DNA of 64,000 nucleotides from Convolutriloba macropyga. Lineage: Eukaryota. Positions 1 to 64,000 of this stretch are shown here, in pieces. The position numbers and the translations under genes are program-made. The notes under the pieces are model-generated. The model worked only from the letters and a program-made list of their open reading frames with translations, had not been told where the DNA came from and did not search any database. Numbering within the stretch: the first letter of the stretch is position 1; each line of letters begins with the position of its first letter. The stretch is taken from assembly GCF_964194025.1 (NCBI RefSeq), contig NW_027451610.1, forward strand, positions 1 to 64,000, read 5' to 3'.

Positions 1-699
1 AACAGATCCCTGCAAAGTTTTTGCATGTACCCAACAAAAAAAGAATGGCCTTTATTAACTAATATCTATATTTATTATCTATATTTATTAAACATCTAAC
101 TACAGAGTAAAAAAGAATTGATAAAATTGAGTTTTTAAATGCCAATAAAAGTTGCTTTCAATTATCACGTATAATTGTCGTTCGAAATAGGCTGGAACTT
201 AGAAACTTTTAATTTTTTCGGCCGTCATGCCTTAAGTTACACGACCCCGTCATGCTTCCATATGCAGCTAACAACTTGCGAAAATCTCAAAAAATCATAT
301 TTTTCACGAGATCATTTATTTTCTCAAATATTGCGAAATTGTTTTCACGTCTTGAATTTGAAAAAAATATCTTTGTTCCGCTTGCTTATAACTTATACTG
401 TTCGCATAGTTCTTCACTATTCTAACGAGACTTTTCAATCCACTTTTCTAGAAAAGATTAATTACGAATTTAGAGTTAACTTAATGAACCAATTTCATGT
501 TCTATATTACAAATTTCTCTAAACAAAACATTATGTTGAAGCTCTAAGAAGTTATAATTGAGCTCCTTTCCCTTCGATTAAAATGGCGTTATCAACACTA
601 CAAAAAATAATCAAAGATCCAATTGGTTTTTTTTGCGGTAAAAATGAAAAAATGAACCTAGACAATGTTTTCAGTTTTTAATGTCTCCCTTGACTTTGA

Positions 700-2750
700 A
701 ATCAAGAAAATGTTGTTCAAATTTTGCACTTTTCAACTATTTTAGCTTATTTCTCTCAACTTCTGGCGTAGTGTCAGTAAAAACAGGCAGAAAGCAGTTT
801 TCTTTGAGTAATAAATTAAGGTTTGTATCGGTTTTACAATTAAGCAATGGTTTCTTTTCTTTTGATACCACGGATTTTCAATTTTTTTCTACTTTGTGCA
901 TTATCGATTATTTTAGAAGCTCACGGCTTCTTTGTCAAATTATCACATTATTGACAGATCCAAATGAAGGACAGAAACTTGCACAGTGTTAAAAAAAGTT
1001 GTATCAGAATGTGTTTAATGTTTCTAATGATCAGTTTTTACTTTTGGGCTGAGACACAATCCTCTACAAAAAACTTGAGTATTTTTTTTAAATTTTGCCG
1101 TATGTCTGTCTTTCTTTTTGTTGTTTTACAACCTATACCTGATAGTGATAGGCCTCACTTGTTATTCAGAACGTATGATTGAACCTATTTTTTTCGGTTA
1201 TTGCTTTTTGCTTTAATGACTTTCAAAATAATTATTTAAAAGAGATTTTTTCAACTCTTCTTTCTGCTGTAATTTTTGTCGTCATCTTACTCAGTCTCAC
1301 TATTGAGAAATCTCAACTAGTTTTGTTATATCAAACATTATTTTCTAAGCCATCTATATGTTTTAACTGACGGTTTCGACCATTTAGTTCAGCAAAAAAT
1401 TTCGAGATTTCTATACTGTTAAATTTTTGTTTCTCCTTTTGTTGTCATTCCTACGCAGTCTTTTTGCAAGGAAGACCTGTTGACGACCAAATGAGAAACA
1501 AGTGGTGATTTACAGTTCTTTCAGATTACTACGGCGCCTTGAAGACTTTAGTGTCCTAAAGTTGTTTTTGATGTTCGGGCTTCAACCTGTATTTTTCTTT
1601 TTTTTTTTTGTAGTCTGGTGACTTAGTCTCATTAATAACCAACGCAATTGGCTTCCTAAAGTGTTGCAATTAAATTGATCTTTTTTGAAATCTTGTCTTG
1701 TATGAGTAATAAAATTGTTTGTTGCATTTTGTCCTGACTTTTTATAAGTTCTTTTTGTTTCCTTTTGGAGCTATCACTTTATTGACAAGTTCAATTGACA
1801 ACAATTTCAGTGGTTATCTAGTGTCTCTTATGACTTTGGATAATTTTGTTTTAATAAAATTCGGGGAATTTTTGAACTTAACCACTGTAATATCTTATTT
1901 CGCTCAACATCTGGCTTAGTCTCAGTAACAAAAAATGTAGGAAACAATTTCCTGTGAGTGATATATTAAGGTTTTATTTTTAACCATTGGCTTCTTGGTT
2001 TTGATACTTCAAGTTTCCTTAATATTTTTTAGCATAAATGCATATTTTATAGGTTCATTTTGATTTCTTATCGAATTGCAACCTTATTGACAGGTCCAAT
2101 TGAATGAATAGATATTCGAAAACATACACAGCGTTGAGAAAAAGCATATCTGAATGTTTAAATTGTTTTTGTAGAATAGTTTATGATTTATGGCTAAGAC
2201 ACGGTTTTGTTCCGAAAATTCGTGGGCCTTTGTCCATAATTGTTTTTCTTCTTGTTGTAGTACAACGTTTACCTGACAATGATAGCTCTCTTTTTTTTAC
2301 ACTGGACATATAACTGAACCCATTTATATCTTTTTTTGGTTTATAGCTTTTTGCTCTAACGACCTTCAAATCAATTTCTGGGAAAGAGATTTTTTTCAAC
2401 TGTCTCCTTTTGTTTTTATTTTTTGTCACCATGTATCCAGTGTCACTAATAAGAAGTCTCAAAGGCTCAACAAAAATGTTTTTTGTTTGGTTTTATGTTC
2501 AATTTGATTTATATCTTTTTTGAAATCCTATGTTATGAGTTTTGAAAAAAAAGCTGTTTAAAAACATATTTGGACTTTTGGGCTGCGCCAATTTTCAATC
2601 GTTTTCCGGTCGATTTCTAGCTTAGTCTCTGTAAAGGCAGGTAACAAACCGTTTCCAGCGAGGTGTATATTAATCTTTTTAACCAATTTATTTTCAAACT
2701 TTTTTTCTCAGCTTTGTTACTGCTGTTTCTATGAGATTTCATAAATTAAT
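700..2750. repeat. Degenerate long-period repeats
   Basis: ~760-1320 is collinear with ~1910-2460, with a partial third copy at ~2617. Confidence 0.55.
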
Positions 2751-5013
2751 TGAGATTTTTATAAATTTGTATCTATTGAAGATTTTTTTTAATTTATTAA
2801 ATTAACATTAAAGGTAGGTCCTATTGGTTTTGAAATCTTGCGCAATTGAATATTTTTGATGCTCTTGGTGCAAAAATGATGGTCTTCACTGCACTTTTCT
2901 TGCAAAAGTTTATTTGAACTCTTTATATTTGTCGGTATTTCTTCTTTTTTGTAGTCTTATTACATACACTGGATAATGAGAGGTCTCGATGCTGCCTATG
3001 GAGATATAATTGAACATTTTGCGATCTGTTAATCTCTAATGATATTTTTCACTTTGAAAATAATTGTTTTCAAAAACAGAAACATATTTTTGAACTTTTT
3101 TGCTGTTTCTTGTCTACCTGGTACCCATTCGCATTGAGGACAGTTATTTGATGCGAGTTTGATTTTGTTATATTTTTTTAGACATCAAGTTTTGGTAGTC
3201 ATTATTGTTTGTTATTTGAGTTTTCTTATTGTCTTTTCTAGTAGTCCTATTAACAACAAGTTCCATTGGCCCTCTAGCGTGGCATTATTGTATTACATTT
3301 GTAGTTTATCTCTTTATCATTTGATAGCCAATTGTGTCAAACTGTGGATGAGCGGAGTCGGAACATTATGTGCGTACGCACATTACCGAGCCTTCTTGTT
3401 ATTTTTAAAATTTCACCTATACATGTTTTATTTTTCGTTGTGTCTGTTTCGCTTTAGTTTTTATCAAAATTGTAACACTAATTTTTAACTTTTTTGTTTT
3501 TTGTTACATGGAGTACATTACCGCAACATTCGTTGGTTTTCAATAGAATTTTTTACTCTAAGACAATTCCAAGAAAATGAATAAAATATTTTGTTTGTTC
3601 ATTGGCATTTCATTTGAATACTTTGCCTTTTTAGCTGTTTGCAAAGTGAACTAAATTATGGCCTTTGTTTTCCCATTAATATAACTGTATGTATATTCAC
3701 TGTAGGCCATCCGAAAATTTTCAGTGATTGGGAGGGAATGTAAATGGTAATCCATGAATTAGATTAAATTTTGTCAGCTTTTGATGTCATCTTGTCACCG
3801 CTTCTTTCAAACTGCGTCATTCACTTTAGCCATGGAAAAATGGGTCAACAATGGAAATTAATTTACACACAGTCTTATATGTATACACACACACTCACGC
3901 AAACATACACACACACAAACACAAGTTTAAAAAAAATTTGTTGGTACCTTTTATGCAATAACAATAATTCGCAAATAAAACGGTGAGATATTGTCTGCAT
4001 TTAAAGTTCTTTACACAACTTCTCTTTTTTGCCTTTTTGTCACGTATCCAAATATGTCGCTAAGTAGACAATAGTCCAATTAAAAGAGACAATCTAAAAA
4101 TAACTTTCATATCAACTATTTAATTTATAATTCGATTGATGATAAGAGATAGAAGAAATCGTTAATGACTTCTACGCTCGCTGAAACTAAACTGGAAGAA
4201 GTTATTACAAATTTTAAAAACCACTTGTGATCTCTTACCATTATATTTCATATTTCGTTATTCTTCAGTAATTACTTTGAACCATATGCGCTCATTTTTA
4301 TCCAATATTTGATAGTATTAAAAGGCGCAATCGTATTTAAAAGACAAATTGAGCACCGCCTTAATTTCAACGGAATAAAGCTAAAAAAATGTACCCCATT
4401 CATAAGAGGAACATAAATTTTGATATGAAGATGAAATTATCTGAAATAAAGGTAGCCTCCTATTTTATCTGTTGATACAGTTCTTCTCCCATTTTGTCCC
4501 TTTACTTTGAAAAAATTCACACGGATACAGTATTTCAAAAACCCTCCTTCGATACGTGAATTGCCTCTAAGAACGGGCCGTGGGCTTTTCCTTATCAGAC
4601 GAAGGATATATAGTACCTTACTCTGGGTTCTTGTTACGTTACAGGATGTGCTAATTTGGTGGAAAATTCTAATTACATTTCATTGCTACTTTTCATTGTC
4701 CTTAAAAAATTACTAGCCGTGAACGTTTTTTACGACCAATGTAGAAATTTTGGGTCTTTCCTATCTTAAACCTCCCCTATCTTGTTGGTCAGACAACCTG
4801 TACATCTCTCACCATTATATTAATCAAGCATAATGGGGGGAGGGGGGGGGGCTATAATTTCTTGGAGGAAGGGCTATGATGTGAAAAACCGAAATTGTAA
4901 AAAGTCAGTTTTGCTGAAAGTTGTCAATGTGAAGAGAAAAATTTGCATAATAATAAAAAGTTCGAATCACAATTTACTCCAAATTTCATTACATTTCATA
5001 TTATATTCTCAAA

Positions 5014-5423
5014 ATGTCATCTAATAATTCTACGTATGTTCTACCTGTCGAATTTGCAATTGATAACAATATTCTAAATATAACAACCACATTATGGCAC
5101 TGTTGTTATATTCTTGCTTTGTTCACGGGATTTTTTGCAAATTTGTTTATTTTTATCAACATCTTTGTTGACAGGCAATTTAAAAATACAAATTACTTTT
5201 TCGTGTTAAACTTAGTTGTCGTAGATATAAGTGTTATATTAGGAATTTTGGTAGTTAAGGAAGTTACGATAGCTTTGCAATCTGCAAGTTTGTTTTTGAG
5301 ATGTTTACCAACTGCTTGTAACTTTATTGTTAATTTTACTGCTTCAAATTACTTCCTTTTATTCTTGTGTTATGAAAAGTTCGTGATCATAAACTTGCCT
5401 TTCTTCAAAAGCTCATTACTGAG
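5014..5423 (+). CDS. Orphan class A (rhodopsin-like) GPCR, exon 1 of 7 (N-terminus, TM1-TM3)
   Basis: ATG in CAAAATG context; N-glycosylation sequons NNS/NST/NIT; TM1 GFFANLFI, TM2 FVLNLVVVD, conserved Cys before TM3, CYEKF at the DRY position; donor AG|GTTAAT, phase 2. Confidence 0.85.
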
Positions 5424-6354
5424 GTTAATTCAATCTTTAATCAATTCATTTTTTTGCAAAATGTGCATAATAGAGGGTGTATAAGTTTGCATACTAAACT
5501 GTTTACGGAAACTACGATATAGGAACTTCGCCATCATGGCTACAAACTGAAAATATATAATTAGCAAAAAATAAGCATGTAGGGAAAAAGGCACCAAGTT
5601 GACAAATTAGTTCCTAGATTGATTTTAAAAGCATTAACTCTTGCATTTTGCAACTTGGCTTTTAGGGCATTTGCGTTATGAAAACAATGTTGTGCTAACG
5701 CCCCAAACACCAAACTCCCCCCCCCCTCAAAGAAAATATTTTAGCGATTGGGCAATGGCACAAAAAGGATTTTGTGGAAAAGATGCCTTTTGAAAACATA
5801 CCCGTATCGGCCTGAAAGGCTAGACACCTTTAAGGGGATTTTTTAGAACTCTATCGATCTTATTTCCCGATTTGATTTAAATTCAGTAACTATATCTTGA
5901 AGACAAATAAATGATCATGCCTCAAAATGCAAATTAGCGGCGTGACAAATGATAAATTCATGTTTATTATCATAATATACTATATGTTTTCGAGCTGAAT
6001 TATTTGAATTTATTAAAAAAAACACGTTACTTTTTTAGATTTTGAATTTTGTTTTGATTTCAGAGTTTTGCAGTAAAAAAATTGAAGACCTCAGATCAGA
6101 ATTGTGTAGATATTTATTTGTCTCAACGGCTAGCATTTAAAGTAGGGTCTCTTTCTTTCTTTATTTTTGCCATAAATATGAATAAAAAAACCAAAATATT
6201 TCGTAATTTAAAAAAAAATAAACAGCTTGCTCTGAAATACTCCATTTGTGATCGAAAAGAAAAGTTGTCAGTGACTTCAATCAGAATAACGTAACCTGTA
6301 CATCTTATCAGTTTTAACTAAATTCCAAGCATAAAATCTTTCAAACTTTTTCAG

Positions 6355-6580
6355 CATGCGAGTGAAAGCGATCTTCACAGTGAGCGTGTACACGATGACA
6401 GTGGTGGTGGCCGCACTCAAGTTCCAGACCATGGACCCAAGAGGGGACAAGTGGTGTCCATTCCAGTACCCTATCATCTCAGAGTGGCTTTCAGACCTTG
6501 TGGACATGCTCCTATTCTTCTCAGCTCCTGTCCTCTTTCAGTTCATCCTATACTCCTACACGTTCTACAGTGCCAAGAAG
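6355..6580 (+). CDS. GPCR exon 2 (TM4, ECL2, TM5)
   Basis: Acceptor TTTTTCAG|C matches phase 2; ECL2 Cys (KWCPF); TM5 FFSAPVLFQFILY; donor AAG|GTTCAA, phase 0. Confidence 0.85.
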
Positions 6581-6784
6581 GTTCAATTCATTCTTTCATG
6601 CATGTTTTATGTAGGGTTCCAAGCAGACGCAACTACTGCGAAATGAACAAGTACTGAATTATTACGAGCAGTAGGGTTATTTAATATATTGGTTAATTTT
6701 AGCATAGTCCAATAATTATATTAATTAACATTGACAGTTCAGTTCATTGGCGACATAGTGAATGGAAACTTGATACACAAGACG

Positions 6785-7672
6785 CCCGGGTCGAGAAAAA
6801 AAATGCAAAAATATGTAAGATAAGCGGTGAAAAGTTAGTTTTTTCACCGCAAATTTCGTACATAATTTTGCGTTGAAATGCGGTGAATGCGGTGAAATTA
6901 TGTAAGTTCACCGCTAGACTAAGCGGTGATCTTACAAAAATTCACCACAATTCACCGCTAAAATATGTAATTTCACCGCCCTTACAAGAGTCCGAACCTC
7001 TCACCTCCTTCATGGCATCCACTTCTTCTTCCACTGCGCCATCTCTCTCTAAATTCTATTATTCTCTGTTTGAATATAAATCGAATTCACTCTATTTTCT
7101 GCAAAACATGCGCGGTGAATTTTTGTAAGATTTGCAATTTTTAGCGGTGAAATTACATATTTTAGCGGTGAAATGTGGTGAATTTTTGTAAGTTCACCGC
7201 TTACTCTAGTGGTGAAATTACGTAAAATCACCGCCTAGAAAAAGTGTCAAAAAGATGTAAGATTAAGGGGTAGTTTTAGTGGCAAGGCAAATCTAATAAT
7301 TCCTCCCACACTCACCATTAATTTCACCGCTGATCTCAAACATCTTGAACAATTTTTTTCTAAGCGTTGAATTTATGTAAGTTCACCACTAAGTTGAGCG
7401 GAGAATTTATGTAATTGCACCGCATTCACCGCTTATCTTACAAAATTTGGACACTTTTTTTCGAAGCAGTGAATTTATGTAATTTCACCGCTAAATTCAG
7501 CGGTTAAATTATGTAATTTCAGCACTACCAGGCGATAAAGTATTTTTTCACCGCATTCACCGCCTGATTTATGTAATTTCACCGCATTCACCGCTTATCT
7601 TACAAAAATTTCCTCTTTAACCGCTTATCTTACATAATTTTGCGTTGAATGGCGGTGACACCACGAGCCGGG
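6785..7672. mobile_element. Non-autonomous TIR element (CMC/EnSpm-like) filled with TTCACCGC repeats
   Basis: CG|CCCGGGTCG...CGAGCCGGG|CG (apparent 2-bp TSD); many TTCACCGC/GCGGTGAA motifs in both orientations. Confidence 0.65.
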
Positions 7673-7796
7673 CGTTCATGATCTAGAAATCTCTTGAAAA
7701 ACTTGAAGCATCTTACCACGAAGTTGAAACATTTATTTGGTAAATCTTGATAAGATCTTATCACTCTAGATCAGAAATCGTTTATAAAAGCAAGAA

Positions 7797-8390
7797 AATC
7801 TTCGGAATGTTCGGTTATAGTTAGACCAAAACGACAAAATCTATATGCTTTTTTTTTTCTTCTTCGCCATCGTCGGTCTTTTCTTTTTTTAAACACAAGG
7901 AATCTTCGGAATGTTTGGTTTCAAACGTTTGGTTTTTTACGTAAGAAATCTTCGGTACGCTCGGTCTTTTAGATTCGGTACGTTCGGATTTAAAGACTTG
8001 ATAATCTTGAGTATGTTTGGTTTCTTAGATTCGGCAATTCAATTTTCAACGTAAGATATTGTCTCCTAGAGGGTCATTTGAAACTCCTGCGATTGGGAAG
8101 TTATCATATTATTGGACTGCATCATAAAAAAATCTCAAATTCTTTATAGGAAAAACTGACGCTTTACGTTTATAAAAGGACATACCAGATTAGAGAAGCT
8201 GAACTCACAAACTCTTAGCAACGCAACATTTTAACATTTTTTTAAGTTCGAAATCAAACATACCGACTCGAAGAAACCGCAAAAGCCGACCAAACAGAAG
8301 GAGCATACGTCAGTTTCTAACTTTTGAAATCTAACATAATGAACAAACATACCAACGTTTATTTTCGCGGAAAATCGAACATACCATGCT
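7797..8390. repeat. AAACCGAACATACCGA repeat family, inverted blocks
   Basis: TTCGG-ATGTTCGGTTT units on the left, their complements on the right; same family at 20520-20990 and 63460-63700. Confidence 0.55.
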
Positions 8391-8832
8391 TTTCTTGAGT
8401 CGTTTTTTTTTCGGTCTTCTGGATTAGGTCAACAATAGCTAACAAAATTTCTAATATTTCTAAATCTCTTGTAATAATCCAGGTATTTTCTGCTTCTTTA
8501 CTTTAGTGAGAGACCTCTTGGTGGTGGTCTTGTATGAGTTGTGTACTGTATACGCACTGAGCTTGCATTTACTTAAAATATATGATTAGAGTGGGCAAAT
8601 AGAAATGAATGAGGATAAATACAACGGTCATGCGTTAATTTTTCAACTCCAACTTTGATTTTGCGACACCACGTTTTTAAGCAATATAGATTCATGCCAA
8701 CTTGCTAGGCATGCTCTTTTATTATTTTACAAAACCCGCTACTTTAAAATACAAAAACAAGTTTAAATTTTTTATAATCAAAACAATAGGCCCATGTTAG
8801 GAGGTCTATTCAGATGCAACTACTGTGAAAAT

Positions 8833-8905
8833 GGACCAGTACTGGATTCGAACCAGCATCTCTTACTTGCAAGCCTAGTGTGCTACCCAATTACACCAAC
8901 TGGTC
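8833..8905 (-). ncRNA. tRNA-like unit in the leftmost TRIM LTR (not a decoding tRNA)
   Basis: Perfect 7-bp acceptor stem GACCAGT/ACTGGTC, A box TGGTGTAATTGG, T arm GCTGG-TTCGAAT-CCAGT, followed by TTTT; anticodon stem CTAGG/GTAAG is mismatched. Confidence 0.8.
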
Positions 8906-9080
8906 TTAAGCTCTCGAACTTGGGCATCTCTTATAACCCGTTCTTACGTTCTTTCTTGTTCCTCAAGGCTTCATTTCTCTAGCCAAGTATACGTTGAACA
9001 AGTAGAGCTTCTTGTCAAGCTATGTCAAGCTTATCTTATGCACAATTTACATTAGGTTGTTCTCTTTCAACCTTCTAACA

Positions 9081-9091
9081 CTCCCCCTTAA
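9081..9091 (-). promoter_or_regulatory. TRIM polypurine tract TTAAGGGGGAG (second copy at 9464-9474)
   Basis: Directly precedes the TG of the downstream LTR on the - strand. Confidence 0.85.
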
Positions 9092-9215
9092 ATTGCGCAT
9101 CCTCTCTTTCACAGTTTCTAACTATATTGTCTCTCTTCTGCGGTTAAGCTCAGAGACTAGGGTCTGGGCCCATAACCTGTTAGGGGGTCTAATCAGGTGC
9201 AACTACTGTGAAAAT

Positions 9216-9288
9216 GGACCAGTACTGGATTCGAACCAGCATCTCTTACTTGCAAGCCTAGTGTGCTACCCAATTACACCAACTGGTC
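9216..9288 (-). ncRNA. tRNA-like unit in the middle TRIM LTR
   Basis: Identical to 8833-8905, shifted +383 bp. Confidence 0.8.
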
Positions 9289-9546
9289 TTAAGCTCTCGA
9301 ACTTGGGCATCTCTTATAACCCGTTCTTACGTTCTTTCTTGTTCCTCAAGGCTTCATTTCTCTAGCCAAGTATACGTTGAACAAGTAGAGCTTCTTGTCA
9401 AGCTATGTCAAGCTTATCTTATGCACAATTTACATTAGGTTGTTCTCTTTCAACCTTCTAACACTCCCCCTTAAATTGCGCATCCTCTCTTTCACAGTTT
9501 CTAACTATATTGTCTCTCTTCTGCGGTTAAGCTCAGAGACTAGGGT

Positions 9547-9560
9547 CTGGGCCCATAACC
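9547..9560 (-). promoter_or_regulatory. TRIM primer-binding site GGTTATGGGCCCAG (second copy at 9164-9177)
   Basis: + strand reads CTGGGCCCATAACC, the anticodon-arm sequence of animal initiator tRNA-Met; directly abuts the LTR end; same PBS type as Drosophila copia. Confidence 0.9.
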
Positions 9561-9598
9561 TGTTAGGGGGTCTAATCAGGTGCAACTACTGTGAAAAT

Positions 9599-9671
9599 GG
9601 ACCAGTACTGGATTCGAACCAGCATCTCTTACTTGCAAGCCTAGTGTGCTACCCAATTACACCAACTGGTC
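9599..9671 (-). ncRNA. tRNA-like unit in the rightmost TRIM LTR
   Basis: Identical to 8833-8905, shifted +766 bp. Confidence 0.8.
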
Positions 9672-10170
9672 TTAAGCTCTCGAACTTGGGCATCTCTTAT
9701 AACCCGTTCTTACGTTCTTTCTTGTTCCTCAAGGCTTCATTTCTCTAGCCAAGTATACGTTGAACAAGTAAAGCATTTTTTCAAGTTATGACAAGCTTAT
9801 CTTGTGTACAAATTCCGTTTGGTTTGTTCTTCTCTATTAACATTATAACACAAGCTGACATAAATTGTACCAGGTAGAAACCCGGGCTCAAAACTGACCT
9901 CTGAGTGCACCCTTTTTAGCCATGATCTTATTTGGCAAGTGCTCTAAATTTGGTTTTGGTGCGTCCAATAAACAGTTCAAAAATTTAGTCAGAACGTATT
10001 TATAGTACACTTATTTTTAGATAAAATGGGCGCACTATAATGCCAGATCAGAGATTAAATCTGACGCATAAAAATCTCATTAGTTCTTCGTTGCAATGGC
10101 TGGTAATCAAAGGTGGATCGGAACTTAGGAGAGGTCTGATCGACGACACAAAAACGCGTGCACAAAAATT

Positions 10171-11139
10171 TCCGTCCCACTAAATTCTGAAAAAAACTTT
10201 CTTTCAATTATTTACCACATACATTCAATGGAATAATAAATACATCTTGACTCATTCACTGAAATTCTTTAAATAATTCACTGCTTTTACGTAAATTCTA
10301 GAAATAATTTACAGCATCAATTCTCATCAGAGAGTAATTTTTAGTAGTTTACAGGACGTATTCACTGAAATTATAAAATTATTCCACCGCATTCACTTCA
10401 ATTCTGAATGTAACTCACCGAATTCATCAAAATTCTATGAAAGATTCACGGCATTCTCCAAAATTCTAAATCAATTCCCATCACTCACTTAGTTTCTAGA
10501 AATAATTCAGAGCATCATTTCTAAACAAAGAGTCATTTTTTAGTAAATTACCGAATGCATTCAAATAAATTATCAAAATATATCACCGCATTCACTGAAA
10601 TTCTGAAAATAATTCATCGCATTCACTGAAGTTCTATAAATAATTCACGGCATTCACCAAAACTCTAAAATAATTCACAGCATTCACTTAAATTCTAGAA
10701 AAAATTTACAGCGTCAATTCTCAACAGAGTTTTTTTTTCAATAATTTACCGCATGTATTCACTGAAATTATAAAAAAATATCACCGCATTCACTGAAATT
10801 GTGAAAGTAATTACCTTATTCACTTAGATTCTAGAAATAATTAACAGCATCAATTTTGAACAAAGAGTCATTTTTCAATAGTTACCCGCACGTATTCACT
10901 GAAATTATAAACATATTTCATCTCATTCACTGAAGTTCTAAAAAATAATTCACCACATTCAGTTAAATTCTAGAAATAATTCACAACATATATTCTGAAC
11001 AAAATGTCTTTTTTTTCAATAACTTTCCGCACGCATTCAATGAAATTATAAAAAAAATATTTCACCGCATTCACCGAAGTTTCAAAAATAATTCACAGCA
11101 CTATACGGCATCTTTCAGTTCTAATTCGCCAGGGACGGG
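10171..11139. mobile_element. Non-autonomous TIR element with CATTCACTGAAATT repeats
   Basis: Termini (T)CCGTCCC...GGGACGGG; internal degenerate short tandem units. Confidence 0.5.
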
Positions 11140-11308
11140 AGTTTCTTCTCAATGCAATTTTCATGATTATAATCAAAAGTTAAACACTTACAACTCAATA
11201 TGAATGAGAGCTATCGTTTTTAAATTTATATTGAAAGGATAATTCACATTTCGTCAATTCATACTAGAATATTCAGTCCTGGTTCCTGAACTCAAATTTT
11301 TTTTTTAG

Positions 11309-11459
11309 CTCACTGCTGGCTTGAATCGACCTCTTCAATCTACAAATGCAACAGGAGCCAACATAAACAATCAAAACAACAACAACAACATGAACCCTGT
11401 CAACAACATCAGTGGGGGGTGTGTTGGGATCGGAGGGGGCGGAAGCAACTGCCAGGCTG
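11309..11459 (+). CDS. GPCR exon 3 (Asn/Gly-rich ICL3)
   Basis: Poly-T AG acceptor; open frame LTAGLNRPLQ...NNNNNMNP...GGGGSNCQA; donor G|GTTAGT, phase 1, bridging exons 2 and 4 in frame. Confidence 0.75.
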
Positions 11460-11905
11460 GTTAGTACCACTGGATCCGGACAGAACAAATACCCCCCCCC
11501 CCCGCCGACAAAACTGTCCAATAAATGTGTAGGCTTTTATTTTTTGTCTATTTTCAGTAGATTTTTTTAACTAGGATTCTTCTTTGACTAGGAATGGCGT
11601 GTGGGGCAGTTTTGTCGGGGGCTTTGTTTGTCTGGTACTGTTTTGTCTTCCCCGCAAATTATATTGGATTTGAGTAGTATAAAAATTTTTCTGTTTTCAA
11701 GCAGATCATATAGTTATATTGAGATTATCAGAAAACTCAGGGCCTTACGATTATCAATTGGTTCAATTGAAATTTTTGTTTTTTTGAAAAAAAACCATGA
11801 AGTTAACGTTAAAAATGTTTATATATCAAGTTCAGAATCAGTTTATTGTCAAATTTTTATCCTAAAACGTCTGCGTACGCAACTAATATATTGTATAAAT
11901 TCCAG

Positions 11906-12126
11906 GCTATCAACTCACGCTAGCTCAGCAGCCCAGTTCAAACCAATCGGGACAGCCATGTGGGCAGCAGGTGATGCGACCCAGGGCCAGACAGCAACCA
12001 CAGCTAAAGATAGCAAAGACTTGTCTGGTCGCGACTTTCGTCAGATTCCTACTCTGGCTGCCATATGTTATTCACCTGGTCAGACTCTCCGTTCGACAGG
12101 CCACTGGATATGCCCCGTTGGGGGAT
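11906..12126 (+). CDS. GPCR exon 4 (ICL3 end, TM6, ECL3)
   Basis: Acceptor TTCCAG|GC, phase 1; KIAKTCLVATFVRFLLWLPY (FxxxWxP motif); consensus donor GAT|GTAAGT, phase 0. Confidence 0.85.
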
Positions 12127-12227
12127 GTAAGTATCTTAATCGTCGTTCACAAACTTAAAACAGATGTAATGGCCGCCATTGACTTCAGAGTGTTTCGCCA
12201 TTTTGCATTTTGATTTTGGAATACGTA

Positions 12228-13434
12228 CCCGGTTCGAGGTTTGCCAGTGAATTTTCGTAAGAAATGCGGTGAAATTCCGCGACAAAAAAAAATAATTTTC
12301 ACCGCGTATTTCTATTTCAACACAGCATTAGGTAAAAACAGCGCTAATTCTAACGCAAAATTTTGTAAGGTCAACGCAAAATTATGTAGGATTTACGCTA
12401 AATTAAATAGTTGAATTTGAAGTAGTTATTGAGCCAGTTCAAACCAATTATTTCTGAACCCTTCTATTCTATTCTATTTTTTGATTAAGTAAGATCTACG
12501 CTAAACTCAAAGCAAAATTATGTAAAACATAAGCTTTGGAAGCCAAAATTAGGTAAAATCAAGGCTAAAATCAAAGCAGAAAAATGTAGGATCAAAATTA
12601 TACGAATCTACGCAAAAATCAACGCGAAGTTTTGTAATTTCTACGGTAATTTCAACACTAAATTATGTACGATCTGCAATAAGTTCAATGCGAAACTATG
12701 TAAGGTCCAACCTTTGGAACACAAAATCTGATAAGATCAACGCTAAGTTTAGAACAGAAAAATGTAGGATCAAAGCCAAAATTATATGAATCTATGCAAA
12801 ATTCAACGCGAAGTTTTGTAATATATAAGGTAATTTCAACACTAAGTTATGTAAGATCTTAGATATGTTCAATGCAAAGTTTTGTAAGATCTAAATATTG
12901 GAACATAGCATTAGGTAAAAACAGCGCTAATTCTAACGCAAAAATTTGTAAGGTCAACGCAAAATTATGTAGGATTTACGCTAAATTCAATGCAAAATTA
13001 TGTTAGATCTACGCCATATTTAACGCAAAATTTTATTAGATCTACGCTAAATTCAACGCAAATTTATGTACCATTGACGACCAAGCGTAGATTTTACATA
13101 ATTTCAATGCAAACAGCGCCAATCTTACGTAATTTAGCGTTTTTTAACGTTGACTTTATTTAGGCCTGGGGTCGAATAGCGGTGAATTATTTTTTTTCAC
13201 CGCATTCACCGCTTTAACCTTATTTCTGACATTAGTTTGCCATAATATTCTATGAGCTCAATTTTTGTAAGAATTGATTTGAAGTTGGTTGTGAATTTTT
13301 GTTAGAAATGCGGTGAAAAGCGTTGAACTATTTTTTTTTTCACAGCATTCACCGCAATCACCCCATTTCTTACGAAAGTTCAACGCATTCACCGCATTTC
13401 TTACGAAAATTCACTTTAGAAACTTGGACCCGGG
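12228..13434. mobile_element. Non-autonomous TIR element (CMC/EnSpm-like)
   Basis: TA|CCCGG...CCGGG|TA; ~45-bp imperfect TIR including AGTGAATTTTCGTAAGAAATGCGGTGAA; internal CAACGCAAAATT repeats. Confidence 0.7.
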
Positions 13435-13776
13435 TAAGTCGCCAATTTAACTTGATTTATAATCACTCGGTTGTAAAGTCGGGTTTTTCGCATTATAGCC
13501 CCACAGCTTAGTGGTCAGATAAACTATAACCCCCGCAATCATGATAATTATACCATAATGGGGGGCTATAATTCCATGGGGGTTATAATGGGAAAGACCC
13601 GTAAAGTCATGATGTAAAATGGATGTGTTAGAACGATAATTGATGTAACTTGGAACCAAAAATGGAAAACAACAAATAATGCTTTAGAAAAAAAGTGAAA
13701 AGGATCAAGGTTAGGCCAGCATTTTGAGACGAAATCTTGTTTTTCCATTTTAAGTAGAGACACATATAAACGGAAA

Positions 13777-14766
13777 CCGCCCGAGTTATTCAGGAATATT
13801 TGTCGTATTAGATATTACAAATATCTGACAATGCGGTCTCATAAGATGTCTGTTAGGGTATTTATCTTCTTATCAGATCTGATAAGAGAATAATCCGATC
13901 CAACACAAAAAAATCATCTTATCAGATCTTGCACGTTAAAACCAACTTCGTCTTATTAGATGTTATTCAATACAAATTATGTTTTATGAGATCTCACTCG
14001 GCAAAAATTCTATCTTACCGGATCTTGCAAGATATTCTATCTTACCTTCTTATTAACTAAATTGACGCTACAGAACAAGAAAGAATTATTGCAGCCACAG
14101 GATTTTTTTTGTATGAACATACAATGTCACGACAGAATCAATAGAAAAATGGTCTTCGACCGAAAAAAATCTTGCTACTGTAACTTTCGAGATTTCGTAA
14201 TGTTTTCAATTCACTATTCAAGGTCGCAATCCGCTGGTTTTTTTATACGTCAGAATTGTTTTCTGCAAAACTTCCAAAACGAGGACCCTCTCAACAAAAC
14301 GTAATAGAACACCAAAATTTTGAGATTTTCATTTAGCAAGCCTCCTTCAATTACAGTGTCAGTTGTGTTTTTTAAAATTTTGTTTGTAATATTTTTTATA
14401 TCTTAAATCAGTCAGAACATTGATAAAAAGTTTCTGCAGTAGCAATGTTTATCTTATAAATTGTCTTATCACATTTTCCACGATGATAAATTGGCTTAAA
14501 AGAATTGTTATCGTGTAAAATCTGATACAAGAAATTTCAATTTTTCATAGTGTAAGATATTATCAAATCGTCAACGATAAATTTTCATCTTTTCAGACCT
14601 TATCAAACAACAAAATTTTTTCTAACCAAATCTTGCAGCGTAAAATTTTGTCTTATCGCACATTACGTAATAAAATTTCTGTCAAATTATATCTTAGATA
14701 AAGACCTTATACAAAATGAATCGAAAAAACGAAAAATATCTAACAGCACCAGCGGGGTTGGGCGGG
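13777..14766. repeat. CTTATCAGAT-rich repeat, possible MITE
   Basis: Ends CCGCCC...GGGCGGG; recurrent TCTTATCAGA-like motifs near both ends. Confidence 0.4.
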
Positions 14767-17700
14767 TTAGTTTTGAAAAAAAAACTATTCATTGGCGCAT
14801 TAAAAAAATTGGTTTCTTTATTTTTCCAATCCAATATTTAAGGTCTTATTGCGCTGGTTTTCAATTTGTTAAGGGTTTTTATTATAATGAACAAGGAGGC
14901 TCGTTAGTGCGCGTTCGCACATGATGTTTAGACATGCGCTCATATACATTTTTGACTGAACTATCTTTTGACTTAAATTTTTGCAAGAGATAATCAAAAA
15001 TAGATGATTGAGTTTTAAAAAATCAATACACAACCAAACTAATTTGAGTTAAATAATGACATGCCTCAATACAATGAGATTTTCCATGGAAAAGACTAAA
15101 AGAAAAAAAAACAAAAAAAGCAGAAATAAAAATTTCACGGCAAAAACTCAATATCTTAATTGGAAAACACATAGTAATAACGTCAAATTTTAATCAGACA
15201 AAACCCTACCTAAACAGTTTTTTATAACTACACATCAGATTGCATTTTTACTAAATGAGAATAGATAACAAGTCGACAAAAAGAAGAAATAATGAGGCGA
15301 TATTCAAAAATCAATCACCATTTTTGAAAACCAAAGAATTTCAAAAGTCTTAAGATTAATTAGCTTTTAACAAAAAAAATCTTGATAAATTTTTTATTAA
15401 GTCACAATGAAACCAAGAAGACTTGTTTCTGGTTAGACTAAGTCTTGAGAACGGACTGAAGTTTCAGAAAAACTCAAAAAATTAAGCACACCGAACTACA
15501 AACATTGCGAAAACACGCCATTAAAATCATTAGCTACTATCTGAATAATATGTATATTTATTTCAACTTCTATTTATACTGATTCAGCTAAGGGTATACT
15601 GCTTGAATGAATAAGTTCAATTGGGCCACATTTGAAAGCCATTGGGATCTGTTATTACGCAATTATGCTAAAAGAAAAGAAAAGTAAAAAGAAAAACACC
15701 ACTCACAAAACTTTTTATGGAAATGCACATTGTTCAACAAACAAAACATCCATCAGTTACGTCATAATTTATGTAAAATTATTAAATTCCAAAATACATG
15801 GACCCCTCAATTATGAGAAAAATATGCAAATTGAAGAAATGGACATCAAAAATTGAAAAAATTGAAAAAATCCTTAAAAACTCTATAAAGGAAAAATATC
15901 ATGAAGTTTAAGACTACTTAAATTAAACCGACAGATTTGGATAACATCATTCATTCAATACTCAATCACAAGCCTATGAAACCGGTCAGCATTTTACCGC
16001 TACCTAAAGAATTATAAAGCAAAAACAGCAAATTCAAAAAAAATTGAGAGACAAAAGTGACTAAGCCATTGAAAACTGAACTCTTCAGTAAAAACTGTCC
16101 TTTTTTCAATTAATTTCTTAACAGCGATAGCATTTGTTTTCACAATATGACTTCAATAAATCAATAAACATTAGCAAATACATTAAAACCCCTCAATTTT
16201 TGAGAAAAACCTTAGTATCAACACCAACAAACTCAATAGCTTTCAACCGAAGCTAATAAATATGCAAAAGTACGTTTCAATGAGACAACAAGGATGTTTT
16301 TCATATATAAGTCATTAACAAAACATCACAATAAGCCATTGACTATGAAATTAACAACAAGCAGAGGCGAAATCTAAAAATTAAGTACAAAAGAACAAGA
16401 ACGCATTGTCTGAGCCATTTAAATTACAATTTTTTCTCTGAAAACTTTATGTATGAGCCACTGAACATCATCTTTTAGCCGCTGCAACTATCAGCCAATT
16501 CTAGTATAATGTGTCAAGATTCTAAAAGGAACCAAAATTACAAAAAGATATCCAAAACTTTTAAAAAAACATGAAACCTCGTGCACCGAAGTCTTAGTAC
16601 CGATAATCAGAAGATAAAACGAATAACTAGATAAAGGTTGGATGTTGTCGAAAAGAAAAGTGTCCGGTCATTACTGATACTGACTTACAGATCACGAAAA
16701 TATGTTTAACATTGATTAATTTTTCAAAAAAATCGAAAAATTATTTTTAAAGTCTTAACAGCCATTAAACTCAATAGCTTATAACGAAAGTCAATCAAAA
16801 CGCTCAATTGGAGCGTATGCCTCGCTTGGGGACAACGTTATTTGTCATGCATGGATAAACAATCAGACATCACCATAAATCTAAAGACTATGGAAACAAC
16901 AACAAATACAGGCAAAAACCGAAAATTCAGTAGAAAAGTAGGAGGTGAAGAAAGTTTCGAAGCCATTTGAAAGATAAGCTTTTTCCTGAAAACTTTGACC
17001 ATGATTGACTTCAATTTTTCTCTAAGTCAATGGGAGATATCAGTATGAGGATAACGTGATAACATTTCAAGAGGAACCAATAATAATAAAATATCCAAAA
17101 AATATTTTAAGAATTTTTAAATTCTTGTGGCATTGAAGTCATAAAACATAGAGTTAGAAGAAAAACCACTAACCAGAAAAATTTTGGTTGCATTATAAAA
17201 GATGGGGTCTTTATTGAGACTGGCTTACAAATAACGAAAATAAATTTATTATCGATTAACGTTAAAAAAAATTCTCGAAAAATCGTTTGAAAGTTTTAAC
17301 AGCCATTAGCTGTCCACTGAAAGCTCTAGAAAGGATCACTTAATGCACATTACAAAACCTATTGTACTGTTAGTCAATGAAGCTATGTCATAGGACTCCA
17401 GAAATTTTGTGAAACTTCAAAGTAAACTAAAAAAACATTTAAAATTACCAAAACTAAGAGTCGAAGCCAAAAAAAGAAACACGAGTGACTCCTTGAAAAC
17501 GGTTTTTTTGTTATTGGGCTGTATTTGAGTGTAAAGTTTGTCATTAACAGAATCTAGATTTGAAAATTGACTAGTCTCCTAGGTGACCCAAGATGACAAA
17601 AATATGAAAAATTTTCTAAAAAAAGAGCTCTCCACTAGAGTTTGCGTTTTTTTATATTAAACTTCCCTATGAGACCAGAACTAGACTTTTTATCGCCTTT

Positions 17701-19923
17701 CATCTATAAGGAACTCGAAAATGTTTCATTTTGTGGCGTGAAATGTAATTTTGAATTGATTTTTTAATAAAAAAGATCTTAATTTGAAGAAAAATTACCC
17801 TAAAAGTTTAACAAATTCAACCCATTTATCCCGTTTTAACACAAAACTACAAGCCTCAATAACTCCTCGAAAAAAAATGAAATTCGAAAAAAAATATTTT
17901 CAGTTTCGAATTATGCGCTCTCCTCTTCACATGTCTCTACAATGAATATATTGATCGGCCAAAATTGTCTGAACAAAAAAACCCATTTGAGTATATAGCT
18001 CCTCCCCCCACAAGTTGGGTCGGAACAATAATCAATTAGATTTAGCGCATTGATGATGCTCGAGTTTAAAACCCTAGAGGAATTGCCACAATCACTGTGT
18101 TTGTTGTTCTGTTTCAAATTTTGTTTGACTTCTTTTTCCAAGCAATTGAATATATAACAATATAATTTTCACGTTAAGCCAAATATGAAGACTTTCTTTC
18201 ACAGTCTTATCAGGTCTTATATAATAATTGTATGAAAACTTATTTTTTAATTTGTTTTTCAGCTGTCAGTTTGCGGACATTTTAATCGTGCAGAAAATGA
18301 TTAGTTGAATTTTCATTTTTTTTAATTTTTTTGATCAGATTCTACACGACAAAACTCTTTGTAAAATTCCTGTCAGATCTGACAGGATGAATGAGTCACT
18401 GTGGTGTACACACTTTTGGATAAATCAAATTATCAACTGAATTTTAAACATTTGAAGAGGATTTCAATTTAAACGATTGCCAACTAGTTATGTCACAGTC
18501 TAATATAGCTTAGTCCTTTGCAAATGAATCTTTGAAAAATTTCATTTTAGTGGTGGGATATTTGCATCCCGATAAACTTTTTGGGCTCACTTTGGCCAAT
18601 ATGATAGGTATCCACCGACATTGTGGCGAATAAAAAAAGCTTTAGACTCGTATTTGAGAAATATCTCGTTAGTTCAATTCATTTTCTGCCTTCTGTTTTG
18701 TTGTGAACTTGAACTTCATAGCATAGACAGTGTAAAATCAAAAACTAATGGGCATTTGCGAGAAATTCTGATGATCTAAGTGCCGAATTCTGAAAAATCC
18801 AGACATTTTATTGTTTTTCTAAAACGTTTTGATCGTATGGGATCTCATGGGCCAATTTTTCTTCCTTCAAAAAGGCTGAATTTTCCCATTTTTCTTGTTT
18901 AAATTTGCTTAAGATGGCATGCCAATCAATTTGTTTTCTTTTCTGACTTTTTTGGGACCTAAGTTCTTTTTCTTCATTGTAAAAAAGCCTCCACAACTGT
19001 GACTTTGTTGAAGTGTCGGAATAATATTTTTCGATTGAATTCTCTTTAAGAAACTACGTTATTTGCTTAATTTCACCAAAGAAAATTTTGCAAGAAAAAT
19101 TTTACCGTCATGCTGATTACATCGGTAAGTTAAACTTGATTAAAATTTGTCTCTGAGTAATTAACTTTTCTAGTACTACTGAAAGTTCTGTTTTCTGTTT
19201 TTACACCCCCCCCCCCTTCAAATAGAATTCAATTCGCGTGGAGGGGTTGGTGCAGTTACATCTTTTTATTTGGCTAAAAATTTAGTACAGCACAAAAATG
19301 AGCACACAATTTTTGCCATGAATACTTGCTAGCATGACTTTTCTACTATATCTATGAGCTTAAAACTGAAAGTTTATTCAGTTCTAGAATATTACATGCA
19401 CAAGAATGATAAGAAGGTTAATGTGTCTGTTGAAATCATCTTCTGTATATTATCAGACAAAAACTGAAGATAATCTCTTATGATAATTAAGAGAGCCGTA
19501 AAATTTATTAGTTATTACGGCCATCTTTTATTACAGCGAGTCTATAAACATAAGTCTACTGTTTGTCACTGATAAGTATAACAAAAACGCTTCTAATATG
19601 TGAAGCAAAAATGTGCCAACATTTGTTTAGATTGTTAATTAATCACGCCTCTGTGAGTAAAAATACCTAACATTAAGTAATGCATATGGTGATCATATTT
19701 GTCACAGCAAAAATGTTAGACGTTTAATCTACGAAACAGAAAAGTTAATTTGATCAGAGTTATTGTCTGGGGGGAGAGGGGAGGATTGACGAGTTTAAGG
19801 CAATCTGAAAGTTGCAATTAATAGAGAGCAAATGTGTTTAAAACTTTGCCTTTCAAATCATTCCGGGCAGATCAAATTATTCCGACGGCTCAGGAAATAG
19901 AGTGGGCAAAACTATTTCCATTA

Positions 19924-20338
19924 CGAGGGTCTACCGGTATTGAAAAAAATATACTTCCAACGAACGTCGCTGGCGCTTTCATGTACCGCCTCAATCCGGA
20001 GAGCGATTAATTTTTGGGAAAGTGGTTTCCGAAAAAATAAGAGCCTTAAAATGAAAAATAGCATCAAGTGAATGTAAAACGTAGTTACTTTCGGCTGCAA
20101 GGGTCAGTTTTAAGCAATTTATAAAATGAAGAATTAGTCTGCCGCATATTTCTTTGCGGAACGGGCTTCCAGCGTAAAAGTGAAAACCACTAATTGAAAC
20201 TTCCATATGAGGCACAGCCTTTTCGACCGCGAAATGCGAAAACATATTTCACAAGCACAATGTATTAACATTGGAAAAGTAAAAGCTGGTTAAAAACGAG
20301 TAAATTAACTCTCCAAACTTGGTACACGTAGACGCTCG
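19924..20338. mobile_element. Tc1/mariner-type MITE
   Basis: TA|CGAGGGTCTAC...GTAGACGCTCG|TA. Confidence 0.55.
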
Positions 20339-20519
20339 TAATGTCTTAGTTTAAATAGTTTAAATAGCCTAAATCATTAAGAGATCTTTAACAGCTATTA
20401 CGAAACCTAAGAGGTCTAGAACAATGTGAAAGCCTATTTCAGTAACTGCTACAGAAACGAAAAAATATTGTATGAAATCATTGCCGTGTACGGTTTCAAA
20501 CGAATCGAAATATTCAAGA

Positions 20520-20990
20520 GCTTCGGAATATTTGGTTTCCTCTTTGTCTTCTTCGATTTAGTACATTCAAAATTTTCCGTATGTGCTCTATTAAAAAGTA
20601 AGAAAGCTTCTGTATTTTGAAAATATATGTTTGTTTGGAATTGGTATGCTTTCTTTGAAATGTAAAAAAATGACTACGAGGAACTGAACATGCCGAATCT
20701 TGGAAACCAAATATAAGAAAACGCACATACCAACGGTTATCTTACTTTTAAAACCTAATATACTGAATCTAAGAAACCAAACATGCTGACAACCATCTTG
20801 CGTTTAATACCAAACATACCAAACCTAAGTACAACCGAACATACCGACAAAGATTTTACGTTTACAATCAAACATACCGAATCTAAGAAACCGAACATAA
20901 CGATGATGTCTTACGTATAACACCGAACAAAGCGATGATTGTATGCAGTTAAAAACCGATCATGAAAAACCAGAACGAACCAGAACGCAC
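20520..20990. repeat. AAACCGAACATACCGA repeat family
   Basis: Recurring AAACC(G/A)AACATACCGA units, with an inverted block on the left. Confidence 0.55.
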
Positions 20991-21449
20991 CATAAAAAAC
21001 TCTATGGTATTCTTGTCTTTAAAATAATGTAAAAATTGCGGCGAATCCATGAGAGGAAGAAAAAAAGTTTCGATTCTCTTTTTTTGAATTGCCAACAAGA
21101 ATCTCCGCAACTTTTTAAACTAGGATTTTTTTACAAAAAATTATGACTCACAGCATGGAGATCCAAATCTTAAGCTGGTAAAACTAGTACTGAATTAAAA
21201 AATTTGCCTACTGGGCTAACTGGAATCTAGAAAAAATTCGCTGCATGTCTATCTAAAATTGGTTTAAGCATTAAATTAAAAGATAAATTGCAATACAAAA
21301 CGAATTTTACAAGTTTTGATGATTAATTGATTCAGTTTATGTTCAGTTCAAACAACTTCTCAAACTCAAAAAGGTGTGAGTTTAATATGTTATATTTGCC
21401 ATATTTCAGCACAATTTAAAAAAAAAATAATGTGTTTGGTTTGTTGCAG

Positions 21450-21579
21450 CGTTCTCGTGGAGAGATGATAGTGGACATGTTCCTTCCTGATCTGACAATC
21501 ATCGCCTCCTGCACTAACCCTATCGTCTTCATCACAATGTCTCCACCTCTCAAACGACGACTCAAAAACCTATTCATTG
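21450..21579 (+). CDS. GPCR exon 5 (TM7, helix 8); absent from the ORF track
   Basis: Acceptor TTGCAG|; translates RSRGEMIVDMFLPDLTIIASCTNPIVFITMSPPLKRRLKNLFI (SCxNPxxF); donor G|GTAAGA, phase 1. Confidence 0.85.
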
Positions 21580-21773
21580 GTAAGACTATCAATGAATAAA
21601 TACTTTATGTACAATATGGTACTACTTAATACTTTAGGTACAATATTTCTTACGATTTATATTGATCTACTATTTCAACTAGTTAAATCAATGTTCATTA
21701 ATTTCAATCATATACATTAGCAAGTAAATGTCCAAGCTTTGATTTTATTTGTGAAATTTACGTTTGAGTTGAA

Positions 21774-23712
21774 AAAATAAAAATTTTAGAAACTCAAATT
21801 TGACCTACATTTGAACAAGGATAGGTTTGACAATACATGATAAGACTTCTTTTCAACTCACTCAACGAGCGAAGAGATCAAAAGCGGAACAAAATAATAT
21901 AATTTGATTATAACGATGAAAGTTATGAAAGAACAGTTTCGTGTTATTGGTTTGCGGAAATTGAGCCTTAATAAATACATGGAGGCTTGTTCATATGCGT
22001 TCGCATATAATGTTCCGATTAGGTTCAACAATGTTTTTGACTTAATTGTCATCCAAGTAAGGAAGAGGTAAAAGAAACCTTTCAAAAATTCATATATTGC
22101 TCAAAAATCTCTTCATTTAAAAATTGCTTTAAGCTGCAACCACTAAACACATAAAACAATATTTTATCAGAGGGTCGGTGATGCCTGCAACTAAGGACAG
22201 TAAGAGATAAGAAATTTAACAAAACCAAATAAGAGCAACAAGCATTACCTTCGACCAAAACTTAATATGTATCTATTTTTTTAAAGTAAAAATGGCATCC
22301 GATAAAAACTTAACTGAATTGATTGACTGGCATTTTAACCAGAAAAGACACGGGACAATCATTTCTGAGAAAAATCAACACGTACAAAGAAAACAAAAGG
22401 CACAGTTAAAATAAAGCTGGCACTTGTTGAAAACCATACAAATCAAATTTCGTGCCTTAGCTGTCAATCGAAGTCAACCAATGGTCTCTTCTATATCATC
22501 ATACAGAACAGTTTAGACCTTTCATTGTCCGAAAAATCATGAGGTAGAAAAATAAATAAATATAGGCAGCTAATTTTACACATTCAGATCTTTTTCATGA
22601 GCTTCAAGAAATTCTCATACGCTACTCTCCTTATTGAATTTTCCACATCTGAAAAAGAAATTGTTTTGTTTTTCCGTTGGATGAATGTGAACACCAATTT
22701 AGATTAATTTATGCACTCTAATTTTGAGTGATTTTCAAACTAGCTTAAGCTGAATTCCTTCATTTCGTTTCTGTAGCATATCCTTGCTCTTGAGGCCTTA
22801 ATATCGACAGACTTGTGGTTTAATGGCAGGTCAGTAATCTTCATAGTTGTAAGCTGGTCACAGCTCATAGTTAATTGAGTTTCGACTGGGTGACGTTTAG
22901 CTGATAGCACTGATTAAAATAAAAATTTTAGAAACTCAAATTTGACATACCTTTGAACAAGGATAGGTCTGACAATACTTGATAAGACTTCTTTTCAACT
23001 CACTCAATGAGCGAAGAGATCAAAAGCGGAACAAAATAATATCATTTGATTATAACGATGAAAGTTATGAAAGAACAGTTTCGTGTTTTTCGTTTGCGGA
23101 AAATGAGCCTTAATAAATACATGGAGGCTTGTTCATATGCGTTCTCATATAATGTTCCGATTAGGTTCAACGATGTTTTGGACTTAATTGTCATCCAAGT
23201 AAGGAAGAGGTAAAAGAAACCTTTCAAAAATTCATATATTGCTCAAAAATCTCTTCATTTAAAAATTGCTTTAAGCTGCAACCACTAAACACATAAAGCA
23301 ATTTGTTATCAGAGGGTCGGTGATGCCTGCCACTAAGGAGAGTAAGAGATAAGAAAAATAACAAAACCAAATAAGAGCAACAAGCATTACCTTCGACCAA
23401 AACTTAATATGTATCTATTTTTTTAAAGTAAAAACGGCATCCGATAAAAACTTAACTGAATTGATTGAATGGCATTTTAACCAGAAAAGACACGGGACAA
23501 TCATTTCTGAGAAAAATCAAAACGTACAAAGAAAACAAAAAGGCACGGCTAAAATAAAGCTGGCACTTGTTGAAAACCATGCAAATCAAATTTCGTGCCT
23601 TAGCTGTCAATCGAAGTCATCCAATGGTCTCTTCTATACCATCATACAGAACAGTTTAGACCTTTCATTGTCCAACAAATCATAAGGTGGAAAAATAAAT
23701 AGATACAGGCAG
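21774..23712. repeat. Recent direct duplication of ~795 bp (21774-22569 and 22916-23712)
   Basis: Constant offset 1142 bp, near-identical copies. Confidence 0.9.
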
Positions 23713-25834
23713 AAATGAAGCAGAACCTCAATAATTGAAAATTTTCCAAAAACGAAGAAAAATTAAAAAAAACTCATATTATCAACGCCCAAAAACCAGT
23801 TTTTTTTAACAATTAAATAAATAAACGTAAAGAATTTCCCTACAGTTCACTGTAAAAGAATGCGCGAATGCTCTCTCTTGGCTGTGACAACGCTACAACG
23901 AGGCGGGAATAAGATTGAAAGCGGCAAATCGCAAAAGACCAGCTTCTTTAAAACAATTTTTTGAAAACCATAAATCGTAATGAAATGATGCTTTCAAAAA
24001 ACAAAAACAATTATAGACTAAATGGTTATGATTAGCAATTGGTCATGCCCTTAGCAAGGCCAAGTCAAAAGACAACAAATCAACAACAAAAACAGGCAGA
24101 ACGCAAAATTTCTTGAACAACTTTTGCAAACAGTGTTGAAGCCAAAAAAAACATTAAGGGTTTCATTGACAATATCATGTTTATTCACTGGCCTCCTTTT
24201 TCACGTAAAATTTACTTGTCAGTAATTGAGCTTTGATTTGGAATCACTCTGGTGTTTAACTAACATAAAAAAGAAAAGTTTTTTAAAAAAGATTTATATT
24301 CAGCACCCAATTACAATCCGAACAAATTTAGATCGAAAAAAAAATTGAAGCTAGACCAAAATTGGTCATGTTCGTGCTGCCCGTCCTTTAAAACAAAGGA
24401 AATCAAATTATCAAAGAAATGGCTAATTTGGCCCAAAGAGTCATTATATCAAAAAATGATGAAATATGGATGTTTATTAGTTTATATTACCAAAAACATT
24501 TTATGTATCAACTGAAGGCTTTAGACCGTCTCTTTAGTAGTTCCCTAAATAAAAATTGGACATTAGATTAGATAGAAGCGGCCAAAAGACTACCGAAGAA
24601 CCTCAATTGCTGGCAAAACTCCACAGTTCTTTAAACGCTTACGAAATCACTTGCTGCAGCCCTTAAAAGAATGGGCTTCACCCAAAAGTTTCAGACCCAA
24701 ATTTGGGACAAAATTTTTTTATAGGACTCTAGTTGAGCATAAAGTGTACCTCATATTATGAAATCCGTTTTATTGCTCGAATTCACGATGAGACCGAAAT
24801 TGGTTTGGCCAGAACTGCGTTGCTGTTGAAAAGGCAATTGTTCTAATAAACTGAGTATTTGTATTTTTGACGAAAAACCTGGCAAACAGAAAAAGTAATA
24901 TATTAGAAATAAAAGTAACGCTTTTTAAAAATATTTATCAATTTCAATTCGCAAGGGGCCGCTATAACGTTAGATCCAGAACACTTTCATTCCGGAGATA
25001 AAAACAGGGCATATGTGAGTAAACAAAGGGCATATGTGAGTAAACAAACAGGGCATATGTGAGTTTTTTTGTCTGCACTGCCGGTCAAGCTGGAAAAAGT
25101 GGACCAATTTTGCATATCTGATGCCAAATTTTATTTTTAAAAAATGAAAAACTCTGATTTCTTTAAAAAAAATGCAGAACATATGCAAAAAATTAGCAAG
25201 AACACTTTGCTCAATGATTTCAGAAATTCCGTTTCATCTTTCAACGTAAAACCAATGAGACTATCTTTGACACATTTATCATATTTTTAGCAAAAACTGA
25301 TCAAAATTTGAAAAAAATGGAACGAAACCTCCGTAGCTCCTCGGAAAATGCAAAATCGAAAAAAAATGTTTTCAATTTGAAATTCTACGCTAAAAAAGTT
25401 TTCTAATGATACCAATCACATGCCAGTACGATAAATATATCGGTAGGCGAAAATTGTCGGAACGAAAAAAAAAACATTTGAGCGTATTGTTTCTCCCCTC
25501 TAAAACGGGTCGGAACAATTATAATTTGTAACAGGCTGCATATGATCTCTAAAAATCTCTTAGAGCATCATATTTTTGTGAAAAAATAAAATGTTCCTAA
25601 TAGCACAAAATAATGGCTTTGAATTAACTGATTTTTAGTGAGCGACCTCTGAAATAAAATTGGCATACAGATCCTCTTAGTTTTCCTTGATTTTTGTCAC
25701 AACAATTGAGCTTTAATAGTAGTTGAAAATAATAGCAGCAGTTGCTTTAAAGGACCTCGCTGGCGTTGATTATGTTTCAGGCTCGTCGATTTCATTTTCC
25801 TGTTCCTTCCAAATTTAAACCTCTACCTTTATAG

Positions 25835-26104
25835 GGGTGAAGAAATACTGCTGTTGCTGCTGTCCATTTCTGGTGCCATGTTGTCGCCACAATGGACGAC
25901 ATGATTCTGTCAATGCAACTGTAGGAGTCCCTACGGCCACTGGAACCCAAGGTCCCCTCTCCAGCACCCTACCCCCCACCAACAACAACAATCACTGCCC
26001 CTATCTCCCCACCCTCAACGGGGGGCTGGACCCACTAAAGCCCAATACGGTCGAACATGAAAGTAACAACCACGTCATCAGCAAGAATAACAACCACGAC
26101 AATG
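25835..26104 (+). CDS. GPCR exon 6 (Cys string, proximal C-tail)
   Basis: Acceptor TTTATAG|GG, phase 1; VKKYCCCCCPFLVPCC follows helix 8; probable donor G|GTAATT, phase 1. Confidence 0.75.
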
Positions 26105-27078
26105 GTAATTTACACCGGATTAGGATGATGACCTTAATGTGACCAATCTTCATTATGATTTATTGATATATTGGTTCTAATCTGCCCCCCCCCCCCCCCC
26201 CCGTGAAGTAACGGTACAACACGTTACAGTTACATATAGCGCGTTACTATATGTTATAAAAAATAACATATGCGCGGGGGCGGGGGGGGGGGGGTCGAAA
26301 CAGAAAATAGATCCCATTTAATTCCCCATTAACAAAAAATTGCGATAATATGCATTGTGAACTAACCAATACGTTTTTTTTTCATCTGATAATGACATTT
26401 ACATGCAACAAAAAGGTGGGAATCATAACTTACGCCATTTTTTTTACATTTTATGTTTAAAAACAGAAAGTGGATAATAAGTTAGCTCACATTTTCCTAC
26501 CAAAACTTTTGGGTTTTTGTACTCTTGAAAATTGATCTCTGCAACTCACGTTAGTTTGATTATATGTGAGATGATTATTCAAAAATTTGCAGAAGTTATT
26601 TTTTCCTTTGTTTTGCATCCCGTCCATTCTAAGTTTATTACATAGACGGTGTCATTAATTTTTCATCCAAAAAAGTGAAATTCAAACTTGAATTTTTCTA
26701 ATGCCTTAGGAAATTGCCGTAGTAATTAATAAAACCTTTGCATGTAAATGTTCATCATTTTTTGTCTCAACTTTTCGATTTTGCTAAATATTCAAGTTCC
26801 TATCTTTTGAAATAATGATGACAATATCCATGTTAAAATACTCCTAGAGAAAATTTTCTGTTTACTAAGAAAACAGTGGTTGTGTCTTGGAGTGTGAAGC
26901 TGCACCCACCGCTACAGTCCGTTGCTGTGTATAAAATGAAACTAGTAAAAGGCGAAAACAAATACTCGGATTAGTAAGTGAGTTCCGTTTTATAACTAGT
27001 TTTGTTGGATGAGAGAGAGAAAGAGAGCGTTTAAAGCTGTATCTACCGAATTCTTTTTTTAAACCTAAGATATTTTTG

Positions 27079-28660
27079 CCGTATAAGGTAATTAGAATGA
27101 TGTTTGTAAGTTTTATCAAAAGAAAATCGAAGCTATAGTTTCCAATTAAGGCGATGAAGAGGTAATAAATCTGATTTGCTTGAAGGTGCCATTTTGTTGA
27201 TAGCAACGGTACCACATTGACCTCTCCTAAAATTGCGGGTCATTTATTTTGTGAGCAACTCTTTGACGAGGCATTAAATACGAACCAAAAAACACCATTT
27301 TTTCTGAATTTGTTTCTGTTTTTTCAACAAAACACTGCTATTTTGACACAATTTAAAACAATTCTCTAAGACAAAACTTTGTATAGAAGTTGCATATGTT
27401 GAATAGCAAAATACGCATATGTTGGCTAGTATTTTCACACTATAATATTATATAGTAATATTATAATATAATAATAATATAAGAATAAATCAGAATAATC
27501 ATTAATCTGATATAATAATATCAGAATAAATAGGAAGACAGTTCGTTTAATTGAAATTTTTTGACCAAAGGTTTAAGTTTGCGGCTGAGTTCTTTTGGAC
27601 GTTATTTGTATTTTTGTCGTTTTCTTTTGACTTTTGCCCGTACGTTCCCAGGTAAACGATACTTGATCTTTCTGTGACAGTATTTGAACTGCTGTAGCTA
27701 AATCTTGTTAAGCTATCATCCTTTTTCAATCTTGTTTACAAAAGTTGTTTGAATGACTAATCTAGAAACAAAACTTTGTGGAAATACATTAAATTCTTCA
27801 ACCACCTGCAGTCATCTTGAAAGTTTGTTTATAATAACTTGACGTTTTCCAAGCTAGAGTATGATCAAAACATATCACAACAAATCGAGTTATCTAATTC
27901 ATTTCCGTATTAGCATTATGGCAAGAGATGATTTCATTTTTTTAATAACCGTAGTAAATATTACCGCATAAAGTAATTAGAATCATGTTTGTAAGGGTTT
28001 AAAAAGAAAATCCGATTTATATTTTTGGATTAGGGCCACCAAGAGGTAATTAAATCTGATTTACCTAAATGTTCCACTTTATTCATGAAAACAGTACCAC
28101 AATGACCACTACTAATAATGCTGGCTATCTAGTTTTCAATAAAATCTTTGACGAGTCATTGAACAAATATAGCAGTTTCTTTTCGTTTTTTTTCTAAAAA
28201 ATATCGCTGTTTTAACTCAATTTAAACTCATTCATTAAGTCAAACTCGGTTTTTAAATAGCAATTGCAGAATAGCCATCTGATTGCTAGTATTTATATAC
28301 CTCATCAATTTGAAAAAATAGGAAGACAGTTCGTTTAATTGATTTTTTTGACCGACGGGTTGAGCTTGAGGCTCAGTTCTTATGGGCATTATTTGTATTT
28401 GCGTTCCTTGCTTTTGATTTTTACGCGTACAGTCCCAAGTAAACTATACCTGATCTTTTTGTGACAATCTTTGGAACGCTGTAGCAAAATCTTGTTGAGC
28501 TATAATCTTTTTTCCATCTTGTTTACAATGTTGCATGTCTCCGTGATTAATCTAGACAAAAAAAACTTTTGAAATAAATTGAATTCTTCAACCACCTGCA
28601 TCGACCTTCAAAGTTCTTTAATAATAGCCGGACGCTTTCCAAGCTATAGTCCAATCAAAA
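27079..28660. repeat. Old tandem duplication (~27079-27870 and ~27964-28660)
   Basis: Collinear shared blocks such as AATAGGAAGACAGTTCGTTTAATTGA and TTCTTCAACCACCTGCA. Confidence 0.8.
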
Positions 28661-28677
28661 TTTATTCCGTGAAATAA

Positions 28678-28963
28678 TGTTGGAAGGTTGAGAGAGAACA
28701 GCCTAATGTGAATTGTGCATAAGATATGCTTGACAAGAAGCTCTACTTGTTCAACGTATACTTGGCTGGAGAAATGAAGCAGCCTTGAGAAACAAGAAAA
28801 AACATCAGAATGGGTTCTAAGAGATGCCCTAAGTTCTAAGTTCGAGAGGTTAAGACCAGTGGGTGTATTGATTAGCCAACTAGGCCTGCAAGTAAGAGAT
28901 GGTGGTTCGAATCCAGTTGTGTTCCATTTTTAAACTAGTTGTGCCTGCTTAGATCCCTTTACA
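28678..28963 (+). mobile_element. Diverged solo LTR of the same tRNA-bearing TRIM family
   Basis: TGTTGG...TTTACA, 286 bp, collinear with the reverse complement of 9178-9463; decayed tRNA-like unit at ~28854-28925 keeps GGTTCGAATCC; no adjacent PBS or PPT. Confidence 0.85.
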
Positions 28964-29038
28964 TAAAATCAAGAATTATTGTCCGTTTGATTATGAGGAA
29001 TATGACAGGAGGCGTTTAACAACGATGGAAAATTTTAG

Positions 29039-29376
29039 CACTGGAACCTGTAGAAGACGGTCCACCGCAGTCAAATTTGACAGCAGACAAAGGTGATAAG
29101 GACGGGGCATACTTTCAGTCACCCACAGAGGCGTCTCAAAACCCTCAACCTCATCTATGCGCCCCGCCCTATGACAGCAACCGATCTCGGAGCATCACGT
29201 CTGAACACGGGGTGGAAATGCACTCTGTCAAGGAGGAACAACGCACAACTGATGAACAGGAGGTGGACGAGGTCCCACCTCCACCTCCACCTCCTCCGCC
29301 CTCATCAAGTGGATTAACATTAACAAATGAAAGTGTTCCCGAAACTAAAGATGATATGCGCGTTTCTGATGTTTAA
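29039..29376 (+). CDS. GPCR exon 7 (distal C-tail, stop)
   Basis: Acceptor TTTTAG|CA, phase 1; GC-rich open frame with poly-Pro ending RVSDV-TAA; seven exons total 1746 nt = 581 aa + stop. Confidence 0.65.
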
Positions 29377-31191
29377 CTGTTTTTTTACTATAAAACTTGA
29401 AAAACTATGGATTTTGTAACCCGAAATTTATATCTTCCATATACCCCCCCCCCCCCGCCGCCCCGCCCACTTATCAAATGTGATTTGAATCTAATACACC
29501 CCATTGCCCGCATGGTTACATTATTTTACTCGATAGCTGGTAACCAATTATCTTTTGCGATAATTCCGTTAAGTTAAGTGGAGTCGGATGGCCGGATTTT
29601 TTGTAAGAGTTGCAATTTTCAGCAGTGAAACTTTTTCACCGCATTCCATTCACTTTAGTGCATACATTTTCTAGCAATTTTTATTGCTTCTTGCTGAAAC
29701 CTCGGCCTAGGAGGGAGGGAGGGGGGGGGGGGTATTTTGATTGTGCAATGGAGGTTTAATAATAGTATCAGTATCCGTTCCGTTTGTGAACCACCCCCCC
29801 CCCCCCCCCACCCAGTACGTTATGCACCTCCAGTAACAGAGCACGTGCCGTTACATACGAAATCATTACATGAAAATATGGCACATGCGCTTGGAGGGTG
29901 CAAATAGTATGCACCCACTAAGATGGGGGGGGAGGCAAAAACGGAAAATATCCGTATTTTATTGCGTAGATCAGAGTACTGTTATATACACTTTTAATGC
30001 AAAAATGGCTCCTAAGTGCAAAACAGCTTTATCATTGCAATGCAACTAAGAACTCAGTTTGAAAAATATCATTTAAAAATAAGCAGAAGAAGGAATATTA
30101 CTAAATTTATAGTTAGTTGCGAAGTCATCTTGCACCAAAGTCTGATTAAAAAAGAAAAATTTTGCCGCCATTTATCTTTCGCTTTCTTGATTGTGGCTTT
30201 TAGTTGATGTTTGTTACTGATGTTTAATGTTGATTTTTGTATGAAATGTATTATTTTTAGCAACATATATTTCAACCTTTCCAAAAAAATGAACAAAAAG
30301 AAAAATTGTGCTTTAATTTTGTAGTTCTCTCGTTGTCAATCGTAATTTTGTCAATTATTTTTGTTCAGTGCTAAGCTTTATAATTAGTAATGTCGCCACT
30401 TATATTGAAATTGTTATTGTTTCCCCGATGGTAAAAACTATTCAGCTCAATATGAGGGCGTATTTCATGGGACTGAAAATGCTGACGTCACAACTTCAGC
30501 AGAAGCTGCAAAATTGTTATTTCAATTAGCAAAATTAACTTTTAATTAGCATTTTTAAGCCCTCTAAGGCAATCTTTTGAAATCCGTATTTTTCATGTTT
30601 CGCTAAATTTGATCAAATGTTTCCACGCTTTTGTACTTCTGTGTTCGCAGCTAATTTTGGATAAATTTTGCTGAAATATTTTTATGATGGAAAAATGACT
30701 GCAGAGCATAAATGCGATATATCAAAATACAATATCAAATACTTGTATTAAATGTTAAATGTTTATTGAATTAATGTTAAATGTTATTTCTTTTCACCTG
30801 AAGTCATGGTCATTTTTCAAGTTTTTTTAGAAACCAATAGACCAAAACTTTACAAGAGAGAGGCTTGTAGTTTTGACTAATCTGTTGGTAGCTTAAGAAA
30901 ATGGGCGTTAAAATGAGGACATTTAAAGAAAATCTAGGAATATTTTTTATAAGGTTAGCTTTGCTTCATCCCGATTCATTTAATCTCGCTTTTCTTAACA
31001 TATCATTCCGTACACTTTTTTTTGCACCCCGCAAAAAAGCAGTCGGCAGTACAATTATGCTTTCTCATAATTAGCCTTAAAACTTAATCCCATGCTTGAT
31101 CATGATAGTTTCATATCAAATCTCACGGACCGCTCAAGCATGAAGAAGGACTGTGAGAGATGACCAAATGATTGCAGTGTCAATATTTATA

Positions 31192-31777
31192 CCCGGAGGT
31201 TGGTGGCAGAGCAAATCAGCGCTGAGTCAGTCTAGAGACATTCTGTTTTTTAGGATGCCCAGTACTCTGTTCATGACACAAATTACCATGGCTAGTCTTG
31301 ATTTTTGGGTAAATTTACTTCATGAAAAATAATATGTTCAGTTTGACTCCCGCCTACGAGGTCTGCTTTATATGCGATTCGAACTTCCGCGTGGGTACTT
31401 ATAACATTTAATTTGCGTAGCAGGTAGTAACCACTAAGCTAAATTAAACCACTAAACTAAACTAATTGCGGTAATTGCAGCAACATAGCTTAAGTATAAA
31501 TAGTGTGTATACTACTATTGTAATGACCTGTTATAAGCTACAAAAGTTTGTCAATATTCTGCTCAGACTTAATTTTAGGGTATGAGTAATTTTCAGACTC
31601 TACAGGATAAGTTTAGCCTGGGCGAAGTCTTTGACCTCAATATAATCATGATGAAGATACACTGCACATAAAGAAACTTGAAATATTCTGGAGATGGAAT
31701 ATTTCAGAACTGAGTTAAATTTTCACTCTTGAATTATGCTGGTTCAGCGCTGAAATTCTCTGAGACTCAAGTCCGGG
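31192..31777. mobile_element. CCCGG-ended non-autonomous element carrying tRNA-type A and B boxes
   Basis: CCCGGA...TCCGGG termini; an inverted second copy at ~45700-46012 plus 52924-53195 is split by the Gypsy insertion. Confidence 0.65.
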
Positions 31778-34156
31778 TTGTACCAATTATGTAAATGATT
31801 AAAATTGGGGTAAAATGACAGGGTGAAAAATTCGAAAGGATTTATTAAATTCTAAAAAAATGCAACATTTTGAAAGGATCTGAATTGTTTATCCTTAGAC
31901 TTGAAAAAGCCAGTCTGATTATGTCTTCAAACATCTTTAAATCTGTTATATGAATTAAGATTTTGTTCTCATTTAAAAGAAAAATTTACAGTATTATAGT
32001 TAAAATTGCAAAAAAGTATCATCAATGTTAAAATGATACCATAACATGAAACGAACTGCAGAGGATACTAAATCTACAGTCATTTTACCTCAATAGATGG
32101 CACTACCCCTTAGGAAAAGCTGTAGTATGAAAAAATTACAGGTTAACATAAATACTGCTTCAAGTAATGTTTACGACTGATTGGGTTTACTGCGTATGAA
32201 AATATCGCCAAGTTTTCATCAAAATTGAAGAATTTGACCGGTTCAACTAATGTATGCAAAATATTTCTCACTCAATGGTTTTCTCCCAATTTTGGTTCTA
32301 AAATAAGGCTATTACATAATTATTTCAGTTAATTAAAAATAATTTATGTTCATTCAAAAAATTGTAAATAGGAGATCGCTTTTTCTTTGGAGTTTTCTCA
32401 AAAATTTTGCTGAAAAATTTGAAAACCAAAAATTTGGTAGCACAATATCTTCATCTTCTATCAGTTTTTAATTCTCTATAAAAACTGCTTGTGTACTTTA
32501 TTGTTAATAAATTTCAATAGTACTCAGGTTGTTATCATCTGATTGTTGATTGCAAGTTTGTTTCTTCGAAAAAAAGAGCAAAATTGATTAGATCTGTTCA
32601 TTTACCGCATAAAACTTGATTTAGCATTGAGGTTTCAAATGAACTTGCATTTGCCATTTTTAATCAACCTTTTCTAAAAAATTAAAGACCAGATTTTGAT
32701 ATAACGTGAACGGTTGATTGATTAGGAATGAAAATTGTATGAATTGATTAGGAAGAATCGTTTCTCTTGTTCCTAAATGCTTTCAAGTAATTTTGGGGCT
32801 TGTATTGCATTTTGGAAGCTAACGGATAGAAAATTTCCAATTTAAAAGTGTTAAAGCTCTTATGCCTTTGCAAAAGCTTTAAGCATTTTTTGTTTGAATT
32901 TGCTAAAACCAGGAATAGAACTAGTTAATCCAGAAAAAATTTTTTTTGCATGGAAATTAATCAATTTTAATGTAAAATGTTCTCTTATTTTAAGGAATGG
33001 TAAATAACGGAGACACCATGAAACAATCGCTTTAAAAATACAATTTGAAGCGCATGTTTTTGCGCAACGTTGTTTCATTTATGATGCAAATGATAGGGTT
33101 TAATTATTTTTTTTGTAAATATACATGTTTATGTGTGTGATGAAGGTGTAACTCGGTGATTTTCGTAAATGAGCTTGGCAACTTAAAAATACTCCAGCTA
33201 AGTTTCAAAAATCCTCCAGCAAAAAAATGACTGTATAGAAACTTTTCTCACCGAAAAAGATTCAAAAACCAGCTTGAGATCTGATAGACAATTTAAACTG
33301 CCAATCAGATAATTAGATTTTTAACACAGCAGATTTCTTCACACGAATTTATGATACTCTCTTAGCTTATTTTCTGTCAGCTAATTTTGCATAGAAGCAC
33401 AATAACTTAAGCTTTGAGTATAACTGAATGAAAATTGAGCCACAAAATCTAATCACACTTGTTTTTTCAAAACTTTGTGTCTGATCATTTCTATTTTTAT
33501 CTATGAACATCTTTCTATTGTTTTTATCTTCTGACAAGGTTATCATGTTTTTACAACTCTAATATCAATTATATACAAAAGCCGTAGGTTCAGTAGTGAC
33601 CAGATTTATGTATCAAAAATTGTTTCTAATTTAAGCTAAATTGTCTTACAAAACACATTATTCGGCCTTATGGTATTATACTTAAACTAGAAACGCGAAT
33701 TTCTGGACCAGAAAAAACTGCACAGAAATGTCCAGCCCGGATTTTGTGCCAGTTAACGTTGTATAGTTGGCGTGGACCGTAGAACAGCAAACGTACAAAC
33801 GAGTGAACTGTTTTCGACAAAATGACATCATCGACAGGTTTTGACTATTATCTTTTGTAGTTTACTGGTGCCTGCTAAGCTGTCAATTCCTTTCCACTAC
33901 ATGTCATCTAATGACTTCTAATGTCATTTTTTCTGTTTTAGCACAGTTTTAGTGTAAATTAATTTTCGTTCTGAGTTATTAGTGTTTTGGCTAAATTTCT
34001 GAACTGAACAACAGACACCTAAAAATGAAAAATGAACTACAGTGGAACCAACTTTCTGTGGAACCAAACCCCCCCCCCCCCCCCCCAACTTTTTGTCCCA
34101 TCCATTAAAAATTATGTGTTCTTAATACTTATAAAGCTGCTAAGCTACTGCTATTA

Positions 34157-34433
34157 NNNNNNNNNNNNNNNNNNNNNNNNNNNNNNNNNNNNNNNNNNNN
34201 NNNNNNNNNNNNNNNNNNNNNNNNNNNNNNNNNNNNNNNNNNNNNNNNNNNNNNNNNNNNNNNNNNNNNNNNNNNNNNNNNNNNNNNNNNNNNNNNNNNN
34301 NNNNNNNNNNNNNNNNNNNNNNNNNNNNNNNNNNNNNNNNNNNNNNNNNNNNNNNNNNNNNNNNNNNNNNNNNNNNNNNNNNNNNNNNNNNNNNNNNNNN
34401 NNNNNNNNNNNNNNNNNNNNNNNNNNNNNNNNN
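34157..34433. other. Assembly gap
   Basis: Run of N. Confidence 1.
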
Positions 34434-36899
34434 CGATCCAAGTTTTGTAGCAATCAAATTTTGTATTCTCTTCAACAATTTTTATTATAGATTCGTGATA
34501 CTGATGAAGTCATTGAAAAAATGGGAGGCACTTCAAAATTTTGTAGCAAAAAAGAAAGCTCGGTAATGTGCGATTGTAAATAAGGTTCCGACCCAGCTCA
34601 TCCATAGCTTTGGCATAATTGTCTACCACATGAGAAACAGATAGAAAACCCCAAAAATTCAAGGATTTATCCGAAAAAAATTGGTGTATGAACGAAAAGA
34701 TAGCCTGCAAAGCAAACAAATCAGTGGAGTAAAAAATGATGCATTAGATTCATGAGATATGCCAATATTAACAAAGGGAGTCAACACGAACACCAAAATC
34801 AAACAACAACAGCAAACATTAATTACATCAAAAAATTTATGTCCGTTTTAAAAAACAAAACTTAATAAAAACGTCGAAAAACCGTAAGATAAAACTGAAA
34901 CTAAACAAAATAACTTGTAAGTCACAAGAAAAGACATGGGAACAGTCCATAATAAGGCTTGGTAACAATTAGACAATAAAGAACAAAAACAGTAAATTCA
35001 AAAATTTCGCTTTTTTTAAAACAATTAATTTCAAAGTAATGAAAACCATTAGAAATCAAATAAATTGTCCCATAGGTTTACAATTACCAGTGTTTCTAAA
35101 AAGAGGAATTAGGAACTTTTGTATTCAATTTTTATGCGGTTACAAAAAGAGCAACAAACAGACAACAAACAAAAAATCAGTCAAATTTTGCCAGAAAGCG
35201 CTTTCGAAGCCGTAGCGCCATACATTGGCCCTCAAAATATGTTCGATTGCACATTCATCGAGTACAGATAATGTATTATGTGACCTCTCAATAATGAAAC
35301 CAGGTAACAAGCAGACAAAAAAGCGAAATTAGGTAATACTTGTTTTTCTCGAGAAAAAAATTATTTCCAAAGATACGAAAGCCATTAAATACAAAATGAA
35401 ACATTAAATAGGTTCGTTTATTCTTCCAAAGGAAGTTCTTGAGACTTGTAATTATCCAGAATTTATCCTACGTCCACAAAAAGAACGTAAAATCTGACAA
35501 AAATCAATAATTGGTTTATTTTTTTTGTGAAAAACACTTGTCGAAGCCAGTAATGTATAAAACGTGTCGTAGTCATAACGAATTCTTTAAAACCATTAGA
35601 TTTTTTTTACATCAATCCGTTCAACTCCTGATAACATTGTTGTCATATTTGGCTTGTTTTTAACGAGACCATGTAACAAAACGACCATAAAAAGAACAAA
35701 ACTGCGAAAATAAAATGTGTTTTTATTTTTTTTTTCGAAAACAATTCTTTTCAAAGTCCTGAAAACCATCATCTATCTTCTAATATCAGAATATCGGTCC
35801 ATCTATTCCTCCATTAAAAGCCAACAAAACCGTGTCATTGTACTAGAACTTTCGTGCGATTAAAAACACAAAGTAAAGAAACGACAGTTAAGGACAAAAT
35901 TAAAAAATTCAATAAATTTCTCCGAAAAAGTATTGTCAAAGCCGTTGAAACCAGAGCCACTTTTTTTAAAATTTTAATTTAATCGATTGTCTCTGATTTT
36001 GAACTCCAATAGTGTGATATTTGAACTGTCAAAATACGTGATAATTTGACAAAACTAGAACTTAAGGTGTAAAACCACAATAAAGATCGAATTTGAATTC
36101 AGTACAAAGAAGAAGCCGTCTTTCATTACTGACAATAAGCTAAAAGTTGATCAAATTAAGAGAAAAATGGAGAAGTTCAAGCAGCCATTTTTTATTTAAA
36201 AAATCAAATTTTTCAAAAAGTCAAAACGACCATAAGTTTTCAAGTAATAAACTAAATAAAAAAATTTGGAGCTAATTGGGAAGCGAATCGGCGCTATCAG
36301 TACTGAGCTTTGATTTGAAATGTTCTGTTATTTGATTAATACATTAAAAAAATCGAATTTTTTTTATAAAAAAGACCAATTCTCTCCGATTAATATATCG
36401 GTAGGAAAAAACTGTCTGAGCAAATAAAATACTTGAATATAGGGGGTCGGCACAAAAAATATCAAACCCACTTCTGGTAGTTGCAAAACGGCTTTAGAAA
36501 GATAATGAAAAAAATGAAGCATCGATTTCAAATCTCTCCTCTCTGTTTGATAGGTAAATTACAAATCATATTTTGAAATTTTTCAAAACAATAGGAAAAC
36601 TTATTGCAAAACTTTTCTGATTCACCGCTGAGTGAAAAAATTTAGCGAAATAAAATTGATGAAAGGAAATATGAGAACGCTAAAAAACAATTTTAATTAT
36701 TCACGGTTTCTTTCAAAACATCAAATGTTCTAGCATGAACATGACAGAAATATGACAAATAACTGGAAAAATGTTTGGTTTTGAATAGTTGATATCGACC
36801 AGTTTTACGTGAACTCTTTTTCGAAGTGAATTGTTTTAGGTAAGGTTTGTTCAAAGTTGTCACATATTGTCGGTCCCCGTGTTAAATCCAAAAATTAAG

Positions 36900-37995
36900 A
36901 TTGAAGGAATTTTACAAGATTTTTACAAGACGCTTTTATAATTTAATTTTCTAGTAAGATTTTTTATCATTAATTTTTCCTTAGATTTTTAAAACTCCTA
37001 GAAGGCGTTGTTAAGTCTACCAAGATCATCGCTAGATCTTTGAAGGCTATATTTTTTTCCACGAATGTTGAAAGATTCTTATCAGACATCTTTAAATATT
37101 GAAACGTTCTTACAAGATTCTGAAAAATCATTGTTAAATCTTGAAATATTTTTTTAAGATTGTTACAACATTAATTTTTCCTTGCAAGATATTCGTAATA
37201 TTCTGACAATAAGTTTCCCAAATCTCTCCAAATCTTTATCGACTCTTCCAAAATCTTGCAAGATACACTTTTCTTTATAGTAACCGTGGAAGATTCTTAC
37301 AAGGCACTTGCAATATCTCATAAGATCATTTTTCCTAGTGAGATTCTTGTAAGATTCTTACAAGACCCTCTTAAATCTTACAAGATTCCAAATTATTAAA
37401 AAGTCTTACCATATTAACTTTACCTTAGAAGATTGTTGCAAGATTCTTACAAGATTGTGCATGATCATATATTTTTCTGAAAAGGTTCTTTCAAAATTCC
37501 TGCAATGCGTTTTTAATCCTTACAAGATTCTTAAAAAAAATTTGAATTATCTTACAAGATTAATGTTTCCTCACAAGAATCTAGCGAGATTCATAGAGGA
37601 CATTGGAAAATCTTAAAATTCTTACAAGAACAACTTTTCCTCACCAGATTTTTACAAGATGTTAGCCTATCATATAAGATATTTACAAGATCTTACTAAA
37701 ATATTTCTTACAAGATTTTTGCGAGATTCATAAAAGATGTTGTTGAGTCTTACAGATTTCTTACAAGATCTTACGAGAATAATTTTTCTTAACAGACTTG
37801 AAAGAATTTTACAAGACGCTGTTATATCTTACAAAATTTTTACACAAGCTTACAAAATTAACTATTCATTACAGTTTTTTTTCCAAGATTATTAGAAGTC
37901 ATTGTTAAGTCTAACAAGATTCTTGCCAAATCTTACATTATTAATTATTCCTCACAAGATTCTTGCATAAATTCTTCAAGGTCTTACAAGATACA
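36900..37995. repeat. Degenerate CTTACAAGATT tandem array
   Basis: Dozens of (T)CTTACAAGAT variants. Confidence 0.75.
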
Positions 37996-39265
37996 TAATT
38001 GAATTTCTCAATAAATTTTCTGAACGATTTCTGATTTTGAAATTATCGAAGGATGGACGACTTTTTCCATGAAATGAGCGCAAATGAATTCCATTTTCAA
38101 ATTTTCTCTCTCCATTTTTTTAAGATCATAAGACCAAAAACGATATGCGATCCGAAATTAATTTTGCTCGACTTTTAACTGGGATAATTTGTCCCGTGTA
38201 ACTTTACGAAATGTTTTTTACCCAACGAGAGGTGACAACCGTTATGGGATTTGTAAAAAAAGCTTGTTTTTTGTTTCGAATTAGACGAGTGGGGAGATTA
38301 AAAACAGCTGTGACACAACCTTTCAAATACCTATGAACGTACTTAGAGAGTCAATATATCCAATATATCCACTTAGAGAGTCAATATATCATTTCTTGCG
38401 ATTTGAAGGACTGACAAAAAAACGATGGTCAAACAAAAATTGGAGGTCTTCGGCAGTCCTTCACCCCCCCCCCTCACTCACTCCATCGCTAAGGTGCGGG
38501 CCAAAAACAAAAAAAAAACGTTTTTACATCATTAAAAACAAACTCGTTTGTACGTCAAGTTTGTCGACAATCAGACTGACTATAATAAGTTATGGACTGG
38601 CCTTTACTGGGCGTGTACGCTTTTCTTGCCCTCACAATGATTGGTGTGTGTTCTGCATGTTTACACGGACGATTGTCTACTGTGAGTAACCCACCCCCGA
38701 AACCAGAGGCTGCGCAGATACAGAGAATCACTGACCCTCCTGTATGACCCGAAATGCCCCCTTTTTATTTTCAGTGAACCCAAGAATTAATAACTGAGAA
38801 ATAAAAACAACTGTACGATGAATATTGGAATGGTACTGTATTCGGAGAAGTTCTTGACTGTTTAAAAACTGAATCTTTATTCTTGGAAACGATTGCCAAA
38901 TATTTGCTAAATATAATTCCGTTATTGTTTCATATATATTTTTAATCATCTCCATAATGGCATTTTATTATGTTTACATAGTTGACTAGTTTAAGTAGCT
39001 TTAGTTTTTATGAATTTAGATTCTCTACAGTATGCTTATTATCATGATCTTTAAAACAAAAAAAAACAATCTTGACAGTTTAAACTTAAAGAAATTAACG
39101 TAAAAGGAGCACTGATTTACCTTCGTGAGCGCATAAAGCTGCAAAATTTTGCAAAAAAAATTGAAGCGATAAGTTTGTCTGATCAGCTGCCATTAAACGC
39201 TAGAAGTTCCGATGAGTATTCAATGCATCACAAACGACAATATTTAACCTTAGCTTACTTAGATA

Positions 39266-39582
39266 NNNNNNNNNNNNNNNNNNNNNNNNNNNNNNNNNNN
39301 NNNNNNNNNNNNNNNNNNNNNNNNNNNNNNNNNNNNNNNNNNNNNNNNNNNNNNNNNNNNNNNNNNNNNNNNNNNNNNNNNNNNNNNNNNNNNNNNNNNN
39401 NNNNNNNNNNNNNNNNNNNNNNNNNNNNNNNNNNNNNNNNNNNNNNNNNNNNNNNNNNNNNNNNNNNNNNNNNNNNNNNNNNNNNNNNNNNNNNNNNNNN
39501 NNNNNNNNNNNNNNNNNNNNNNNNNNNNNNNNNNNNNNNNNNNNNNNNNNNNNNNNNNNNNNNNNNNNNNNNNNNNNNNNNN
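39266..39582. other. Assembly gap
   Basis: Run of N. Confidence 1.
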
Positions 39583-40170
39583 CGGAAGTCTCCACATGAG
39601 TCATCTGACACAGGAACCAAGAATTAAAAGTATTACCTATATACACCATTAAACTATATGTCATATAACTATTCAAATTTTCTGTACATACGTATCAAAT
39701 CAACGCCACTGTTGCATTGTTGGCATTTTGTGTTCAAGGTTACTTAGACCATTCAAAGTCCACTTGGTCGAGCATCTGCAATGCAGCGCAGCAGAAAGAC
39801 GCCATCGAGTTAAGTTGCACATGGCAGATAGAATTGAAATTGTAATGCAACTGTTAAGATTTGTTTTGTTCTTTATCGCATTATTGAGTCTAAAAAGTAC
39901 CCAGTTAGTTTTCTTTCCAACTGTTTTTGTCATTTTTCTAAGTTAGTCCACTTTGACCTCGAAGAGAGCGTGTAATACTCTCTCCATTCAGAGTCTATAA
40001 CGCTCCGTCGTTATACAATACCATCGGAATCAATTAGCAGATCCAACAGTCTAATTGGACTTGGAACGTGTGTTACTCCAGTGGAGAATTCCATATAAAA
40101 GACTCCCATCAGCAACGACCGCAAATTGGGGAATAAGAAGGCGCATTCAGTTTGACAAACACCAACAGAT

Positions 40171-40565
40171 CAACCACCATTCTATGAGAGTAGAGCTAAC
40201 CAAAATGTAGAGTGAACAAAATGGATGAAAACTCTAATATGGGCAATAATGGCCAGAGAAATCATTCACGTAGAAAGACTAATAAAAATAAAATTTGTAA
40301 GACCGGACCTATTTGACCCGCCCTCACCATCTTACGAAGATCCAATGGAGGGCGAGCGGACAATGAATTCAGAGCAAGAGAACAAAGAAACGACAAGAGA
40401 AAAGTGGATTGAGAAAAAGGATACCTAGCAATCGAAACAAAGGGACCAATCATTGACAGAATACCATGGGATGAGGCACACATTAAAGTGAAAAATCTAA
40501 TCTACTTATCGCTAGGAGCTTGTGCTACCAGAATATTTTATCAAAGGAATCCTTATACCAGAATC
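40171..40565 (+). pseudogene. Relic gag N-terminus of a second, related Gypsy family
   Basis: QPPFYES...E*TKWMKTLIWAIMARE...PSYE...PWDEAHIKVKNLIYLSLG aligns by eye with PFWE...WEKWRIQVKLAILARE...PKYE...SLLYLSIG of the element at 52 kb. Confidence 0.7.
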
Positions 40566-42458
40566 AAATTGGAACAAAATTCTGGTAAAATTTTTACTCT
40601 CTTCCATGAGGTGGTTGTTTTCTAAAGAGTTAGTTATCTTGTGAGACTCTTGCAGGATTCTTTGAGACTTTTCTGACATCTATTTCGCAAGGGCATTTAT
40701 CGGATAATGCAATGCGTGACTTGGACTTTCTAAAACAGTTATAATCAATTTTTCACGGTTAAGATATAAGCCAGGTCTTCAAAGTTCAAATTTTCGACTA
40801 AAATATCCAAAACTTATAGTAGCACGGAGTATGTAACTGTGTTTGTTGCACGCCCGTTAAGTAGCATACCCAATGCCCCAATTGCACTACATAGCGATGC
40901 CACATAGCAATTAGTTACAGAAAAACTGTTTTCAATCTCAAACTGATCTTCAGAACAAAATTCTAAGTTTTTAAAAATAGCGTCCAATAATTTGTATAAG
41001 AAGAACTGCAATGGCGCTAGGAGTCGGTTTGTTTCAACAAGTATTAGTCATATTTATAATGTCGGACATAAAATTTTACTATATAATTTTAGTATAATTT
41101 TTTCCTTATAATGATAATCACAAGGCGACCGTCATAGAAGTTTTAACAAGAAAAGGTTTCCAACTCTTTCTGAAAACTAAGCAAATTACCTGTCGAAACC
41201 AAGTGATTTACTTTTTTGAGCATATAAAACTGTTCTGCAAAAAAAAGCGAAAAAATGTGTAGCAATGTACTTGTCTGATCAGTTCCAATTGAACCCCAGA
41301 AGTTTTGATGAGTATTCAGTACATCTCACAGTATATTAATTTACCTAAATTGGGTTTTTGTTTTTCAACAGTAAAAATGAAAGCCTTGGTATCAGATTTT
41401 AGACGAAGACCAGATTTACCAAGACGGTTATTGTTTTGTGCATTCTTGATATGGTCGTGTTAAATCTTTGCGCGATCTTATTAAAGTTTTATTTACAAAA
41501 CTAGCTTAAAGTTGTCTTGTAAATATTTACACGCGTTGACAAAAAGTGTTAATCGTGGATCCTTTATATTATGGAAAATTTACTTCGTAAATCACAAAAA
41601 TTTTAAAATAATGAAAAAATTATAAAAAAATTTCATATATGAAAATTATTCTTGCGATAGTGATGACACATTCTCTGATAGTGATATGAATGAAAGTTTT
41701 TGCCTAAGTTATTGAGTTATTATTTCGAACCAGGCAAACAAAAATTGGTCGCGCATCAGTGCAGTAGTGGGGTTCAGTCCAATTAACATCCAGCTATATT
41801 AAAACAACCACACGACATATTTTACCTCAACATAGAAGCGCTCTCGATCAAGCTCTACAAGATAAACAAAAAAGAATTGCGGTGACATTTTTTCTTCGCC
41901 GCTAAAATTGAATTATTGAATCGTTAATCATGAGCCAAGCTGTGAAATCTTAACTACATTTTTTGCAGCTACAACCAAATCTACAGGATTCATTAATTTC
42001 ACCATAAATTGTACTTTTACTTATGGACGACAAATCTATATAATTACTGATCTAAGTCTAAATGAAATTCTGTTATGATTTTTTAGTACTGGGTAAGTCT
42101 TAAAAGAAGTTTTACAAGCTTGACAAGTTTTGTCCAAGACTTATATAACAATTTAAAGTTAAATTTCAAGTCAAACCACTTTCCAAAAATTTTCGAGTGA
42201 AAGTCTCGAATTTTGGAGAAAAATGTAACGCGTTTTCAGCATTAATATTCAAGTTTAAACTTGATGTTCTTCTTTAACCCTTTTGGGGAAGACAATAGTA
42301 GTTGGTCATCCACAAAACTGCTAAAAATGTAATATCCTAAAAGAGCCATTGAAGAATGTTCACGTGCGCTCAAACTTGTGACTGAAGAACGCCAGTGAAA
42401 GACGCTGAAGAATAGTCATTTAAAAAACCGGCAAAACAAAATTTCCACAATTTTTTAG

Positions 42459-42812
42459 TATGACCGTTTTTCTCCAGGATGCAGACACCCCATCATCATG
42501 ACGATAGCTTTCAGTATTGAGCAAATAACTTGGTTGTCTGGAAAATGTAATGCGTAGTTGCTTCAAGTTATATGAGAATTTGAAAATTTGAGGAAAAAAT
42601 TTTGACACAGCCACAAAAATTTCTCAAAATTAGCAAATTTGACTTTTGCAATGTAAATTTAAAATACATCGCAAAAGTCAAACCCGCTAAATTCGGGACA
42701 TTTTTGTGGCTATTTCGTAGACAACAGTGACAAATTTTTGTCATAAATTTTCATATAAGTTGAAGTCTTTGACAGCCTATCATGACCTCTGGGAGTTTTT
42801 AGAGCGGTCCAT
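42459..42812. repeat. Degenerate long foldback (palindromic) element
   Basis: GCCACAAAAAT...TTTGACTTTTGC / GCAAAAGTCAAA...ATTTTTGTGGC symmetric about ~42660. Confidence 0.6.
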
Positions 42813-44060
42813 AAAATATCTGAGACAATAATATGTTTCAACAGCTTTGAAATTTATCAATTTATATGCACACTCAACAGCATCTAGGTAAGCTCTGATA
42901 ACGACCAGCTTAAAATGAAAAAAATTCCATCGTTTATACTTAGAGGATTAAATGCATAAAAGAACACACATTAAAAATTTATTAATCACGCAGGTGCAGA
43001 AAAAGGTGAAAAATGGAAAAAACTTTGAAAAATAGTCTTTTGTGCTATAAGCTGAGTTCTGTTTTTTATCTCTCCATATTTTGATCTCAAATTCGGAATT
43101 TATCACGCTTTCCAAGGTGGTTTTTTAGTCAGTCAAAGCGATTCCAAAGCTTCAAAAAAAGTTTCATTTTAATCAGATTAGAGTGCATGTTGAAATTTCG
43201 TAAATGATTGAGCACTGCTGAAGCAAAAAATGTAAATGTCGAAACACAGTTTATCAAACGTTTCAATATTAGCACAATTGTTTCTGTTATGTATTAAAAA
43301 ATATTGATTTCATTTATTCGAAAGAGAAATATTTTGCTTGCCATGCCAAATTGAAGTTAAATAAAAAAAACGGCTTGATTTCATATTTAAATAGAAGACG
43401 GAAATTGTTAATTATCACATCTTTGTGCGGTTCTTAACGGTTTTGATCGTTTCGGAAACATTATTTACAGAGCAATAGCGAATAACGATAGAAATCAATA
43501 AATATCTTTAACTTTTCTTCATAAACTCACTTATAATCTCTTTTTAGTAAAATTATCCATGAAATTCGAATTGTGTCTGTGTTTATGTGCATTACTATAT
43601 TTCCAAAAAAAAAACTAACCTGAGCAACTTTATCCTTCGTGTATCACCAGAAAATTTTGGATGGCTCTAAAATGAACAAATCAACTCAGAATTTTAAAAA
43701 AAAACTTAAGCTAACCGCATGCAATTTCATTTCTAAATTTCGGCTTGTGGTCTCTCACGTTTTTGCTGGAAACTTAATCTGATCACCTTTCCGCTTAAAT
43801 AAGAACAAGAAAATTGTTGAACAAAATAATTTAGTGCAAATTTTTGATTTTCAACCTATAATTTTTCAGTTTTCACAATTATTGAGCTGCAAAGTCGAAA
43901 ATTTTCTCAAAAAACTTTCTCAATTTCTCTATAACTCTTCAATTTTAAGCCTATTCACTATAACTAACACCTTACGCATCTCTTTATTGTTTTTTTTTTC
44001 ATCTTAGTTAATTGTATTTGGCTGATTTTTCTCCTTCAAAAAATGGCGTGAAATGTTACG

Positions 44061-44342
44061 ATGTCCTCTACATGCTCTTCGAACAGCGACTGTGTTTCGG
44101 GTGCCCAAAAATGTTGTTACTACAGAAGTACCCTCACATACAAATGTTGCCACATACATGAAGACGAGGGCAATTTGTTCAACCTCATTTGGTACTCTTT
44201 GGGTGCACTGTTTCTGGTGGTCATTTGCATAGGGGTGATAATTGGCCGGTGTATCAAACGGAAGTTACAGAAGAATGCGGGCACAGGTCACGATGAAAAC
44301 AAACCCGAAAATAGGCGCAATTGCAATCAAATACGAAATGCG
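44061..44342 (+). CDS. Shisa-like (WBP1/VOPP1/CYYR1-type) single-pass membrane protein, exon 1
   Basis: C-x5-C-x6-CC-x9-CC pattern, TM LIWYSLGALFLVVICIGVII, basic stop-transfer RCIKRK; donor GCG|GTTAGA is phase 0 (other phase-0 donors after 44372 and 44381 are possible). Confidence 0.65.
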
Positions 44343-45080
44343 GTTAGAATCACTAAAGTGCTGAGCTCAATGGTTAACTTGGTATCTTTTCGAGGAAAAT
44401 TCGTTATTTCTGCTCCTGAAATTCGCCGCCTCCTTATTTGTCGAGAAAAATATTTTTGAGTTTTCTTTCATAGTATTTATCGAAAATGCTGATTCTCATT
44501 TTGGTTATGTGAAATATTACATAAGTTTGAACAAAAAAGACGTAATAAATAACGCAATTTTTAAAGTGGAAAATAACAAAAAAAAATCAACGCGAATTGA
44601 AATATTTTAGTAATTATACTTTTTTCTAAATCATTCAATCTATTCAGAAAGCAATTTACTTAACTTCGTGGATAAACTGATTAAAGCAGATTTGCCTATT
44701 ACAATATCTAAATTTTGACGAATAAATACAGTACTTTCGTTTTTGGATCTTAAGATAATTTTTTTTATTTGTACCAGAGGTGAGGTCATGTTCAATCTGT
44801 ACTATACAAGCAAATAAATCTATAGTTAAAAAAATTCCATTTTTAAAACGAAAAAATAACCGAAATTTTGCAAGTTTTTTTAAATCTCTACTCTATAAAA
44901 ATTGGCATCGCTAGAAAAAAGTCATACATTTTTCTCTTCATCCAGACCGTAACCAATTTTAAAATTAAATCATTATCTTCATTGTAAATAGCTTTCATCT
45001 CCAGTTTTTTTGTTATTTTACTGAAGTCTGGAGTCATCTAGCTGCTGATATTGAAGGCAAGGGAGATATAGAGAAAGTGG

Positions 45081-45085
<5 letters not shown>

Positions 45086-45133
<48 letters not shown>
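45086..45133. repeat. (GA)n microsatellite
   Basis: About 24 perfect units. Confidence 0.95.
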
Positions 45134-45134
<1 letters not shown>

Positions 45135-46012
45135 AGATGATCTGGGAGTACCGTGAAGAATTTAAAAAAAATCAATTATCTGACTCAAAACTCTGGATAA
45201 ATTTTTCAGAGCGATTCTTTTTTGCGATCTAAATAGTGCTCGAAAGACTTTCTTTCATCCGGTGAACAGAAAATATTTAAGAACCGCAATGACGGTTTTA
45301 GCAGAAAAGGCATTGGGTTTTGCATTATATCTAAGTCGTTTCTTTTCCGTTTTTTTAAAAATTTACCGAGCAGGCTGAAATTGTAAAAGCTCAAATCGGC
45401 GAAAAAAACTCAAATCAAACCTCAAATTATCTGTGGTTCAACTCGGCAGGAAATATTTGGAGAATATTAAATTTAGTAAATTTAGATAGAATTATTCGTT
45501 TTAGATAGAATTATTCGTTTTCATGTCGAAACAGCGTTTCTTAACAAAAAAATTGCTGCTTGGATCTTATAATTGTGGCGTGGTTCTCCTAAGATTCTCG
45601 TAAGTTGGTTAGTTCTAAGAAATGTGGAGAGAAAACTATCAGATGTATTTTCAACATAACATGGTTTTTGAGCCACAGTCGGTCCGCAGCTGGTCTATTT
45701 TAGAAAATTCATTATTCTGAAGAGAATAATCAAGTTTGAGAATATTCAAATTAGTTTCCTTGATGGCGCTAGAGTTTGTAATCATTACATCTCCAGAATA
45801 ATTTAGATTTCCTAATGTGCAGTTCTTCTTCATTATGATTATATTGAGATCATGTAGTTTCCCATGGCTAAAATCATCTTGTACAGCCTGAAAAATTCTC
45901 ATACCCCAAAATTAAGTATGAGCAGAGTAATATCATACTTTTGTAGATTATAAATGGCAATTACTATAGTAGTATATATACACTATTTATATCTAAACTA
46001 GTTTGTAGGCAG

Positions 46013-46597
46013 TGTCATACAGATATTGTTACTTTACTCGAAATAAAATTGCGGTGCCAATTTAAGAGTTTTGTCACTACAAAATTATTGGCTATTTCGC
46101 GGAGCGAATTCACTATTAATTTTGTATTTTGAAAATCCGATTTCCTGAGTTCCAATTATGAGTGCTTTTAGCGCCGCTGAGTAAGCTTTAATTTCGAAAC
46201 TAGTATTTCGCTTACCGAAATGAGGTCTATTCTAATATTGTGAAATTGAGTACTTCGCTCCGTGAATTTTGGATTGAAAGAGATGCAACTAAACTTGAAT
46301 TCAGATTCGACAAGAATGATTAAATTAAGATAAACAGAATGTGATCAGCAATTTGATCATAACTAAATTTTACAAGTTGCGGCAAACAGAATGACAGCAT
46401 GAATAGACAATTATTTCAGGAAAATATGTAAACAAATTAACAAGCATGAAAAGATGAAGATTTGATCTTCAAACAGGAAATGAACAATTGAGAACTAAAA
46501 ATTGATGAAATTGAACTAGATTAAAATAACTAAAATTAAAAGGATTTAGTACTCCTAAGTCGATAACCCCATCCATACTAATCTATACTATATCACA
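46013..46597 (-). repeat. Gypsy 3' LTR (585 bp)
   Basis: Roughly 93-95% identical to the 5' LTR by eye; preceded by PPT GAGGGGGAAA (46598-46607). Confidence 0.92.
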
Positions 46598-46642
46598 TTT
46601 CCCCCTCGACAAAAATAAACAACGAAGTAGTTTATCAAGATA

Positions 46643-49600
46643 TTAATAACATATTTTCTGGTTACTATAAATAATACTGTAATATTTATGAAAATTTTTA
46701 ATCAGATTCGCTTTCATTGATCCTTTCCGCCTCACCAACTCTCGTTGATTTTTCTGGCCCTTCATAATTTGCGGAAATATAGTATTGTTCGGGTATGTTT
46801 GTAACGGTGAACAAGGGTTCACTGTATAATCAGACTCTACATTTTGATTTCTGGCTGCAGTTTTTTGAATCGTAGAGACGATTGATTTATTTTGTACGAT
46901 TAACTGTCGTCGCTTATGACGTGAAGGTGCCGAGGACGATGAAGTGGCCGGCGGACATGTTTTAGTGGAAATTAAGGGCTCGTAAGATTCTGTAATCGAA
47001 GGGGAGGATCTTTTTCTTTTCTGTGTTGGTTGGAAAGATTCAGTAGCTTTAGTTGCTGCTTTTCTCTTGGGTCGCGTTGGTGGCTCCGCAATTACGATTG
47101 ACGTAATCGGAAGCTCCATTGGCGGCGCAAAACCAGTTCCACTTTCAGTTGGTGGCTACGGTGGTGCGGGTACTAAGGTTTTCTTTGGTTTGACTGGCAT
47201 TCGTGCTCGCAACGCTCTTGTCACGTTTGAGTGGATTGACGAAAGTGCACTGACATTATCTGCGATTTTCTTATGCTTCATCTTTTTATTGCCCTCATCT
47301 TTTTTCTCGCCTCTCTCGCATGCTGTTTAATTAAGTCCTCTGTTATCTTTCCTGACGGTATTTTCTGTCTCCTGTCGGCATAAATTTTTCAATCAGTTTG
47401 ACGCTCTTCCTTCGTCCCAATTTTGGCCAAATCCGAGTTTCGACTCGTAACCTTTCGTCTCCCCGGTTCTTTGATTACTGATGTGTAGGCGTCTGTTTTG
47501 AGTACTGATGATCCAGGCGCCATAACTTCTTAGAGTTCATCGAGGCTTTCCTTTGATCTTTTGCTCTTGGGTTTCTTCTTTGCTTGTTTTACTGTGAGTG
47601 AGGCCTCTGTTCTTGGCACTGCCAGTCCAACATCTGGATGGAGAATTACACGAGATTCCTTATCAGGATCCGCGTTGCTCCGTCGGACCGCATCTTTGCT
47701 TAACTTTTTTTTATTTTGTTCCAGCTCGATGTCACTACTTGCTTCTGTGTCCAAATTGTCCACCGAGATCAGCTCTTGCCAACGAACTGTCCCCATGTCT
47801 AAATATTTTTTCAAAATTCGTTTTTATGTGAGACTACTAGGATCAGGTTCGGTTGAAATATTACTTAATGGAGTACTCGCTTTTCTGCCAAAATGTGCCT
47901 CAAATGGCGATATATTTATAGTCTTTTGTCGGCATATACTTAGTTGGTAAATAATAGAATTTAGCGATGCTTTCAAATTAAATTGGTTTCAAGCCGCCGT
48001 TTAAATACAAGCTAAACGATTCTTGATTGTTTGAATTAGCCTTTCAACAAGTCCAGTTGCTCTGTGGTCGTGTAATGGAGATTCAATTAATTGTATATTA
48101 TTTTGATTACAAAATGCTTTAATTTGTTGACCAGTTTGGCACCGCGCTTGGTCTAATCTGATAGAACGAGGAATTCCGTGTAGCAAAGCATATTCTTGAA
48201 GGAATTTCAAAATATTATCTGCATTTCCTCTATCAAATACCTCCGCAGTCGGAAATTTAGAAAATCGATCTATGCATGCAAGAAAGTAGAATTCTTGATT
48301 CTTTTCATTATAGATTGGTCCTCCGAAATCAATTTGAACTTCTTCATTTGGTACTTTGCATAATATTCATGGTGCCCATTTGCTAGCAGGAATAAAAGAT
48401 TTTAAATTTTTACCAATTTTGACACAAGGATTGCATTTTGCCAATTTTGTGATGATATCGCGATGAATGTACGGCCACCATGCATGTGTCACCATGTCCG
48501 TCATCCTCCAACTCCCTGGATGCGTTGCGTTTATCGTCTCCACATAAGCTTCTTTGACTGAGTTGGGTATGGCGATGCGATCGTCAGTGCACACACACAC
48601 ATCCATTTTGAACATGAAGGTCCTTCTAAAAACTATGGATGTAAGGGCTTATCTGTCGGCATCTGTCCTCGTTTTCTGTGAGAACACAGTCCCTGATCTC
48701 CTTTAGAATCGCGTCCTTTGATGTGAAGCTTGCCATCAGGGTACTCGAGAATATTTTAGACAACGTTAAAGGCGTTCGTATATAGGTCATCAATGGACAG
48801 CGAAGTAACTATAGTGGTGTCTGTGTTTGGCGTCGATGGTGTTGCTGGCACTGCGAGAGCTGTGGATGGGCCTGCTTGGGTCTGCAAACCTTACTTTAGA
48901 TGGTGTTTAATGCTTCACTTGCATGAGAGTTTCGTCGTCTGAGTTTGACATCATTAATACCTTTTGAAATTTAGTCGCAATTCGTTGAAAATTATTTAAG
49001 TTTTTGTTCGACTGATTTGTGGAGTGATTTAAGGCAAAAAGCGAGTTTGGAATGTTTGCTGTCTCAATTTGGGTATTAGAATTTAAGTTATTGGTTGCTG
49101 TTTTTCCAATTGTATTATCATTTAACGTAATCGCAGAATATTCTCGATTTCGCGATGCAAATTCACTGCATAATTTGTTAATGGTATGCTGAGTATTTGA
49201 GGCTTGTTTTATAATTGGATTTCCGCCGCAAAATTAATGTAATTCTTTGCATTCAATAAGAAGCGTTTCGCGCTGAGTTCAATCACGTCCAATTTAGCAA
49301 CTATGATTTGTTCATCACAAGCAGATATATTAACATATTTTGCTGCGGGTCGCGTGAGATATAATCAACAAGTCCCATTTTTGATCCGGGTAGATGAATC
49401 AATAGGTAATAATCTAACGAAAAAATGTGTTAATCGACTATTATAAAATTTGTTAGCTCTATTTCCTCTCATGATCGATAGCAAAGACCTGTGATCATTA
49501 ATTACAGCGTATGGATTACCATAAAGATAGTATTTGAAGTGTTCGATGGACCAAACAGCACCTAATAACTCAAGCTCATTGATGCTATACCGATCTTCTA

Positions 49601-51145
49601 CAGAATTTAAAAATCGTGATGCAAAAACTGCGGTGTGCCAACCGTTTGAAGATCTTTGCTCTAATTCACAACCCAATCCTGTACGTGAGGCATCTCATTT
49701 TATATGGGTTTCTAGATCGGGGTTAACATACTTATTTTCCGTTGTTTCAGCAATCTTCTGTTTTATCAGCTCGAACTGTTCTTTATGTTCCTATGTCCAA
49801 ATAAATTTTGTGTTTATCTTAAGAAGTGGTCTAAGTGGAAAACACAATTGCGATAGATTGGGGATAAATTTTCCCAGATGATGAACTGATCCCATAAAAG
49901 ATCGTAGTTTTTTAAGATTTGAGGGTGACAATAATTTGTCAATTGTATCAGTTTTATTTGATAATGGTGTTATGCCTATTTGAGTGATGCTGTGCCCGAG
50001 CCATTCAATTTTATCTTTTGCAAAATGGTTTTTTAAATTTTGCAAGATTGATTTGAAGATTTTCTTGAAATAATTTCATTAAGCATTTTCGTACGAGGTC
50101 AAGATGTTGTTCTATTTTGCCTCTACTTACTATTAATATATCGTCAAGAAAACAGAATGTATTGGTTAGGCCGGCAAGTGTACAATCAATTGCTTTTTGA
50201 AATTCGGCTGGCAACCGTTAGTCTGTAAAATTCCGCTTTGCAACGATAATTGCCGGTCATATCTCCACTTACTAGATTAAAGTTGCAATGGCGGGCCGTA
50301 TCGCTATGTAAAATTAATTGACTATAAGCATACTGCAGATCGAGTGCCGTAAAATAAGCTGTTTCTTGCGGTGCAGTTGATAGTGTCTGTGAGATCGTTT
50401 GAATTAGTGAATCGATATTTGGCATCCGGTACTTGTTTTTGTGAGTAGCTTTGTTCAAGTTTTTGGAGTCTAAGGTTATTTTGATTGATTGGTCTTTTTT
50501 GACTGTTATAACTATTGGAGAGATGAAAAACTGGTCAGAACAGTTTGTTAATTTTTCGATATGTCCTTCATTCAACAACTTTTCGAGTTCAATTTTAACT
50601 TTTGGTTGAAGATGAATAGGTACTTTTCTCCCTTTTTGGTGCGTGACACAATATTTTTTGTAAAAATTTTGATTTAACTGTATGATGTTTCAATTTTCCT
50701 ATTCTTGAGATGAGTTCCGGAAATTCTGTTGCCAGTGATTTTTTTTTTATTGTACAAGGAGTTTCTACGTTGTTTACCTCTATGTTCGGTAAGACTTTTG
50801 TGAAATTGTTATCCCCAATTGATCAAAAAGGTCACGTCCAAGAATGGATCTAAAACCGTCCGCAACTAGCGTGATTTTTGCTTTTTGAATTTTCCAATCA
50901 TTACAACGAACTGGCGTTTTTAATGTTCCTAATGTTTCGACTATATCATTCGAAAAAGATTTCAGTTCCAGCGGTTTTTTCTCCAACCATTGTGATTGTG
51001 CACAATTAAACATTATTTCCTTGGCAAGTGACATATTGATTATAGTGCAACCACTACCAGAATAGAGGAGCAAATGACAATCCGTGTTTCCAATTGTTAT
51101 CGTCATGTTTTGTGGTGCAATAGGTGTGTGTTTACTTTCTACCAT
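46643..51145 (-). pseudogene. pol: Gypsy pol (protease, RT, RNase H, integrase), disrupted
   Basis: LLYSGSG (DSG mutated), ALDLQYAYSQL, FLDDILI, YSINELELL, HPG...CNPC zinc finger, GIPRSIRLD, GLVER. Confidence 0.9.
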
Positions 51146-51309
51146 TGCAACGTAATTATCGTCTGAAGAATCGTAGTCAGAAATAAAATATTCATTATAG
51201 TTTACATAATTTACAATTTGATCTTCCGAATGTGTGTTTTATTCTGCAGTTTCAGTAGTTTCTACATTATTGATGCGATTATCTTGACGAGAATTTGGTG
51301 TATTATTTA

Positions 51310-52335
51310 TTTTTTTCCGACATACCTTTGCGAAGTGGTTGAGTAACCCTCAAAGATTGCATTTCTTACCCAGAGCAGAGCAAACCTGACGATGTGTTGA
51401 AGTCCAGACTTGGCCACATCCTCTACACTGACCAGTCGCTGCTCGATTGACTGCTACTCTGCCTGGTTGTTTTCCGCGTGCATTCGCGCCGCAAAATCTA
51501 TTGAAGGATTGTAGAGCATTGATTGCACTGCCAGTTGCGCTGTTATTGTTGTTGTTGTTGTTGTTGTTGTTGGATGAAATCCGTTGTTGATTTTGATGAC
51601 CCATCTCCATATTTACAGCTATACTCAGAGCTCTTTCTGGATCAACTGTGTCATGAAGGAGTTCACGTTGAATATCATCATCCAACATATTCGTGATGAA
51701 GATGTCTCTGATTATCACTTCTTCTCGATTTTCGAATTCACAATTTTCCGCCAATTCTTTCAAAATGCTGTAGAATTGTTCTACAGTTTCAGCCTTTTTC
51801 TGTTTTCGTGAGAAAAACACGTAGAGATCAAAGGTGAAGTTTCTGGGACGAATGAAAGCTATTTCCATCATCTCCCAGAGTTTGAGGCTAGTGAGATCGT
51901 AGATGTTATCATGCGGAAATTTTTGTGTTAGAAGATGTTTTCCTTCTGTTCCGATACTGAGATACAGGAGTGAAACACATTTTGGTCACATAGATGCCAT
52001 GGTCATTCTCCACACAAAACGCCTGCCTCCGTTATTTTTTGGCATTTCAATTCCCATTGAAGCTTCAGATGATTGTTCCTAAATTGTCGGTCTCTGTCCG
52101 TATCTTCTGTCGCATCTTCGATGGCCAATTCATATTTCGGCTCAACAGGTAGTCTTACCGTTGTTGGTTTTGGTTGGAGAAGCGCATCTAGCGTGATGTT
52201 CTCTCGTGCAAGGATTGCAAGTTTTACTTGAATTCGCCACTTCTCCCAATGTATTGGATGATCTAAAGTAGGTCGTTCCCAAAATGGCTCTATTGACAGC
52301 GGTGTCTTCCTAGATTCGCAAACTGACTGCGCCAT
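51310..52335 (-). pseudogene. gag: Gypsy gag, disrupted
   Basis: WEKWRIQVKLAILARE; FFSRKQKKAETVEQF...LAENCEF; two knuckles CRGCGQVWTSTHRQVC and CNL*GLLNHFAKVC. Confidence 0.85.
52324..52334 (-). promoter_or_regulatory. Gypsy PBS, probably tRNA-Ser
   Basis: TGGCGCAGTCA is complementary to a ...GACTGCG-CCA 3' end, as recalled for invertebrate tRNA-Ser. Confidence 0.7.
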
Positions 52336-52923
52336 GTCATACAGATTTTATTACTGTAATCAAAATGAAATCGCGGTGCCGATTTAGGAGTTTTGTCACT
52401 ACAAAATTATTGACTATTTCGCGGAGCAAATTCACTTTTAATTTTGTATTTTGAAAATCCGGTTTTCTGAGTTCCAATTATGAGTGCTTTTAGCGCCGCT
52501 GAGTTAGCTTTAATTTCGAAACTAGTATTTCGCTTACCGAAATGAGGTCTATTCTAATATTGTAAAATTGTGTACTTCGCGGGGCGAATTTTGGATTGAA
52601 AGAGATGCAACTAAACTTGAATTCAGATTCGACAAGAATGATTAAATTAAGATAAACAGAATGTGATCAGCAATTTGATCCTAACTATATTTTACAAGTT
52701 GCGGCAAACAGAATGACTGGACAGCATGAATAGACAATTATCTCAGGAAAATATGTAAACAAATTAACAAGCATGAAAAGATGAACATGAATCTTCAAAC
52801 AGGAAATGAACAATTGAGAACTAAAAATTGATGAAATTGAACTAGATTAAAATAACTAAAATTAAAAGGATTCAGTACTCCTATATCGATAGCCCCATCC
52901 ATACTAATTCATACTACATCACA
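52335..52923 (-). repeat. Gypsy 5' LTR (589 bp)
   Basis: TGTGAT...ATGACA on the - strand, followed directly by PBS TGGCGCAGTC. Confidence 0.92.
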
Positions 52924-53249
52924 GGCAGTTATCACAAAGCCCATTTAGCTTAGTGGTTACTACTTGCTACGCAAATTAAATGATACGATTACCCGCTCGA
53001 AAATCCAAATTGCATAGAAAACAAACCTTGTTAGCGGGAGTTAAGCTGAGCATAATGTTTTTCATGCAATAATTTTTACTCAAAAATCAATACCGGCCCT
53101 TGTAAAATGGGACATGAACAGAGTACTGGCATCCTAAAAAACAAAATGTCTCTATACTGATTCAGCACTGATTTATTCTGCCACCAACCTCCGGGGGATC
53201 CCCAAAGGAATGAGATTCAGAGCAACACTGTTCAAATTTCATTCTTTTG

Positions 53250-53407
53250 GGATCTATTCTGTTTCGCACCCCCAGTTTCTTTTATGACCCCCAGCTACAA
53301 ATTATAGGTTGTTATATAGCACGTTTTTATGTAAGAAAATAGCACGTATGCCTGGGGGTCATAAAAGAATTTTGTTCACTAACCTGGGGGGGCAACAGAA
53401 TAGATCC
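53250..53407. mobile_element. Small foldback MITE
   Basis: GGATCTATTCTGTT...AACAGAATAGATCC with nested inverted TTCTTTTATGACCCCCAG; weaker relatives at ~26172-26315 and ~29770-29955. Confidence 0.65.
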
Positions 53408-54202
53408 TTTTTTGTTCAGTGTAGTTATGCCTGATCTTCTTTCTTTAAACTCTTAATTCCTCTGTTTTCTCTGGCTTAAGTTTACCTTATACATTAAAAC
53501 AGGGTTATCACTCACAGGGCAGCAATCAAGCCAATTATGCAAACAAAAAAAAATTAGGTTTGATTATTAACAGTTGAAATTTGAATTCAAAATTTTCGAT
53601 GCTCTTAGAACCTAATATTGATCTAGAGATTACATTTATCTTTGAGAGCAAGAGCAGAAGTTAAATAGACAAATCGCTGGTCTGCTTCAAAAAAACTGTT
53701 TGATTGGTATTTTCCTTGGTTTAGTTATCATTTGTGATAATATCTATCCCAACTTTCTTGCTGTCAGTATACTTGCTCTGCCATTAATTCAAAAAATTTT
53801 AAATGGGCGCTTTGAAATTTTGATCCAAACTGTTTCAACCCCCCCTCCAGCTTCGTTGCCCCCCCCCCCCCCGGCGCCTCTGCTATTTTTTTCATATTAA
53901 CATGCTATATAACCATACATAATTTGTAACTGGATGGCATAAGAAAAACTTGGGGGACAGAATAGATAACGCAATTTCATCACCATATGCTGAAGAGTAA
54001 TCAAAGCGCATTTAATTTGCTTTTTGTACAAAACAGTATAATATTAGCAAAACTGAGCAGTGTTTGAATATAAATTATCTTTCGAAACAAATTCCTTCTC
54101 GCTGAAGTGTTCGGTTTGAGAAATTATTAAGAACTTCAACTTTCTTCAAAAATAAATTTTACGTTATCACTGCTTAAATGAACTTTGGAACTTTCTAGTT
54201 AA

Positions 54203-54547
54203 GAAATTGTTGACAGCAAAAACAAACAAAATTCTGCCTGTCACTCTCAATGACAGATGCTTGACTGCTCATAGTAGATGATTGAATGCTAGATTTGATT
54301 TTACTCAGACTAAAATTAAATCTAGCGTGAGTAAAATTAAATCTAGCATTCAAGCATCTACTATTCCATATTTTGGAGGAGAAATTTTGTCCGATGACCA
54401 ATATCAAAATAAAAAGATTCTCAATTAAGTTTTTCGTTTCATCTGCAAATGTTGTTACCACTGACAAGTTAGTCGTTTGCTTAGACCGACCGTCGTCATT
54501 GAGACTGACCGGCAGAATTTTTGTTTGTTTTTGCTGTCAACAATTTC
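54203..54547. mobile_element. MITE with ~50-bp terminal inverted repeats
   Basis: GAAATTGTTGACAGCAAAAACAAACAAAATTCTGCC... is mirrored at the right end. Confidence 0.65.
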
Positions 54548-56032
54548 TCATACATACTGCAGACATATATCTGCAGGATGTATGAGAAATACATAGAGTT
54601 TATACAAAAGAAAATTAAACTTGACTTAATTTGGTCATTTAGGAGCTGATAAGTTGTCTCATGAGAAATAGGTGACCAAACGACTCAAAAAGTGGGTGCT
54701 AATCGGAAAGTCTTGCTATTCCTACATAAAAACTCTAGCTATTAGGGTGAAAATGAAACTTTTGTTTCCCCCTGTCTCAAGACTTAAGGAGCTGTTCCCA
54801 TTATAGTCGCACCCTCCTCGCTTAATTAGGCTAAAGTGTGCTGCCCACGCATTCCCTAAAAACAATCTGAAGCAATCTCAAAATTTTTTAATCTGCAGTA
54901 AAAATCATATGTCAATATGCAATAAACGAGGCAAGGAGGCCTATTTGGCTATGCTTCCGGGCTATTTTTCCTAGAGGTGAGGGTGGGGGTGAGGCAATAA
55001 TTGTAGGAAGAAGTTGATTAAAATTTAAATATGATTTTAGAATTGTGGAAGAAGTGACGGAGTGGGAGACAGGCAGATTTCTCCACCAGAATACTCCGCC
55101 TCCCTGCCTCCCCCCGCATACACAGAGAACTCACTACAGGTATTCCTTACCGAAGTCACCCCTTCAGACTTGATATCGAATCAAATTCCCATCTTGCAAA
55201 AATTTTAACACGAAAGTTATATTTATTCATTTTTCAAAATATAGTTTTGCTGCAATCATTGCTGTAGGCATTAAAACTAAAGCGAATGGAAATAAATTTT
55301 CCGTTCATCAAATTATTCTATCGTAGTTGACTTTTTTGATCTGACTATAATACATATTTCCTGTTGACCTTAAAAGGACATGCAGGAATCCTAATAGTCA
55401 TGCAGAGTTACATGCGAATTGCATTATTTCCCGGTAGCCACACAAAGATGATATGTATGCTTCCCTTATTATCATACAAGAATAGCATTACAATTTTTGG
55501 GAGTCAAAATTGTGTAATTTTTTTATTAATTGAAAACTTTGAAAAAATTTCCTAGTAATCATACAAAGTCATATTTATTATCATAATAAAAAATTGAATA
55601 GAGCTTCAAAATGCAGTCGGTGGCCACTTGAATTCTTATGTTGCTCTAACAGTCAATTTACTAAAAGCTTTAAACCCACAGAAAAAAAATAAATTTTTTT
55701 GCTTCTATAATTTTATTTCTGACATTTATTGAGATAAAATTAACTCAAATTTCAAATTTCCATATAAGGTTTAATTATGTCTTTATCTGCAGTAAAAACC
55801 ACAGAACTTTATGTAGCTTATGCAAAATGTATCTTGTAACTATAAGCTAACACAATGCAAACATTTTTACAAAGTGCTTGTGTGAGCTCTTTTGAGATTT
55901 GGAAAATGTTGACTCTGACTCATTTTGGTAAGTTCTTACAAATACGTTTTAAAAAACTGAAAATAAAATTTTTTTGATTTCGAATTCATCATTCTAGGTT
56001 CATATACGAGTTCCCAGTAAGGATACATTGAT

Positions 56033-56145
56033 ACATACATTATAATACATATATTATAATGAAACATATATATATTATAATGAATACATATATTATATAT
56101 AATACATATATTATAATGAAACATATTATAATCTGTAATAATATA
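56033..56145. repeat. AT-rich ATACATATATTATAAT tandem repeat
   Basis: About 5 degenerate copies. Confidence 0.7.
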
Positions 56146-56427
56146 TGGTACTAGTATGACTACAAGGAATGCGCCACCCGGATCAGTGGAAAATATTGTG
56201 AATGCTGCCTTTTTCAACTTTTCAGCTAAACTATAAACAATATTTTCAATAGTAGAGTAACGGTTTTTCTCCAAATTTATGTTTTGCATTTTATGCAACA
56301 ACTTGAACAAATATTAAAAAGGATTGTTTAATTTTTTGCATCAGTTCAAGTAACTACCACTCAGTAGACATTGGCTTGTTCAAAGCATGCTTAGAGAGCA
56401 TATTTAAGCATGTTATAGGCAAGCCAG

Positions 56428-57504
56428 GTCTTGGCCAAGACTTGCATTTAGACTTGCACGTCTTGGCCATGACTTATATTTAGACTTGCATGTCTTGGCC
56501 AAGACTTGCATTTAGACTTGCACGTCTTGGCCAAGACTTGCGTTTAGACTTGCACGTCTTGGCCAGGACTTACATTTAGACTTGCATGTCTTGGCCAAGA
56601 CTTGCATTTAGACTTGCACGTCTTGGCCAAGACTTGCGTTTAGACTTGCACGTCTTGGCCAAGACTTGCATTTAGACTTGCACGTCTTGGCCAGGACTTG
56701 CATTTAGACTTGCACGTCTTGGCCAAGACTTACATTTAGACTTGGATGTTTTGGCCAAGACTTGCGTTTAGACTTGCACGTCTTGGCCAAGACTTGCGTT
56801 TAGACTTGCACGTCTTGGCCAGGACTTGCATTTAGACTTGCACGTCTTGGCCAAGACTTACATTTAGACTTGCATGTCTTGGCCAAGACTTGCATTTAGA
56901 CTTGCATGTCTTGGCCAAGACTTACATTTAGACTTGCACGTCTTGGCCATGACTTATATTTAGACTTGCATGTCTTGGCCAAGACTTGCATTTAGACTTG
57001 CACGTCTTGGCCAAGATTTGCGTTTAGACTTGCACGTCTTGGCCAGGACTTGCATTTAGACTTGCACGTCTTGGCCAAGACTTACATTTAGACTTGCATG
57101 TCTTGGCCAAGACTTGCATTTAGACTTGCATGTCTTGGCCAAGACTTACATTTAGACTTGCATGTCTTGGCCAAGACTTGCATTTAGACTTGCACGTCTT
57201 GGCCAAGACTTGCGTTTAGACTTGCACGTCTTGGCCAGGACTTGAATTTAGACTTGCATGTCTTGGCCAAGACTTACATTTAGACTTGGATGTTTTGGCC
57301 CAGACTTACATTTAGACTTGCATGTCTCGGCCAAGACTTGCATTTAGACTTGCACGTCTTGGCCAAGACTTGCGTTTAGACTTGCACGTCTTGGCCAGGA
57401 CTTGCATTTAGACTTGCACGTCTTGGCCAAGACTTACATTTAGACTTGCACGTCTTGGCCATGACTTGCATTTAGACTTGCATGTCTTGGCCAAGACTTG
57501 CATT
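56428..57504. repeat. 32-bp minisatellite, about 34 copies
   Basis: Unit GTCTTGGCCAAGACTTGCATTTAGACTTGCAC; first and last palindromes are exactly 33 x 32 bp apart. Confidence 0.95.
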
Positions 57505-57775
57505 ATACTGACAAGTGTTAAAACTGACATGTTCATAGTTCTGAATCAGTACTGATATAAAACTTGCAATTTGACGTGCCCAGTACTGATGTTGACTTGC
57601 CGTTGAGTCCGGGCAATCATCAGTAAACATAACGACGAAAACAATTAACTCTATTAACATTGAACGAGAAGCGGTGTTTTGATGCTGACTCCCCACAGTG
57701 TATTATACGATCCCAAGTCGCTTTTTGATCACCATGATGTATACACACATTTTTTTATTTTACAATTCCCTCACC

Positions 57776-58083
57776 CCACATACAATCGACAGTCTGGGTC
57801 TGGGTTCCATCGCTAAGTTTAACAAAGTTTTAACTCCTGCTGACAATGTTGTGCTAATATCTATTTTAACATTTGGAGCTTTGTATGCGGTACAGCAGTC
57901 ATGCATCATTGTAGTGGTCGTTTCTATGTATTTTTAATGCATCCCATAAGAATTGCCGATCTTGTCTCCATGACAGTACAGAGGAAGAATTTTTTTTTAC
58001 TCTCTGTGCAAAACACATTGTCGTGCCAGCACTCAAACTTAGGTCGGTTTGCGGCGGGTAACCATACTTTTGTCAATTTCCAC
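57776..58083 (-). pseudogene. Merlin (IS1016/IS1595-like) DDE transposase relic
   Basis: Frameshifted hand translation VEIDKSMVTRRK...FFLCTV...ILMGCIK..IETTTTMMHDCCTAY...Y*HNIVSRS*NFVKLSDGTQTQTVDCMW follows the order VEIDES..RRK / SD.W.AY / H..VNHS.NFV....HTQ.IE..W. Confidence 0.65.
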
Positions 58084-58309
58084 TAAATATACTGTTATCG
58101 ATTCTCACTTTTTAAACCAAACTTTGACAGTTTTTACAAAGTTGGACATAGGAAATCAACATTTTTGCCATTGGGGTTAACAAAATGTAATGAAAAATGA
58201 TAGGCGAGCATTAAGTTTGTTGCGGGTCATAAAATAGTCTGCCTAAAGAAACGGGGGACCCAAGCAAAATTGATCTGTTTTTTCTTTAACAAAATGTGAT
58301 TGTCTTTGA

Positions 58310-60030
58310 GCTATGTATTGTAAAGTTACCTGAAAATTTCGTTGAATTACAGAAATCCCAACTAGTTTAGAAAGTGAAAATATGGAAAAATAAATGTCTA
58401 TATGAGACTGAGGTCGATCACGCATTTTTCAAAACAACGCCAATGATCTAATAAAACCGACTAGTGTGAAACAAAGTGGTCCTGATCGACAGGATGTGGA
58501 ATTCAGTTTAGCTAACATAGAAATTAATTTTTTAAGTGTGCAAAACAACTGACAGAGTTTGAACCCTTACCTGCAGTTTGAAAAATCAATCATTCAGCTA
58601 TACCAATTTTGCTCATTTATCGGTTAAAATCACTTTTATGTTGTCAACAGACTTAATTCCGGCATGAGAATAAATTAAATGATGCAAGAATTAAGAAGCC
58701 AAGCGTAAAATGTGCACTTGATAGCGAAAAATGCTTAAACACATAGAAAAGGCGAACAACTTTAAAACAATTGCTGCAAATGGCAACTATAGGTATTGTG
58801 TTTCACGTCAACTTTAAGAAGGATGAAAAAATTAAGAGGGTAAAGCCGCGCAGAGTACAAATGAAAACTTTGCACAGTCAGTTTTCAATTCAATTCAGAA
58901 AATTTTTCAAAAAACTTATTATATTTTTTTATGTATTGTAAAATGTTTTGTCTTAACTGTTTTGTTTTAATTGGAGAGAGGAAATTATAGCGCAGTCTTA
59001 CTGTGTGCTTGGACTTACTTCTCCTATAACCAGTTTTTAATTTGACTAGAGAGAGTTTTCCAACAATTTTTATGCCATTTTCGTTTTTAGAACGCCTTAT
59101 TAAATTTGGTAAGGCCTTAGTATGGCTCTTTATCAAGCTTGAGACGGCCTTAGTACGCACATTATTAATCTTGATAATGCCTCAATACGGTAACTTAGAA
59201 ATGTTTGTACGGTTTTTATCGATACGCTACCGCCTTACTAAGTTTTCAAAGTTCAGACAACTGTTGCGTAGCTTTATTAACCTGAGTACGGTAGTTATGT
59301 TATGAACTTTGCCTTCATTGAACCAACGCCAAGCCATTTTCGAAGAACATATATACAAGTCTAAAATCATAACCACATCAGATTGCAATTGATTAAAATT
59401 TAAGATTACAATTGACTGTTTCCAGACATGTCTGGAATGCGTAAAACCTATGCAACGTCTGAAAATGAGTACTTAGACTACAAATACCCAAAAATAGGAA
59501 AAGATGTATTCCCCCAATAAGATGGGAGACCGAAACAAGATAGATTATGTTTTTTCAACATTTTTTGGTTGGCTTTTTATGTACTGTAAAGTTACCTGCA
59601 AATATCTTTAAATTAAAGTAATCCCACTTATGTAATTTAATAGTCATTTTGAGACTGAGGTAGAACATGCTTCATTAATAAAACTCTCGCAAATGAACAA
59701 ATATAAATCAATTAACGTCGGACAAAATGCTATCGAATGACCGGAGGAGAAATTCAACTTAGATAGTGTAGAATAACAATTTTTTAGGCATGCAAAGCAA
59801 CTGATATGTTTTCGGAACTTTACCAGCAGTCTCGGAAATCAATCACTCAGCTATCTTAACTTGGCTCATTTATCGCTTTCAATCACTTTTATGTAAGCAA
59901 TAGACTTAATTTTGAAATGAGAATAAAATAAATCACGCAAAAATAATGAAGCCAAGCGTACAAAAGTGCACTTCATAGTAAAAACCGTTTTTATAACCAG
60001 AGCAAAATCAAATGCATAGAACAACGCACA
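58310..60030. repeat. Old direct duplication (~58310-58765 and ~59575-60035)
   Basis: Shared TGTAAAGTTACCTG, TGAGACTGAGGT, AATCACTTTTATGT, GAAGCCAAGCGTA. Confidence 0.75.
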
Positions 60031-62286
60031 ACTTTAAAAAAACATTCGGCAAAATTCTTGAGAGAGCAACTAGGAAATTGCCTAAATAAGTTTGAAAAAC
60101 AACTTCACGCACGCAATGTTGTCAAGAAATTGCAGTGATGAACGAAAAAAAACATAGCAGAGCACGAAGAGTACCGAGCCGCAACTCAAACAGTTGAGGA
60201 AAACTATTAATTAAATATTTAGCAAAATATACTTTAATGGCCAATGAAGAACTTTAACCAACAGACAAAAAAGAGAAAATCAACTCAAAAAGAGAAACTT
60301 TTTACCATTTTTGACAACAAAAGAACAACAAGTGCCGGAAAAACTCAAAAACTATTTAGAGATAAAGAAAAACAAATTGTTAATTTTAAAACTCTTAGAA
60401 AAAGAAATTAATTAGATAGATTTTAGATATTAACAAAAAGAACAAAATTAGGCATTTTCATTTATGTATTTTGAAACAAAACCATGTTTTGTCATGTTCT
60501 GTCGGCACTAGCCACAAAGGCAACAATGAGAATCAACAAATACATGCGGCACAATCAGATTTTTTAATGAAGATGTATAGCATAATTGTCAGCAAATGTT
60601 AGTTTTCCATTGAACTTTGATAATCTTTTGAAAAAAGTGGATTTCTAAAATTCTCTTTTTTTCCAATCCTTTGTGGCTAAATTTAATACTAAAAGCTGAT
60701 TTTTCGCTGACATACAAAATGTCGAAAAGAGAGGGAAGAAAAAGTAGACAGAACAAAATCAGGAAACGACTCAAAAGCGTCGTTGACAATAATTTCGCCC
60801 TTCAATTTACGAGTATATAGTGGCGGAATCCGTCAAAATAGAGAAATGACAACATTAAGTTGAATAGCAAAATAGTCAAAAGTTAAAATTATTCTAAAAA
60901 TCAGCAAATTTCAACTATTTTTCATATATTACTTGTAAGCAAACAAACAAAAAAATGTTTTTCAAGCGGTTAAGTCGAGAAGCATTGCACATTATTACAC
61001 AAGGTATAATAAGCACAGAAACATAAGTCATAAGTCAAAAATGAGAGAACACAAAGAAAACAAAAAACATAGAAAATAACTGATTGGTTCACAAAAATAT
61101 CTATTTCAGCTTTTAATAAGAAATACCACCACGTATTATGCGTCTCTCCAGTTGACAATAGCTGGAAAAAATGAATACAATGGGAAAAAAATTGTTTAAA
61201 AAGCCCAAAAATGCGCAAAAGTTTGAAGAGCTTTGGAATTAGCTCAAAAAAGGGCTCCTTTTAACTAGAAGAAACTACAAAACGCAATCCGACAACAAGA
61301 TAAACATTTTTTAGTCTAAAACAACTTTTTATTCAACATTAAAATCCTCAAACAAATCAAAAACGAATACAAAAACAAAAAAAGCTGAAGGTTAAAAAAA
61401 TGCTTGCTCAGCATATTTGCCGCTGCTATTTGTGCTCTTTTTTTAAAAAGAAGTTTTGAAATAAAATGACAACCCGCCTTTTTCTCCGCTTTCTGAATTC
61501 GTTCACAGAAACAAATTTTTAAAACCTGTTCACATATTTTTTATTTTTTGCTTGTTCATTTGTCAAAAAATAGATTAGGCGGAAGCCTCATGACTTAACT
61601 CAAAATTTATTTATGCCCCAGACAAACAAAGCAAAACAAAAAATTTTTTCAACCATTCTAGTCATTTTTACCAATCAACTCTTCTAACATACTTGGGGTT
61701 ATTAAAAATGGCAACCTTTACCTTCTCCTCAAATTGCGTCAAGCTAATACTTGTTAGAACAATAAATTTTTTATACTAGTTCTTCTCAATCCTTTGTCAG
61801 CTCAAAATAAACAAGCGCAAAATAAACAAAAATAACAAAACAAAACAAGAGAAGAAACTAGGTTTGTGTAACATTCAAATGTCTCATCTCAGTAAGAACA
61901 CCCAGAATATCAGTCAAATAAGCTATTCAGCACAAAAAACTAATCAAATGGGAAAAAAACAAAGAATGACTGAAAAATATATCAGACCATTTGAAAAAAG
62001 TAACCAAAATATCTCAAGAAATAAAAAAACTCCTACAGCACTATGAAAACTTTGAAGAAAGCCAAAAAACTGCTTTAAAGTTTTCTGAAATGCTTAACAG
62101 GCATTTATAGCTTAAATTGCTTTAAATAGTCAAAAAGATTGTCATTGTGTTCAAAAACAGCGGAAAATATTTAATTGATGCTTAGCATAATAGAATTATC
62201 AAGCACCAATTATACCAAATGAAAGCACCAAATTATCAAGCACCAAATGAAAAAACAACAACAGGATAAGATAAGTGGAAAAAGGT

Positions 62287-62822
62287 CCCAGGTTGAGGTC
62301 CAGACCCAAATTTTCTTCTGATCAGACTTTCCAGACCGAAATCATATTTGATCAGACTTTCCAGACCCAAGTTGCCTCTGATCAGACTTTCTAGACACAA
62401 GGGTATCTGATCACACTTTTCATACGCGTTCTGATCAGACCATCTTCAGACCATACTCCAGACTCAAATTGAGACCATTGCCCAAACCTTAATCAGACTA
62501 TGATCAGACCCAATTGCGTTCGAAAACATTTCTGATCAGATCCAAGTGCGCTCGAAGAGGTTATGATCAGACCCAATTGCGCTCGAATCTGCCTATTATC
62601 AAACATTTCAGACCAAATTGACCTCTGATCAGGCCATCTTCAGACAATGGTCCAAACTTTTCAGACCAAAATGAGCTCTGATCAGACCATCTCCAGACTA
62701 TGGTCCAGACTGTAGTGCGCTCGAACTTCCGTCCAGACCTGTAATTTTGGTCTGGGAACACACGGGTGTGCGCTCGACTGGGTCTGATCATAAACCAATT
62801 TGCGTCTGGACCTCAACCTGGG
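62287..62822. mobile_element. Non-autonomous TIR element (CMC/EnSpm-like)
   Basis: GT|CCCAGGTTGAGGTCCAGAC...GTCTGGACCTCAACCTGGG|GT: perfect 19-bp TIR, non-palindromic 2-bp TSD, internal TGATCAGAC repeats. Confidence 0.8.
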
Positions 62823-63063
62823 GTTAAGTTAAAAATAAAAAATGCAATGATAAAAAATCCGCAGGTGTTGAAAAAATTTCCATTGATTCGGTTTTGGACA
62901 CCACAAGATCTCACATGAGTATCATCAGTTGATCAACATTGACCAATGTTGCGCAAGATCAAAATATATTTGCCGTGTGAACCCTTCCGAGATAAAGTTT
63001 CTATTGCACCCTCTGAAATATTTTATTTGAATTAGTTTGAAAAAAGTTATCCTATTTTTATAG

Positions 63064-63372
63064 ATCATGCCCTCAGAAAATTCTCCACCCTATCCAATTG
63101 GCCCGACGAATTGCTACGACTCGTCACTTCCGACAAATTCACAATCGTACCCTCAAATCGGGTTCCATGCACCTGTAGCCGCTTGTCCTATTGGTTTCCA
63201 TGTCCAGTCCTTTTCCAGCCATCAACCCGCCTTTACAGCTGGACAAATGACAGGTGGAGACGCCACTCAAATGCCTCCTGTTGAAGAAATGCCACCAAGT
63301 TATGAACAAAGCAGCTACGGAACCAATTATGGGCCACTTAATAATTATGGATTTGTTGCTAATTCAAACTAA
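63064..63372 (+). CDS. Shisa-like protein, last exon (Pro-rich tail with PPxY motif)
   Basis: Acceptor TTTTTATAG|ATC, phase 0; SPPYP and MPPSYEQ; the join to exon 1 across an 18.7-kb intron is inferred from phase and family architecture. Confidence 0.6.
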   Translation: MMPSENSPPYPIGPTNCYDSSLPTNSQSYPQIGFHAPVAACPIGFHVQSFSSHQPAFTAGQMTGGDATQMPPVEEMPPSYEQSSYGTNYGPLNNYGFVANSN

Positions 63373-64000
63373 ACTCTTTCAGGAACTTTTAACGCGGGTC
63401 GAGGTGTTAACGTCATCCCTAGTTGAGAAGACTGAACAAAAACGATGAAGTATTTGTAAGACATCTTCGGTATCTGCGGTTCCAAACTTAAGAAAGCGTC
63501 GGTACGTTCGGTTTGTTCAGTATTGTCGGTTTCGAACGTAAAAAAATTCGGTATCGCGTTTTACACGCAAGAGAGATTCAGTATGTTCGGTATTTAAACG
63601 TAAGAGATCGTCGGTATGTTTGGTTTTAGACGTAAGAAAATGTTCTATTTTATGCCATAGTGAATTCTGATCTTTCTGTTTTGATGTATTCAGTCGCACC
63701 TTAGGATAGCCTTCTTTTTGCAAAAATTTCAAATGTATTTCTTAGAGACATTTCTTCAGGAATGCGCGAAGTGATTGAAAATTCTTCTTTATTTCGGTCA
63801 CAAAACTAAGTGATTGAATATAGATTCCTTAGTTGTTTCTGAATAAAAAAAACGTAACATACTTGTTGCACATTGATGAGAATTCTGTCAATTAATTGGC
63901 ATCCACCGAGTTTTTTCATGATTTTTTTGTAATTTTCAAGCAAAGTTTTTGATGGTTAGTTACGTTGAACTCGATCATGCCGAACTATATTGTTCGTCTG

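Follow-up and report, generated by a model that had tools for sequence, protein, structure and literature searches.

The window analyzed here, a 64,000-nucleotide stretch of DNA from Convolutriloba macropyga (contig NW_027451610.1), belongs to a metazoan genome, as indicated by the 43 nuclear-receptor zf-C4 matches that the genome contains. Between positions 8795 and 9850, on the minus strand, it carries three LTRs and two internal regions in the order LTR-internal-LTR-internal-LTR, and TRF reports 8795-9830 as a repeat with a period of 383, 2.7 copies and a 97% match. The original prediction had resolved this 383-bp repeat into a non-coding LTR-PBS-PPT-LTR arrangement on the minus strand, with a 73-nt tRNA-shaped unit in each LTR that ends 38 nt before the LTR end. 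All of these features were recovered at the predicted positions, the tRNA-like units by both ARAGORN and Rfam, but the presence of three LTRs is at odds with a single two-LTR element. The individual features are as follows:

9561..9850, minus strand: LTR 1, the 5'-most, 290 bp, 92.8% identical to LTR 2 (BLAST; alignments)
9599..9671, minus strand: tRNA-like unit of LTR 1 (ARAGORN; Rfam RF00005, 52.6 bits)
9464..9560, minus strand: internal region 1, 97 bp, too short to code (from the sequence), with the PBS GGTTATGGGCCCAG at 9547-9560, directly after the LTR, and the PPT TTAAGGGGGAG at 9464-9474
9178..9463, minus strand: LTR 2, 286 bp, TGTTAG...CTAACA (BLAST and alignment)
9314..9318, minus strand: TATAA (LTR positions 146-150), beginning 30 nt and ending 26 nt before the tRNA-like unit of LTR 2
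9216..9288, minus strand: tRNA-like unit of LTR 2 (LTR positions 176-248), with A box TGGTGTAATTGG and B box GGTTCGAATCC (ARAGORN, Rfam)
9211..9214, minus strand: T4 run one base past the tRNA-like unit of LTR 2 (LTR positions 250-253), a candidate weak Pol III terminator and R end
9081..9177, minus strand: internal region 2, identical to internal region 1, with the PBS at 9164-9177 and the PPT at 9081-9091
8795..9080, minus strand: LTR 3, 286 bp, differing from LTR 2 at three points within the final ~25 bp
8833..8905, minus strand: tRNA-like unit of LTR 3 (ARAGORN, Rfam)
28678..28963, plus strand: an older, diverged LTR of the same superfamily, 82% identical to LTR 2 (BLAST, alignment)

The three LTRs of the window copy are not equivalent. 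LTR 1 shows 21 aligned differences from the other two, four of which make up one 4-bp insertion, and all of them fall within its first ~85 bp; judging from the alignment, this portion is derived from a diverged subfamily, while the remainder matches LTR 2 exactly. LTR 2 is itself a hybrid, with a 5' part like that of LTR 3 and a 3' part like that of LTR 1. The flanks of 8795-9850 (GCTTG and TGGGC) do not form a target-site duplication (TSD), and the window copy is a rearranged recombination product rather than a primary insertion. It also possesses a private variant, GATTAG, where the family reads GAATAG. At the older LTR (28678..28963), no adjoining internal region was found, and the tRNA-like part has decayed to the point that it was not called by ARAGORN in the whole-window run.

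Elsewhere in the genome, the canonical copy is a dispersed element of 669 bp, consisting of a 97-bp internal region between two 286-bp LTRs. A search with the 383-bp unit returned 2322 first-look candidates, and over 80 matches were scored, spread across many contigs with identities of 77-100%, an abundance far beyond chance; counts for the genome came to ~650 LTR cores and ~100 internal regions. Dispersed two-LTR copies with 5-bp TSDs had been predicted, and they were found: ten of the sampled copies are single two-LTR elements, nine of them within perfect 5-bp TSDs. Tabulated over all 17 sampled TRIM elements or arrays, perfect duplications flank 12, and one further case matches at 4 of 5 positions; a perfect 5-bp TSD also surrounds one solo LTR of the family. 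Within single copies, the 5' and 3' LTRs differ at only 1-8 substitution sites per 286 (one copy has a 10-bp indel in addition), which argues for recent activity of the TRIM family. Related LTRs at 90-95% identity occur in contig data of a second organism. In contigs aligned from sequencing runs, LTR depth lies far above internal depth.

Longer TRIM arrays also occur, as exemplified by C10:56371121-56374020. In five of six arrays, the middle LTR is a hybrid with a 5' part resembling the 3' LTR and a 3' part resembling the 5' LTR. The intervals in which the switch takes place vary between arrays (15-151, 82-130, 119-232 and 231-281). Such switch points were considered as a marker of a fixed R region and rejected, since the intervals differ between arrays; homologous recombination fits.

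The PBS of the element is perfectly complementary to nt 26-39 of the initiator tRNA-Met encoded in the host genome itself (genes in L065-L067), a match of 14 nt that becomes 15 nt in the TRIM (nt 25-39). It lies adjacent to the LTR and is complementary to an internal segment of tRNA-iMet that ends at nt 39, in the manner of copia-type, half-tRNA priming. This bears out the assignment of the PBS to the half-tRNA-iMet type, and the primer is probably the cleaved 5' half of tRNA-iMet, as in Drosophila copia.

A Copia partner sharing the PBS and LTR termini had been postulated as well, and one was identified in the same genome. The partner pattern ACAGGTTATGGGCCCAGB occurs 528 times in the genome versus 0 for the reversed control, and the sites listed lie ~2.8 kb upstream of Copia RT matches. 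A representative element (L061) possesses 606-bp LTRs (TGTTAGAA...CCCAACA), the same PBS as the TRIM, a G-rich PPT and a 1420-aa frame with the Pfam domains Retrotran_gag_2, zf-CCHC, Pol_BBD, gag_pre-integrs, rve, SH3_retrovirus and RVT_2. Its gag-protease-integrase-RT order, RVT_2 domain, copia-type gag and 5-bp TSD identify this type of helper as Ty1/Copia, the TSD (CTCAA) being taken from an array (L063) in which both outer LTRs are Copia. The family is abundant and young, with many open frames. Its LTR body bears no relation to that of the TRIM and has no tRNA in it; what the two elements share are the LTR tips (TGTTAGAA...AACA), the PBS, a G-rich PPT and 5-bp TSDs.

TRIM and Copia sequences have also recombined with each other. 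The L063 array, within the CTCAA duplication, reads Copia LTR, TRIM internal region, TRIM LTR, Copia internal region, Copia LTR. A second array (L062, TSD CGCGT) has the reciprocal order of TRIM LTR, Copia internal region, Copia LTR, TRIM internal region, TRIM LTR, and a third (L064) consists of TRIM internal region, TRIM LTR, Copia internal region and Copia LTR. All between-family junctions of these three arrays fall at the LTR/PBS border; mixed TRIM/Copia junctions on the PPT side were looked for and none was found. In addition, a chimera of the TRIM with Copia gag (L003) is flanked by the TSD CTTCT. Joined at LTR/PBS borders within perfect TSDs, the mixed arrays tie the TRIM and Copia physically to one another. 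On the strength of the shared signals and the recombinants, it may be inferred that this Copia family mobilizes the TRIM in trans, and other Copia families sharing the PBS could be helpers too.

The tRNA-like unit is the most distinctive part of the LTR. ARAGORN calls all three 73-nt units of the window tRNA-Ala(TGC)-like, and Rfam RF00005 scores them at 52.6 bits (gathering score 29, E 9e-10), the acceptor stem and T arm being complete; when 8000-11000 was scanned with Rfam at E <= 1, tRNA alone was matched and no 5S. The D arm presumably resembles that of tRNA-Gln or tRNA-Glu more than that of tRNA-Ala. As predicted, the tRNA-like part is present in nearly all LTRs of the family, the B box being kept in 48 of 51, and both the T4 run and the TATAA are kept in 43 of 51. 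Copies differ from one another 3x less within the unit (0.0056) than over the remaining LTR (0.017), a contrast examined with a Fisher test that counts related copies as independent. The T4 run is the sole one on the sense strand of the 383-bp unit, i.e., one per 383 bp in the element versus 5.5 in the window background. A depletion of T runs as a Pol III signature was nonetheless dropped, as shuffles of the element's own dinucleotide make-up gave 1.47 expected for the one observed (P = 0.54). In three tRNA-iMet genes of the host the terminal run is T5-T6, which suggests that T4 may be a weak terminator here. With regard to caution, a TATAA at -30 suits Pol II equally, and a T4 directly after the unit could halt transcription in the 5' LTR and leave an RNA of only ~78 nt. 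Taken by its sequence features, the unit with its A box, B box and TATAA at -30 is most likely a promoter for Pol III.

A life cycle can be proposed from these elements. The Ty1/Copia family of the same genome would provide Gag, protease, integrase and reverse transcriptase in trans, with the TRIM imitating only the signals read by the helper's proteins, namely the LTR tips, the LTR-abutting PBS and the G-rich PPT. A Pol III transcript would start at the first base of the tRNA-like unit, and the T4 one base past it would act as a leaky terminator that is read through in the 5' LTR and stops transcription in the 3' LTR; the unit itself would then be the R region, with a U3 of ~175 nt and a U5 of ~33 nt. 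Priming would proceed from the 5' tRNA half paired to the PBS through nt 26-39, and the 5-bp target duplications would be made at integration. Mixed tandem arrays may form when, during cDNA synthesis or once it is complete, "PBS-internal-PPT-LTR" modules of TRIM and Copia become linked through the PBS that both possess, and same-family arrays of the window-copy type would arise by homologous recombination between LTRs. It is probable that the stretch holds a rearranged three-LTR copy of a young, non-coding metazoan TRIM with such a Copia-helped life cycle, of the kind with a tRNA-derived LTR that has been named Helenus (Kojima 2024, PMC10886601).

The best-surviving alternative, although unlikely, retains the TRIM and its Copia helper and assigns the genomic RNA to Pol II, initiating from the TATAA that lies 30 nt ahead of the unit. 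On this view, the tRNA-like part would either be carried along passively, as the remnant of an old insertion of a SINE or tRNA, or have some other role, for instance in packaging or as a chromatin boundary. The conserved TATAA is compatible with this, as are the ordinary, TATA-bearing LTRs of the helper Copia and the lack of significance in T-run scarcity, and the T4 immediately past the unit should impede a long Pol III transcript. However, a Pol II 3' end would call for an AATAAA or ATTAAA, and none occurs anywhere in the TRIM LTR or internal region; moreover, neither the A box nor the B box is damaged, and no other part of the LTR varies as little as the tRNA-like unit. Upstream TATA-like elements are used by Pol III as well, at tRNA genes of fission yeast, plants and many invertebrates. 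For the 5S analogue, Cassandra, transcription from its own Pol III promoter has been reported (Kojima 2024, PMC10886601).

In a second and very improbable alternative, the units are working tRNA-Ala genes spread by the retroelement, i.e., a tRNA gene amplifier instead of a promoter mimic. The ARAGORN and Rfam calls and the ~650 copies could be read this way, but two pairs of the anticodon stem are non-standard. Furthermore, the acceptor stem begins G1-A2-C3 and lacks G3:U70, the pair that defines alanine tRNA identity. A conclusion against working tRNA genes has likewise been reached for most Helenus elements (Kojima 2024, PMC10886601).

Finally, it is scarcely credible that there is no separate TRIM family here but simply a satellite or tandem repeat of 383 bp, or a Copia copy that has lost part of its interior: the TRF period, the longer arrays such as that on C10 and the PBS and LTR tips common to TRIM and Copia would be in keeping with it, but ten sampled copies are single two-LTR elements, nine of them within perfect 5-bp TSDs, and a deletion derivative is rejected because similarity between the LTR bodies and internal regions of the two elements is confined to the PBS and tips.

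The preferred reading, a Copia-helped Helenus-type TRIM, can be compared with several known systems. The family has the short, non-coding, two-LTR layout of Helenus with PBS and PPT, box A and box B (GGTTC) in the LTR and dispersed, TSD-flanked copies. Spot checks with three k-mers taken from the LTR and its tRNA-like unit, two of them from the window copy, gave no match in the consensus file of Kojima 2024. A tRNA-derived, LINE-dependent SINE would consist of one tRNA-related head with a LINE-like or A-rich tail and would lack LTRs, PBS and PPT; here, by contrast, the unit sits inside LTRs with TG..CA tips, accompanied by a PBS, a PPT and 5-bp TSDs. Fungal Helenus elements (Pucciniales; Helenus-1_HemVas, LTR-1_PGr) likewise have a tRNA-like unit in each LTR, close to its 3' end, together with a G-rich PPT, TGTT...AACA-type termini, 5-bp TSDs and a Copia helper with an unrelated LTR body, and they are of similar size (LTR 110-284 bp, internal region 62-354 bp). 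In two Hemileia families, even the 14 nt of the PBS are identical (ggttatgggcccag, tRNA-iMet anticodon arm). The present host, unlike theirs, is an animal, and the origin looks independent of fungal Helenus, convergent rather than related.

Animal Helenus elements share the animal host, the TRIM layout, an LTR-borne tRNA-like unit containing A and B boxes and, in some cases, tandem arrays (LTR-11_DR). Those of bivalves, fishes, chalcid wasps, Lingula and nemerteans have TSDs of 4 bp wherever measured, and those analyzed use tRNA 3'-end primers with Gypsy-like primer sites (Kojima 2024, PMC10886601). The 4-bp TSD, tRNA 3'-end PBS and Gypsy-like PBS region of these Gypsy-dependent elements were not found in the present family, which differs in its 5-bp TSDs, its probable use of the 5' half of tRNA-iMet and its pairing with Copia.

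Drosophila copia, yeast Ty5 and other half-tRNA Ty1/Copia elements resemble the TRIM in their LTR-abutting PBS, internal tRNA-iMet pairing to nt 39 and 5-bp TSDs, and their gag-PR-IN-RT order matches that of the helper. Drosophila copia and Ty5 are autonomous, however, whereas here a non-coding element of 669 bp copies their signals and adds a tRNA-like LTR unit. Cassandra of plants and Ajax of nemerteans also carry a small-RNA-gene promoter in a TRIM LTR ("TRIMp3") and frequently form tandem arrays with shared LTRs, but their module is derived from 5S rRNA rather than tRNA; no helper is known for Cassandra (Kojima 2024, PMC10886601), in contrast to the one identified for the present TRIM. As for the mixed arrays, two different elements also share one LTR in the Tf1/Tf2 tandems, which arise when PBS sequences anneal without the help of integrase (Li et al. 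2022, PMC11042837), and in the "complex" elements that template switching has produced in Triticeae (Sabot and Schulman 2007, PMC1950507). There, too, the junction falls at a PBS that both partners have in identical form, and natural hybrid tandems occur. What sets the present arrays apart is that a TRIM is combined with its own helper, the LTRs of the two being unrelated; the joining depends on ~14-17 nt in common, and intact 5-bp TSDs flank the arrays.

The original prediction also ventured that the combination of a tRNA in the LTR with half-tRNA priming might be undescribed. This did not hold up, as most fungal Helenus elements have a tRNA-like LTR and anticodon-loop tRNA-iMet priming together (Kojima 2024, PMC10886601), including the two Hemileia families above. 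The design is already known; what is new is a metazoan host with Copia-type rules and a helper that can be named. Copia-style rules have so far been reported for Helenus only from fungi and one plant (Kojima 2024, PMC10886601). The most far-reaching version of the proposal, a first Copia-dependent, half-tRNA-iMet-primed metazoan Helenus of independent origin that forms a model pair with its helper, is tentative, being quite possible but short of probable; in its fullest form, Pol III would serve the whole cycle and a deliberately weak T4 would set R.

If true, it would break the published split of "animals = Gypsy and 4 bp, fungi = Copia and 5 bp" and provide a workable model pair, in which a young TRIM stands beside a helper family that retains open reading frames and beside mixed arrays whose only joining point is the PBS common to both. 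How the dependence of TRIMs on their helpers is maintained has been stated to be unknown (Kojima 2024, PMC10886601), and a TRIM and a Copia element sharing only LTR tips, PBS and G-rich PPT would define the minimal cis signals in a testable pair. On a practical note, the ~650 tRNA-like units are expected to be miscalled as tRNA-Ala genes when this genome is annotated. Moreover, that the tRNA-in-LTR and half-tRNA design arose in rust fungi and also in an animal points to convergence upon a common solution.

The original prediction described an LTR-PBS-PPT-LTR element, and its features proved accurate, although the copy at 8795-9850 has three LTRs and two internal regions. It reads as a tandem repeat with a period of 383 bp (2.7 copies, 97%; TRF) and resolves as follows.

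Architecture of the window copy, read from the sequence
9850-9561, - strand, first LTR (LTR1)
9560-9464, - strand, first internal region
9463-9178, - strand, second LTR (LTR2)
9177-9081, - strand, second internal region
9080-8795, - strand, third LTR (LTR3)

The TRIM LTR (TGTTAG...CTAACA) is 286 bp in length, and the 97-bp internal region opens with GGTTATGGGCCCAG, abutting one LTR, and closes with TTAAGGGGGAG, abutting the next. As predicted, each LTR of this copy holds a 73-nt tRNA-shaped unit (LTR positions 176-248) that ends 38 nt short of the LTR end. ARAGORN's call is tRNA-Ala(TGC), and against the Rfam tRNA model the unit scores 52.6 bits (gathering score 29), with standard pairing throughout the Rfam alignment save for two anticodon-stem pairs. 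It probably does not function as a tRNA-Ala, since the acceptor stem lacks G3:U70 and the anticodon stem is imperfect. The D arm (TGGTGTAATTGGGTAGCAC; window 9216-9288) looks nearer that of tRNA-Gln or tRNA-Glu than that of tRNA-Ala, and a minor anticodon-loop change may account for the "Ala" call. AT-rich nested tandem repeats (periods of 31, 61, 136, and 199 bp; 76-81% match) adjoin the array at window 10271-11000.

The copy in the window did not arise as a primary insertion. It is flanked by GCTTG and TGGGC, which form no target-site duplication. LTR1 and LTR2 disagree at 21 aligned positions, 4 of them a single 4-bp insertion, and all lie in the first ~85 bp of LTR1, beyond which the two are identical. 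LTR3 departs from LTR2 by three changes, all in its last ~25 bp, and the two internal regions are identical to each other. Given the positions of these differences, LTR2 is a hybrid of an LTR3-type 5' part and an LTR1-type 3' part. This is the pattern expected of homologous recombination, and it fits either unequal crossing-over between the LTRs of a single element or recombination of an older LTR with a young copy. A middle-LTR hybrid of like polarity occurs in four further three-LTR arrays (L006, L014, L015, and L028); because the switch intervals vary among arrays, they mark crossovers and not a fixed R boundary.

Across the 1.18-Gb assembly, the 383-bp unit gave 2322 first-look candidates and more than 80 scored matches (77-100% identity) spread over many contigs. 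Seventeen elements or arrays among the fetched loci comprised ten single 669-bp LTR-internal-LTR elements, six three-LTR arrays (including the window copy), and one five-LTR array. Perfect 5-bp target-site duplications (e.g., TTGTC, CCTCA, GGAAC, TTAAT, and CGGTC) flank 12 of the 17, bearing out the expectation of dispersed two-LTR copies with duplications of this length, and one further member has a duplication with 4/5 bases matching. A solo TRIM LTR is flanked by a TTTTG duplication. Within a single element, the 5' LTR differs from the 3' LTR at 1-8 substitution sites of 286 (plus a 10-bp indel in one copy), so transposition has been recent. Genome-wide counts of conserved 22-mers (<=2 mismatches) gave 648 LTR cores versus 98 PBS-internal junctions; most TRIM LTRs therefore have no adjoining TRIM internal region and are probably solo. 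The LTR excess also appears in the contig depth of a DNA run.

Several unusual arrangements were encountered along the way. At G000:C10:56371121-56374020, a longer satellite-like TRIM array with two unit lengths carries at least 9 PBS-internal junctions in series, at spacings of about 358-370 bp and 522 bp. At L022 (G000:C6:67941116-67944496), positions 928-3025, a five-LTR array stands head-to-head with an inverted family LTR, one base between them; LTR 3' ends form both outer borders, with CTTAA on each side, as if cDNA with an inverted LTR had integrated in one piece. In a second organism (runs X1-X3), contigs are 90-95% identical to the 5' part of the LTR and the head of the tRNA-like unit, with a related B box (GGATCGAACC, + strand), which makes the family, or a sister of it, older than the host species.

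The host genome is that of an animal. Spread over its large scaffolds are 43 matches to PF00105, the nuclear-receptor zinc finger, a domain not known outside Metazoa, and the control genomes gave none. The iMet anticodon-arm pattern CTGGGCCCATAACCCAG has 238 exact occurrences in the genome, seemingly many for an initiator tRNA, and in each of the three loci fetched ARAGORN identified tRNA-Met(CAT) genes. We take these to be initiator-like, given an A1:U72 pair (L065), three anticodon-stem G:C pairs, and a T loop of GATCGAAAC or GATCAAAAC. The predicted match of the PBS to the initiator tRNA-Met anticodon arm is exact, as it complements nt 26-39 of these host tRNAs (nt 25-39 for the TRIM). At G000:C7:7429527-7441476, initiator tRNA-Met genes are clustered in tandem at ~705 bp spacing, the first two units lying in L065. 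The TRIM PBS thereby appears to be of the copia and Ty5 type, in which priming is from a 3'-truncated tRNA (as cited by Kojima 2024, PMC10886601).

Copia elements with the TRIM's PBS and LTR tips, also anticipated, do exist. RVT_2 (Copia RT) gave 2649 first-look candidates, many within open frames of ~1300-1470 aa, and the LTR-end plus PBS pattern ACAGGTTATGGGCCCAGB occurs 528 times versus 0 for a reversed control; among the sites listed, these lie on the same strand as RVT_2 matches and ~2.8 kb upstream. One such element, L061, has 606-bp LTRs (TGTTAGAA...CCCAACA; 2 differences over the 536 bp of the pair compared), the TRIM's PBS with no spacer after the LTR, a G-rich PPT (GAGTGGGGG), and a 1420-aa frame in Copia order: copia-type gag, CCHC knuckle, protease barrel, integrase, SH3, and RVT_2. 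Neither its LTR body nor its internal region resembles the TRIM, and a scan of its LTR found no tRNA-like unit. The only features common to the two are an 8-nt 5' tip, an AACA 3' tip, the PBS, a G-rich PPT, and the 5-bp duplication length. Older TRIM variants at G000:C1:35228840 and G000:C2395:14614 have the PPT AAGTGGGAG, which falls between AAGGGGGAG of the young TRIM and GAGTGGGGG of the Copia; this hints that the TRIM PPT may formerly have tracked its helper's more closely.

The strongest available evidence for this Copia family as the helper comes from four loci where the two families are fused.

Fused TRIM/Copia elements
L063: Copia LTR, TRIM internal, TRIM LTR, complete Copia internal, Copia LTR; duplication CTCAA
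L062: TRIM LTR, complete Copia internal, Copia LTR, TRIM internal, TRIM LTR; duplication CGCGT
L064: TRIM internal, TRIM LTR, Copia internal, Copia LTR; 5' end truncated
L003, 5' part: TRIM LTR, PBS, 1087 bp of Copia leader and gag, last 32 bp of a TRIM LTR
L003, continuing after the 32-bp remnant: TRIM internal, TRIM LTR, TRIM internal, TRIM LTR; duplication CTTCT for the whole of L003

In L063, L062, and L064, each family switch falls exactly at the LTR-end/PBS border, and a search for both possible kinds of PPT-side mixed junction found none; the building block is therefore "PBS-internal-PPT-LTR", joined through the common PBS. Two routes would fit, namely template switching, or strand transfer from one co-packaged RNA to another, ahead of integration (Sabot and Schulman 2007, PMC1950507), and integrase-independent annealing of a cDNA's single-stranded PBS end to that of an element already in the genome, much as PBS annealing without integrase makes fission yeast Tf1-Tf2 tandems with one common LTR (Li et al. 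2022, PMC11042837). Both require TRIM cDNA to meet Copia DNA or cDNA through the common PBS. Overall, the reading of this TRIM as paired with this Copia is very probable. LTR-LTR crossing-over is ruled out as a source of the mixed arrays, because the LTRs of the two families are unrelated. At L013 (G000:C6:13549388-13552770), ~2165-2180, GGGGAG, the last 6 nt of the TRIM PPT, precedes a TRIM 5' LTR that meets the 5' end of a helper-family Copia LTR head-to-head; the Tf1 integrase-independent pathway uses PPT remnants at the cDNA end.

How the TRIM is transcribed is a less certain matter. The A box of the tRNA-like unit (TGGTGTAATTGG) is a fitting one and the B box (GGTTCGAATCC) a perfect one. 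The B box is kept in 48/51 distinct LTR copies, and the tRNA-like part is thus present in nearly all family LTRs, as the original prediction required. The unit is the least variable LTR part across these copies (minor-allele fraction of 0.0056, against 0.017 upstream and 0.015 downstream, in a test that counts related copies as independent). Among the post-insertion differences between LTRs of one element, 6 of about 34 fall in the unit, with no clear depletion, which is consistent with constraint on source copies alone. The sole T4 run on the TRIM sense strand lies one base past the unit (kept in 43/51 copies), and T4 is possibly a poor terminator in this host, where three of the tRNA-iMet genes have T5 or T6 at their ends. 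Neither AATAAA nor ATTAAA occurs in the whole element. In a Pol III model, transcription would start at the tRNA-like unit of the 5' LTR, pass its weak T4 and the 97 bp of internal region, and end at the T4 in the 3' LTR, making the unit R. Promoter boxes, constancy of the unit, T4, and missing AATAAA/ATTAAA together fit the TRIMp3 idea. Against it, TATAA at -30 would suit Pol II as well, and a scarcity of T runs, a would-be sign of Pol III, is not significant against the TRIM's own composition. On balance, we lean slightly toward Pol III transcription.

By definition, the family is a Helenus, being a TRIM with tRNA-derived LTR sequence; TRIMp3 was proposed for TRIMs with a Pol III promoter (Kojima 2024, PMC10886601). 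The suggested novelty of combining a tRNA in the LTR with half-tRNA priming does not hold, as most fungal Helenus already do so: they are primed mostly by the tRNA anticodon loop, with tRNA-iMet dominant, all families have 5-bp duplications, their PBS regions are Copia-like, and two families of Hemileia vastatrix have a 14-nt PBS identical to this one (PMC10886601). In contrast, every animal Helenus with a measured duplication has 4 bp, and the animal families analyzed use 3'-end primers and resemble only Gypsy in the PBS (PMC10886601), as opposed to the 5 bp, half-tRNA-iMet, and Copia of this TRIM. A Mnemiopsis Helenus family matches this one in the length of its internal region (97 bp) but is unrelated to it in sequence and PBS. 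No later paper on animal Helenus or TRIMp3 turned up in literature text searches. Both real and well defined, the finding is of a "fungal" design of Helenus in an animal host. What is new is a Copia-dependent, half-tRNA-primed Helenus in a metazoan, an identified helper for it, and mixed TRIM/Copia arrays joined only at the PBS.

What the first reader, a model, noticed from the sequence alone, without database searches (positions are those of the whole stretch)
9216..9320. LTR tRNA mimic keeps its top half but not the anticodon arm, with a TATA-like box at -30 and T4 just downstream
Seen: acceptor stem 7/7 and T stem 5/5 (one G-U) with a canonical TTCGAAT loop. The anticodon stem has only 2 Watson-Crick pairs around CT-TGC-AA. 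TATAAG starts 30 nt upstream of +1 and TTTT follows the 3' end. Known: RNase P, RNase Z and the CCA-adding enzyme recognise the acceptor/T-arm half. Inference: the structure, not only the A and B boxes, is maintained. The mimic may serve as the R region and set both ends of the genomic RNA, with a leaky T4 read through in the 5' LTR and used in the 3' LTR.
Basis: partly seen in the sequence, partly recalled or inferred. Interest (0 to 1): 0.7.

Follow-up and report, generated by a model that had tools for sequence, protein, structure and literature searches.

The report
tRNA look-alike inside mini-retrotransposon repeats
The tRNA-shaped stretch is real and sits in the end repeat of a small non-coding jumping gene of an acoel worm, a type published in 2024 (Helenus), but copies across the genome give no sign that its shape, rather than just its sequence, is being preserved.

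Summary
On the minus strand, 9288->9216 is a tRNA-derived unit (Rfam 52.6 bits). Acceptor 7/7, D 4/4 and T 5/5 pairs are intact, and the anticodon stem is broken. TATAAG lies at -30 and T4 lies 2 nt after the discriminator.

It sits in a 286-bp LTR of a miniature LTR retrotransposon with a 97-bp internal part and 5-bp target duplications. In the window it forms an LTR-int-LTR-int-LTR array at 8795-9850. The genome is Convolutriloba macropyga. This is the published Helenus/TRIMp3 kind (Kojima 2024). Unlike the animal members listed there, it has Copia-type hallmarks, and I found a Copia family with the same primer site and the same first 8 LTR bases.

The claim that the structure is maintained is not supported. 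Among 276 copies, both acceptor strands (72%, 68% intact) are kept no better than the anticodon arm (67%, 68%), the upstream flank (67%) or the A and B boxes (71%, 70%). Broken pairs are mostly uncompensated, and no subfamily differs in any stem.

The Pol III "R region with leaky T4" model fits the geometry and mirrors Cassandra, but no RNA data were available.

The scan has already reported this same family on other DNA (s1-211000).

The parts
8795..9850 (-). Whole array: LTR-A, internal part, LTR-B, internal part, LTR-C, of a Helenus-type miniature LTR retrotransposon (383-bp period)
   Evidence: TRF period 383, 2.7 copies. BLAST parse into LTR and INT units (L001). It is a mosaic with no target duplication.
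9561..9850 (-). LTR-A, the upstream LTR in element orientation. Positions 1-76 are of another, older subfamily; positions 77-286 are identical to LTR-B.
   Evidence: 21 differences, all within LTR positions 1-76.
9464..9560 (-). Internal part 1 (97 nt). PBS GGTTATGGGCCCAG at 9560->9547; polypurine tract AAGGGGGAG at 9472->9464.
   Evidence: The PBS is the exact complement of CTGGGCCCATAACC, present 239 times in this genome in an initiator-tRNA-type anticodon arm motif. The same PBS string occurs in the fungal Helenus-1_HemVas.
9178..9463 (-). LTR-B (286 bp), the copy holding the finding. Inferred layout: U3 9463->9289, R 9288->9211, U5 9210->9178.
   Evidence: Exact 286-bp ends in 30 loci, with 5-bp TSDs. 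Contigs of an independent run break at 9178 and 9463. The U3/R/U5 split is inference.
9216..9288 (-). tRNA-derived unit (73 nt with discriminator). A box about 9281->9270; B box about 9237->9227.
   Evidence: ARAGORN; Rfam 52.6 bits and pair-by-pair alignment.
9313..9318 (-). TATAAG, at -30..-25 from the first base of the tRNA-like unit
   Evidence: Kept in 5 of 6 diverged relatives. Genuine tRNA genes of this genome lack such a box (2 of 106).
9211..9214 (-). T4 run, the candidate Pol III terminator. It is the only T>=4 run in the 383-nt sense unit.
   Evidence: ATTTT is intact in 223 of 276 copies.
9081..9177 (-). Internal part 2, identical to internal part 1
8795..9080 (-). LTR-C, the downstream LTR. 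It differs from LTR-B only at LTR positions 267, 272 and 279. It is followed by a truncated PBS remnant (TGGGCC).
8833..8905 (-). tRNA-like unit of LTR-C
9599..9671 (-). tRNA-like unit of LTR-A

Best explanation
The stretch is the tRNA-derived Pol III cassette of the LTR of a Helenus-type (TRIMp3) miniature LTR retrotransposon of the acoel Convolutriloba macropyga.

Shown:
- A 286-bp LTR (TGTTAG...CTAACA).
- A 97-nt non-coding internal part that starts with a primer site complementary to the anticodon stem-loop of initiator tRNA and ends with a polypurine tract.
- 5-bp target duplications, plus solo LTRs and LTR-int arrays.
- Hundreds of copies, many 98-100% alike.
- A coding Copia family in the same genome with the same primer site and the same first 8 LTR bases.
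- Natural chimeras between that Copia family and this element.

Inferred:
- TFIIIC binds the A and B boxes, and TFIIIB is placed with help of the TATAAG at -30.
- Pol III starts near +1 of the mimic in the upstream LTR.
- Most transcripts stop at the T4 and give a ~75-nt RNA.
- A fraction reads through U5, the primer site, the internal part and U3, which hold no other T4, and stops at the T4 of the next LTR.
- The result is a ~461-nt RNA with a 78-nt repeat (R = the mimic) at both ends. Copia particles copy and insert it, primed by a half initiator tRNA.

The intact acceptor, D and T stems are most simply inherited from the parent tRNA or SINE head and carried along with the promoter. Nothing found here shows selection on the fold itself.
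For: tRNA call and pairs.

Element anatomy and TSDs.

Genome identity: G000 has 1,175,981,408 bases, matching 1,175.98 Mb in PMC13650328.

Published class: Kojima 2024 defines Helenus as a TRIM with a tRNA-like LTR sequence, PBS and PPT, and proposes Pol III use. The Cassandra model of start and stop inside the small-RNA unit of the two LTRs is described in the same paper. Three-LTR arrays are typical of Cassandra.

Only one T>=4 run per 383-nt unit. No AATAAA or ATTAAA in the LTR.

Copia partner:
- L066 ORF matches Retrotran_gag_2 and Pol_BBD behind the same PBS.
- The partner's 610-bp LTR starts TGTTAGAA.

Chimeras:
- Mini-element LTR-PBS-Copia gag-pol occurs at 8 exact sites plus L010.
- A Copia pol runs directly into PBS-INT-LTR in L091, and that junction is single-copy.
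- Two ~5.3-kb composites lie on C8 and C9.
- The composites carry a T6 17 nt after the PBS, while the T-run-free mini unit reached hundreds of copies. L091's 3' junction is single-copy; copy numbers of the other composites' junctions were not measured. This is what a Pol III-driven LTR predicts.

Copy numbers: 775 LTR modules against 85 internal parts.
Against: - No transcript evidence at all. The only runs holding the sequence are contigs of uncertain type, and none is on record as RNA.
- T4 is an ordinary terminator of genuine tRNA genes here (42 of 106 contexts), so read-through may be rare.
- A TATA box at -30 is not part of genuine tRNA genes in this genome (2 of 106), and it is the classic Pol II geometry.
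- The lack of other T4 runs is not significant for this composition: about 1 is expected.
- An intact acceptor/T half should attract RNase Z, which would cut a read-through RNA after the discriminator.
- The same LTR bounds at least two ~5-kb Copia-coding composites, which Pol III could not transcribe in full.
Confidence: 0.6

Rival explanations
1. The LTR is a Pol II promoter. The TATAAG at -30 sets a Pol II start near +1 of the mimic, and the tRNA-like stretch is simply the first part of R. Alternatively it is a TFIIIC-bound boundary that shields the promoter. Pol III makes at most a short by-product.
For: - TATAAG at -30 is kept in diverged relatives but is absent from genuine tRNA genes (2 of 106).
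- The same LTR stands in front of Copia gag-pol with open frames of 502 aa or more, and bounds ~5.3-kb composites on C8 and C9.
- L091's LTR reads TATAAAAG.
- Earlier scan notes report tRNA-like units in LTRs of coding BEL/Pao elements of this genome (s1-224111, s1-229316; not checked here).
Against: - There is no poly(A) signal hexamer anywhere in the LTR.
- The composites look like rare, separate recombination products. L091's 3' junction is unique, and the composite 5' LTRs carry only private differences from ordinary copies.
- The partner Copia keeps an unrelated 610-bp LTR with TATAAA and many T-runs.
Confidence: 0.22
2. The acceptor/T-arm half is kept by selection because tRNA enzymes (RNase P, RNase Z, the CCA-adding enzyme) or tRNA-binding proteins act on it, and this processing helps to set the ends of the element's RNA.
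For: - 16 of 16 pairs are intact in the acceptor, D and T stems, against 3 of 5 in the anticodon stem.
- In contigs of a related organism, the 42 covered bases of the mimic show no substitution, while U3 shows about 7-10 in about 104-112 bases.
- A fungal Helenus LTR read by eye also keeps most of its cloverleaf.
Against: - Acceptor strands are no better kept than the anticodon arm, flank or boxes in 276 copies.
- Changes are uncompensated: 8 of 9 copies with a changed 5' strand and an unchanged 3' strand are disrupted, and only 2 of about 25 changes in the older subfamily are compensated.
- The conserved stretch in the related organism includes the broken anticodon arm.
- Fold z-score is -0.49.
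- RNase Z cutting after the discriminator would separate R from U5-PBS and disable the RNA as a template.
Confidence: 0.08
3. Passenger. A tRNA pseudogene or SINE head landed in the LTR and is copied along without any role, and transcription depends on other LTR sequence.
For: Decay is uniform across all segments, promoter boxes included. No parent tRNA could be identified; the best match is 49 of 73.
Against: - The unit is complete with a terminator, and it is placed so that the only T4 of the unit lies just behind it.
- The same arrangement recurs in over 200 Helenus families of fungi, animals and a plant, and with 5S in Cassandra and Ajax.
- All subfamilies keep it.
Confidence: 0.08

Closest known systems
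Helenus (TRIMp3), Kojima 2024, Biology 13:119 (PMC10886601)
   Same: - A miniature non-coding LTR retrotransposon with a tRNA-like sequence carrying A and B boxes in each LTR.
- PBS right after the 5' LTR and PPT before the 3' LTR.
- Total length 669 bp, within the 311-1263 bp range.
[quoted passage not shown]
   Different: - The host is an acoel (Xenacoelomorpha), a phylum not in Kojima's Table S1.
- Every animal Helenus in the part of Table S1 read here (the last part, further wasps and the plant, was not read) has 4-bp TSDs, where the length was determined, and the paper's text gives all animal Helenus Gypsy-type 3'-end primer sites.
- No family in his sequence file matched five short strings from this LTR, LTR end and polypurine-tract end.
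- The paper does not discuss a TATA box or the terminator.
Cassandra (plant TRIM with 5S rRNA gene in the LTRs; Kalendar et al. 2008, as described in PMC10886601 and PMC7215508)
   Same: - A small-RNA gene with Pol III promoter and terminator inside each LTR.
- RNA reported to start in the unit of the 5' LTR and end in that of the 3' LTR.
- Short arrays of about three LTRs with internal parts between them are common.
   Different: - 5S rather than tRNA, and plants only.
- The reported terminal repeat is 18 nt, against 78 nt predicted here.
- The PBS matches the 3' end of initiator tRNA (TGGTATCAGAGC).
tRNA-derived SINEs (SINE2)
   Same: A tRNA-derived head with A and B boxes used as a portable Pol III promoter. 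The anticodon region is commonly decayed.
   Different: SINEs are copied by LINE machinery and have no LTR, PBS or PPT. Here the LTR also supplies fixed upstream sequence, the TATAAG.
Half-tRNA priming of Drosophila copia and yeast Ty5
   Same: The primer site pairs with the anticodon stem-loop of initiator tRNA, not with its 3' end.
   Different: Those are coding, autonomous elements. This element borrows the machinery.
tRNA-like 3'-end modules cut by RNase P/Z (MALAT1 mascRNA, MHV68 tRNA-miRNA units)
   Same: A tRNA-like fold with good acceptor and T arms embedded in a longer transcript.
   Different: Processing is proven there. Here there is no RNA evidence, and cutting would harm the template.

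Membership tests
Helenus / TRIMp3 (Kojima 2024) | Two LTRs around a short non-coding internal part (TRIM size) | tested here: met
   286-bp LTRs and a 97-nt internal part, 669 bp for the 2-LTR form; exact in many loci.
Helenus / TRIMp3 (Kojima 2024) | tRNA-like sequence with A and B boxes inside the LTR | tested here: met
   ARAGORN and Rfam 52.6 bits. A box TGGTGTAATTGG, B box GGTTCGAATCC.
Helenus / TRIMp3 (Kojima 2024) | PBS just after the 5' LTR and polypurine tract just before the 3' LTR | tested here: met
   GGTTATGGGCCCAG starts at the first base after CTAACA, and AAGGGGGAG ends at the base before TGTTAG. Its complement is present in this genome's initiator-type tRNA arm motif.
Helenus / TRIMp3 (Kojima 2024) | Target site duplications showing integrase-mediated insertion | tested here: met
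   5-bp TSDs in 15 of 23 elements, and two more with 4 of 5 bases.
Helenus / TRIMp3 (Kojima 2024) | Transcription by RNA polymerase III from the LTR unit | not testable with these tools
   No RNA run holds it; only contigs were available.
Animal Helenus as described (Gypsy-dependent) | 4-bp TSD and a PBS matching the 3' end of a tRNA shared with Gypsy elements | tested here: not met
   5-bp TSD. Anticodon-loop initiator-tRNA PBS shared with a Copia family.
Functional tRNA-Ala gene | G3:U70 identity pair and an intact anticodon stem | tested here: not met
   C3-G70, and two non-standard pairs in the anticodon stem. Genuine tRNA-Ala(UGC) genes of this genome are unlike it. The best match to any sampled genuine tRNA is 49 of 73.
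Cassandra | 5S rRNA-derived sequence in the LTR | tested here: not met
   The only Rfam family reaching its gathering score in the window is tRNA.

The most novel reading that the evidence does not exclude
The LTR is a dual-use start site. The TATAAG-positioned start at +1 of the mimic serves Pol III for the 461-nt mini-element RNA and Pol II for the ~5-kb Copia composites that carry the same LTR. In this reading the intact acceptor/T half acts at the RNA level, for example through La, exportin or RNase Z, to sort or trim these RNAs. That would be a retroelement promoter shared by two polymerases, with a tRNA-shaped RNA signal.
Probability: 0.1. Interest if true: 0.7.

Novelty: new member of a known kind. 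Interest (0 to 1): 0.33.

Why it matters
This extends the recently named Helenus/TRIMp3 kind to acoels. It also shows that the Copia-dependent form, so far described only in fungi, exists in an animal.

The genome holds natural chimeras between the mini-element and its likely Copia helper. These are rare direct evidence that the two are copied in the same particles. They also form a natural test of whether the tRNA-type LTR can drive a long RNA.

For genome annotation, this one module adds about 775 tRNA-like hits that are not tRNA genes. The question of real interest is which polymerase makes the RNA and where it ends, and that question stays open.

Tried and rejected
- **Fetching copies.** I tried to fetch about 93 further copies for a proper pair-by-pair covariation count. 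I used whole-genome pattern tallies instead and read about 117 displayed rows by eye.
- **RNA evidence.** The one run search found no run on record as RNA. Laying four runs gave contigs only, so no starts, ends or strand.
- **T-run avoidance.** With this composition only about 1 T4 run is expected per unit, so the lack of others is not significant.
- **Parent tRNA.** No genuine tRNA sampled matches better than 49 of 73. The D arm of the older subfamily resembles tRNA-Gln by eye, but tRNA-Gln did not rank among the best overall.
- **Fungal origin.** The first guess from PBS type, TSD and genome size was a rust fungus. I dropped it when the assembly size matched the C. macropyga genome note.
- **Published families.** Five short strings from the LTR, its end and the polypurine-tract end were not found in Kojima's sequence file; only the PBS string was. 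Line breaks in the file could hide matches.
- **Linkage between U3 and U5 variants to locate R.** Only two polymorphic sites occur in 41 local copies, so this was not usable.
- **Self-priming by the mimic.** Its 3' end is not complementary to the PBS, read from the sequence.
- **Cassandra paper.** PMC2311327 is not held.

Full report
**What is there**

The tRNA-like unit lies on the minus strand, 9288->9216.
- ARAGORN finds three such units, 383 bp apart. Rfam's tRNA model scores each at 52.6 bits against a gathering score of 29.
- The model alignment shows 7/7 acceptor pairs, 4/4 D-stem pairs and 5/5 T-stem pairs with a UUCGAAU loop.
- The anticodon stem has two Watson-Crick pairs, one G-U and two non-standard pairs.
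- TATAAG lies at 9318->9313, which is -30 to -25. TTTT lies at 9214->9211, two bases after the discriminator.
He missed only that the D stem is intact too.
- The unit is not an alanine tRNA. It has C3-G70 instead of G3:U70 and is unlike the genuine tRNA-Ala(UGC) genes of the genome.
- No sampled genuine tRNA matches it better than 49 of 73.
- As a free RNA it is not predicted to favour a cloverleaf (z -0.49).

**The element**

Read in minus orientation, the 383-bp period resolves into two parts.
- The first is a 286-bp LTR, TGTTAG...CTAACA.
- The second is a 97-nt internal part. It begins with GGTTATGGGCCCAG and ends with AAGGGGGAG.
- The same 286-bp and 97-bp units, with exact ends, occur elsewhere in the genome as solo LTRs and as 2-, 3- and 5-LTR forms.
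- 15 of 23 elements have perfect 5-bp target duplications.
- Contigs of an independent run break at 9178 and 9463, the LTR ends.
- Genome-wide, the 3' half of the mimic occurs 775 times with up to 3 mismatches. The start of the internal part occurs 85 times, and the LTR-end/PBS junction 82 times. Most copies are therefore solo LTRs or sit in other contexts.

**The genome**

The assembly has 1,175,981,408 bases. That matches the 1,175.98 Mb chromosomal assembly of the acoel Convolutriloba macropyga (PMC13650328). An earlier scan note gave the name as a lead.

**Known kind**

- In his tables all animal families with a determined TSD have 4-bp duplications. His text states that animal families have primer sites for tRNA 3' ends shared with Gypsy elements.
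- His fungal families have 5-bp duplications, mostly anticodon-loop initiator-tRNA primer sites, and Copia partners.
- The element here is of the fungal style but sits in an animal of a phylum not on his list.
- The 14-nt primer site is identical to that of Helenus-1_HemVas. Five other short strings from this element (four within the LTR, one at the polypurine-tract end of the internal part) are absent from his sequence file.
- The complement of the primer site occurs 239 times in this genome within an initiator-tRNA-type anticodon arm motif.

**The helper**

A search for the primer site behind other LTR ends found a Copia family.
- Its reading frame matches copia-type Gag and the Pol beta-barrel domain.
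- Its 610-bp LTR starts with the same eight bases, TGTTAGAA, but is otherwise unrelated. It holds TATAAA and many T-runs.
- Natural chimeras link the two. The mini-element's LTR and primer site run straight into Copia gag-pol at eight exact sites plus one variant. The frames are open for 502 aa or more and are 97% identical to the Copia family.
- In L091 a Copia pol (RVT_2) runs straight into primer site, internal part and LTR. That junction is unique in the genome.
- On C8 and C9 the coordinates show LTR, primer site, about 4.85 kb of Copia sequence, then primer site and internal part. A second mimic-bearing LTR module was seen on C9 only; on C8 no second LTR module was seen. In neither case does a mini-element LTR end precede the second primer site.
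- These forms are what template switching at the shared primer site inside a mixed particle would give. This mechanism is my inference.
- The 5' LTRs of the composites carry only private differences from ordinary copies, which points to recent, separate events.

**Test of 'the structure is maintained'**

I defined a set of copies by two anchors outside the mimic, TATAAGAG and CACAGTAG. This gave 278 hits, about 2 expected by chance. I then counted how many keep each short segment.

| Segment | Motif | Intact copies |
|---|---|---|
| Upstream flank | AGAGCTT | 185 |
| Acceptor 5' | GACCAGT | 199 |
| A box | TGGTGTA | 197 |
| Anticodon arm 5' | CTAGGCT | 186 |
| Anticodon arm 3' | CAAGTAA | 189 |
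| T stem / B box | GCTGGTT | 194 |
| Acceptor 3' | ACTGGTC | 189 |
| A + T4 (five bases) | ATTTT | 223 |

- Per base this is 0.944 to 0.958 kept everywhere, which is uniform.
- Even the promoter boxes, which must work in the source copies, show no excess. The variation among copies is therefore decay after insertion.
- Of 19 listed copies with a changed 5' acceptor strand, nine have an unchanged 3' strand. Eight of those are disrupted and one is a wobble.
- In the older subfamily (D loop AATGGTTA, 18 copies) about 25 acceptor changes include only two compensated ones. Its source sequence has the same acceptor and the same broken anticodon arm.
- In 45 local copies the acceptor has 6 mismatches in 630 site-copies. 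The flank has 17 in 1080 and the anticodon stem 12 in 450.
- In contigs of a related, unnamed organism the 42 covered bases of the mimic, anticodon arm included, show no substitution. U3 shows about 7-10 in about 104-112 bases. The mimic as a whole may therefore be constrained, but not its top half in particular.

**How it most likely works**

- The layout is that of a Pol III gene with an added upstream TATA box.
- Genuine tRNA genes here lack such a box (2 of 106 contexts). They end with T4 (42 contexts) or T5 (49 contexts).
- The sense unit has no other T>=4 run, though only about one would be expected by chance. The LTR has no poly(A) signal hexamer.
- A Pol III transcript from +1 of one LTR to the T4 of the next would be 461 nt with a 78-nt repeat at both ends. 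That is the Cassandra logic. It needs partial read-through of the first T4, which is assumed, not shown.
- The composites carry a T6 17 nt after the primer site. L091's 3' junction is single-copy; the copy numbers of the other composites' junctions were not measured. This fits a Pol III LTR but does not prove it.
- The main rival is a Pol II start set by the TATA box.
- An intact acceptor/T half should attract RNase Z, which would cut the read-through RNA. This follows from established knowledge of that enzyme and weighs against selection for the fold.

**The window's own copy**

The array is a mosaic. LTR-A differs from LTR-B only in its first 76 bases, with 21 differences. LTR-C differs only at positions 267, 272 and 279. 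The two internal parts are identical and there is no target duplication. Young units thus seem to have entered an older LTR by homologous recombination or conversion.

**Verdict**

It is a new member of a published kind, and the scan has already reported the same family elsewhere (s1-211000). The structural inference is not supported, and the R-region model is plausible but untested.

Noticed in passing
window 8795-9850 (edges 9775-9850 and 8795-8814): The three-LTR array is a mosaic. Only the first 76 bases of the upstream LTR and three sites in the last 20 bases of the downstream LTR differ from the young copy. There is no target duplication, and a truncated primer-site remnant (TGGGCC) follows. 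This looks like young units recombined into an older LTR.
   Followed up: partly
L015:1501-3286, L010, L027/L014; G000 C1:3726487, C1:71712754, C9:31726, C9:4364797, C11:3660032, C2008:18194: The mini-element's LTR and primer site run directly into Copia gag-pol, 97% identical to the 610-bp-LTR Copia family and with open frames of 502 aa or more. These are natural chimeras of the mini-element and its likely helper.
   Followed up: partly
L091:7041-9405 (G000 C4:11161040-11163404): A decayed Copia pol (integrase, RVT_2) ends about 10-15 codons before its expected stop. It continues directly with the mini-element's primer site, internal part and LTR. The junction is unique in the genome, and this LTR reads TATAAAAG.
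   Followed up: partly
G000 C9:4359543-4364874 and C8:42617041-42622185: Two composites of about 5.3 kb: tRNA-type LTR, primer site, about 4.85 kb, then a second primer site with the internal part. A second LTR module was seen on C9 only; on C8 no second LTR module was seen. This rests on coordinates only, because the sequence could not be fetched.
   Followed up: partly
L014 (reverse strand) 1372-1381: A truncated Copia gag joins the U5 end of the mini-element's LTR at a 10-base microhomology (ACAGTAGTTG), followed by int-LTR-int-LTR.
   Followed up: partly
G000 C8:7375521-7380665; C7:25086394-25088992; C7:6098326-6103211; C4:69659134-69665882: LTRs of this family recur at spacings of about 2.5 kb (three in a row), 4.8 kb and 6.6 kb. 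This suggests further, larger element forms bounded by the tRNA-type LTR.
   Followed up: no
G000 C7:7429521-7441491: The initiator-tRNA-type anticodon arm motif occurs 239 times in the genome. This includes a tandem array with a period of about 705 bp on C7, far more than a usual initiator tRNA gene count.
   Followed up: no
L031-L060 (G000 C13:31.10-31.23 Mb, C7:44.05-44.10 Mb, C1:20.08-20.12 Mb, C15:4.79-4.83 Mb): Large tandem clusters of near-identical tRNA genes whose anticodons vary within one cluster: Thr/Arg/Ser on C13, Lys with Gln and stop-reading variants on C7, and Cys/Ser on C15. The first look gave about 88,000 tRNA-like candidates genome-wide.
   Followed up: no
window 9247-9463 in runs X1-X3 (organism A): Contigs of a second, unnamed organism hold 90-95% similar pieces of this LTR. 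U3 has changed while the covered part of the mimic has not. One contig shows a B-box indel and an acceptor mismatch.
   Followed up: partly
window 56428-57504 and 10271-11096: Unrelated tandem repeats: a 32-bp unit in 33.7 copies, and 136-199-bp units in about 3 copies.
   Followed up: no
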